Source: Selaginella moellendorffii
Taxonomy: Eukaryota; Plantae; Lycopodiophyta
Direction of reading: 5' to 3'
NCBI RefSeq assembly: GCF_000143415.4
Contig: NW_003314296.1
Location: forward strand, 787,645 to 851,644
Length of the DNA stretch: 64,000 bases
Of the stretch, positions 1 through 64,000 are shown piece after piece. Every line of letters begins with the position of its first letter. The stretch's first letter is position 1. The translations under genes were made by a program, and so were the position numbers. The notes under the pieces are model-generated. The model saw only the letters and a list, made by a program, of their open reading frames with translations, had not been told where the DNA came from and ran no database searches.

Positions 1-14703: not shown

Positions 14704-16236
14704 TCAAATTTCGACAGCGTCTGGAATGCGTACCGGGTATTTGTCAATGCAGTCCTCCCACGGCCCGTGGCTCGGCGGCTTGATGCTCCGCAACGCCCTC
14801 CACACGGCGCTGTTACACTTGAACCCACTCCCAAACGCAATCTGCCACACCCGGTCGCCCCGCTTCACCCGGCCTTTCGCCTCGAGGTACGCCAGCTCGT
14901 ACCATATCGACGACGACGACGTGTTTCCAAATCTGTGCAGCGTCATCCTCGACGCCTCCACATGACGCTCCGTCAGCTGCAGGTTCTTCTCCAGCTCGTC
15001 GATCACGGCCCGGCCGCCGGCGTGGATGCAAAAGTGCTCGAACGCCAGCTTGAAGTCGGGTATGTAAGTCTTGAACCGGTTCTTACGCTTGGTGAGCTTC
15101 CGCAGGACGAGCACCACGAAGAAGATGATCTGCTCGGACAGCGGCAGTACCAGCGGGCCCAGCGTCGTGATGTTGGTCTTGAGAGCGTCCCCGGCGATGG
15201 CCATGAGCTCCTTGGACAGCGAGACTCCCATCTTTCCATCGCCATCTTGCTCCTGGTAAACACATCCATAGCACTTATCGTCGGCTCCCTTGTGCGTTCT
15301 TACAGTGTGGACGAGCTCGTACTTCGCTCGGTGCCTCTTGGCGCGGCGATTCGTGAGCAGCAGCGCGGCGCCACCCATCCGGAAGAGGCAGTTCGGGATG
15401 AGCATGCTGCGCTGGTTGCCGGAGTACCAGTTCTGGGTGATGTTCTCGGTGCTCACCACCAGCGCGTACGTTCTCCGCTCCACCTGGAGGATGTCCCTGG
15501 CCAGATCCACAGCGATGACGCCGGCGCTACAGCCCATCCCGCCGAGGTTGTAGCTCTTGATGTTCCCTCGCATCTTGTAGCGATTGATGATCATGGCTGA
15601 CAGGGAAGGCGTGGGATTGAAGAGGCTGCAATTGACGACGAGCACGCCGATGTCCTTGGGCCGGATCCCGGTGCGCTGGAGGAGCTCGTCCACGGCTCCA
15701 AACATCACCTCCTCGGCCTCGAGGCGGGCAGTGGCCATACACGCGCGCGAGGGGAGCTCGTGCAGCGCCGCCGGGAGGTACGTCTCCTCGCCCAGCCCGG
15801 CGCGCGAGAGGATCTTGCGCTGGAAGTCGAGGCTGCGATCGTCGAAGTGGCCCGAGAGGCGCGAGTGCTCCATGAAGCGCTGGAACTTGACCTCGAGGTG
15901 GGGGGGCGGGAGGTAGCAGGAGAAGTCGAGGAGGAAGACGGGGCGGGGGCGGGAGATGGCGTAGGCGGTGGCGGCGAAGACGAGCAATGCGGAGCAGAGG
16001 AGGACGCTGAGGAGATTGAGCTGGAGGTGGCGGCAGAGGTGGAGGATCTGGTCGGGGCCGAGGCGAGTGGCCTCGAGGAGGACGGCGAGGAGGAGCGGGA
16101 CGAGGAGGAGAGTGAGGAGGTGAGTGATGAGGTAGTGGTAGCCCAGCTTCACGTACTTGAGATTGACGCCCTGGAGGAAATCGGGGAGGCGGCGAGCGCT
16201 GCTACTAGTGCTTTGGATCTGGAGCTCCACAGCCAT
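14704..16236 (-). CDS. KCS: 3-ketoacyl-CoA synthase (VLCFA elongase condensing enzyme), intronless
   Basis: LPDFLQGVNLKYVKLGYHY, two TM helices, GMGCSAG catalytic Cys, HFCIHAGGR, FGNTSSSS, GSGFKCNS. Confidence 0.97.
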   Translation of the reverse strand: MAVELQIQSTSSSARRLPDFLQGVNLKYVKLGYHYLITHLLTLLLVPLLLAVLLEATRLGPDQILHLCRHLQLNLLSVLLCSALLVFAATAYAISRPRPVFLLDFSCYLPPPHLEVKFQRFMEHSRLSGHFDDRSLDFQRKILSRAGLGEETYLPAALHELPSRACMATARLEAEEVMFGAVDELLQRTGIRPKDIGVLVVNCSLFNPTPSLSAMIINRYKMRGNIKSYNLGGMGCSAGVIAVDLARDILQVERRTYALVVSTENITQNWYSGNQRSMLIPNCLFRMGGAALLLTNRRAKRHRAKYELVHTVRTHKGADDKCYGCVYQEQDGDGKMGVSLSKELMAIAGDALKTNITTLGPLVLPLSEQIIFFVVLVLRKLTKRKNRFKTYIPDFKLAFEHFCIHAGGRAVIDELEKNLQLTERHVEASRMTLHRFGNTSSSSIWYELAYLEAKGRVKRGDRVWQIAFGSGFKCNSAVWRALRSIKPPSHGPWEDCIDKYPVRIPDAVEI

Positions 16237-16783
16237 GGTATGGTGCTCGTCCCTCCCTTCTCTCCCCCTCTTTTCTTCTTTTTCTCTCTCTTTCTCTCTC
16301 CCTCTCTCTCTCTTCTCTCTTCGCGAGCGAATAAGAGCCCTAGGGGAGCATATTCGCGGAAATATAGTGATGCTGGCGTGGCACGTGACGTGGCAAAAGT
16401 GAAAGTGATTTCTTTCTTTGATTTTCTTCTTTGATTTATTCTTGAGCTCTGGAGCACTATCTGAAGTTCCAAACTGTTTCTTTTAGTTTTTAGATCTAGC
16501 ATTGCTCCTCTTCTCGAGGTCCTGATGCTTCTTAGTTGGGCATCACAAGCTTTTGCGAAAGTTGGGCACCACAAGATTTAAAACATGCGAAAGTTCTCTT
16601 TTTTCTTTTCTTCTTTCATTTCTTGTGCTCTGGAGCATTATCTAAAATTCCAGCCATTCATTTTTTTTTCTACGAGATAATCTTTAGATGAGAGTTATCC
16701 TTTATTTTTCTTTGATTTCTTCTTTGATTTCTTGAGCTCTGGGGCACTATCTAAAGTTCCAACCATTTTTCTTAGAGCTCGTG

Positions 16784-19700
16784 CTAGGAGATGAGCTTGC
16801 ACAGGCGTGGTCTCGAGCAAAACTGGCGACCATTTAATCTGACAGCCGACACGATGCTAGCGGTGAGTGTCGCCCACACAACAGCGTTGAAGAGCTGGCC
16901 TGGATCTTTCTCCACTGCAGATCGAAGCGACACAATCTGAGGCGGCGGCAAACAAGTGGAAGCACTTTTACCTCTTCTCAGGGATAAAGCCGAGCACACG
17001 AAAAACAGTAGTATCAAACTTGTGGCAAGCGGCATGCACTGCAAGCGCAAAAGCGACGCGAAACTCTCAGTACAAGACCAACAAGCAAAACAGTGGTCCT
17101 TAACTGTGATCGCTTCGTGCAGCCCAAAGGGGAAAGGAGACGGCTTTCCACGCGTAACAACATAGTGTCCAGCGACAAGGTCCATCGCGTCCTGGAAGAA
17201 AAAAGGAAGCAACAAGGAAGCTGGAAGAAAATTGAGGCTTTGTACCTGTCGAGCACCGTCCTTGAAATTGTTGAGGTAGTAGCGGGTCAGAGCGCTGATT
17301 CCGTCTTGTATAAAGCCCGAAATTGTCCGCCTTCCGTGTCTACAAAAGCCAGCGTCCAAAAGTTAGCGATCTAGCACACGAGAAAGTAAAAGAAAACAAT
17401 CTTTCACAGTGGCGATTCACCGGACAAAGTCTCCTTTTAGAGCTGGTGTTCCCGTGTACTGCATCACCGTGATCGGCCCATACTGTTTCACGTGAAAGGG
17501 ATTAGACAAGGAGGAAACAAAGAAAGGAAAGATTATTACAATGGTTGAAGTGCTTCTCAAGGCAAGGATGATGATCGATTTTTTCTTGCAGCTTGAAAAA
17601 CCCGATCTTTTGCAGTTGCGCTTCCAACGCTCTTCTTGCTATCAAGCTCTGAAACGATAGAAGACCACATTTTCTACTTGAGCTTCATCGGAACATTAAG
17701 AACTTGCCTGTGTTACGTTCACACGATCCAAACAGTCGATACAATTTGTCCTCACAACTCCATTCTGGGCTTGCACAACTTTACGTTCACTATTAACTAG
17801 ATAAAACCTGGACAATATTCTTATATTTGAAATGGTATGAGCAATAATCGTTTTTATACCCTTGCTGCATCAGTTGTTCTGCTATTTGATCATGAAGAGT
17901 AGACAGTTTATCGAAGTGGATTTGACCGCAGACACGATGGAAGTCAAACGGCACATATCTGAAAGTTTCAGCTGAATCATCTGAACATATATCCTGCGCA
18001 AACATACATACTTCAATTTCTCGTTTTCCAGTTTGATCATTGCATTTTTGTATGCCACGCTCAGCACTCCTTCCAATCCTTGCTACGAGACGAAAATGAA
18101 AGGGGACGAAATAAGGGACGAAAATGAAATCAGGGAGTTGCTTCGTGCGAAGGAATTCGACTAGTTACCTGATTAATAAGATCAACAGCCAAAACAGATC
18201 CATACTTCTCACAGAGATCTTGAAAGTGTCGCTCGACCACCTTAGGCTGAGGCACCAAAGCGAATAAGTTTATCAAAGTTTTAGCTGTACCGTTTGGGAT
18301 GGATAGACAGTGCTAAGTACAGGTTTGTAAGTAAGATCCACGATTTGTTCCCAGAGTAGAGGGATTGAGCCCCTGACCTGCAAAAAACATCCCGAGTGAG
18401 AAAAAAAAAAACACAGGAACAATAAAATATCGTATACCAGTACGTAGGATGCTAGATAGCCATCTAGTTCTAGCATTTGCTCGGTTTCAACAAAATTTGC
18501 AACATTCCCTTGAAGGTCGGCGCCTCGTCTCCACATCCGAGTGCCTGAAGCTCATTTATCAGGAAAAGAACAAAAGTAATGAATAGCTCACCAATGCGAT
18601 CTACAGCTCGCCTTGAAATCAGAGAAAGAGTAATAAATCTATCGTTTACCAGGATCTGTTTAGACTGAAAGCGTGGTTTATCGTCAAGGAACAATGTCAT
18701 GCAATATGTACTTGTCTCAAAGGATATTTCCTTGTATCAATGGTAAACTGTAGGATTCTAACTGCATTAAGACAAACTGTGAGTAAGCATCGCGGGGAAA
18801 TAGAGGAAATTGCTCTTACATTGGCCTCCGTCAGAAACTTCAGCATTTCGCGGTTCCACAGGAATTTTGGATCAGCCTACAGAGTAGAAAAATGTCAGTA
18901 TCAATTTCCATAAATACATATAAGCACCTGCTGCCAGAGCGTCTGGCTTCTTTGCACTTTTGATGGATCATGAGATATCTGAGTACTGCGTAGCGTTGTG
19001 TACTACGTTATGTTCTCTACGTCAAAGAAAAATAGCTTACTTCCGTGTTAGATCGACTTCATAAGAGAAGTAGAGGCCCGGCGTGGTCTCGGCAATTTTT
19101 AGAAGACGCAAGTACTGATACTCATCCTTCTTCTGCTAGCAGATCGAAAAACCTTTTAACAGGGCTCACTACTCCTGAATATTATAAGTTTCCTATGGTC
19201 TTCAAAACAAGGAGGTAAAACTTACTTCCTGGAAACTGAGATCGTCACGGACGACACAGTGTAGGAATCGTAAGGACGATGCTCTAAAAACTGGATGGCC
19301 TCGAGATTGTCCAACGCACTCTCTTCCAGTTATAACAAGAATATAGAGCCCTGCAATCGTTGTCATGGCACGCACGAGAAGAAAAAAATTTAAACCTGCC
19401 AAAAGTTTGATAGCTCCAGCAACACCATAGACTATCATAGTTTGCACAGATGTCTGATTTGTCGAAAGAGGTATCTCATCTGAAAATTAAAATAAAAAAA
19501 AAACAAGATCAGCTTGAACAAGGAAAGTTCCGAAGTCCCTTACTAATCAAAGACGGCGTTCCCGTCAACCGGTTTATTGACAGCAATGGACGTCCATCGA
19601 GTGGCCGGAAAACGAAGTGCTCGGGGAGCTCCCACAGTCGCAATTGCCCGCACAACCTCGGCAGTGGGATACATTTCTCGACTTCATCGAACTTCTCCAT
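16784..19700 (-). CDS. SAC-domain phosphoinositide phosphatase (SAC1/SAC8-like), multi-exon
   Basis: LRLWELPEHF, RRGADLQGNVANFVETEQ, QVRGSIPLLWEQIVDL, FDFHRVC, catalytic RTNCIDCLDRVNVTQ (~17710-17755), two C-terminal TM segments, RQFCSRPRL. Confidence 0.92.
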
Positions 19701-20002
19701 GGTCACTCAAAGAAACCGCACACAACGAGGAAAAAACGCAAGAGAAACAACCTCACCATGCGAAGAACCCTAGAACCCTACCGTTGCGTCCAGAAAATAT
19801 TTCATTCCACCAGCTAGACCAGACCGTACAGGTTTACAATCCGTGTAGGAACTCCATCTGCATAAACGAAAAGTGTTAGCGAAGTAGAGAATGATAAAAG
19901 GGAGGAAAACTTACTTCAAAGTTCCGTGTAGAAGGCCTCACAAACTCAGTTCTTCGCGAAAGCGAGAGTAAAGGCGCTGTTTTATTGAACAAGTTCTAAA
20001 GT

Positions 20003-20582
20003 TCATAGCTTCGAAGGTTTAGGAAATATCTCTGGAGTAAACTTTTGAGCTGCGCTCATACTTCCCTTGATCTTCATTTTACCTCTGCGGGATGAAATAG
20101 AAACAAAAGTTCGAACACGAAAGAAAAACTAAGAGGACAACTTACCTGATAAATGCCATTTGAGGATTCATTTTCCCCATAGCCACGGCCATAAAATCCC
20201 CATCCACAAACGAAAACGTAGCGTCCGGTTTCTCCTCACACGGACCTGTGATAAAATCCATGTAGCTATCCTTGAAAAAAAGAAATAAAAAAGAGCTAGG
20301 CAAAATCCATACATACCTTTGCTAACCTTCGCATTTTTCAAATCCACAACGTAGCTCTCCTCGTCGATCCCGATTTTCTACGCTCGAATCAAGAAATCGA
20401 GAGCGACGACCGTCAATGGAGCACTAAAATCGCAATCGATCACTCACCTTGGGCGACACATTGATCTGATAGACCAATCCAATCTTCTTCTTGAGCTCCT
20501 CGCCGGCTCCCGTCTCCAAATGCTTCGCCATTTGATCCATGAGCTCGGCCGACCGGAGCTTCGATCCATCCGACACCGCCAT
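20003..20582 (-). CDS. SCP2: Sterol carrier protein 2 (peroxisomal), 4 short exons, absent from the ORF track
   Basis: Manual splicing gives MAVSDGSKLRSAELMDQM...KKIGLVYQINV...YVVDLK...KPDATFSF...GKMNPQMAFIRGKMKIKGSMSAAQKFTPEIFPKPSKL-stop, ending in PTS1 SKL. Confidence 0.93.
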
Positions 20583-20753
20583 GGAAGAAATCTCTCGCCT
20601 CGCTCGCGCGCTATCAATCGCTGAGCGAAATAAAAAACCCTAGCCCGTGTCTTTCAAAAAACTGCCTCGTGGAGCTTCCTTGAAATAGTAGCAAGCGTTC
20701 GGTGCCATGCTTAGCATCTAAACAGGATTGTTTATCACTAATCTAATCACGTC

Positions 20754-22945
20754 TTAGTGCCCGGCAACGAGCAGCATCTCGAGGTCCTCTAGCGAGCGTC
20801 CTTTCGTCTCCACGACGTTTCTCTTCACGAAAATCGCCGCGAAGAAGCAAACCACTGAGAAGAACGTGTAGAGAACCGATGCTCCAGTAGCGTTGATCAG
20901 CGGGAGAAAGAGCAATCCCACGAAAAAATGCGCTACCTGGAATCACAAACCATGACAGAAGTAAGCTAAAGAAGATCACACACGCTTTGTGCTTACCCAG
21001 TGAACGCACATCGCGAAAGCCATTGCTTTGCCTCTTATGCGAATGGGAATGATCTCCGGTAGTAGCAGCGCTGGAACTGGACCCGCTCCAGAAGCGAAGG
21101 AGAAAACATAGCTGCATGGATTCGATTCACAAGTCAGTGTCACGTAAAAACCAAAGTGATGAGTGCGCTTACAAGAGAGTTCCTATCAAAGTCGTCGTAG
21201 CACGAATTGGTTTTAAGAAACCAAAAGCTGCTACTGCTGCTTGCATTGCCATCGAGACAGCCTGAGAAAGAAAAACAAAGCCTTAGTCAATACTGACACG
21301 AAAAAAGTGAGCCCAGACCATTCCAGTGAAGCTCCACATCATGAGTTTGCGGCGTCCTAGCCTGTCCATCAAACCTGCTGCTACAAAGGACCCTGAAGAT
21401 GAAATATCAAAGTCAGTTTTCTGCTACTAGAAAGTGAAAACCATACCAACTAGATTGACTGCTCCAACGGAGACCGTGGCAGCCAGATCCGAAGAGACTC
21501 CAGCACTCTTCAGCACGGTCGAAGAAAAGTAGAAAATGGCGTTGATACCAGAGAACTGCTGCAAAGCAAACAATCCTCCTCCCAGCAAAACAGCTGAAGT
21601 TCAAACATGGTCATGTAAACCACTGTCATGCAAACAATAAGTCATGTACCTCTCACGTAACGCCTATCCAGCAACTCTTTCCACGGAGCAATCATCTCTA
21701 AATCATCTGATTGTTCGCTCTGGACAAGCTCCGACATTGCTGCCTTAGCGTGAGCTGCTCCCCACAGCCGTTCAAGTTCGTGCTCTGCTTCATACCAGCG
21801 AGAATTCTGGAGAGGTTTAGTTGGTACAGAATAGACAAGGAAGAATCGAGTAAACTCACCTTAAACAGCCACCTCGGACTTTCGGCACAGAACTCCATTC
21901 CTAGTAGCAGTAAGGCAGCGGGAAGCGTAGAGATCCAGAAGCACGCTCTCCACCTGAAAGAAAGAAGCGAGCTGGTTTAACAAAATAAATTCGGCTAAAG
22001 CTTGTTACCAGTCCGGGGTGGAGCTTATGGGAAGACCAACTATAAGAGCTGCAAGGAGACCAATACATGTAGCAGTCTGAGGAAAGCTTCCAAAAGACCC
22101 TCGGACTTGAGTTGGCGAAACCTGAGCAAAACAAGCAAACGTCACTCATAGTTGGCCTGGCAAACAAGCTTACCTCCGAGACATAGAGCGCGAGAACTGG
22201 AGCACCAATGCCTAGACCGCATCCAACGAGCAGCCGACCAACAAGCATAGACGCGAGATTCCATGCCTTTGCACTGTAAAGTTCACAAAGCTATATGAAA
22301 AATTCGCGAGCTTTCTTTCACGTACCTGAGAATTGGACCGAGCACCATGGGAATAGCGCACAGTTGAAAAGCTCTCCGGCGCCCGAGACGATCCGCCACA
22401 GTGCCGCTGATTGCACATCCAGCAAAAGCGCCTATCAAGCATACACTCACAACAAAGCCTGCGAGCTCCAGGCATTCCAACTGAGACAACTTTGCACACA
22501 AGTACTCGTTCCAACATAAAAAATTCTAGCTAGCTACAATACAAAGAAGAAAGAACCACTACTACACACCTTGAGCGAGAGAGTTTTCACCAAAGCCAAG
22601 ATCTCTGGAAATGTAAGGTAGAGGGATGTTCACGACCCTGGGATGAGAAGCCACGAAGAAGATAAATGAAAAGAGAGTCAAGAAAGAAGAAAGCTTTCCC
22701 TACCCAATGTGATAGCCAAACAAGGCCGAGATGATGAGCGCAACGCAGATGTGTGGCAGCGACAAATGCCATGGAACTGGCTGGTTTGCCTGCTCTTGAT
22801 CTGGATCAAAACCATGCCGATAATCTCTCAAGCGCGCGCAAATCTTGGGAAAGCAAATTCTCTGACCTGCATTCGTTGCAACGATTCCATCCATCGAAGG
22901 AAGCTCTCGCGACGGCCGCTTGTACAGCGAGAAGGATCTCATCAT
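20754..22945 (-). CDS. MFS sugar porter, plastidic glucose transporter-like (pGlcT/SGB1 group), multi-exon
   Basis: WHLSLPHICVALIISALFGYHIG, ADRLGRRRA, LYVSE/VSPT, QQFSGINA, MDRLGRR, VETKGRSLE. The start codon (MMRSFSLYKR) is inferred. Confidence 0.9.
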
Positions 22946-23380
22946 CTTGTCTGGATCGCCGACGCATGGAATTCCGCTCGTGAGAAGATTAGAGCTGGGA
23001 ACCGACAAAACCTATACCATGAGATCTCGATCGCGGCGCCAAATTCCTCACCGCGATGCCGCCATCGCTCCACCCGCATCGATGCCGCGCGCCCCAAGGG
23101 ATTGCCGCCTCGATCACACAAGAAAACCGATGGCATTGGAGCTTAAGAAGCTCCAATCAAACGAACAAATCTCCTCCGTTGGATGCGTCTACGTGTCAGA
23201 CATACGATGTGATGCCACATCCGACGGCCAGGCGTCGCCACGTGTCAACACGTACAGACTTCGCAGTGAAATGGGAAAAAGTGGAACCGTTTTTAAAGCT
23301 ATTATCAAACCGGTAAAGATTTTAGGGTTTTTCGTTATTTTTTAGGGCTCTTCGCGCTAGGGATTTTGGGCAGCTCGGCG

Positions 23381-24421
23381 ATGAAGCGCCCGGAGGAAGA
23401 TGGCGCCATTGTCCCCGCCAAGCGCGCTAGAACAGAGCTAGAGGAGGTAAGCGGCAGCGACGGCAAGCAGATCCGGCACTTCAATGGCGTCCGCCGCACT
23501 TCCAGCCTCGAATCGCCGACGATGCTGCTCAGCGGCCACGCCGGGGCGATTTACACCATGAAATTCCACCCGCGCGGCGACGTGATCGCGTCGGGGAGCT
23601 TCGACAAGGATATTTTCCTCTGGCGCGTCACCGGCCCCTGCGAGAATTTCATGGTGCTCAAGGGCCACCGGAACGGCGTGCTAGACGTGCATTGGATGCT
23701 CGACGGCGGCCAGATCGTGTCCGCGAGCCCGGACAAGACGGTGAGGGCCTGGGACGCGGACACCGGGCGCCAGATCAAGAAGATGGCCGAGCACTCCTCC
23801 TTCGTCAATGCGTGTTGCCCGGTGAAGAAAGGCCCGCCTTTGCTCGTCAGCGGCTCCGACGATGGCACCGCCAAGCTCTGGGACCTCCGCCGCCGGGGCT
23901 GCATCCAGACGCTCCCAGACAAGTACCAAGTCACGGCAGTGGGCTTCTCCGAGGCGGCGGACAAGGTTTTCTCCGGAGGGATCGACAACGAAGTGAAAGT
24001 CTGGGATCTTCGCAAGAACGAGGTGGTGATGCATCTCCAGGGACACCTTGATACGATCACAGGGATGGAGCTCAGCCCGGATGGATCGTTCTTGCTCACG
24101 AACTCGATGGACTCGACGCTGAAGATCTGGGATCTTCGTCCCTACGCTCCACAGAACCGGTGCGTGAAGACTTTCACTGGGCACGTCCACACGGTGGAGC
24201 AGAATCTGCTCAAGTGTAGCTGGTCGCCGGATGGGAACAGGGTGACGTCCGGGAGCGGGGACCGTATGGTCTACATCTGGGATACGTCCAGCCGCCGGAT
24301 CTTGTACAAGCTTCCGGGACACACGGGGTCTGTGAACGAGTCCGTGTTCCACCCGACGCAGCCGATCATCGGCTCGTGTAGCAGTGACAAGCAAATCTAT
24401 CTTGGCGAGATTGAGCCGTGA
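23381..24421 (+). CDS. SNRNP40: U5 snRNP 40 kDa WD40 protein, intronless
   Basis: RTSSLESPTMLLSGH, WD40 repeats, RPYAPQNRCVK, YKLPGHTGSVNE, SDKQIYLGEI. ATG at 23381; telo-box TTAGGGTTT upstream. Confidence 0.93.
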   Translation: MKRPEEDGAIVPAKRARTELEEVSGSDGKQIRHFNGVRRTSSLESPTMLLSGHAGAIYTMKFHPRGDVIASGSFDKDIFLWRVTGPCENFMVLKGHRNGVLDVHWMLDGGQIVSASPDKTVRAWDADTGRQIKKMAEHSSFVNACCPVKKGPPLLVSGSDDGTAKLWDLRRRGCIQTLPDKYQVTAVGFSEAADKVFSGGIDNEVKVWDLRKNEVVMHLQGHLDTITGMELSPDGSFLLTNSMDSTLKIWDLRPYAPQNRCVKTFTGHVHTVEQNLLKCSWSPDGNRVTSGSGDRMVYIWDTSSRRILYKLPGHTGSVNESVFHPTQPIIGSCSSDKQIYLGEIEP

Positions 24422-24666
24422 GAGATCTTGGCAAGGCGATCCAGGTGCGTTGTCTCATTTTGTTTTAGAAGTTTTCTAACACTTTTCTCTGTGGTTTGTT
24501 TCCAGATTTCCAGCAAGGGTGAGCTCCTAGAGCAGTGAGAAAGTTTCAGATTTCCAGAAAGGTTGAGCTCCAAGTGTAGTGAGAAATTTTCTTTTTGCCT
24601 CTGTTGTAAAACTAACCTTCGTGCAATCTTTTGATTTAAAAGCTTATAGAACACAGCTACTTTCAT

Positions 24667-27649
24667 TCACAGCTTCGAGATTACCATACTTGTTGCAGCA
24701 GCGGGTTTCACAACAGCAGCAACATCCTCTTTGGCAGCATTGGCTTGATGCTCACTTGGAGGAACATCGATTGCTGGACTACAATTGAAGAATCCCACAG
24801 GCTAGATGAAAAAATAAACAAGCAAAGCACATTGTCAATGGAATGTTTTAATCAAAGAAGTTGGTTTTCTTACCGCGAGCGAGAATCCAAGATGTTCCAC
24901 AGGCATCACAGGCCAGTCTTCCAGCCTTGGTACGTGGATCACGCCGAAAGTGTACCTGGAAATCCACGAGAAAACCATGAAAGATCGTATCAAACCAAAG
25001 TGAGCCACTGACCATAGCACTATATCGGCCTGTTCCAGGTTCTTATCGCGCTTCGTCCATGTAGGCAGCCCCTCTCCAACTCGAGGATTCTGGTTTGGGA
25101 AGTCTCCGCCGGGATATCGCTCGTCGGGGCTGTAGCTGGTCACCCACAGGTTGTGGTGGAGAAACTTTGCTCGTCGGAGCATCATAGCGTTCTCGCCTAC
25201 GAGGGGTAGGCAATTCGAGCCTGGAACAAGCTTGTAGCCCGTCAGCTGGCCCATTCTATTGAAACTTCGGGTGTTCCGGACCTTGGAAAATGAGAATCAA
25301 ACTAGCACTTAGTTCTCCAGATGCAGCAGGAAGAACTTACAATCCAATGGCGAGCGGAGAGAGAGTTGCAGTCTCGCTGAGCCTGTAACTCAGACTTTAG
25401 CACAGTCTCGGTCGGGTAGAACGAGTTATTGTGAGGATTGTCCGAGCCTGCTTTCTCCGAGAGAACGTTAACTTCCACAACCTGAAAACAATCGCGGGGG
25501 AGAAACCAACAAGCGATGAATCGAATGAAGTAAGTACCTGGTTTGCTTGTTCTCCAGGGACGCAGTCGACAGCCATATTCATTCTGGCCACGAAAAAGTG
25601 CTGGTGAACTGGAGCATATAAACCAGGAGCTATAACAGTCCCGTATTTCCTGATTTCTCCAGCACGAAGTGCTCCCAGGCTGAGAATCCCCGTGAGCTTC
25701 ACCTCAGCCTCTATTTTTCCATCCTGTACTAGCACGGAGTAACAAGCCGTCACTCCATTAACAAGTTCTTACCTGGTAGAAATGCCAGTAGAAGCCATAT
25801 TCGTAGTTTGCAACTGTGCAAAGGAAAGACACAGTTAGCCTTCTCGATCGTCGAACTTCAGAGAGTCCCGAGCGCCAGTCCTGATGCTTCCAAAGAATCC
25901 CATAGTCTTCTTCGTGCATACAGATCGCATTCTCAATCTTCTCCACGCTGCCCCGGTAGTTTGTCAAAAACGCATCGAAGTACTTGATATGTCCCAAGCA
26001 ATCGCAGCCCTTTTACGTAACATCAAACTTGATACGGTTCTGAGAAAACAAATAATAAGTTTACCAGCTTGAGTGAGTGCGCGTTCTTTCCAAGTCCGTC
26101 TTCTCCTGCGTCAAATGCGTTTTTTCTGTAGTGCGGCTCTAATGGATCTCCATACGGAACAACCATCTCCACAAAGCTCAGCCGATACGCGACGGACCTC
26201 CTTCCTCTGCTTCCATCATCATAAGCAACTGTATGAATCACAAGTCCTTCTCGCGGAGTAAATCCAATGCGAAAGTTCCACTGCACGCCAAAAGCACAAT
26301 AAACAAAGACTGTCACAGTGGAATAAGATAAGTTTCACACATACCTTCTGCCACTCAACGTGGTATCCATCAACACGAAAGCTCGGACCATCTGGTTGCA
26401 TGATCTTTAGCGGCTTCAAGTCACTTCTGAGCCCCCCTCGAATATGTGACGGCGTGTAGTTCCTCAGCGGATCCGGCGGAGGCAAAGGAACGAACTCGAG
26501 GTCCTCAAACTCGAGAATTCTCATGTGTTGGAGGTCCACAAGAATGTGTATGCCTTCGAGCGGTCGCGCATACCCATTCTCTATCGGACAGTCGCTCTCG
26601 GTTCTGCAAAATATCAGTGGCTTTGCAAGCCTTTTGCTTGGAGCATCCCGTTCGCCAAAGTACCCGACACACCTACAATGAATCACGTTTATTACATTGT
26701 CAAACTCTCCATAAAGATACATACCATGGGTCAACCATAACCAGATCCATGTTTTCTATACCTCTCTTTTTCACGGCTTCCACAAACGGCTTGTAAGCCT
26801 TAATGGCTGCCTCGCACAGAGCGTACTCTTCGGCATCCTGAGCAAAGAAAGCCAGTGATAAAAAAATTTCCAAAAATGCAAACTCTTACAAAAGCCGGCT
26901 GAACATCGGTCAATGTTTCACACGAGATAACTTTCCCTTTGCGATGTCCACCTCGAGTCAAAGCATGAACTTCCGTCAGCTCCACAATCCAGATGCTCGT
27001 CTCGTTGCTGGCGACATTGTAGACTGTAAGTTTTGCTTGTCTAGGAGGAAGCTGGAAAGGAATCAGGGGCAATCCCTTCGCAGTTGTACGCAAGCCTTGA
27101 GCCGGGTGATAAGGAGGAAAAAAGTGTGCGTCAGCCAGCGCGACCACATCTTTTTCGGGTTCATTCAAAACCACCTCAACAAATCTCATAGCATCACGAA
27201 TCTGCAAGGAAGAAAGTTTATCACTACTACTAGCAGAGCAAACAAAGGAGCCACTCACTTCAGCAGATTTTCCAGCACCTCTCACAGTCTCGGTGGCGAC
27301 TTTAATTTCAGCCGGGCTGAGCGGATCCAGAGGATGGCTCTGCTGTGCCTTGAGAAGCACCACCGCAGGAGCTGCAGCAACACGGCACAACAATTATGAG
27401 CTCGAATTATCTAGAATGACTTTCACGAGAAGTGTTCTTGGTACCTTTGATGGTGCTCACAGGCTCACTGACAGTCTCGACAGAAGCGTAGCTCTCTGGA
27501 GCACTCAAAGCGATGCTGGCTTCCTCGGCAGCAGCCCAGGAAGAAATCCCAGACACGACTTCCCCCCGAAGAGATGATCCCTGCTCCAACCTGGGGGCTG
27601 CTGATTGGCAACAAGTAGATCCAGCATTCGCCTTGGATACGTTCGCCAT
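24667..27649 (-). CDS. CuAO: Copper amine oxidase, peroxisomal type, multi-exon
   Basis: HPLDPLS, TVANYEY (TPQ precursor Tyr), HQH copper ligands, [13 protein letters not shown]-terminal ISKL-stop (PTS1). The start (MANVSK) is inferred. Confidence 0.93.
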
Positions 27650-28561
27650 TCGACTATAGTCACCCGGAGGAGCTCGAACTGCATACAGGAAGGCGCCGTA
27701 GCTAACCCCGTCGGGGAGGAGCAGCGATAGAAATAGAGCGGTCCAAGCTTTTCCAACCACCAGGAGCGAATTTTCTACACTCCAATCACTCCCAGAGAAT
27801 CTCTGCCCTGTTCCAAAGAATTCCAAGATGTTAGCACCAGCCTGAAGTGTATTCACGCATCTTACACACGCGAGCGCTAAAGAAAAGGAAAGAAAACTCT
27901 CGCGTCGTCGATCCTGCGACTAAGATGCCTTGCCTAATGCGTCCAACACAGTTCCTAGAGAAACCGACAGCTCGACTAACACGACATGTACGATTTCCTC
28001 CCAAATCTTCCCAAACCCCGTGGAAATCCCAGAGATTATGGAGGAATCGATCGGGAATCGATCGAAATGTGAGGCGCCGCTGATCGACCTAGCCAGGAAG
28101 CGCAAGAGATTCAGGAAATATGAGGATCGACACTCCAGAATCTGGTGCGCGATCATGCAGCGGATTACCTGATCGATCGATCGAAATGCCTGAACTCCAC
28201 GATCGCGCTAGCGCCTTGGGGCCTCAAGCTCCATATATCATGGATAAGCTAAAAACCCTACAGCATGAGAGATTTTACCGATATTTTGGGGGCACACTCG
28301 TCCGTACCATCCTTTTGTTAATTCGATCCGTCCCTAAAAGTTTGGAGCTCTCTCTCTTTGATCCTGTGCTAGCTTTGGCTGAGGTGCCAGGTCTTTTCAT
28401 AATCCATATGGATGCTGTTCGATGCCACATTGAAAGCCTTTTAGAATGCTTCTCGACACTGAAGATAGTTAAGTTAACAAAACATGAAATATGTGTTATT
28501 TACATATGTGTGGATATAGTTTTTTGTTTTCAATTGCACACAATCACATTTTATTTACACA

Positions 28562-29471
28562 CTAGTAATTGCTCAGCAAATGCTAGGCAATTGGCAAAAC
28601 TTTCAACCATTAACACCATTTCTATGCTTTTTAAAGCTCTAAACTCGTTCCAAAGTTGCTATGGAAAGGCTGCACTAGGATTAATTCCTCTGGCTCAAAT
28701 TGCAATTTGAGCTTATCTTGCGAGGTTGTAATAGCTTCACCAGAGTAATGCTATAGTATTGTTAATTCCAAACTCTAAAGTGATGTGATGGAGCTGTATA
28801 ATAGAGGCATCACATACCTTGTTGAAGGTATAGAAATTTAACATTTAAGAAATAAGATTCTTGATAGTACTTTTTGGCTGGATCGATGCAACTTATAAAT
28901 TCAAGTCTATTGAAGTATTTCAGTGTAGATTATGTTCATTATATAGAAGTGTTGATTATGCAATATAAGATTACCTTGAAAAGGGGTTAAATACAAAGTT
29001 GTTCAGGTGAAGAGCACCTTGAGGGAGTAACATAAAGTTGGCCATGATTGTAGAAGCTAAATTTCAACACAATTAAATTTTTAATCTTGATCTTTAGAAA
29101 AAGTTAGGTAATACCCCAAACGAATTAAAAATTGCCTTTTTCACATTTCATGGGATAAAATTTTATGGCATTTATTGTCCTGTGATAATTTCACAATTTT
29201 AATACATTTTATAGTGTTTGTCTAAGAATAAGACAAGTGTCATTACATAAACCAATTTATAGAGATATGTTCCTTAGAAGAATCAAAATGGCATTATGTT
29301 TTTTAGAATCAATTTGTATGGTGGTAATCTGGATGGAGTGATTGAATTTAAGAATTCAATTGAAAACTCTTTAGGATGATCTGAATTAACAATGTCAATA
29401 CTCAAATAAAATGTATTGATAACTTTGTAATTTCTTAACAATTGGCTAAAGAAATTCATACCTATATACAT
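28562..29471 (-). mobile_element. Helitron remnant: decayed PIF1-helicase C-terminus and 3' terminus
   Basis: EFLNSITPSRLPPYKL, LLRN..GLCNDT and HGQLYVTPSR match Helitron RepHel motifs. The minus-strand end GCCTAGCATTTGCTGAGCAATTACTAG|T is a decayed hairpin plus CTAG. The 5' end was not located. Confidence 0.7.
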
Positions 29472-31337
29472 TTTAAACTTTTCACAATGTCATTTGAAAA
29501 CAAGTATGTTAGAAATCTATAGTCAAATAAGAATTTATTTTTTTATTAGTGCAGCTTTTAAAACTTCTAAGTATATAGAGGTGTGTTAAAGATATACCAT
29601 ACTTACAAAGGAGATTAACACCATGCTTCCACAATTTCATTAGTGATAGGCTCCCCTATGAATAACTCCCATCATAGCTTCAAAACTACCATGGCTATTA
29701 CAAGCTACATAACAGACCACATAGGATTACAAGCTCCATCTCCTTGCCTTTTTTAACCATTATGCTAGACATGCCACAATTTGAACAATCCAGCAAAAGC
29801 TATATAGTTGAAATCAAGAAGTCATATCTTATGGTATTTGATCTATACAAAGTTAATTTAGTAGTAGAAATATGCCTAACAAGTATTTCAGCTTCTTATA
29901 TGGAATAATAGTAAAAATCAAAATCCAAAGCAAGCAAGTGTTAATGCACATCACAATAAATTATTCAAATACCTAATGAAATGAATATTAAGTTAATAAT
30001 CATTATTCACTAAAATCTGTATTTTTAGTTTACGTTCTATGGTATAGCACAATCTATCAGTATTATAAAGAATATTCTGCATTCTATTCTTTTTATAGAA
30101 AGAAATATTCTAATTTTAATCCCTTTTTCTAATATCAATAATTTATTTGGTTTGCTTTAGATATGTTTCTCATAATTTCTAATCCAATTTAAAATAGTTT
30201 TATATACTATAAAACATAATAATTTGACAACACAACCATTTTAGAATTTGACAGCAAAACCATTAAAAAAGCCACATTTAATTTTCATATCATCTTTCAT
30301 TAGTCATTCAATTTGTCATTATCAAAAGCTACAAGCAAAAATAAATCTACTATTGAAAGCCACAATAACACTATAAAAAAACCACAATTCAATTACAAAA
30401 GCCACTTGATATATACACCACTCAGTAAAATACCATGTTATGTAGCTTTTACCATAAAAACCACTCAAGATTAAAAAGCCATGTTGTGATTGGGAAAAAG
30501 CTAGATTTTTTAAAAAACCATCTTAAGATTAGATTATAAAAAATTTACTAAATTATAAAACTTCCTTATAAAAAAATATTAATCTAGTTTCAATCAACCA
30601 TGAATAAGCTAAAATATATCTGGAGGTGTTTAAGAAAGACTAAACCAGATAGAATATGCCAGAATACCCAGGCATATTCTAGATATCTTTGATGAAAGAA
30701 AATTGAAGTTCAAATTAAGGAAAGGAATAAAAGATTATTAGCATTTTGTTGTGGTAAAAACAACAATCCATGAATCTCATTTTTCTTTCGAGTTCAACAA
30801 GAACCAAATCTTTATATGTCTTCAAGGCCAAAAAAGTAAACTAAGGGCCTTATGATATCATACATGTTCAGATATAACCCAACTGTGCTCAAATAAATTA
30901 AATCTAATCATCAGAAATTTAGCCTTTTTTTCTGCCAGCCCCATGTTAATTTATTAGTTTAGATACAAAAGGCTAGAAAAACTCAACTGTGTATGTGTTC
31001 CTTTACAGGCATCACAGCAAGTGTTGATCATTATTTTCTCATAGTCAAAGCGAAGGAGGAGGGGATAGGTCGATGGGATTCTCAGGCCAATTGGGTCGTC
31101 ATGGACAAACAAGCAAGTGAGAGATCACTATTTTGCGTGTGGCATGGATAGATTTCAGAGATCAAAATGGTATGAAATTTCTACTTATATATAGTGGTTG
31201 TGTTAAAATAAAATGGAATCAATTTAGCACCCATTACGTTTATTTTTTATTCCAACACACTTCCTATGTTTTCTTCTACCAAAAACTAAATGATTTTTTG
31301 AAGCATATCATAAGGGGGTAAGAATGCTAAAACCTCT

Positions 31338-31871
31338 TCAATGGAACTTGAAAACTCGAATGAACCAGTTGCCTTGGCGAATGATCCAGCTGGCCCAACT
31401 GGTAGTTTTCACAACACCATACTGCACTCTACATGCCGCTGCTGTGTAAGATACCGAAGCTGCAGGGCCACACCAAAAACGAATAGCACGTAGAGCTTCC
31501 AAAGTACAAAGCCTGCAAGCAGCCTGATCGTTGCAAGTGAGAGCTCCAAACAAGTCACCATGCTGGGTGGTGATATTGCTTGAGGTGTGGAGCATATCAG
31601 TGAAGGCTGCTCCGATAGCACTTGTTGATGGATCCCAGATAAATAACTTTGTGCAAGAGCATATCAAAGTGTTCGCCAAGTAGCTCTCCCAGCAAAATGG
31701 AGTTGTTGGAGCTGGAGATGGAGCTAGAAATGGAGTTGGAACTGGAGCTGGAGCTGCAATTGGAGCTGGAACTGGAGCTGGAACTAAAGAATTTTCGGAA
31801 GGAGGATATCTCTTGGCTCCAGCAATTGTGATTACAAGGGAGAGTGCTAAGAAAAGTTTACCTTGCTCCAT
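31338..31871 (-). CDS. Secreted Gnk2/DUF26-like protein, copy 1 (signal peptide, AP-rich linker, Cys domain, Trp-rich tail)
   Basis: ANTLICSC, LFGALTCNDQAACRLC and WCGPAASVSYTAAACRVQY align by eye with ginkbilobin-2. Intact ORF with TATA upstream. Confidence 0.75.
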   Translation of the reverse strand: MEQGKLFLALSLVITIAGAKRYPPSENSLVPAPVPAPIAAPAPVPTPFLAPSPAPTTPFCWESYLANTLICSCTKLFIWDPSTSAIGAAFTDMLHTSSNITTQHGDLFGALTCNDQAACRLCTLEALRAIRFWCGPAASVSYTAAACRVQYGVVKTTSWASWIIRQGNWFIRVFKFH

Positions 31872-32099
31872 TGTCTATGAAACTGTGAACTGTTTTAATT
31901 GTTTTGAGATTGAAAACCTGGTTGAAATTTATATAAAGTCAGGAGGAAGGCCTTGATATTTCCCTACCGGCTGGCAAATGATCAGAAGTAGACAAATTAT
32001 CTAAAGGTTTTTAACGTGTCTTTTAGCGACAAGAGCGGAGCAACATTAGCTGGTATAATCTGCCAGTTGTCCTCTAAGAAGCATGAGGCAAATGGGGTT

Positions 32100-33760
32100 A
32101 GCATTTCCTGTTAGTACAGTGAATCAAATAAGAAGATGGTCTGCTAGTGGCTCATATGCAATCAAAACACAAGAAATCAACAACATCCAAGGATTTACTA
32201 TGTTCGTGCAGAGCTTGAAGTGTTTAAACTCTTGGTGTTTCCTTTCCTGTACATGAAGTTCCACGCAAATGGCGAAGCTCTCTCGGTCCTCAAAACTCAG
32301 CTGGGGAAGAGAGGCAAGGAAAACAAGACAATGAGCAAAAGATGCAAGGGGATAGAAAAAACTCAAAGATGTCCAAGGCAGAAAAATTAAAAAATAGAGA
32401 AATAAAACCACCCAATGAAGCAAACCATGTGAAAATTTAGGTACCATGTTTATGATGACAAAGTACTGTGCATCATGGCTGGGACAGTTTTTTTTTTTTT
32501 CTTTCTCTTTTTCTCTTCCGAGTGTTCTTCTCCCACATTAGTAAGATCTGGAAAACATAGGCTGTAAGTTCAAACAGCAATGCAAAATCATAGACTTGGT
32601 CTCGAGATCACCTCAACCTTTTCTCATGAAACATGGGAGTCAATATCAGCAAAACTTCCTTGATTTCCTTCGTTGTTTTGCTGGCTGTGGAGACTTTGGA
32701 GCATTTCACTTCAAATTTTCTGGATGGCGAAACTGAAACGATCAGAGCACAAAAACAATCAAAATTCAAAAGACCCACACTCGCTGACCAGAAACTTGAC
32801 CTGTTTGACCCCTGCGTGTTAGAACCGGAGCATGAGAAATTTTCGATCCATCCTGGGTTCCAATCGGTACCAATCATCAAAGTCATCTCGTATACACAGG
32901 AAGAACCAACCGATGATGTATACAGGAGAGAGTACTTCCTTTCCTTTGTACCAAAGAGCCAAGAAAGGAGGAGGGAGCTTTCTTCTTTTCTTTTTGTTCT
33001 TGGAGTATGTATGGTTTGCTTGTTCTTGTTCTTGAGAGGAATCTTGCGAGGATCGCATGGGATCCCTCTCTAGCTGCTGCTAGTGCCACTTGCCACCCAC
33101 CTAAAAACATTCCATACCTTCATGAGTAGCAAAAGAGCTGCCAAGTTGTGGTGGTGTCGATTGATCCGGACCACGGTCCCCTGCTCCAATGACAAATGGC
33201 ACTAGGAGGAGAAGTAGAGAGATTTCCTGGTGGGCTTGCAGCTCCTGCTCGTGATTTTGCTGCTGCTGATCGTCCTGGCGTGGATTTTGGTGATCGTCTT
33301 GCCCCGAATTCGTGGATTCTTGCCCCCGGCCCTGGAAACCCTACGATGATCGACCGAATGCGGCTGGATTCCCATCTGTTGCGGGAGATTTTCCAGCGAT
33401 TCCTGCTGGACATCGAGAACCACGGCGGACGTTGTCTGGGTGAATCGGCAGAGAGCGCAAGTGGTGCGCGCGAGCAGCCATAGATCGATGCAGTCGTCGT
33501 GGAAGAAACATTCTGGGAGGGAGGCGCACGAATTCTTGCTCATGAAATTCCCCCAAGCACACACAGCACTCGTGGTTGGCGAACGCATTTCTTCACGGTG
33601 AAATCCGTGAAGAATGGTCGCTATGGAGGGATTACGATACTATGCTACATTCCTTCTGCCATGAAAGAGTTTGGAGTACTCTAGGTACCCGCTCACATCC
33701 ATGCTGGATCCTCCGGGGCTGCCAGACGATCCCGTTGTGATGCTGTGCTTCACTGCTCCT
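32100..33760 (-). pseudogene. Decayed duplicate of the ATL RING-H2 gene plus its 3' flank
   Basis: Collinear with ~37240-39520. RING fragments CLGEFHEQEFVRL and HDDCIDLWLLARTTCALCR lie in different frames; the GLD region is deleted. Confidence 0.85.
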
Positions 33761-33799
33761 CAAAGAGACGAAGAAAAAAATGGACATATTCTAGCCTAA

Positions 33800-34260
33800 G
33801 TATGGAGTCAAGATTTGGAAGCTATGTGCCATAGCATGGGAGTTTGATTGCGGCTAATAAACTTTTCATGTTTCAAGTTGGGCATTGGGATAGCTTTGGC
33901 TTGGGGATTAGGATGGCCATCAAGCCCACACCATCCAGTGGAAGATGAAATCGTTGGCAAATGTGTTCGAAAGATATAGCACCAGTGTGTGGTGTGTTCA
34001 CCTCCTCACAACAGACCTGGCAACCCATGGGATTACCATTGGCCGACCAGAGAGTAGAGACAGCCGCGACCCGTACAATACAATAGGTGTTTCAAGGGGC
34101 CAATATTGAGGTTCACCATGTTCAAATAGTGAGTGAAGGTGGTGGAATGCTTGGCCAGGTGCTCCATCCATGCCATTGGAACATTGTGATTAGTAGCTAA
34201 TTGATGCCCAGGGATACTGTCCAACCTTGCAGCTTGTGCCACCATCTACATCCAGACGAT
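33800..34260 (-). mobile_element. Possible LINE ORF2 C-terminal (zinc-knuckle) remnant
   Basis: Minus-strand GCQVCCEEVNTPH...C loosely resembles the CCHC tail of L1-type RT; heavily degraded. Confidence 0.25.
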
Positions 34261-34468
34261 AACATTTTATGAGTTATGTTGATAAATATCAGATTATTTT
34301 GGTTAAAATCTTATTATTTCTTACTTTTAATTTTAAAATAAAAAATATAAATATTTTTATTCTACTAGAAATTATGTTTTACTGTAAAAAAATTTACTTT
34401 GAATCTTATTTTCCTTTCACTTCAACATTCTTTAATTTGTTTCCATAACGCCAACTAAGAATGGACCT

Positions 34469-34951
34469 TTAGAACTTGAAAGCCCGAATGAACCAATTGC
34501 CATGGCGAATGATCCAGTCCATCCAGCTGGAACTTCTCACAACAACATACTGCAATCTGCATGCTGCTGCTGTGTAATATACCGAAGCTGCTGAGCCACA
34601 CCAGAGAGGAATATAATGCACAGCTTCCAAAGTACAAAGACGGCAAGCAGCCTGATCGTTGCAAGTGAGAGCTCCAAACAAGTCACCATGCTGGGTGGTG
34701 ATATTGCTCGAGGTGTGGAGCATATCAGTGAAGGCTGCTCCGATAGCACTTGTTGATGGATCCAAGATAGATAACTTTGTGCAAGAGCATACCAAAGTGT
34801 TGGCCAGGTAGCTCTCCCAGCGAACTGGAGCTGCTGGAGCTGGAGCTGAAACTGGAGTTGGAACTTGAGAGATTTTAAAAGGAGGAGATCGCTTGGCTCC
34901 AGCAATTGTGATTATAAAGGAGAGCGCTAAGAAAACTTTACCTTGGTCCAT
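34469..34951 (-). CDS. Secreted Gnk2/DUF26-like protein, copy 2
   Basis: Paralog of copy 1 with a shorter AP linker; one Cys replaced by Arg (VRWESY). Confidence 0.75.
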   Translation of the reverse strand: MDQGKVFLALSFIITIAGAKRSPPFKISQVPTPVSAPAPAAPVRWESYLANTLVCSCTKLSILDPSTSAIGAAFTDMLHTSSNITTQHGDLFGALTCNDQAACRLCTLEAVHYIPLWCGSAASVYYTAAACRLQYVVVRSSSWMDWIIRHGNWFIRAFKF

Positions 34952-35318
34952 TGTCTATTATATTGTTGGGCTTGGAAACCTGATAGTAATTTATATAAAA
35001 GTCAGGAGAAAGGCTCCACAAATGATCAGAAGTGGACAAATGATTTGACCATAATTATTAAAGTTTGCTCTAAAGTTTCTTTTGTATTATAAGCAAACAA
35101 GTATAGGTATGAATGAGTCTGATGTTCTTAATTTAATAGTTAATTCATATGCTTCTAGATAACAATTGCCAGCCTATATAATTGTGGTCAAATAATTGTC
35201 TACTTCAAATCATTTGCCAGCCGGTGGGGAAATATCGAGGCCTCCTTCAGGACTTTTATATATATATATATATATCAGGTTTCCAAGGTCAAAACAGGCA
35301 GTTCATAGTTCATAGACA

Positions 35319-35828
35319 ATGGAGCAAGGTAAAGTTTTCTTAGCGCTCTCCCTCGTAATCACAATTGTTGGAGCCAAGAAATATCCTCTTCCCAGAATTT
35401 CTCCAGTTCAACCTCCAACTCCAGCTCCAGTTCCAATTGTAGCTCCAGCTCCAGCTCCAGCAGCTCTTGGACTTTGCTGGAAGAGCTACCTAGCGAACAC
35501 GTTATTATGCTCTTGTGGAAAATTATCTGTCTGGGATCCATCAACCAGGGCTATTGGAGCAGCCTTGAATGATATGCTCCGCACCTCAAGCAATATCACC
35601 ACCCAGCATGGTGACTTGTTTGGAGCTCTCACTTGCAACGATCAGGCTGCTTGCAGGCTTTGTACTATGGAAGCTATACATTCTATTTCTTTCTGGTGTA
35701 GCTCTGCACCTTCGGTGTCTTACACAACAGCGGCATGTAGAGTGCAGTATGTTGTGAAAACTACCAGCTGGGTCAGCTGGATCATTCGCCAAGGCAACTG
35801 GTTCATTCGGGCTTTCAAGTTCCATTGA
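35319..35828 (+). CDS. Secreted Gnk2/DUF26-like protein, copy 3 (head-to-head with copy 2)
   Basis: Paralog of copies 1 and 2; the TATA region has expanded to (TA)n at ~35258-35275. Confidence 0.75.
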   Translation: MEQGKVFLALSLVITIVGAKKYPLPRISPVQPPTPAPVPIVAPAPAPAALGLCWKSYLANTLLCSCGKLSVWDPSTRAIGAALNDMLRTSSNITTQHGDLFGALTCNDQAACRLCTMEAIHSISFWCSSAPSVSYTTAACRVQYVVKTTSWVSWIIRQGNWFIRAFKFH

Positions 35829-35999
35829 AGAAGTTTCAGCATGCCTGGAAATAAATTGAGGAACATAGAACTCAAAAGAAAATAAGATGCATTTTGAACC
35901 AATTTAATTTTAAATTGCAGGTATTTTTTATTACACGAGCTTGATGGCTGAAGAAAAATACTAAGTATGAACGGGCCAGCAATGCCCGGGAGGAAGCCG

Positions 36000-37090
36000 G
36001 CCGCAGCAATGAATTTCTGCAACCAGCCAGGGACACCATTCTTGAATCATGATCGGTGAGAGTTGGCAATGAACACATTGGGCAAGAGCTCTTGTGGATC
36101 TCACCTGTTGGTGTTGTGACGAGTTTTGGTGTCATGATATCGGTAAGATGGTGAGGAAGTCGCCGCGGGGGTGATCTGCCACCCTGGGGTGGTGGTAGGA
36201 GATGTCGCTTTGAAGAGCCAAGAGCTTTTGATGCGCTTTTGTCTTAGGAAGGGGGTCACCTTGTCGTGTGCAGCCCAGGGCGTGAGGCATGTGGCCTTGG
36301 AGTTGGCCAAAGGTTGTGTGACGGCGTGTATGGGCACACTCTTGTGTCTTGGGGATGGGGGAGTCTGTGAGTGCACTGTCTGACGGAATGTCTATTGAGC
36401 CCAATGGCATGCAGAACAAACCAGACACAGTAGCGACACAGGACGATCTTGGCGCGAGGTTGTAGCTGAGCGTGGCAAGAGAGCAGGCAGTCAGTGTGCC
36501 ATCCGAGTTATTATGTAGCCAAATTTGGTGCAGGCATAAGAGGTCAGGACTTCAGCATGAGTTTGACTCGATTCCTGGGGGGGCGAGCCCGACGCGGATG
36601 TGTCGGTCCGTGCCAGGGGACGGTGCTCGTTTTGTTGAAACCGGCCTAGGCGTCTTGGGGTCCCGGGGGCGAGGTTGAGCCGGTCTCGCACTCGGACTAT
36701 TGAGAATGGACCGGTGGACTGTGTCAAACGATGAGTGTGTGGTGCATTTTTTGGCACTTTAAAGTGGCATGACGAGGTGACAGTCACATTTGAAATTGTG
36801 GCTGGAGCTATGGCATCACGACTGAGGTTGAGGATGTATCGCGGCTGAGCTTGAGGACGTGCTGTTGATGTAGAGCTTGGACGGTCGAGAGACGCTTCAC
36901 AAGGCTGCTGCTGAAGATGTTTGGGGCCGGACACGTCTGTGGACCCTGTCAAGCTTTTGCCTTGCAAGATCTTCGTAGCTTGTGAGGTCTCGATCTTGTG
37001 GCTGCAACATCACAGAAAACAGCTCGTAAAAGAGCTTAGCCTGGCCCAATGCCCAGCCCAGCACCCAGCGCCTCTCCTCGCAAAGCCGTC
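36000..37090 (-). mobile_element. Possible decayed LINE (APE endonuclease region)
   Basis: GC-rich island. Minus-strand SPDLLCLHQIWLH resembles PDxxCLQETW, and RGDFL resembles GDFN; many frameshifts. Confidence 0.3.
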
Positions 37091-38501
37091 AACTTGCTTT
37101 CAATTGCCAACACAAGTTTCTGAATATAACATCCAAAACTTTACACTGTTTATATGATCTGCCAGTCGAACTTAAAAGCTTGAGACCGTGTTTTCATTGC
37201 ATATGAGCTCCTAACAGACCATGTTCTTACTTGATTTCACTCGTACTAGAACGGGGAAATGCCAACACAAACATCCAAGGATTTGCTATAAAGGACAAAG
37301 CCTTGAGATGTTAGAACTCCTAATGGTATTTCATTTGACATGAATTGTCGATGCAAAGCTCTCTCGGAAACTCAACCGGAGAGATGCTTTTCTCTTTTGA
37401 GTACCTCAAAACGAAGAGAGGCAAGGAAAACAAGACAATGAACGAAAGATGCAAGGGGATAGAAACAACTCAAAGATGTCCAAGGGAGAAAAACAAAAAA
37501 ATAGAGAGAAAAAAAAAAACTAGCAAACCATGTCATAATTGTACCTTGCCTTGTACTTGGTACCATTTTCATGATGACAAAGTACACAACAGCGGGTGCA
37601 TCATGGCTGGGACAATTTTTTTTCTTCTCTTTTTCTTCGAGTGTTCATCTTGGATCCTCCCACATTAAGATCTAAAATGTAAGTTCATTCATTCATTCAT
37701 TAACTGTTTACAAGGTTTCGCAGCGCCCACCAAAAAGCATGAGACCGACGGATTATAGTGAGCTGTTTTGATGTTTTCAGTTCAAACAACTGCAGAATCA
37801 GAATCATAAGATAACCATGGTCTTGAGATCACTTCAACCTTTCTCAAGAAACTTGGGAGTCAATTGTCTTCGGATCAACAACTTGCCACCAAACTTCCTT
37901 GATTTCCTTTGTTGTTTGCTGGCTGTAAACTCTCACAGAGACTTTGGAGCTCTTCACTTGAATTCCCCTGGATGGCGAGACTGACACGACCAGAGCACAA
38001 AAACAATCAAAATCCAAAAGACCCGCAGCCGATGACTAGAAACTTGGACCTGGTTGACCCCCTGGATTGACCACTAATTCGCGTGTTAGAACCGGAGCAC
38101 GAGAAATTTTCGATCCATCCTGGGTTCCAATCGGTACGTTTGTCGCTCTAGAGCTACGTAGAGCGAAATGTAGGTGGAAGTAAAGAGAAGGCACAGGCGA
38201 ATTCAAAGAAGCACCAAAGCCAGGACGATAGAAATGGTCGGCTTTTATACAAGCAAAGACGGCCAGCTACGATCAATCGATCGAATTCCTCCCCCCCTTG
38301 CTATACGGCCCAATTCATCACAGTCGTCTCGTATACACAGGAAGGATGTCTAGAGGAGAGAGAGTACTTCCTTTCCTTTGTGCCAAAGAGCCCAAGAAAG
38401 GCGAAGATCGAATTTTTCTTCTTTTTTTTGGTTTTGTTCTTGGAGTATGTATAGTTCTTGCTCTTGCGAGGAATCTTGCGAGGATCGCATTGGATCCCTC
38501 T

Positions 38502-39647
38502 CTAGCTGCCGCTGCTGCTGCCAAAGATTCCCCCACTTGCAACCAATCTCCCCATTTTCCAGCACCGAAAAACATTCCATACCTTCTTGAGTAGCAAAAG
38601 GGGTGCCAAGCTGTGGTGGTGTTCTTGCTGTTCTTGGTCCCCACATTCTTGGAGCTGTGCTTGATCCACCACGCTCCCCTGCTCCAATGCATCGCTGGGA
38701 GAAACGGAGATTTCCTGGTGGGCTTGCGGCTGCTGCTCGTGATCTTGCTGCTGCTGCTGCTGCTGATGATGATGATGATCGTCCTGGCGTGGATTTTGGT
38801 GATCGTCTTGCGCCGAATTCGCGGATTCTTGCCCCCGGCGCGCGCGCTCCCCCTGGAAACCCCAAACCCTAGCGATGATCGAGCGAATGCGGCTGGATTC
38901 CGGCGCTCGATGCCGCTGCTGCGGCAGATTTTCCAGCGATTCCTGCGGGACATCGAGGACCACGGCGCCGGCGGCGTGGACGTTGTCCGGGGTGAGCTTG
39001 AATCGGCAGAGAGGGCAAGTGGTGTGCGCGAGCAGCCATAGATCGATGCACTCGACATGGAAGAAATGGCCGCATCCCGGGAGGAGGCGCACGAATTCTT
39101 GCTCCTGGAATTCCCCCAAGCACACACAGCACTCGTGATTAGGGTTCTTGGCGGTGGGCTTGGCGACGACGATGGGCAGCGCTTGAATCGACGCCTTGTC
39201 CAGCCCCAGCTGGCTCTGGATGTGGATCTGCTGCTGCTGGATCTGGAGCAGCGACGAGAGGCCGCCGGCCGAGGACGATCGCTGCGATACCCAGCGCGGG
39301 TTGTGATCGATCGTCCAGCTCGCGATTGGAATCTGGTGGCGCTCCAGGTCGGCCTCGGTGGTGACGCATTTCTTCACGTAGATGGAGAGGATCCCCATGA
39401 AGAAGAATGTGCCCAGCAGCACCACGATGATGATCGCCATGGAGGGATTGAAGCGCGCGCTCATCTCCACGCTGGATCCTGCAGGGCTGCCAGACGATCC
39501 CGCGGGGATGCTGTGGTTCATCGCCATCGCCACTGCGACGGTGGCATTGGATGCCCATCCCCGGAGAGAGGAAGAAGAAGGAGAAGAAGAAGAAGGGGAA
39601 GAGTTCTCCGGGGAGGATGTAGAGGGTGTATCCATCCAAGTGCTCAT
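38502..39647 (-). CDS. ATL: ATL-family RING-H2 E3 ubiquitin ligase, intronless
   Basis: TM helix (IIIVVLLGTFFFMGILSIYV), GLD motif, RING-H2 CCVCLGEF...CGHFFHVECIDLWLLAHTTCPLCR, polyH/polyQ tail. Confidence 0.93.
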   Translation of the reverse strand: MSTWMDTPSTSSPENSSPSSSSPSSSSLRGWASNATVAVAMAMNHSIPAGSSGSPAGSSVEMSARFNPSMAIIIVVLLGTFFFMGILSIYVKKCVTTEADLERHQIPIASWTIDHNPRWVSQRSSSAGGLSSLLQIQQQQIHIQSQLGLDKASIQALPIVVAKPTAKNPNHECCVCLGEFQEQEFVRLLPGCGHFFHVECIDLWLLAHTTCPLCRFKLTPDNVHAAGAVVLDVPQESLENLPQQRHRAPESSRIRSIIARVWGFQGERARRGQESANSAQDDHQNPRQDDHHHHQQQQQQQDHEQQPQAHQEISVSPSDALEQGSVVDQAQLQECGDQEQQEHHHSLAPLLLLKKVWNVFRCWKMGRLVASGGIFGSSSGS

Positions 39648-42600
39648 CGATTCCTCTCTTCTCTCCTTTTCTTTGCTCCAAAGAGTTCTTCCTTCCTCAC
39701 AGAGCTCTCCTCTCTTTCTTCCTCCCCAGTGAATCTACCAAGGCTCTTGAAGATCTGTCTCCTGCTTCTATGGAGCTACCCAGTGAGTCTACCACCAAAG
39801 TTCTTGAAGATCTTTCTCCTGGTCCTATGGAGCTACACAAAATCATGAGGAGATTGGAGTGAGGCCTAGAATGAAATCACTCCATCATTGGGAGTGTGGA
39901 GGATTGAATGGAGCATCAAGTCAATGTGAGTGTGGCCATGGAAAAGAATGGAAAATTGGTGCATGGATTCCCACACTTTCTTCCTCTCTTCTTGTTTCTT
40001 ACAACAAGAACCCTCCTCAAGACTCTCTTTTGAGCCTTGAGCTCCTCTCTTTCTATTTTAACTCTCCAAGATTATCCCTCAAAACTAATCAAACCTGATA
40101 ATTGTTAGAATTCCCAGGCCTGAAACAACAACAATTACACCCACTTTGATTCTGCTGCTCTTTCCTGAGCAAAAGCACACATCAAAACATTAAAAAACAT
40201 TGACTTGATACTGATGCCTGGGTATATACCAGCTGCTGCCTTGCCTGCGTTTGACTTTATGCTGATTCTTTCGACGTGTATCACGGCCCGTATTTATACA
40301 ACCCACTCTCTACCGCTCCAACCAATACGGTGCGGAGCTGACACCTCCACTATCAGCAACTATTAATCTTTGATATGTCCAAAGCTAAAGTGCTCCTACA
40401 AAAGATTACGTATTTCTGGAAGGTAGAGCTTACAGTCCGGTCATGTATGTTAAGTTGGGAATGCATGTACAGAAAGAAGGCAGCAAATCATAATAATAGT
40501 TATTGTTATTATTATAAAATATTATATTTAATTGTGAACTTTGAGTTTAGTTTTAATTTTAAATTAATTCCTTTTTGTATTGTTTTCAAAGAGAACTAAG
40601 AGCCAAGTCCGAGTATATTCAACAAAAAACACATAGAAATTTATATTTTATATTTATTTGGCTAAGTACAAATGCTAAACCTCATCGCAAGATCATCGAG
40701 ACATTCCACTACATTTGTTTTGTCTTGGGTGTTGAATCTGGATGGAGTATGCTGGAACTGAGAGCTCCCAAACAATTCCATGTGCTTCATTTGAGGCCAA
40801 AGTCTCCAGCGACGAGTACTAAACCATGGCAACGATTCCATGTGCTTGCTCTCTAGGCCATCTCCTTGTCCCATGTGACAGACTAGTATAAACACAAACA
40901 AGTGGACCCTCCAAAGCGAGAAAGAAGAGAGGTCGATGCAAATGTTTTCTTTGAGAGTGACAAAGTTCCCTGTGGAGGAACTTGTCAAATAAATACTTCC
41001 ATAGTATATTGGTACGGTGATGCTATTAGTCTTGTAAGCTAGTTATAATATTCTCTCTTATTTATCTGTTTATCTATATGCTACTTTGATCCCATGCGTC
41101 CCAGTTGCGCGCTGCAAGAATTATTTGATAGTCTTGTGGTGGCCAATGTGAAGCATGAGACTTGTGGATGCAAGAATGCAGGCTTTGTTGAGTTTTCAAT
41201 TATGCGCGTTTACCATGTACAAATTTTCATGGAAGCTCTACGCAGACATATCGAGAAGAACTTATTTGAGAGATAGTATTTATATTATTTGAGTTGTGTT
41301 TCCTATGGCAATGGTCTTCAGCGCTCTAATATTGTCTTCCTCTTTTCTCTTTTCTTTATCGCTTTGGGCTTTGGGCTCTAGATCCTTCCTGCTGCTCATG
41401 TGAAGGAAGGAGAAACCAAGTGCACGCCAAAGCGAGGCTAAAGTCACTGCTGCATGCTGCTGCTGATGCTGCTGAGAGGAAAAGAGAAAGGCGAAGAAGA
41501 AGAAGAATTATATTTTCAGATCAGGCCACGCTCCTCTCAAAGTTTCTTGTGCTTGACATCGAGCTTTACTTTTGCCCATTTGTTTATTGCGGAGCTTTCT
41601 CCTAGCATAGCTAGGAGAAAGTCGTCCTCTCTCTGGCTCAACCATCAGGGGCATTGTTTGGAAACTCTCAAACGTTGACAATTCTGTACGGTTCACCATG
41701 CTTTTGTTCTATACAAATGCTATGATCAATAGCCCTTGAACGATCGAGCTGACCCTCTCTCAAAGTTTCACGTCAGTGGTCTTGCTCTCCAGCTGGAGCA
41801 AAAAACGCCTTCATTGCACACTTAACATCGAGTTTCTGTAGCCAGAACTAAGTATGTGATTGTCGATAGAAAACCCAAGTGAAAATATTATGGCTTTTCT
41901 TGTAAGTTGTTTAACCCTGAGTTGAAGAACACGTGTTCATCGCTAGCAGAAATCCTTAATGGAAAATGCACAGAGGTTTTGAAGCTGACTGATCTCTGAG
42001 AGAATCCCGAAAGAGACCGTCGCTCCTTTGCTCAAGTTGTATCTCCACGGAGTTTGTGCGAGGGCTTTTCTTCCTCAATGGATCACCATATCGGGTTCTA
42101 TATAAACTTAATGCCCTTATGCGCACCACCTTTACCACCTTTTCCCCAGTTTGTCCAAATCCCCAGCATGCAAATGCAAATGGAGCGTCTATTACCCTTT
42201 CACATGGTCGTGGGTTGCAACAAACGAAATGGATGGGATGGATAAGCTTTGGGCCCAAAACATTATATATTATAGGCACGCGTCTGAACCCAGCGGCACA
42301 AGCCACGCCATGATGGCCGCTGCATCAACATTTGGAATTCTTAATTCGCAAAAAAGGCTAAAGAAATATTTATTATTTTGTATAGCTAAAAATTGCTAGA
42401 ATATGATGGTTTGTTGTGGCTGTTTTAATGGTTTTTTGTCCACTATTGGCAGCCCAGGGAAAACATTAGAATAATCACATAGAATCTCCACATATTTGCA
42501 TGGCAGGTGCAAGGGGCTCGGTGGAGCGTTGTTTTGATACTGGTGGCGGGCAGCGATCCTAAAATGAGAGATGTATAACAAGCTAAAAGATTTGGTCATA

Positions 42601-44050
42601 TATACATATCTTTTATACATAAATAAAAAAAAAACCGGTGTTTCTGTTTGTAAAATTTGATATAAAGACTTTAGAGCTTCGTATCAGACAAGGCAAAGGC
42701 GTGAATGGTCCTACCAAGCAAAACTTTTTCAGAATTCCAAAAACGCCACAAAAAAAAAAAAAAGGAAAGAGGAAAAAAACAAGAGAGAAAGTTCACAATG
42801 AAAAGAATGTAGCGAAACGAGACACAAGTTGTTCCCCCTGCACAGTTTTTGTTTGTATGTTTGTTTGCAAGCGAGCGGTGACTGATCGTGAGTGTCTCGA
42901 TGGCCCAATCGTCCAGCAAGCCAGAACAATATGATGTTTCTCTGGCAGCATGATGTTCTCTCTAGCATCTATCTAGAGAACAAGGAAAACAATACAACCT
43001 TTTAGACTATACATTGATTGTAGAAACCTCCCTTGACAAGACAAAGGGATTATCCCGCCATATTTTCTAGAGCGGGAGATCATAAACTCGCCGAGATCTG
43101 GATCCGTGCTCGCATTGTTTAGCAGCAATCAAGCGGCCTTGTCGGGGAACAAAGGCAAAAGTTTTTGTGTGGAGGGGAGATCGCACCTTGTAGCCCTGGC
43201 ACATGCATATTAGATGAATGATTTTGCCAACCCAAGCTGCCGCGCTTCATGAGATCAAGGAGGGGTGTTTGTGGATTTTGTGTGGATGATTATGTATGAT
43301 CTTGCTGGTTGGCCTGTGATCCCAAATGCCAAGACAAACAAGCAAAGCTGGTCTCCTTTCCGTTGTTAATTATTTAGAAATAGTAAGTTATCATTACTTT
43401 TCCTTTTAGCACTTTTAAGACCAAAACAAACAAAAAAGCTGCTCACCCACGTTCCCTAGGAAGAAAATCCCATCACATTTTTATAATTTGCTCGAGAAAA
43501 GTAAAGAAAGAAAAAGAAAAAAAGAAACAGACTGAAATTCTAATTTTTTTTTATAAAACTTTTGCTAGTGGGCTCCTGTTGCAACTGCTGTACTACATAT
43601 GCCCCGTTCTGGCATACGTAAGAACTTCACAGTTTGCAGCAGCAGCAAATTGTAAGAACTCGGCCCTTTTTCGCTCTGCCAGTGCTTTATTCTATTTGGC
43701 CTCTGGAAGTACTCAGGGCCCTCGTCATCCCTCCCTCTGGAATCAATGCCAGTTACCAATCAAAGGCCCTTCTTGGAAGAAAGCATGGACTTCTAAAAGA
43801 ACTGAAGAGAAAAGAAAAAGAAAATGTCTCTCTTTGATTGATTGTAAACTTACATCTCGAGTTGATTCGTACCAGTCCATCACGGAGAGCTGAACCTCCC
43901 AACTTGTTCTGCCTTTTTTCTCGTTGGCTCGATTGTCCGCTAGCCCGATCATTCGTTGAATCTGGAGAAAAAGCTGCGAGATCGTCGTCAGCAAATGGAC
44001 GTTAGCGAAAAAAGAGCTGCAAACCTGTTGGTCTTTGTAAATCCTCAAGC

Positions 44051-46183
44051 TTATCCTTCTTCTCTGGTAAATTCCACGCCTTGTTCTCGTATCTGAGACT
44101 GCTTAAGCCTTCTCTGCTGCTCGCTAAGCCGCTTTCTCAACTTATCAGCCTCGTCTTTCATACCGGCTGCCATGAAGATGCTCGCTAATGCAACGTAAGG
44201 CCCGGAGTCAGCAGGATCGATCTCGATAGCCTTCTCTGCTGCAAATCTCCCTCGATCGACATCTCCGTGGAGCTTGCACGCACCCAAGAGTGTCATCCAG
44301 ATCACAGCCCCCGGCCGAGCTTCCATGTTCGCGATAAACTTCTCGGCCTCCTCTAGCTTCCCAGCCCGTCCTAGCAGATCCACAACGCAACCGCAGTGCT
44401 TCTCTGAAGGCTCGATCCCACATTCCTCGACCATGCACAGGAACAGCTCCCAGGCCTTGTCAACCAGTCCGGCATGGCTGCAAGCCAAGAACACGTTGAT
44501 GAAAGTCACGTCGTTCGGCCTCACACCATCTATGTCCATGAGCGGGAAGAAGCCGAGAGCCTCCTCAAACTTCCCGTGTTCTGTCAGTGCCGAGATCATC
44601 GAGTTGAAAGCCCCTATTTCCTTCCGCTGGATCTTCTCAAACACCACCTTCGCTTCGTCACACCGCCCAAACTTGCTATACATGCTGAGGAGCGAATTCG
44701 CGACCACCGGAACAGCCTCGAATCCACTGGCAGTGATCTTCGCGTGAGCTCTGCGGCCTTCTTCAACGTCGCCAACGCTGCCACACGCGGCCAGCAACGT
44801 CACGTAAGTCAGCTCGTCGGCCTCCACGCTCATCGTCTTGTAGAGCTCGAGAGCCTTTTCACCCTGTCCGTGCTGCAAGTAGAGCGCCATCATCCCGTTC
44901 CACGACACCACCCTCTGCTTGTCACTCCGGAGATCAAAAACTTTCCTGGCGTGCTGGAGCTCTCCACACTTCCCATACATGTTTACCACCGCGTTGGCCA
45001 CCACTGGATCCCTGTCAAGCCCCTCGCCGACGGCGTCCTTGTGGACGAGAGTCCCCTGCTTGAGATCCTTCAAGTTCGTGCAAACCTCCAGCAGCACCAC
45101 GAAAGTCACGGCATCGGGAGCCATATCAAACTCCTTGCGCATTCCTTCCCGGTAGAGCGTGAGAGCCTTGTGGTTCTCACCATAGTCGGCGTAGACGGAG
45201 ATCATCGTGTTCCACAGCACAACGTCGTCCTTGTAGCTCCGATCGAAAACCTTCCACGCATCGGCCAGGCTTCCACACTTTGCAAACATGTTGACGAGCG
45301 CAGCGCCGACTTCTACGTGGTAGAGACAATCCATCGCTCGGACGACGCTCTTGTAGAGCCGGTGCGCGAGCAGCAAGGACCTGAGAAGCGAGCACGCGGT
45401 TATGACACTTACAATGCAAATCTCGTCGGGAAAGATACCTTCCAAGTTCATCCGCGAGAACGTCTTGAGAGCTCCAATGCCGTCTCCATTCCTGGCAAAT
45501 GCGGTGATCATCGACGTCCAGCACACAGCGTCCTTGCAATCCACGCAGTGGAAGGCTTCTTCCGCCGAGAGCAAGCTTCCAGCAGCGCTAAACGCGTTGA
45601 TGAGCGCGGTGGCGACGACTGGATTGGTTTCCAGCCCGAGCTCTTTGATCCGGCCATGGAGAGAATTCACGTCCACCAAGCTGGAGCACGCCTCGAGCAC
45701 CGAGACAAAGGTGACGGCGCTTGGAAGAGCCGGCGCCATTCGCTTATACAGATCCAGAGCGTGATCGTCCAAGCCATTGTTTACGTATGCCCCGATCATG
45801 ATGTTCCAGGAGAAGACGTTCTTGTCAGCTATGGCGTCGAAGATCTTCCTGGCTTCTTGGACAGCGCCACACTTCCCATACATCTGGATGAGGAGATTCT
45901 GGACGAATCTGTCGCGGGCGTCTCCCGATCGAGCGATCTGCTGGTGGACCGCGCGGCCGATGGACAGATGCTCGGGAGCTGTGCATCGCTGGAGGAGATT
46001 GCCGATGAATGTCGCCCTGCTGCCGTGACGGAGCTGCGGCAGCTTGCCCAGCGCATCCTCCACATCCTCTATCGACTGTGCAGTGGATTGCGGGATGGAT
46101 TGAGAGGGATTACCGTGGGAGCTGGCCGCTTTCCTGGGTCGCCTCCTCCATTTGAGACCAGCTTGAAATGACCTGAAACGCAT
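44051..46183 (-). CDS. PLS-class PPR protein with E domain, no DYW
   Basis: P-L-S triplets (NLLIQMYGKCG, VFSWNIMIGAY, PNDVTFINVFLACSHAG), HCGCVVDLLGRAG, WMTLLGACKLHGD. Confidence 0.92.
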   Translation of the reverse strand: MRFRSFQAGLKWRRRPRKAASSHGNPSQSIPQSTAQSIEDVEDALGKLPQLRHGSRATFIGNLLQRCTAPEHLSIGRAVHQQIARSGDARDRFVQNLLIQMYGKCGAVQEARKIFDAIADKNVFSWNIMIGAYVNNGLDDHALDLYKRMAPALPSAVTFVSVLEACSSLVDVNSLHGRIKELGLETNPVVATALINAFSAAGSLLSAEEAFHCVDCKDAVCWTSMITAFARNGDGIGALKTFSRMNLEGIFPDEICIVSVITACSLLRSLLLAHRLYKSVVRAMDCLYHVEVGAALVNMFAKCGSLADAWKVFDRSYKDDVVLWNTMISVYADYGENHKALTLYREGMRKEFDMAPDAVTFVVLLEVCTNLKDLKQGTLVHKDAVGEGLDRDPVVANAVVNMYGKCGELQHARKVFDLRSDKQRVVSWNGMMALYLQHGQGEKALELYKTMSVEADELTYVTLLAACGSVGDVEEGRRAHAKITASGFEAVPVVANSLLSMYSKFGRCDEAKVVFEKIQRKEIGAFNSMISALTEHGKFEEALGFFPLMDIDGVRPNDVTFINVFLACSHAGLVDKAWELFLCMVEECGIEPSEKHCGCVVDLLGRAGKLEEAEKFIANMEARPGAVIWMTLLGACKLHGDVDRGRFAAEKAIEIDPADSGPYVALASIFMAAGMKDEADKLRKRLSEQQRRLKQSQIREQGVEFTREEG

Positions 46184-47524
46184 TCTTCGATTCCTTACCC
46201 TAACTTTAAATCTAAAATATGAGAAAAAATGTGAAAATAATTTTTTAAACTTAATTTTTTTTAAATATTATTTTGACATGGAAGGAAATTAAAAAGATTC
46301 ATGTATTGTTTTATAAAAACACTCAAAAATATTTATTCACCACCACTATTTAGTGGTGGTATTATCAGTGATATATATTAATATTAAAATTAATTTATAA
46401 TATATTTATATGTCTTAAAGTCTATGTGGTTGATAATAAATAATGGTAACTGGAATAGATAGCTAAGATTATAACATTTTGTGGTAAATAAATATTTAAT
46501 ATAAATAGATACATAATAAAAGCTTTTATTTTGTTAAAGAAAATATTAAAATTTTTAAAAAAATATTACTATATAAAGTTAATTTTTTAATTTGTTTAAT
46601 GACAAATATTTTTAATAATTAATATAATGTAAACTAGTAAAATCCAGTGGACCCATATGAGTTTAATGCAAAGAGGAAACCATCACAACTTTTATACTAG
46701 TAAACAAATAATTCCCTATGGATAAATGTTTTTAGATTTTAATTTGAAAATTAAATTTAACATTTATTAACCTTATTTAGTTGTTAAGTATATTTTTTTA
46801 TTAATTTGCTAGTTTTTAATAATTTAATACATATTTATTCAAATCGATAACAGGAAAAATTTCAGAAAGTTATTAAACAAGAAAACTATAATTGATAATG
46901 AAAAAATTCTAAAGACTAAGTGGAAGTGAAAAAAAAGAGGCATTTTGTGAAGTATAACATGCACTTTCATTTAAAATTTTATATAAGTTATCTGTAGTTA
47001 TACTTAAGTTGATTATAAATGACTTTTCTAAATATAGGTATTTTATAATTTTATAAATAGCAAAAGATTAGTTTTATAACTTGACTCACTTAACAACTAA
47101 AAGTAATTCTTTAGTTTTATATAAAAGCTAGCTATATGCTATTAGGTTTTCTGAATTAGAAATATATGAAAAGTAAAGAACCAATACATTAGATATAATA
47201 ATTTTAAAATATAAATTTTAATTTAACCTAGAGAATCATAAAAGCTAAATTTCATCTTGAACTTCTTAGAAATAGTAACTCCATATAAAGTAAATCATGT
47301 GAAAGGTAACAATGGTTATGATAAACAATATAACACATAACTCACAAATGCAAGCAATTTTATACAATGATGCCAACTTAAATAATGTTGGATGTAGAAG
47401 CTAAGTTACGGTTTGTATATTTCCTTTAAGATTAAAATAATTAAAGCTGAAGGTAAAGGTCTTTACGTCATGACTAATAAAGGTTGAACTGATTGATGGC
47501 TTTGGGCCTTAAACAATGGATATT

Positions 47525-48280
47525 GCCTCCCGGTAAACACCATCCTGTTTTAGTCTCTCTCTACCCAACTGGCAATGATGTGGCATGATTATATGGCACT
47601 TCTCTCTTTCCACTTCCAACTCTTTCTCTCTCTCTCTCTCTCTCTCGTGCTGCCACACAAAATTACTTCCAATCACTTTAACTTGGACAAAAGAGGGTTT
47701 TTTTCCTTTGCATCCAATGCCAACAAGTGTGTAACTATCAGGATTGGTGGACTTCGCCTCTTCTCTCGGGGGTTTTAGGTTCTGGAATGGAAATGCTGGT
47801 CGACCCAAGCCGCAGCAGCAGCAGCAGCTAGATTGGAACTCAGTGGTACTGTTAGCTCTAGCGTCATGGAATATAGGCATGCTCTTCATCTTTGCACAGC
47901 CTGGAGCTCTTTGAACTATTGCTACATAATCTTCTCCTGTTGGATCATCCTCAGTTTTATTTTTCCAATGAATGCCTTGCAAGCTTTTAAGCACACTCTT
48001 GAGGATCCACTGGAACTTCGCAGGTGGATGGGCGATGATCCTTGTTCAACTTTGTCGTCATGGAGAGGAATCAAATATGGTGGAGATAGCCATGCTGTTG
48101 TCTCGCTGTTCTCTCTCCATGAAGAACAAACAATGGAAAAAAATGTTTCCGAACTCTAGGACGCCAAAAGAAGTGCCGGTCAAAAGCCAAGAGAAACCAC
48201 AGTCGGACAGACAGAGAAGTGCCATGTAATCATGCCACATCATTGCCAGCTGGGTGGAGAGAGGGTGTTTAACGGGAGGC
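47525..48280. mobile_element. Pack-MULE-like non-autonomous Mutator element carrying an LRR-receptor gene fragment
   Basis: TIRs 47525-47605 and 48213-48280; 9-bp TSD ATGGATATT (47516-47524, 48281-48289); internal NALQAFKHTLEDPLELRRWMGDDPCSTLSSWRGI is an LRR N-terminal cap. Confidence 0.85.
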
Positions 48281-49393
48281 ATGGATATTTTGCACAGCCA
48301 ACACTTTTCTAAATGAAAGGACAAGTTTCTAAATGCAAGGATGAGCAGGCTCTAGAAGACGCAGAGACATTGCTTGCGCTTGACGCCACACGCTTGAAGA
48401 GTATTCACAGGAAAGTTATAGTCAATGTCACCATAATGTTGTGTGTATTCATATGCATCCAGGGCGTGTTCGTATAAGGAGCTCAACAAGCTCTACATAA
48501 ACGTGAGCAAAATTTTTGATTGGTGGAATTGCTGGGAGATAAGCCCCTCACATGCACCATACAAATTGGAGGTTGGCTTCTCTCTTTCTTCTCATTCTAG
48601 CATTTCTTCATCAATTTTCTCTTGATAGCAGGAAGATATAAGAGCCTCTTGGCTGTGGAGCTCCCGTTTGAGGAAGAAAAGAGAAAGAATGCCATGGCAT
48701 ACTCTCAAAACATCTCTCAAGCTCGTCAATCACAGTGTTTGGAAGCTGTCCTCTTCTTCTCGAATTTCTATTGCCAGCGGCAAGATCACCATATTAAGAT
48801 TCTATGTGGGCCCGCTTGGACCATGGCCTCGACGGGGACTCCCCACTCCCCTTCTCTACTCGTGGTTCTCTGGAATCCATGTTGCACCGGATCAAAATGT
48901 GACTCAATGTGATCGTGAGCAGTGCGCTCGTCATATGGGGTTGGATTCACGCTCCAAAGAAGGTTTGTCCAGCGTCGATCCCGACCTGATGATGTGGCAA
49001 ATAGGCTTCCACATGACGTGGAAACCGTGACAATCACAAATTGTTTACTATTTAAAACACTATAAAAAGAAAACATACTAGAATAAGGAATTAATAATAT
49101 TAATACCAACAAAATTCAAACAATGTTGTTTTTCTTAGCACTAAACTACTAAAGTTACCTTTTGTTTATAAACATATATAACACATTGTGAGTGCCTGGA
49201 ATATGGAAAGGGAATACAGAAATGTGCATATCAATTAGCCCAAAAACCCTAACTTATATACAGGAGCGAGTGGTCCAGATTGAAATCAATCCGACGGCTA
49301 CCAAAATCCCACTATGCTAATATTAGTATACGGCATCATAACCGTACACTTGGCCCTCACATCATCCCCTCCTCTCGGGATAATGGAAGACCA

Positions 49394-52300
49394 TCAAGGT
49401 TCTCTTGAAGATGGGCTGGGATCCGGAGGAACGTCAGGAGGAGGTATTGGTGGATCTGTAGGTGGTATTAACTCCTCCTGATCCCTTTGTATGAAGCGTT
49501 TCAGCCGTTGCACATGCATAATCTCTGGAGGATCGGCCTGCTGAACGTCATGCCGAACCTTATAAACTTGTGGTCCAACTTGCCGCAACACTCGATACGG
49601 TCCTTTCCATTGCGCAAAAAGCCCCTTAGATAAACCACGTACCGTAAGATGGGGAAAACGGACTAACACCAAATCATCCACTTTGTACTCCGCAGGTGGA
49701 CGATGATGGGAGTTATAGCGCCGTTGTTGTCCCACTTGTACGCGGCCTAAGTGTTCGGCAGACTCTGCTCGGACAAGTGGAAGAATGCTTGTCAAATACT
49801 GATCCCATGATCTAGCATCGGCAGCTCGTGGCAATCGCAAAGGTAAACCCAGCTCCGTTGGTAAAATTGGATCATGACCATATAGGAGTTTATATGGTGA
49901 AACACCAACAGAACTCTGCACCCTTGTAACATATGCATACCGAAGAGACGGCAAATAACCATCCCAATCCGAATGCTGAAAGTTCACATACTTCGCAATC
50001 ATCCCTTTGAATGTCCGAACGAGCCGTTCCACCAGACCATCTGATTGCGGATGATAAACACTCGTGAAAGTGTGGCGTATCCCCAACCGAGACGTCAAAA
50101 CATGAAATGCCTCAGCCATAAATGCGGGACCATTATCCGAAAGAATCCGCTCTGGACAAGAATGCTGGAACACCACTCGATTGAGGAGGAAGTATCCAAC
50201 AGCAGTTGCAGAGGCACTAGCAAGAGCACCAACTTCCACCCAGCGAGTCAAGTAGTCAGAAGCAATAATAACATACTCATTGTCAGCAGTTGACCGTGGA
50301 AAAGGTCCCATAAGATCAAATGCCACTAACTTAAACGGACAGGAAACCGCAATTGACTCCAACCGTCCTTCCGTAGCACGAGGGGGAGTATTACGAGCTT
50401 GGCACCAAATGCAGCTACGCACATACCGAATAATATCACGTCGCATCTCCGGCCAATAGAAAGACTTGCGCAGCTTCTCGGTAACACGACGGTGTCCCAT
50501 ATGCCCACCTAGAACAGGAGAATCATGGTAGGCATGGAGAAACCGTGGAATAAACACCGAAGGCACCACAAGCCGTAAATGATTATCAGGATCCGTCCCC
50601 ACAAAATAAAGAAGGCCATCTTCAAGGCGATATTGAGAATGTAAATGCCGGAAAGGCAAGTCATTAGCAAGTGATGCAGGATTCTCAAACCCATCTCGAA
50701 GCCTTCGAATCCACGGCTCAATCTTTTGAGCCTCGCGAACCTCATCAAGAGAAGGTAGATCTTGCTCTGCGCCTTGTGGACACTGAACATCAAGGACAGC
50801 AACCGCCGACGGCACAGAATCCTCATCTAGAAAATCCACAGATGCTGGAACAACAGGTTCTTCAAAAACATGAGAAGTGAGTGGAGAAGGAAGAGGAGCT
50901 CGAGAAAGGGCATCAGCATCAGCCATAGAACTCCTTGGGCGATGAACAACATCGAAATCATATATCTCAAGTTTCAAAGCCCATCGAGCCGTACGACCAA
51001 CCAGGTTCTTCTGCTTCAATAATGAAGTAACAGCAGCATGGTCACCTTCAAGTAACGTCCGAGAACCATGTAGATATGCATGAAGTTTCTCGAAACCCCA
51101 AACTGCTGCTAAACACTCCTTCTCCGTCGTGGAGTAGTTCATCTCCGCTGGTTGTAATGTACGGCTTATGTATGCAATGGGGTGGCGCTAACCAAACACA
51201 CTCGAGCTCTCTTGCATCAACACACCTCCAAGACCAATGTCAGAAGCATCTACGCGCAAAATAAAAGGTCGAGTATAGTCAGGATATGCCAAAACCGGAG
51301 GAGTCGTCAATAGCTCCTTGAGATCCATGAACGCCCGCTCACAATCCGGAGACCAGATGAAAGATGACGTTGATGACTTCAGCAACGCTCGCAATGGTGT
51401 AGTGTGATCGGAAAGATGATCCACAAAACAACCGAGATACTGCATCTTACCCAAGAAGCGCTGCACATCATTCACACACTTCGGAGTAGGGAACTTTAGA
51501 ACAGCCACAAGTTTGTCAGGATCAACTTGCAAACCCTCACGAGAAATACGGTACCCAAGATAAGTTGTGTCCTTAGACCCAAACACGCACTTTGACCGCT
51601 TCAGCTTTAAACCAACGTCACGTAGCCGATCCAACACTTTACAAACATCACGAACGTGCTCCTCCCACGTCCCCTCCGAGTGGATCAAGACATCATCAAT
51701 GAAGTCAGCAGTCACTTCCAGCATATCGCAAAGAACCTCGTCCATCATCCGCTGGAAAGTTGCTGAAGCATTATTCAAACCAAACGGCATTACCAAGAAC
51801 TCGTACAAACCAAATGGTGTACAAAAAGCAGTCTTAGGAATATCTTCTTCGGCCATTGGTACTTGCCAATACCCAGAAGCAAGATCTAGCTTGGTGAACC
51901 AACGACTTTGCCCCAGACGATCTAAGAGATCAGCAGTGTGAGGAAGAGGATATACATTTGGGATCATCACTTCGTTTAACGGACGATAGTCGATGCAAAA
52001 CCGAATACTCCCATCAGGCTTCGTCACAAGATGAGGTTCACATGCCCAAGGACTCTGCGACTTCCGAATAACACCCTTCTCCAGCATTTCCTTGACGTTG
52101 GCTCGTAAAATCTTGATCTCCTTAGGTGACCGACGACGAACAGGAACCTTGATTGGACGAGCATCCCCAGTTGGAATCGGATGACGTGTGGCAATCTTGG
52201 CCCCAAACGATATGTCAAATTCAAAGAGATTAGAATACTCCGTCATGAGCCGGTCAACTGCTGCAACACAAAGATCGTCGGAGGGATCGGAAAAGGGAAA

Positions 52301-52882
52301 AGCAGAACAAGATGGAAACACAGAAGGAAAAAGTGGGGGAACAAAAGTAATGGAAGCAGAGGTAAAAGTAGAGGGACGAAGAGGTATGGAAGTGAGAGGA
52401 ATGGATGAAACATAAGGAAGGATGAGACAAGGGGGAGAAGCCTCAAAGTCACACTTGGCATGATTGCGCTGCAACCAATCCATACCAAGAATGAGTTCAA
52501 AAGCTTGACTCAGCACCACCCGCAACGACTGCAACTCAAGCTCGAGATCGCCCACACGCACAACCAGGTCCACCTCATCCCATGCACATGCATGTGTACG
52601 ACCGTTGCCATAAAGAATGAAAACTGGTTCTGCCGCACGACGCAAGTGTAGACGACAACGTGTGGTAATAGGTCGAGCAATAGAAGATAAACTCGAACCT
52701 GTATCAACCAACACGGAGAGAATAATAAGAGACCTCTTGTTATAAAAACGAGCTTGGAAAGTAAACACGGGATGAACCGGTGCCGAGTGAACCCCTTGAT
52801 GATACTCTCGAAAGAAAGATGGAGGGGTCACTGATTTATTTGCGCAAGGTCCCTCCATTACTCGCGCGACTCCTCGTTTCCC
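49394..52882 (-). pseudogene. pol: Gypsy Pol (PR-RT-RNaseH-INT) in the -1 frame, one in-frame nonsense codon
   Basis: VDTGSS, LDLASGYWQ, MPFGL, FIDD, DASDIGLGGVL, then TAG at 51188-51190 followed in frame by RHPIAYISR..NYSTTEKE; HHCC zinc finger, DDE core, KGPY. Confidence 0.92.
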
Positions 52883-53790
52883 GGATGCATCTCGGTGTCC
52901 AGACCTTCCACTGCAGCAGCACCCACGGGACGTTGCTGACGCCAAGGTCTCCACCCAGGAAATGGAGGTCGCCAATCCGGAAAACGACGGCAACGCCGAT
53001 AAGTATGACCAACTTCATCACACGCCCAGCAGTGAACATCACGGCCACGACCACGTCCTCGCGCTTGTCCTTGGACTCGAGCAGCAACAACATCAACCTC
53101 CATTGGAACAGGACCATCACCCATAGGAAGTGGAGCGGAAGGACGTGCAGCGAGAAGTGGAAGAGGCGACGTCTCATAACGTTGTGCCAAGTGAAGAGCA
53201 TTGTCAAGAGTGGCAGGAGCAAGTGCATGCACAAGTCCGACAAAATCTTGACGAAGTGCTGGCCATAACATTCCTAGCTTGATCCGCTCCGACATATTTG
53301 GCTCCGCACGAAGTAAAAGACTTCGGAAACGAACGCCAAATTGCATCACCGACTCAGATGGCCCTTGGCGAAGACGATGCAATTGTTGGAAAGCATCATC
53401 ACAATCATCGGCATGTCCGAAGGCGCGTTTGAAGATGTCCGGGAGAACACTCCAATCCCCACGAGTGGCTGCGCTCAAACCATTGTACCACTGCAACGCC
53501 GTCCCTTGGAGACACGTGGGAAACTCACGCAAACGTCGAGCATCATCCCAAGAATGATATGTGGCAATTACCGTGAAGTGATTGAACCAATGGTACACAT
53601 CATCCCCAGGATTCCCGCGAAAGAACTCTGGCCGAACGCGAGGATTAGCACCAAGAGCAGGAGGAGTTGTACCACGTGCCGTGAACGCCGCCATCAACTG
53701 AGTTTGGTTGTTCAATTGCAAGCGCATAGCATCAAGCAATTGTACCAACTGCTGCTCTAGAGTTAAAGGAGGAGATTGCTGATCTGCCAT
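52858..53790 (-). CDS. gag: Gypsy Gag
   Basis: Retrotrans_gag-like LQGTALQWY...LRQGPSESV, PMEVD, CCHC knuckle CWACDEVGHTYRRC. Confidence 0.92.
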   Translation of the reverse strand: MADQQSPPLTLEQQLVQLLDAMRLQLNNQTQLMAAFTARGTTPPALGANPRVRPEFFRGNPGDDVYHWFNHFTVIATYHSWDDARRLREFPTCLQGTALQWYNGLSAATRGDWSVLPDIFKRAFGHADDCDDAFQQLHRLRQGPSESVMQFGVRFRSLLLRAEPNMSERIKLGMLWPALRQDFVGLVHALAPATLDNALHLAQRYETSPLPLLAARPSAPLPMGDGPVPMEVDVVAARVQGQARGRGRGRDVHCWACDEVGHTYRRCRRFPDWRPPFPGWRPWRQQRPVGAAAVEGLDTEMHPGNEESRE

Positions 53791-54559
53791 GAAGATGAAC
53801 GAAAAAAAAAAAGCAAAAGAAGAGAGATGACAAAAAGCTAGAAGGAAATGGTAGATCTAGACAACGCAAAAAGCTAGATCTAAACCAAAAGAAAGAACAA
53901 AAGAAAGGAAATGGAAAAAGTTAGATCTAGACGATACAAAAGCTAGATCTAAACCAAAATCCCAAATCTAAGCACTCCTCAGGGACAATCAAAGGTGCCC
54001 CTCACCTCCACTAATGTGAGTGCCTGGAATATGGAAAGGGAATACAGAAATGTGCATATCAATTAGCCCAAAAACCCTAGCTTATATACAGGAGCGAGTG
54101 GTCCAGATTGAAACCAATCCGACGGCTACCAAAATCCCACTACACTAATATTAGTATACGGCATCATAACCGTATACTTGGCCCTCACAACATTAAGATT
54201 CATTTTTCTTAAGAAAACCTAATTATCACTAATTATTTTAGCTTCTTGAGAATATTCTCAATAAATGGTTGAAATTAAATCTTATAACGTAATCAATGGC
54301 TAACAAAGGTTTATGTGTTCTTCGTCTTGTGCTGGGGGTGTTGGTACACGAGAGTGAACGGCTGGTGTGCCGCAGGCGGGGCAGATTCAAACCCCAACAA
54401 GTGTCTTCGGGGTCTTCTGCCGGCAGTGGGTGTAAACATTTAAACGTTTTACTTCTTAACATTGTTTTTCTCACTATCCTATGGCAAGAACACCTTGCTA
54501 GCCACTTGATCTGTGACACCTCTAGAAAAGAACTCTTTGTTGGACGATTCTAGGAAAAA

Positions 54560-54770
54560 TTTGCAGATAGAACATCAAATCCTTGCGGTCGCCCACCAAC
54601 AAGTTCTTCCTGACGGTCACGTAGTCCCAGTAGGCTCCAGCCTTCATACCTCCTGCTCAGGTACTTGGTCCCTTTGGTTTTATGCCTCCAGATGGGCGCT
54701 AGCAGACCCAGAAAAACATGTCTAGTCAAGGGCGTGCACAGCGTAGGATGAGTCGGGCAGGGATGCATCC
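54560..54770 (-). mobile_element. Possible short decayed copia RT C-terminal fragment
   Basis: Minus-strand LPDSSYAVHAL...AHLEA...KYL resembles RPDxSYAV...HxxAxKRxLRYL. Confidence 0.3.
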
Positions 54771-55567
54771 AGAACACAATCAACCCCGCCTTCCCAAGAG
54801 CTTGGAGAAATCATCAAATGTGGCTTGGTGATTTGATGATTTCTGGATCATCAGTGGCAGAAATGATCTGATGATTTCTCAGATCGAGAAGTGACCAGCA
54901 GACTATGGAGAGGTTACTTCTCATCATCATGCTCACTGTTGGGGGTAATTTTTGAGAAGCATAATGGAAAAGAACTCACAAGGAACTGAACCAAAAAAGT
55001 GAAAGGGATCACTTGGCTAATGTTTAATTGGGTCAGTAAACACACCTTTAAGACATCATCTTTTAAATTCTCAGAGCTGGCAATCCCGGTCTCTCATCGC
55101 ACGATCGTCATTTTCAATTCTTTCTTCTTTTCATGGGGGTCTTATAATTTGCTATCGGCAATGTGATTTACGTTAGCTACAACTCAACAAAGAAATGCTC
55201 ACTTCACCATAAGACATAGTTCAAGGATTATCATGATGAAGTTTTTACACAATATGTTCATGTATTTTTTATTTTTTTATTTTTGCATGGCATACAATAC
55301 ATTGAACTGCATTTCGTCGCTAGCTGTAAATGAATTGAAAATATTCTTTGTGTTCTAATTTTAAAAAATTAAGACTTTGTCATAATTAACAGCAAAAATA
55401 AACTTAAATTCCCAGCATTTGTTTTAGATTAGAAATTCTTGTTTCCAACGGTGTAAAGGTCTTTGACATTCAGAGCTGGGTGGGACGGTGTGTAAAGGTT
55501 TTTGACATTCAGAGTTGGAGAGGGATAGATCATTTGAAGCTGTTGTGTAGAAGAAAGGAAGAGAGCT

Positions 55568-56563
55568 ATGGCGCTACTCCACTGGATTAAGGCGTCTCTC
55601 CCGGGGCTTCCCATCGACAACAAGGATGATCCAAACTACGACGACTTTGCTGCCACCAGGCAGCCTTTGGAATCCATCCCAGCAATTCCTCACTTTGTAC
55701 AAGGTGTCGCGTCCAAGGACATTGTGATTGACGAGATTTCAGGCCTCTCGGCACGGATTTTCCTCCCGGAATGCGAGCACGATTCGAAGCTGCCAGTGTT
55801 CGTCTACTTCCACGGTGGCGGATTCCTGGTTTTCACACCAAAGTTCCAATTTTTCCACTATTTCTGCGAATCCATGGCGAGAAGTCTCAAAGCCCTGGTG
55901 GTCTCTGTGGATTACAGGCTCGCTCCCGAGCACCGGCTGCCGGCAGCGTACCAAGACGCCACTAGAACTCTGCAATGGCTCCAAGAACCACAGTGCTTGG
56001 GCGAGGATTGGATTCGCTCCCACGGCGATTTATCCCGTGTCTTCATCTCGGGCGATAGCGCTGGGGGAAACATCGCCCAACACTCGGCACTGGATTGGTT
56101 CTTCCGCCAGGAGCTCAAGAACGTCGAGGAAACGAAAAATCCCACGATCAAAGTCGTGGGAGTCGTCCTCGTCCAGCCTTTCTACGGCGGCATGGATCGC
56201 AAGGACTCGGAGGTGGAGTTTGCCAACGGCGAGATCCTCACCATGGAGAGCTCGGATCTCTGCTGGAAGCTCGCGCTCCCAATTGGGGCCGATCGCGATC
56301 ATCCTTTTTGCAACCAGCCCAAGTTCCTGGATGAACATCGAGTTCCGGCAGAGATGGCGCCAATTTTCATGGCGATTGGGCGCAAGGATTGTTTGTACGC
56401 GAGGCAAGTAGAGGTCGCACGACGTCTACAGGGGGCAAACAAGCACGTCCAGGTCGTGGAATACGAGGATGCCGCCCATGCGTTCTACTTGGGGCCTCCA
56501 TCGCCGGCGTTGGATCGGTTCTTCGATGACTTATCTGGGTTTGTGACAATGTGTTGCAAGTGA
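55568..56563 (+). CDS. CXE: Carboxylesterase (CXE / GID1-like alpha/beta hydrolase), intronless
   Basis: FHGGGF, VSVDYRLAPEHRLPAAY, GDSAGGN, catalytic Asp (KDCL) and His (AAHAFY) retained. Confidence 0.93.
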   Translation: MALLHWIKASLPGLPIDNKDDPNYDDFAATRQPLESIPAIPHFVQGVASKDIVIDEISGLSARIFLPECEHDSKLPVFVYFHGGGFLVFTPKFQFFHYFCESMARSLKALVVSVDYRLAPEHRLPAAYQDATRTLQWLQEPQCLGEDWIRSHGDLSRVFISGDSAGGNIAQHSALDWFFRQELKNVEETKNPTIKVVGVVLVQPFYGGMDRKDSEVEFANGEILTMESSDLCWKLALPIGADRDHPFCNQPKFLDEHRVPAEMAPIFMAIGRKDCLYARQVEVARRLQGANKHVQVVEYEDAAHAFYLGPPSPALDRFFDDLSGFVTMCCK

Positions 56564-57159
56564 ATTTGTAACAGACTTTCTATATTTTAAATAAACAATC
56601 CATGGAACTTTCTCGATATTCAAATTTTAGAAGATGTTTTCATGCACGATGTCTTTGTAATCGTATTATTATAAGTATTGGATTAACTGTTTCAAGTCTG
56701 AACTGAATGGTGGCTGTCAAGATCGCCTCCTCCGGTCGCATGGCGCGGTCTAAACAATTGATAAATGTATGAATTATACCTTGCAGTAATTATGCTGCTA
56801 ATTAGATTTGTTGCTTGGTTGAATTCTTTGAATAAACAATTTAGACTTTCTCGACATGGTTCTTTTTTCCACGATGTTTAATGTGGTTTGAGCGGAAGTT
56901 CTTTTCCTAGAAGGTCTTGGGGTTCCATCTTGTGGGATCTACAAGAGCAATGCATGACAATGCCCTTGATTTATTTGCTACCATATAGTTATCCGTTAAG
57001 CAATGATTCCACATTGTATCAGCTAGAAACTAGATAATCACGAAACGAGAGTGTCCCTGGTTCATGATTTTCATTCAGACTGCTTCCATAATACAAAATG
57101 CTAAGAGCTTTGCCTTTCACGACTTACTTGATATTATCATTCGTGCCTTCATGGGGTTT

Positions 57160-57947
57160 TCATGCTGGCCGGGCCAGGATCTTGGCGTCGCAGGCAACGA
57201 TTTTCACCCGATCCACATGCTGGACCTCGTTATCCGTCTTGAACGTCGCGTTCTCCAGCAAAAAGATCCAGATGTTGTCGCAAAACCTGTATGTGCGCAA
57301 GTGGCCCTGCCAAAGAAAAACAAGAGAACAAGGAAAACAAACATGAAAAAACCAAAAAACATGAAGAATTCGTGTTCACTCAAGCAATGCGAACGAAAGA
57401 AAAAAAAAAATCAGAGCCACAAGAAAAGCTTTCTCTGTGAAAAAATTATGGAGAAAAGAGGCTAATTTACAGACCTTGAAGGTCGTCTTAGCTCGCACTT
57501 TGCTCTGCAGTGCCTCACCCATCGACTGTAAGGATCCAAGGAGGAAAGGGAAAAAAAAAAAAAAAACCAATCGAGTTAGTAACGGGAACCAAAAACGAAG
57601 AACACGAAACGCTCAATCAAACCAAAAGAAAAGTTACAACTAAGCCAAAATTCCCAGTGAAAAACTCAATTCGATCAAGCAGCCAAGAAGAACACGAAAC
57701 GCTCACTCGATCAAAGCAAAAGAAAAGTTACAACTAACGAAAAAACAAGAGAAATCCCAATGGAAAACTGAGATCTCATCTCATTCCACAAAGAAAAAAA
57801 AAAGGAAGAGAAGCTTACTTTGTCGAACTGCATGAGCACACGCACGGCGAGAAGAGGAGGAATGCTGCCGTTCGTTACCATCTCGTCCAGAGCATCCGTG
57901 AGGCCTATGCCGATGGTGGATTTGCGATAGAGCTCCAAGCTGCCCAT
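57160..57947 (-). CDS. TFIIA-S: Transcription initiation factor IIA gamma subunit, 3 exons
   Basis: [20 protein letters not shown]...QFDK / [10 protein letters not shown]...FK / [15 protein letters not shown]...VKIVACDAK. Confidence 0.95.
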
Positions 57948-58411
57948 CTCCCTCGCCAGTCGCTAGCGCGCGCGCCTTTCTTCTCTCTCCCTCCCTCTCG
58001 CAGCTCCAGGCGCGATGGCGGAGCTCAAACTCTCACGACAGAAAACCCTTTATATATCTCTCGACCTAGAGCTTATAACTGCGCATTGGGGCTTTATATA
58101 CCCTAGGGTGCGCTATAAAGCCCCCTTTCTTCCCCGCTCGATCCATCGCAGTGCTCGATCCGAGGAGCTGAGGAGCGGCCGCTGCTGCTGCGCACGCGAT
58201 CGCGGTGAGTTTTTCGATCGGATTATCGGATTGCGCTGGCTGTTAGCTCCTCGATTCTTCTTGCCCGACTGTTTTGTTAACTATGAATGAATGTAGTTAA
58301 GTTTATCTCTTGTTTAGGATGTTTCGTGTTGTGAACTTGTGATTGATTTTTTTTTTTTCCTTTCTTCGATGTGATTTATTTTTCTTTTGCTCTCCAGGCT
58401 CCAGCTTCGAA

Positions 58412-59434
58412 ATGTTTAAGAAGTAAGTACGATGGACTTTTTTTCTACGCATGTTTTTTTATTTCTCTCTCTCTTTTCTTCTGTGGTCTTTCTTGCTTAA
58501 TGTTTCCTGGAAATGGAAGTTAACTGTGTATGTTTTTTGTGTGTATCAGGTTTAGCCAGGAAGAGGTAACCGCGCAGAATCAGGTGAAAGCCTCCGTTCA
58601 AAGAAAAATCCGGCAAAGCGTTGCTGAAGAGGTAAAAGAAAAAGTTCTTTCTCGAGTATTTCTTTCCGAAACTACAAACTTTGTTTTGTTTGTGTAGTAT
58701 CCAGAGTTGGAGCCCGTGCTTGATGATATCCTGCCGAAAAAATCTCCGGTCATCGTTGCTAAATGGTGAGCTAAGCTACTTAAATCGGACATTTCTAACC
58801 TTTTGCGGTTCAAACATTTGCAGCCAGAACCATGTCAACCTGATACTCGTCAACAATGTGCCGCTCTTCTTCAACGTCCGAGACGGTCCTTACATGCCAA
58901 CCTTGAGGCTCCTCCACCAATGCAAGTTCGTAGCATGAGGAGAAAACGAGCTAACGGTTTTCGCTTTCGTGATCTCCAGACCCAACCGTGATGAAGAAGC
59001 TCCAAGTTGACAGAGGAGCCATCAAGTTCGTCCTCGCAGGAGCAAATATCATGTGTCCCGGACTGACATCTCCTGGAGGTGGCTTGGACGAAAGTGTGGC
59101 AGCCGAGGCACCTGTGGTACGATTTCACGATTCTTTGACAGATAGCTTCTTCTCAAACTCGTGTTCTCGTGATTTCTAGGCCATAATGGCGGAAGGCAAG
59201 CAGCACGCGCTTGCGATAGGCTTCACGAAAATGTCTGCTCTCGACATGTGAGCCACCGGTTTGCTTGGAAACAATCAAGCTAAGTGTTTAAACTCTCGCA
59301 GAAAGAATATCAACAAAGGGATTGGAGTGGACAATATGCACTATCTCAACGATGGACTCTGGAAGGTATGTAACACTACCAATGGATGCTAACCGAAAAA
59401 AAAACTATCTTTCCAGACGCAGCAACTCAATTGA
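58412..59434 (+). CDS. MCTS1: MCT-1/MCTS1 (Tma20) PUA-domain translation factor, multi-exon
   Basis: [73 protein letters not shown]; 5' UTR intron ~58205-58397. Confidence 0.95.
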
Positions 59435-59486
59435 GACGACCCCGCGAGAAACTTAGACGAAGAGACGAAGACGAGAGCTTTTCTTT

Positions 59487-62090
59487 CTAGAACACCGTAA
59501 GATGTTTCTCTTTCCGGATTGAAGCGTAGATGTTTGATAGAAGGACGTAAACTCCAGAGCCCTCGGGATCCAGTGCTAGTGCCTGTTTTGCAGCGCTAGC
59601 TCCTCGCTGGAAATCGCCTTGAGTTTTGCAAGCTCCCAATAAAGTCGTCCACACGGTGGTATTCGGTCGATACGGCATGCTCGAGACGAGCTCCTCGGCA
59701 AAGTGGAGCTGCTTGGATCGACCCAAGAGATCGACAATGCAGCAGTAGTGATCGATCGAGGGGCGCAGCTCCAAATCTCTGGTGATGAAAAAGAAGAGCT
59801 CGCGAGCTTCGTGCAAGAGCCCCGAGTGACTACACCCGGTGAGAATGGCCACGAGAGTCACCTCGTTTGGCTTCACTCCTTCCAGGAGCATCGCCCGTAC
59901 AAGCTCCAGGGATTCGGGAATATACCCGGCCTGGGCGTACGCTCCAATGGTGGCGCTCCACGACACCACGTTCCGGGCGGGCATATTCTTGAAGAGGTGC
60001 CTTGCCACGTGTGCGTGGCCGGCCTGGGCGTGGGCCGTGATCATCGAGTTGAGCGCCACGAGGCTGTGGTGGGGCATCTTTTCCAACACTACCATGGCCT
60101 CGTCCACGTGGAAATTCCCGGCCAATGCCTGGGCGAGAACGTTCCACGTCACCACGTCGCGCTGGTCCATGGAATCGAACACGTGGCGGGCGTCCATGGG
60201 CCGGCTGTTGCTCCCATACGCCTGGATCATGGAGTTGTACGACGCGGCGTTGGACAGTGGCATGGCGTGGAAGATGCCGATCGCATTTTCTAGATGCCCT
60301 TGTGCGGCATTTGCTGCGAGGACGGTGTTCCAGGACACGGCATTCCACCGGGGCATATTCCTGAAGACTTGACTTGCAGATGCGGCACCTAAGGCGGTCA
60401 TAGTTATGTTCCAAGAGGCGATGCTCTTGTACGGCATGGAATCAAAAGCGGCCTTTGCTTGTACGTCATGCCCCTCCCGGGAATATGCCGTGAGAATCAC
60501 ATTGCAGCAGATGGAGTTTCTGAAAGGAATCAGCCGAAATGCCATTTCCGCTCTGTGAAGATACCCATTCTCTGCGAAGGCCTGGATTAACACGGTCCAC
60601 GAAACCACGTCCTTTTCGGGAATCTTTGCGAACACTCTCTCGCACATACCAAGATTCCCACTCCCGGCATATGCTCCAATAACGGCTACCCACGTCCAGG
60701 AATCCCACTGTGGCATACGATCGAATATCCGGCACGCGTAGCATAGTTTCTCCTCGCTTGCGTACGCTTCGATCAGGGCATTGGCGGAAATAACATTTCG
60801 AGCCGATGACAAGTCAAACAGCTCTTTCGCTTTCTCCAGATACCCCTCTTGGGCATTTGCTTGCACGATGATATTCCAGGCAACAACATTCCACGCCGGC
60901 ATTTTCTGGAAAAATTGCGTCGTCGATTCCAGATTGCCTGTCTCCGCAAAAGCGGCGATCATAACCGTCCATGTGAAAACGTTTCTGACGGGCGTGTTCC
61001 GGAACAGAACCTCGCACTCGTGAAGAAGCCGGCACTCGGCATAGCTCTTGATTAGCGACGTATTATCATCCTCGCCGCCACCTTTTCTCCGTACGAGGCT
61101 TTCCACCGCCATCGGGCCTTCGTTTCCCGGCTCCAGAAGCTGCCCGTACGTACGGCGGGCCTCAATCAAGCATCCACTCTGTGCCATTGCGGCAATTATC
61201 GTATTCCAGGACACATTATCCCAGTACGGCATCTTCCAAAACACAAACTTGGCTTCGCCAACCTCGTCGCAGGCGTCGAGCATCGCGTTCCACAAACGCA
61301 CAGTCCGTGCCGGGACGGAATCAAACACAGACAAAGCTAACGCAAGATGCCCGCTTTCGGCATACGCGGTGAGCATGATCGTCCAGGACACGACATTATG
61401 CTGCGGCATCACTTGCAAGATCAAGCAGGCTGTGGTGACGTCCCCGTGCGATGCAAATCCATTCAGCATAGTGTTCCAGCAGTAGTCGTTTCTTTGCGGC
61501 ATGGCGCTGAAGAGATTCTTCGCATCCTCCAAATGCCCGCAAAGAGCATTTGCCTGAAGCATGCTTGTCCACGATACCACGTCCGGATTTTCAATCGCGT
61601 CAAATACAATTCGCGCCTGGGAAACATCACCAGTTCTACCGTACAGATTGAGCATCGCGTTCATCGACGCAGTGTCTTTCTCAGGCATGGAACCGTACAG
61701 GTTCTCGGCCTCGGCAAAATGCCCTTCCTCGGCAAGTGCCAGGATCACAACGGTGGCCGCCACGGATCCCACCTGCGGCATGCGAGAGAAGAAGAATCGA
61801 GCATCGCCCAGATGCCCGTGATGGGCGAACGCCGCGACGATGATGTTCCAGGAGAAAACATTGCGGCACTCGGCGGCATGGAAGACCTGGAGCGATCGAT
61901 CCAGGCGGCCACACTTGGAGTACATGTCGACGAGGAGATTAGAGAGGAAGACATTGCTGGCGTGGGAGGAGGCGAGGATCTGGGCGTGGACGAACTCGCC
62001 CTTGTGAGGATCGAGCGAGTCGCGGCACTGCTTGATCGCTCTCGCAAAGCGCGATACTTCTTGCTTAGATCTACTCAAGGTCACAAACAT
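59487..62090 (-). CDS. PLS-class PPR protein dominated by short tandem repeats, E domain, no DYW
   Basis: Many ~31-aa WN/WT..AxAxxG..A...F..MP repeats, HYCCIVDLLGRS, WTTLLGACK, GVYVLLSNIYA. Confidence 0.92.
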   Translation of the reverse strand: MFVTLSRSKQEVSRFARAIKQCRDSLDPHKGEFVHAQILASSHASNVFLSNLLVDMYSKCGRLDRSLQVFHAAECRNVFSWNIIVAAFAHHGHLGDARFFFSRMPQVGSVAATVVILALAEEGHFAEAENLYGSMPEKDTASMNAMLNLYGRTGDVSQARIVFDAIENPDVVSWTSMLQANALCGHLEDAKNLFSAMPQRNDYCWNTMLNGFASHGDVTTACLILQVMPQHNVVSWTIMLTAYAESGHLALALSVFDSVPARTVRLWNAMLDACDEVGEAKFVFWKMPYWDNVSWNTIIAAMAQSGCLIEARRTYGQLLEPGNEGPMAVESLVRRKGGGEDDNTSLIKSYAECRLLHECEVLFRNTPVRNVFTWTVMIAAFAETGNLESTTQFFQKMPAWNVVAWNIIVQANAQEGYLEKAKELFDLSSARNVISANALIEAYASEEKLCYACRIFDRMPQWDSWTWVAVIGAYAGSGNLGMCERVFAKIPEKDVVSWTVLIQAFAENGYLHRAEMAFRLIPFRNSICCNVILTAYSREGHDVQAKAAFDSMPYKSIASWNITMTALGAASASQVFRNMPRWNAVSWNTVLAANAAQGHLENAIGIFHAMPLSNAASYNSMIQAYGSNSRPMDARHVFDSMDQRDVVTWNVLAQALAGNFHVDEAMVVLEKMPHHSLVALNSMITAHAQAGHAHVARHLFKNMPARNVVSWSATIGAYAQAGYIPESLELVRAMLLEGVKPNEVTLVAILTGCSHSGLLHEARELFFFITRDLELRPSIDHYCCIVDLLGRSKQLHFAEELVSSMPYRPNTTVWTTLLGACKTQGDFQRGASAAKQALALDPEGSGVYVLLSNIYASIRKEKHLTVF

Positions 62091-62163
62091 GAGCTATAAG
62101 AAAGTTCTCATTGTGATCTTAGATAAACTACCATCTCTCCAGGAAACCTTGCGAGAATGATCT

Positions 62164-63177
62164 TCATGGAATGTAGATCTTGTCCCCGGGATAGATCCTA
62201 TCGGGATCGCTGGTAACGCTCATGTTGGCTTCGAAAACATCGTCCGGGGACAATCCATACTTGTTCGCGATAGAACTCATCGTATCACCTTCTTTCACCT
62301 GGAGAGGAAGAGCTCAAGCTCACGAAGAAAACGATGTATAGGATACGAACCTCGTGATACTTGGACTTTTGTTTCTGGTGGCTCGTCCAGGCGAAAACTG
62401 AGAGGAGGATCGTCGCGGCGGCAGTAGCAGCGACGACGAAGTATTTGCTTCGTCCCGTGTTCTTGGCTTGATCTTTCTTTTTGGAGCGATGATCGTCGTC
62501 CTGTGGCACGATCCCGTCTTGATCGTCATCTTCGCGCGACAAAGACGAGGTGGAGGACGAAAGCTCCGAGTTTGCATCGCCATTTAGGAGATGGTGGTGA
62601 GCGCTGGGAATGGAGGCACCGTTCTCTCGCTTGACGTCACTGATCTCTGAAAAGAGAAGAAGAAAAATCTAGAAAACCATCGTTTTTGGCTTTGCCATGG
62701 AGCAAACCTTTGAGAAACCGAAGAACTAGACATATTTGTCCAACATCTCTTCCGGAAGGATCTTTCAGTGTGACCCACTGAACCGCGGTCCCGATCGAGA
62801 TTAGATCACGGATGGGAACGAGAGATTTTCCCACTGGATGGCTGGAGTGATCATCCAGAAGTGTCACCTATGAAGATCAAGGAGATAGAAACACGAATAA
62901 AAGGAGAAGAAGAGAACTTGTTACCGTGAGGCAAGAGTCCTCCGACGCCACATCCAGTCTAAACTCTGCTAGCCATTTGGAACTTAAGTTCTTGAGCGGC
63001 GCCGTTCTAGCCTAGAGAAAGAAATCCATCATCCAAAACTCTAGAGACGGATAAAAATAACCAGCATTTTACCTGTTCTTTGCCGATCTGTAGCAAAACA
63101 GAGGGCCGCGCATCGATCTTGACAGAGAGATTCCTTCCCTCCACCACGGATATATGAAGGTGCCCCAAGCACCGCAT
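62164..63177 (-). CDS. C2 domain - transmembrane - LysM protein (260 aa, 5 exons)
   Basis: Exons 63177-63073, 63011-62925, 62867-62708, 62646-62351, 62298-62164, all GT-AG and in frame. C2 (LHISVVEGRNL...WLAEFRL...VQWVTLKD), TM FVVAATAAATILLSVFAW, LysM YHEVKEGDTMSSIANKYGLS...N...PDRIYPGDKIYIP. Confidence 0.85.
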
Positions 63178-64000
63178 TTTCTTCGCGATGGAACGAGCCC
63201 TAAAACTGCCAGAGGCACTACAAGGACATTAACGGTCCAGATCTCGCCACGGCGAAGGAGTCCAACGGTATGGTTTTAAAGTTCTTTGATATATCTTTCT
63301 AATAATACTAAAATAATATGTGGTCAAAACTTTTGTTTATCTATGTGGTATAGTAATTGATATATTTATTTTTTCAATTAATATAAGCATTATTAAGGTA
63401 TTAATGAAAATGTATGACCTGTTTTAGTTCTTGTGGTGCCTGTCTAGAAGCATAGCATGGACATCTCAAATTAGTATAGAACATGACAAATTATTATTAT
63501 TATTTTGTTTAAGCTCTCTTTCTTCATTTGATAATGATGTATAATCTAAAATCCATTTTCTATTTATAAAAGGGTACTATTGTATGTTTTTGGCAGAATT
63601 GCACTATAGCCAAGTTGCCATCGCTGACATAATGTTAGTAATGCTATGTCCTACAGTCATGACATTATATCATCACCACAACACAACCAAGACCAAATCC
63701 ATATACTCCCCCTGATACCCCTTTTATTGTTACCTGGCCTTGCCAAGTTATCACTGAGGGCCTGCAAAGTAAATGCTAAAGCTAGAGTAACACCAAAACC
63801 ATCAACACTCTCTTTTATAAGTTTGGTGTGCTAAGATATGGTTTAATACTAATCTTATTTTTAAGATGAACTTTGCTATTTGTTTGGTTAGCAAGAGCTG
63901 GAGTATTTTCTTTTTTAGTGATAGACATGTGGATCAATGTATTTCAATTTCTTTCTGAATTGTGCTCTATAGTTTAAGCAAAAATGTTGGTTTTAATGTT

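What the first reader, a model, noticed from the sequence alone, without database searches (positions are those of the whole stretch)
62164..63177. Unusual C2-TM-LysM protein: a kinase-free membrane protein linking a glycan-binding LysM to a lipid-binding C2 domain
Seen: five GT-AG exons with 52-61 bp introns splice in frame into 260 aa comprising an N-terminal C2 domain, an acidic/basic linker, one TM helix and a canonical-looking C-terminal LysM (Y-x-x-V-x-x-GDT...IA-x-KYG...N...P-x-x-I-x-PG-x-x-I-x-IP). The ORF track misses the LysM exon. Established: LysM binds GlcNAc polymers (chitin, peptidoglycan); known plant LysM classes are RLKs, GPI-anchored proteins, secreted proteins and F-box fusions; large PMI1-related proteins use an NT-type C2. 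I do not recognise this small C2+TM+LysM layout. Inference: no signal peptide and a basic stretch before the TM suggest type-II topology, with C2 cytosolic and LysM outside or in a lumen. It could be a chitin/peptidoglycan sensor, or, since non-seed plants retain plastid peptidoglycan synthesis genes, an envelope tether contacting plastid peptidoglycan. The C2 keeps only some Ca2+-ligand Asp residues.
Basis: partly seen in the sequence, partly recalled or inferred. Interest (0 to 1): 0.85.

Follow-up and report, generated by a model that had tools for sequence, protein, structure and literature searches.

The report
Selaginella homologue of eyespot protein MIN1
The five-exon gene is real and encodes a C2 / transmembrane / LysM membrane protein. 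The layout is not new: the gene is already annotated in Selaginella, the architecture was catalogued in 2009, and it matches the Chlamydomonas chloroplast-organising protein MIN1 described in 2008.

Summary
Observation confirmed. Five GT-AG exons on the minus strand (63177-62164; introns 61/57/61/52 nt) splice to 260 aa. The product is identical to GenBank EFJ21212.1 (SELMODRAFT_443644) of Selaginella moellendorffii. Pfam on the full-length allele finds C2 (30.9 bits) and LysM (47.3 bits). AlphaFold and Foldseek give a classical C2 sandwich and a beta-alpha-alpha-beta LysM, joined by a disordered linker and a 21-aa hydrophobic segment.

The claim of novelty fails. Zhang et al. 2009 list 'C2+LysM' as an architecture lost in angiosperms. 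Their supplement prints a Chlamydomonas member (cr156645) that carries the same motifs. Chlamydomonas MIN1 is described as a C2/LysM eyespot protein postulated to attach chloroplast envelope to plasma membrane.

Homologues with the same layout occur in Mesostigma, Chlorokybus, Klebsormidium, Coleochaete and Spirogloea. A liverwort copy has lost its LysM.

Best reading: a MIN1-family, tail-anchor-like protein. Its C2 is cytosolic and probably Ca2+-independent. Its LysM sits against the far face of the membrane. It most likely organises chloroplast-envelope/plasma-membrane apposition and is not an immune receptor.

The plastid-peptidoglycan idea is weakened because Chlamydomonas keeps the LysM but lacks most Mur genes. 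Location, topology and ligand are untested. Moderate-low interest.

The parts
63073..63177 (-). Exon 1 (aa 1-35): start codon and C2 strands beta1-beta3. There is no signal or transit peptide.
   Evidence: splice model; AF2 strands 5-15, 26-31, 34-37; the spliced product equals EFJ21212.1.
63012..63072 (-). Intron 1, 61 nt, GT-AG, phase 0.
62925..63011 (-). Exon 2 (aa 36-64): C2 strands beta4-beta5, including the family motif ..SKWLAEFRL..
62868..62924 (-). Intron 2, 57 nt, GT-AG, with in-frame stops.
62708..62867 (-). Exon 3 (aa 65-117 plus the first base of codon 118): C2 strands beta5-beta8, including the motif GQICLVLRF.
   Evidence: This piece alone recovered the family in an exhaustive HMMER search.
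62647..62707 (-). Intron 3, 61 nt, GT-AG, phase 1.
62444..62646 (-). Exon 4, first part (aa 118-185): Ser/Asp-rich then Lys/Arg-rich linker, predicted disordered.
   Evidence: pLDDT below 50; length and sequence vary across the family.
62381..62443 (-). Exon 4, transmembrane segment (aa 186-206, YFVVAATAAATILLSVFAWTS).
   Evidence: Kyte-Doolittle 19-mer mean 1.96. A 19-22 aa hydrophobic segment sits at this position in every family member.
62351..62380 (-). Exon 4, end (aa 207-216, HQKQKSKYHE): short basic juxtamembrane spacer and the first LysM strand.
   Evidence: a basic C-terminal flank is conserved in all members; strand 213-216.
62299..62350 (-). Intron 4, 52 nt, GT-AG, phase 0. Reading through it shifts the frame and ends the ORF before the LysM.
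   Evidence: The same intron position (..HYE|V..) is seen in the orthologue on L003.
62164..62298 (-). Exon 5 (aa 217-260 plus stop): the rest of the LysM domain. The protein ends at the last LysM strand.
   Evidence: LysM 46.2 bits on this exon alone; helices 223-229 and 234-240, strand 256-259; best solved relatives are the LysM of E. coli Kbp/YgaU, SafA and MltD.

Best explanation
The locus is the Selaginella moellendorffii member of the green-lineage MIN1 family. These are single-pass, tail-anchor-like membrane proteins built as N-terminal C2, disordered linker, one transmembrane helix, a basic spacer of 6-8 residues, and a C-terminal LysM. SHOWN here: the gene model, both domains and their folds, and conservation of the whole layout from Mesostigma/Chlorokybus to a lycophyte. 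INFERRED: the C2 faces the cytosol, because there is no signal or transit peptide and the C2 starts at residue 5. The LysM is therefore on the far side of the membrane and pressed against it. The C2 works without the canonical Ca2+ cluster. By analogy with Chlamydomonas MIN1, the protein most likely helps hold the chloroplast envelope against the plasma membrane, or organises that interface. One end (TM + LysM) would be fixed in one of the two membranes and the C2 would bind the lipid surface of the facing membrane. Loss of MIN1 gives a miniature eyespot whose pigment layers are no longer apposed to envelope and plasma membrane. In this reading the protein is not a kinase-less chitin/peptidoglycan immune receptor. 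Which membrane holds the anchor, and what the LysM binds, remain open.
For: Gene model and identity to the annotated protein. Domains: Pfam C2 30.9 bits and LysM 47.3 bits. Fold: AF2 pLDDT about 85-95 for aa 1-118 and 84-91 for aa 211-260; Foldseek gives classical C2 domains (Munc13 C2B, plant SYT1/E-Syt C2A, CAR4, dysferlin C2A) at TM-score 0.75-0.79. Family: the same C2-linker-TM-LysM layout occurs in Coleochaete (a transcript-derived ORF), Chlorokybus, Mesostigma, Klebsormidium, Spirogloea x3, a continuous 333-aa ORF on an environmental contig, and an unannotated five-exon orthologue on L003 with the same last intron position. The tree roughly follows the species tree. Link to MIN1: Zhang 2009 lists C2+LysM, also in Chlamydomonas. 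Their supplement prints cr156645 (322 aa, flagged c2), which shares the family motifs in C2, TM, basic spacer and LysM. [quoted passage not shown] Topology and targeting: there is no N-terminal extension in most members. The TMD is 19-22 aa, is 42-58% Gly/Ala/Ser/Thr, and is followed by a basic cluster in every member. From general knowledge, that fits organelle outer-membrane or endomembrane anchors better than plasma-membrane anchors. Ca2+ site: the loop-1 'DPY' Asp is Arg in Selaginella and Calypogeia and Ala in Spirogloea, and the loop-3 D-x-D is not conserved. Exons differ between the two haplotypes at 3 of 783 nt (1 non-synonymous), against 5 of 231 nt in introns and 101 of 600 nt upstream.
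Against: Selaginella and most streptophyte carriers have no eyespot, so the Chlamydomonas phenotype cannot transfer literally. Boyd et al. 2011 found that EYE2-ChR1 co-positioning persists in min1 cells and that acetate rescues the phenotype, so even in Chlamydomonas the simple tether model is unproven. The identity of cr156645 with MIN1 was not verified by accession. Its similarity to the Selaginella protein was judged by eye only, because the sequence has no reference usable in the tools. The primary MIN1 paper is not held. AF2 did not model the hydrophobic segment as a confident helix (pLDDT below 50). There are no localisation, topology, lipid-binding or glycan-binding data for any streptophyte member. 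No moss, fern or seed-plant member was found, but the searches had limited sensitivity.
Confidence: 0.5

Rival explanations
1. A plastid outer-envelope protein whose LysM sits in the intermembrane space and binds the plastid peptidoglycan layer, coupling it to a cytosolic C2. This is compatible with the tether model, with peptidoglycan as the LysM ligand.
For: Selaginella has MurA-G and PBP (Table S5 of PMC4815162). All streptophyte carriers found belong to lineages reported to keep plastid peptidoglycan. The architecture is reported lost in angiosperms. There is a precedent: the 'peptidase_M23+LysM' architecture from the same 'lost' list is DipM, a plastid peptidoglycan hydrolase of the intermembrane space in moss. 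PPASP (TM+LysM) was proposed as an outer-envelope peptidoglycan binder on phylogenetic profile. The moderately hydrophobic TMD with a conserved basic C-flank resembles organelle outer-membrane tail-anchor signals (general knowledge).
Against: Chlamydomonas keeps a family member with an intact LysM but lacks MurA-D, MurF, MraY and PBP. The liverwort Calypogeia keeps C2+TM with no detectable LysM exon. No member was detected in the model bryophytes that have plastid peptidoglycan, although sensitivity was limited. This gene is not one of the Selaginella PPASP genes (438100/438219). About 54 residues, including a folded LysM, would have to cross the outer envelope after translation.
Confidence: 0.2
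2. A plasma-membrane type-II, kinase-less receptor or decoy whose extracellular LysM senses chitin or bacterial peptidoglycan fragments, with the C2 relaying to the inner leaflet.
For: The LysM is canonical (47 bits) and weakly resembles the LysM3 of LYK4/5 (21-24 bits, below cut-off). Plant LysM proteins are best known as GlcNAc-ligand receptors (PMC2728734).
Against: There is a single LysM only 6-8 residues from the membrane, no signal peptide and no kinase or GPI anchor. The TMD is 19-21 aa and Gly/Ala-rich, which is short for a plasma-membrane anchor (general knowledge). The family predates land plants and occurs in unicellular algae. The one genetically studied member affects organelle organisation, not immunity. 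The nearest solved LysM is that of Kbp/YgaU, which from my own knowledge is a cytoplasmic K+-binding protein, so a LysM of this subtype need not bind wall glycans.
Confidence: 0.12
3. An annotation artefact or decaying gene: the LysM exon is not really joined, or the locus is a pseudogene.
For: No Selaginella transcript evidence could be examined here. The exact protein is on record only from the genome assembly.
Against: All four introns are canonical and the frame is kept. Both haplotypes keep the ORF with one conservative change. The same exon junction occurs in L003. The fused layout is present in a Coleochaete transcriptome ORF and in an uninterrupted environmental ORF. Both domains fold confidently.
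Confidence: 0.03

Closest known systems
Chlamydomonas reinhardtii MIN1 (Mittelmeier et al. 2008, Eukaryot Cell 7:2100; cited in PMC3276157 and PMC3084665)
   Same: It is described as a C2/LysM-domain protein. The Chlamydomonas C2+LysM protein printed in Zhang 2009 (cr156645, 322 aa) has an N-terminal C2 starting at about residue 5, a Pro/Ala/Ser-rich linker, a Gly-rich TM, an RKR spacer and a terminal LysM. Shared motifs include ..CLVLRF....YYEV..DTLC....YPGD...
   Different: Selaginella has no eyespot. Its linker is shorter (260 vs 322 aa). The Selaginella LysM lacks the two Cys residues seen in the algal members, and its C2 loop-1 Asp is Arg. Homology was judged by eye, and the identity cr156645 = MIN1 was not checked by accession.
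'C2+LysM' architecture class of Zhang, Cannon & Stacey 2009 (BMC Evol Biol 9:183)
   Same: The same two-domain combination, reported in green algae and 'mosses', including Chlamydomonas, and reported as lost in angiosperms.
   Different: The paper only catalogues the architecture. The Selaginella protein itself was not found in its sequence supplement by motif search.
[quoted passage not shown] 2016)
   Same: One TM helix next to one C-terminal LysM, no transit peptide, streptophyte distribution, and a proposed envelope location.
   Different: PPASP has the TM at its N-terminus and no C2. The Selaginella PPASP genes are 438100/438219, not this gene. Relatedness of the two TM-LysM modules could not be tested.
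Plant LysM classes LYK, LYP, LysMe and LysMn/F-box-LysM
   Same: They share a Pfam LysM domain.
   Different: The gene here has no signal peptide, one LysM where LYK/LYP carry up to three, no kinase, no GPI anchor and no F-box. Its LysM is C-terminal to the TM.
C2 proteins anchored by one TM (plant SYT1/E-Syt, MCTP, ferlins)
   Same: A classical C2 fold (TM-score 0.71-0.79 to SYT1 C2A, MCTP2 C2 and dysferlin C2A) on the cytosolic side of a single-pass anchor. These are membrane-tethering proteins (PMC6680132 for MCTPs).
   Different: This protein has a single C2, no SMP domain, a degenerate Ca2+ site, and a lectin-type domain on the far side of the membrane.
E. coli Kbp/YgaU LysM
   Same: It is the best solved-structure sequence match to the TM-proximal LysM (E = 2.4e-05 to 2.5e-05). 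It shares the ..F/Y-x-V-K-x-GDT..N......PD+IYPG... pattern.
   Different: Kbp is a soluble bacterial BON+LysM protein with no C2 and no TM.

Membership tests
MIN1 family (C2-TM-LysM) | N-terminal classical C2 domain with no preceding targeting peptide | tested here: met
   Pfam PF00168 at 30.9 bits against a 22-bit cut-off. AF2 gives an eight-strand sandwich from residue 5. Foldseek TM-score is 0.75-0.79 to C2 domains.
MIN1 family (C2-TM-LysM) | Single transmembrane segment between the two domains | tested here: met
   Hydrophobic 21-mer at aa 186-206, mean hydropathy 1.96, conserved in position in all 11 aligned members. AF2 confidence is low there.
MIN1 family (C2-TM-LysM) | C-terminal LysM immediately after the TM | tested here: met
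   Pfam LysM at 47.3 bits, aa 215-260. The spacer is 6-8 residues and the protein ends with the LysM.
MIN1 family (C2-TM-LysM) | Sequence homology to Chlamydomonas MIN1 over both domains | tested here: inconclusive
   Only a by-eye comparison was made with cr156645 as printed in the Zhang 2009 supplement. That sequence has no reference, so it was not put through alignment tools. The identity cr156645 = MIN1 was not verified.
MIN1 family (C2-TM-LysM) | Role in organising the chloroplast envelope / plasma membrane interface | not testable with these tools
   This needs localisation and mutants. It is reported only for Chlamydomonas.
Ca2+-dependent (synaptotagmin-type) C2 | Five acidic Ca2+ ligands in loops 1 and 3 (D..DPY; D-x-D......D) | tested here: not met
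   In alignment A2, the loop-1 'DPY' Asp is R24 in Selaginella. Loop 3 reads LDDHSSH with no D-x-D and no distal Asp. Only D22, D69 and D70 lie in the top loops. Mapping used the general C2 pattern, not a structural superposition.
NT-type C2 (PMI1-like) | Match to the NT-C2 family and not to classical C2 | tested here: not met
   The Pfam hit is PF00168, with no NT-C2 hit at E of 1 or below. The structural neighbours are classical C2 domains.
PPASP | Small protein with an N-terminal TM helix followed by LysM; the listed Selaginella genes are 438100/438219 | tested here: not met
   Here the TM is at aa 186-206, behind a C2 and linker, and the gene IDs differ.
LysM receptor kinases / LYP / LysMe | Signal peptide, extracellular LysM(s) N-terminal to a TM or GPI anchor, with or without a kinase | tested here: not met
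   There is no N-terminal hydrophobic segment, a single C-terminal LysM, and no kinase hit.
Strict tail-anchored proteins | TMD within about 30-40 residues of the C-terminus | tested here: not met
   54 residues follow the TMD, and 50-73 do in LysM-bearing relatives. The protein is therefore only 'tail-anchor-like'.

The most novel reading that the evidence does not exclude
The MIN1 family may be an ancient Viridiplantae device that pins a large parietal chloroplast to the cell cortex. The eyespot role in Chlamydomonas would be one specialisation of it. The LysM may read a GlcNAc-containing glycan of the envelope intermembrane space: true peptidoglycan in streptophytes, and a remnant or other glycan in Chlamydomonas. 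In Chlamydomonas, EYE2 (LysM + TM + thioredoxin) and LMR1 (two LysM domains) are also at the chloroplast envelope. The family's retention in Selaginella and streptophyte algae, and its loss or decay in other land plants, would then track cells with one or a few chloroplasts and/or a plastid wall. That would make a vascular-plant gene a handle on how the plastid wall or envelope is coupled to the cytoplasm.
Probability: 0.2. Interest if true: 0.6.

Novelty: new member of a known kind. Interest (0 to 1): 0.3.

Why it matters
For genome annotation, the 'hypothetical protein / LysM domain-containing protein' SELMODRAFT_443644 and its allele 444228 can be labelled MIN1-like. The 'novel architecture' flag should be dropped.

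Biologically, one question remains. A protein known only from the algal eyespot is conserved, with its whole layout, in eyespot-less streptophyte algae and in a vascular plant. Yet it appears absent from angiosperms. This suggests an older and more general job at the chloroplast surface. That job is testable by localisation, lipid and glycan binding, and cross-species complementation of min1. No function has been shown in any streptophyte.

Tried and rejected
1. Pfam on single C2 exons gave no hit. The C2 only scores when spliced, so an exon-wise scan understates it.

An exhaustive HMMER search with the 53-aa exon-3 piece recovered the allele P0001. The cluster look-up then gave P0021, the exact product.

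3. The search for homologous proteins was used three times.
   - With P0001 it gave only Klebsormidium and one metagenome protein.
   - With alignment A1 it added Spirogloea but was capped at 8000 candidates.
   - With the Coleochaete C2 region 1-125 it returned only itself, which was unproductive.
   Absence from mosses, ferns and seed plants is therefore not established by my searches.

4. The long repetitive hits P0002-4, 9, 12 and 16-18 were not followed up. They match only 20-34 residues of the 53-residue query. All but P0016 match in three or more stretches, so they are probably repeat-driven.

5. A LysM exon was sought in Calypogeia L002 by tblastn at E of 10 or below. None was found within the gene or 4 kb downstream.

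6. The environmental fragments P0005, P0006, P0008, P0011 and P0014 could not be assigned to species.

7. The primary MIN1 paper (PMC2593190 / PMID 18849467) and my guess at the PMC id for the eyespot proteome paper (PMC1533972) were not available. A search for '156645' with MIN1 found nothing.

8. LEFT OUT: aligning or scoring the Chlamydomonas cr156645 sequence. It is printed only in a paper supplement and has no reference, so it was compared by eye only.

9. Relatedness of the TM-LysM module to PPASP could not be tested, because no PPASP sequence was in hand and the searches were exhausted.

10. The window is Selaginella.
Full report
**1. What is in the sequence**

The feature lies on the minus strand. 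Five exons join in frame:

| Exon | Window coordinates |
|---|---|
| 1 | 63177-63073 |
| 2 | 63011-62925 |
| 3 | 62867-62708 |
| 4 | 62646-62351 |
| 5 | 62298-62164 (stop included) |

The four introns are 61, 57, 61 and 52 nt. All are GT-AG, have pyrimidine-rich 3' ends, and are less GC-rich than the exons. The spliced CDS is 783 nt and encodes 260 aa. Reading through intron 4 shifts the frame and terminates before the LysM. That is why the ORF list shows an 85-aa ORF and a separate 44-aa LysM ORF.

I looked up the neighbouring intronless PPR ORF (59487-62090, minus strand). This places the window on Selaginella moellendorffii scaffold GL377600.1 of assembly GCA_000143415.2. The deposited gene model at exactly this position gives a 260-aa product with C2 and LysM on record. 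The spliced translation is identical to P0021 = EFJ21212.1, SELMODRAFT_443644, UniRef D8S365 'LysM domain-containing protein'. The other haplotype carries EFJ19342.1, which differs by D121N.

**2. Domains and fold**

- Exon 5 alone hits Pfam LysM at 46.2 bits. The three C2 exons give nothing when scanned one at a time.
- Pfam was run on the full-length allele P0001 (D121N). It gives LysM 47.3 bits (aa 215-260) and C2 30.9 bits against a 22-bit cut-off (aa 5-98).
- AlphaFold2 on an 11-sequence family alignment predicts an eight-stranded sandwich for aa 5-117 (pLDDT about 85-95). It predicts a beta-alpha-alpha-beta LysM for aa 213-259 (pLDDT 84-91). Everything between is low-confidence.
- Foldseek against the PDB returns only classical C2 domains at the top: Trichomonas C2 proteins, Munc13-1 C2B, plant SYT1/E-Syt C2A, CAR4, dysferlin C2A and PLD-alpha. 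TM-scores normalised to the target are mostly 0.7-0.79 for single-domain chains. This is not the NT-type C2 of PMI1.
- By sequence, the nearest solved LysM is that of E. coli Kbp/YgaU, then SafA and MltD.
- The hydrophobic segment is aa 186-206. It is preceded by RSKKKDQAKNTGRSK and followed by HQKQKSK, after which the first LysM strand begins.

**3. The family**

It found the Selaginella allele and also:

- Coleochaete scutata, 369 aa, from a Trinity transcript ORF
- Chlorokybus, 275 aa
- Mesostigma, 244 aa, N-terminally truncated
- Calypogeia fissa, 330/333 aa
- several short environmental fragments

Word-indexed searches added Klebsormidium nitens GAQ82174.1 (336 aa), a 333-aa environmental protein encoded as one uninterrupted ORF, and three Spirogloea muscicola paralogues.

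All of these except Calypogeia show the same order:

1. C2 starting at about residue 5
2. a variable Pro/Ala/Ser-rich linker
3. a 19-22 aa Gly/Ala-rich hydrophobic segment
4. a short basic spacer
5. a LysM that ends the protein, with family motifs such as CLVLR(Y/F) and DPDRIYPGD

An unannotated contig from a sequencing run of an unknown plant (L003) carries all five exons, with the last intron at the same ..HYE|V.. position. Calypogeia keeps C2 and TM, but no LysM exon is detectable in the gene or within 4 kb downstream.

A maximum-likelihood tree is broadly congruent with the species tree. Chlorokybus + Mesostigma has support 99/98 and Selaginella + Calypogeia 80/89. Long branches call for caution.

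Between the two Selaginella haplotypes the exons differ at 3 of 783 nt, the introns at 5 of 231 nt, and the upstream 600 nt at 101 positions. This is weakly consistent with constraint on the coding sequence.

**4. It is a known architecture**

[quoted passage not shown] They also state that C2+LysM is present in Chlamydomonas.
- Their sequence supplement prints the Chlamydomonas protein cr156645 (322 aa, flagged 'c2', LysM at 277-322).
- By eye, cr156645 shares the family's C2 motifs (..VSVIEARNV....LAPKFLKD.RLAVP....GTIVHWFSLK....ELCLVLRFL..). It also has a Gly-rich TM, an RKR spacer, and a LysM reading ..YYEV.EDDTLCHIASCF....NPNRLYPGDRL...
[quoted passage not shown] - min1 mutants have a miniature eyespot. 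Its pigment granules are disorganised and not apposed to the membranes during photoautotrophic growth, and ChR1 and EYE2 levels are reduced (PMC3276157, PMC3084665).
- The primary paper is not held. From memory, and unverified here, its abstract describes an N-terminal C2 and a C-terminal LysM separated by a transmembrane sequence. It also reports that the isolated C2 associated with the chloroplast envelope in moss cells.
- I could not verify by accession that cr156645 is MIN1. I did not put that sequence through any tool because it has no reference.

**5. How it most likely works**

Shown: the domains, the fold, and the conserved order of parts.

Inferred topology: there is no signal or transit peptide, and a folded C2 starts at residue 5. 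The N-terminus therefore stays in the cytosol, and the single TM puts the LysM on the other side, only 6-8 residues from the bilayer.

Inferred targeting: the conserved targeting-like feature is not an N-flank charge cluster, which varies between members. It is a moderately hydrophobic, 19-22 aa TMD that is 42-58% Gly/Ala/Ser/Thr, followed by a basic cluster in every member. From general knowledge, this resembles organelle outer-membrane or endomembrane anchors more than plasma-membrane ones. With 54 residues after the TMD, the protein is only 'tail-anchor-like'.

Inferred Ca2+ independence: the canonical Ca2+ cluster is degenerate. The loop-1 Asp is Arg in Selaginella and Calypogeia and Ala in Spirogloea, and the loop-3 D-x-D is not conserved. 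Lipid or protein binding by the C2 is therefore probably Ca2+-independent in these lineages.

Combined with the Chlamydomonas genetics, the best-supported mechanism is organisation or tethering of the chloroplast-envelope/plasma-membrane interface. The TM-LysM end would be fixed in one membrane and the C2 would engage the opposing one. Confidence is high (about 0.85) that this is a MIN1-family member. It is moderate (about 0.4) for the tether mechanism. Even in Chlamydomonas, EYE2-ChR1 co-positioning survives loss of MIN1, and acetate rescues the phenotype.

**6. The peptidoglycan idea**

In favour:
- Selaginella has MurA-G and PBP.
- DipM, the 'peptidase_M23+LysM' architecture from the same 'lost' list, is a plastid peptidoglycan hydrolase acting in the intermembrane space.
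- PPASP, a TM+LysM protein, was proposed as an outer-envelope peptidoglycan binder on phylogenetic profile.

Against:
- This gene is not one of the Selaginella PPASP genes.
- Chlamydomonas keeps a family member with an intact LysM while MurA-D, MurF, MraY and PBP are 'not found'.
- Calypogeia appears to have lost the LysM.

I rate this reading at 0.2. It could still be true for streptophytes as a lineage-specific ligand.

A plasma-membrane chitin/peptidoglycan sensor (0.12) has no positive support beyond the presence of a LysM. An annotation artefact is very unlikely (0.03).

**7. Verdict**

This is a new, already annotated but unnamed, member of a known kind. Residual interest lies in what a MIN1-type protein does in organisms without eyespots, and in why it is kept in a lycophyte and in streptophyte algae but is reported lost from angiosperms.

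Noticed in passing
window 59487-62090 (-): An intronless 867-aa PPR-type ORF lies on the same strand. Its ATG is only 73 nt downstream of the C2-LysM stop codon, so the 3' UTR of one gene must abut or overlap the 5' region of the next. On the other haplotype, two overlapping gene models (867 aa and at least 712 aa) are on record.
   Followed up: partly
window 63280-64000: The AT-rich stretch upstream of the gene is very divergent between the two Selaginella haplotypes. There are 101 differences, including indels, in the 600 nt upstream of the ATG, against 3 in 783 exonic nt. It could be a promoter with insertions or a transposon remnant.
   Followed up: partly
L002:4001-6665 (Calypogeia fissa CBCUJL010000054.1): The liverwort homologue keeps C2, linker and TM, with a 40-aa N-terminal extension. 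It ends 21 residues after the TM, and no LysM exon was found by tblastn within 4 kb downstream. This is an apparent domain loss within the family.
   Followed up: partly
L003:1619-4202 (Logan SRR22405887 contig, unknown plant): An unannotated five-exon orthologue with larger introns. Gene callers cut it into small ORFs. Its last intron is at the same ..HYE|V.. position as in Selaginella. A retrotransposon gag fragment lies nearby.
   Followed up: partly
P0026, P0027 (Spirogloea muscicola), alignment A2 columns about 131-175: Two of the three Spirogloea gene models carry a Pro-rich insertion in the middle of the C2 and lose the precomputed C2 hit. This looks like an unspliced intron in the models.
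   Followed up: no
Zhang 2009 supplement 3 (PpLysMn5, Physcomitrella): A moss 'LysMn' protein has a TM segment and a C-terminal LysM with the motif NPDLIYPGDKL, resembling this family's DPDRIYPGDK. It has no evident C2. It may be a C2-less relative or an unrelated convergence.
   Followed up: no
Literature: Chlamydomonas EYE2 and LMR1: Two further Chlamydomonas LysM proteins are reported at the chloroplast envelope: EYE2 (LysM + TM + thioredoxin, the 'LysM+thioredoxin' architecture) and LMR1 (two LysM domains). Chlamydomonas lacks a peptidoglycan pathway. This hints at an unknown LysM ligand or partner at the envelope.
   Followed up: no
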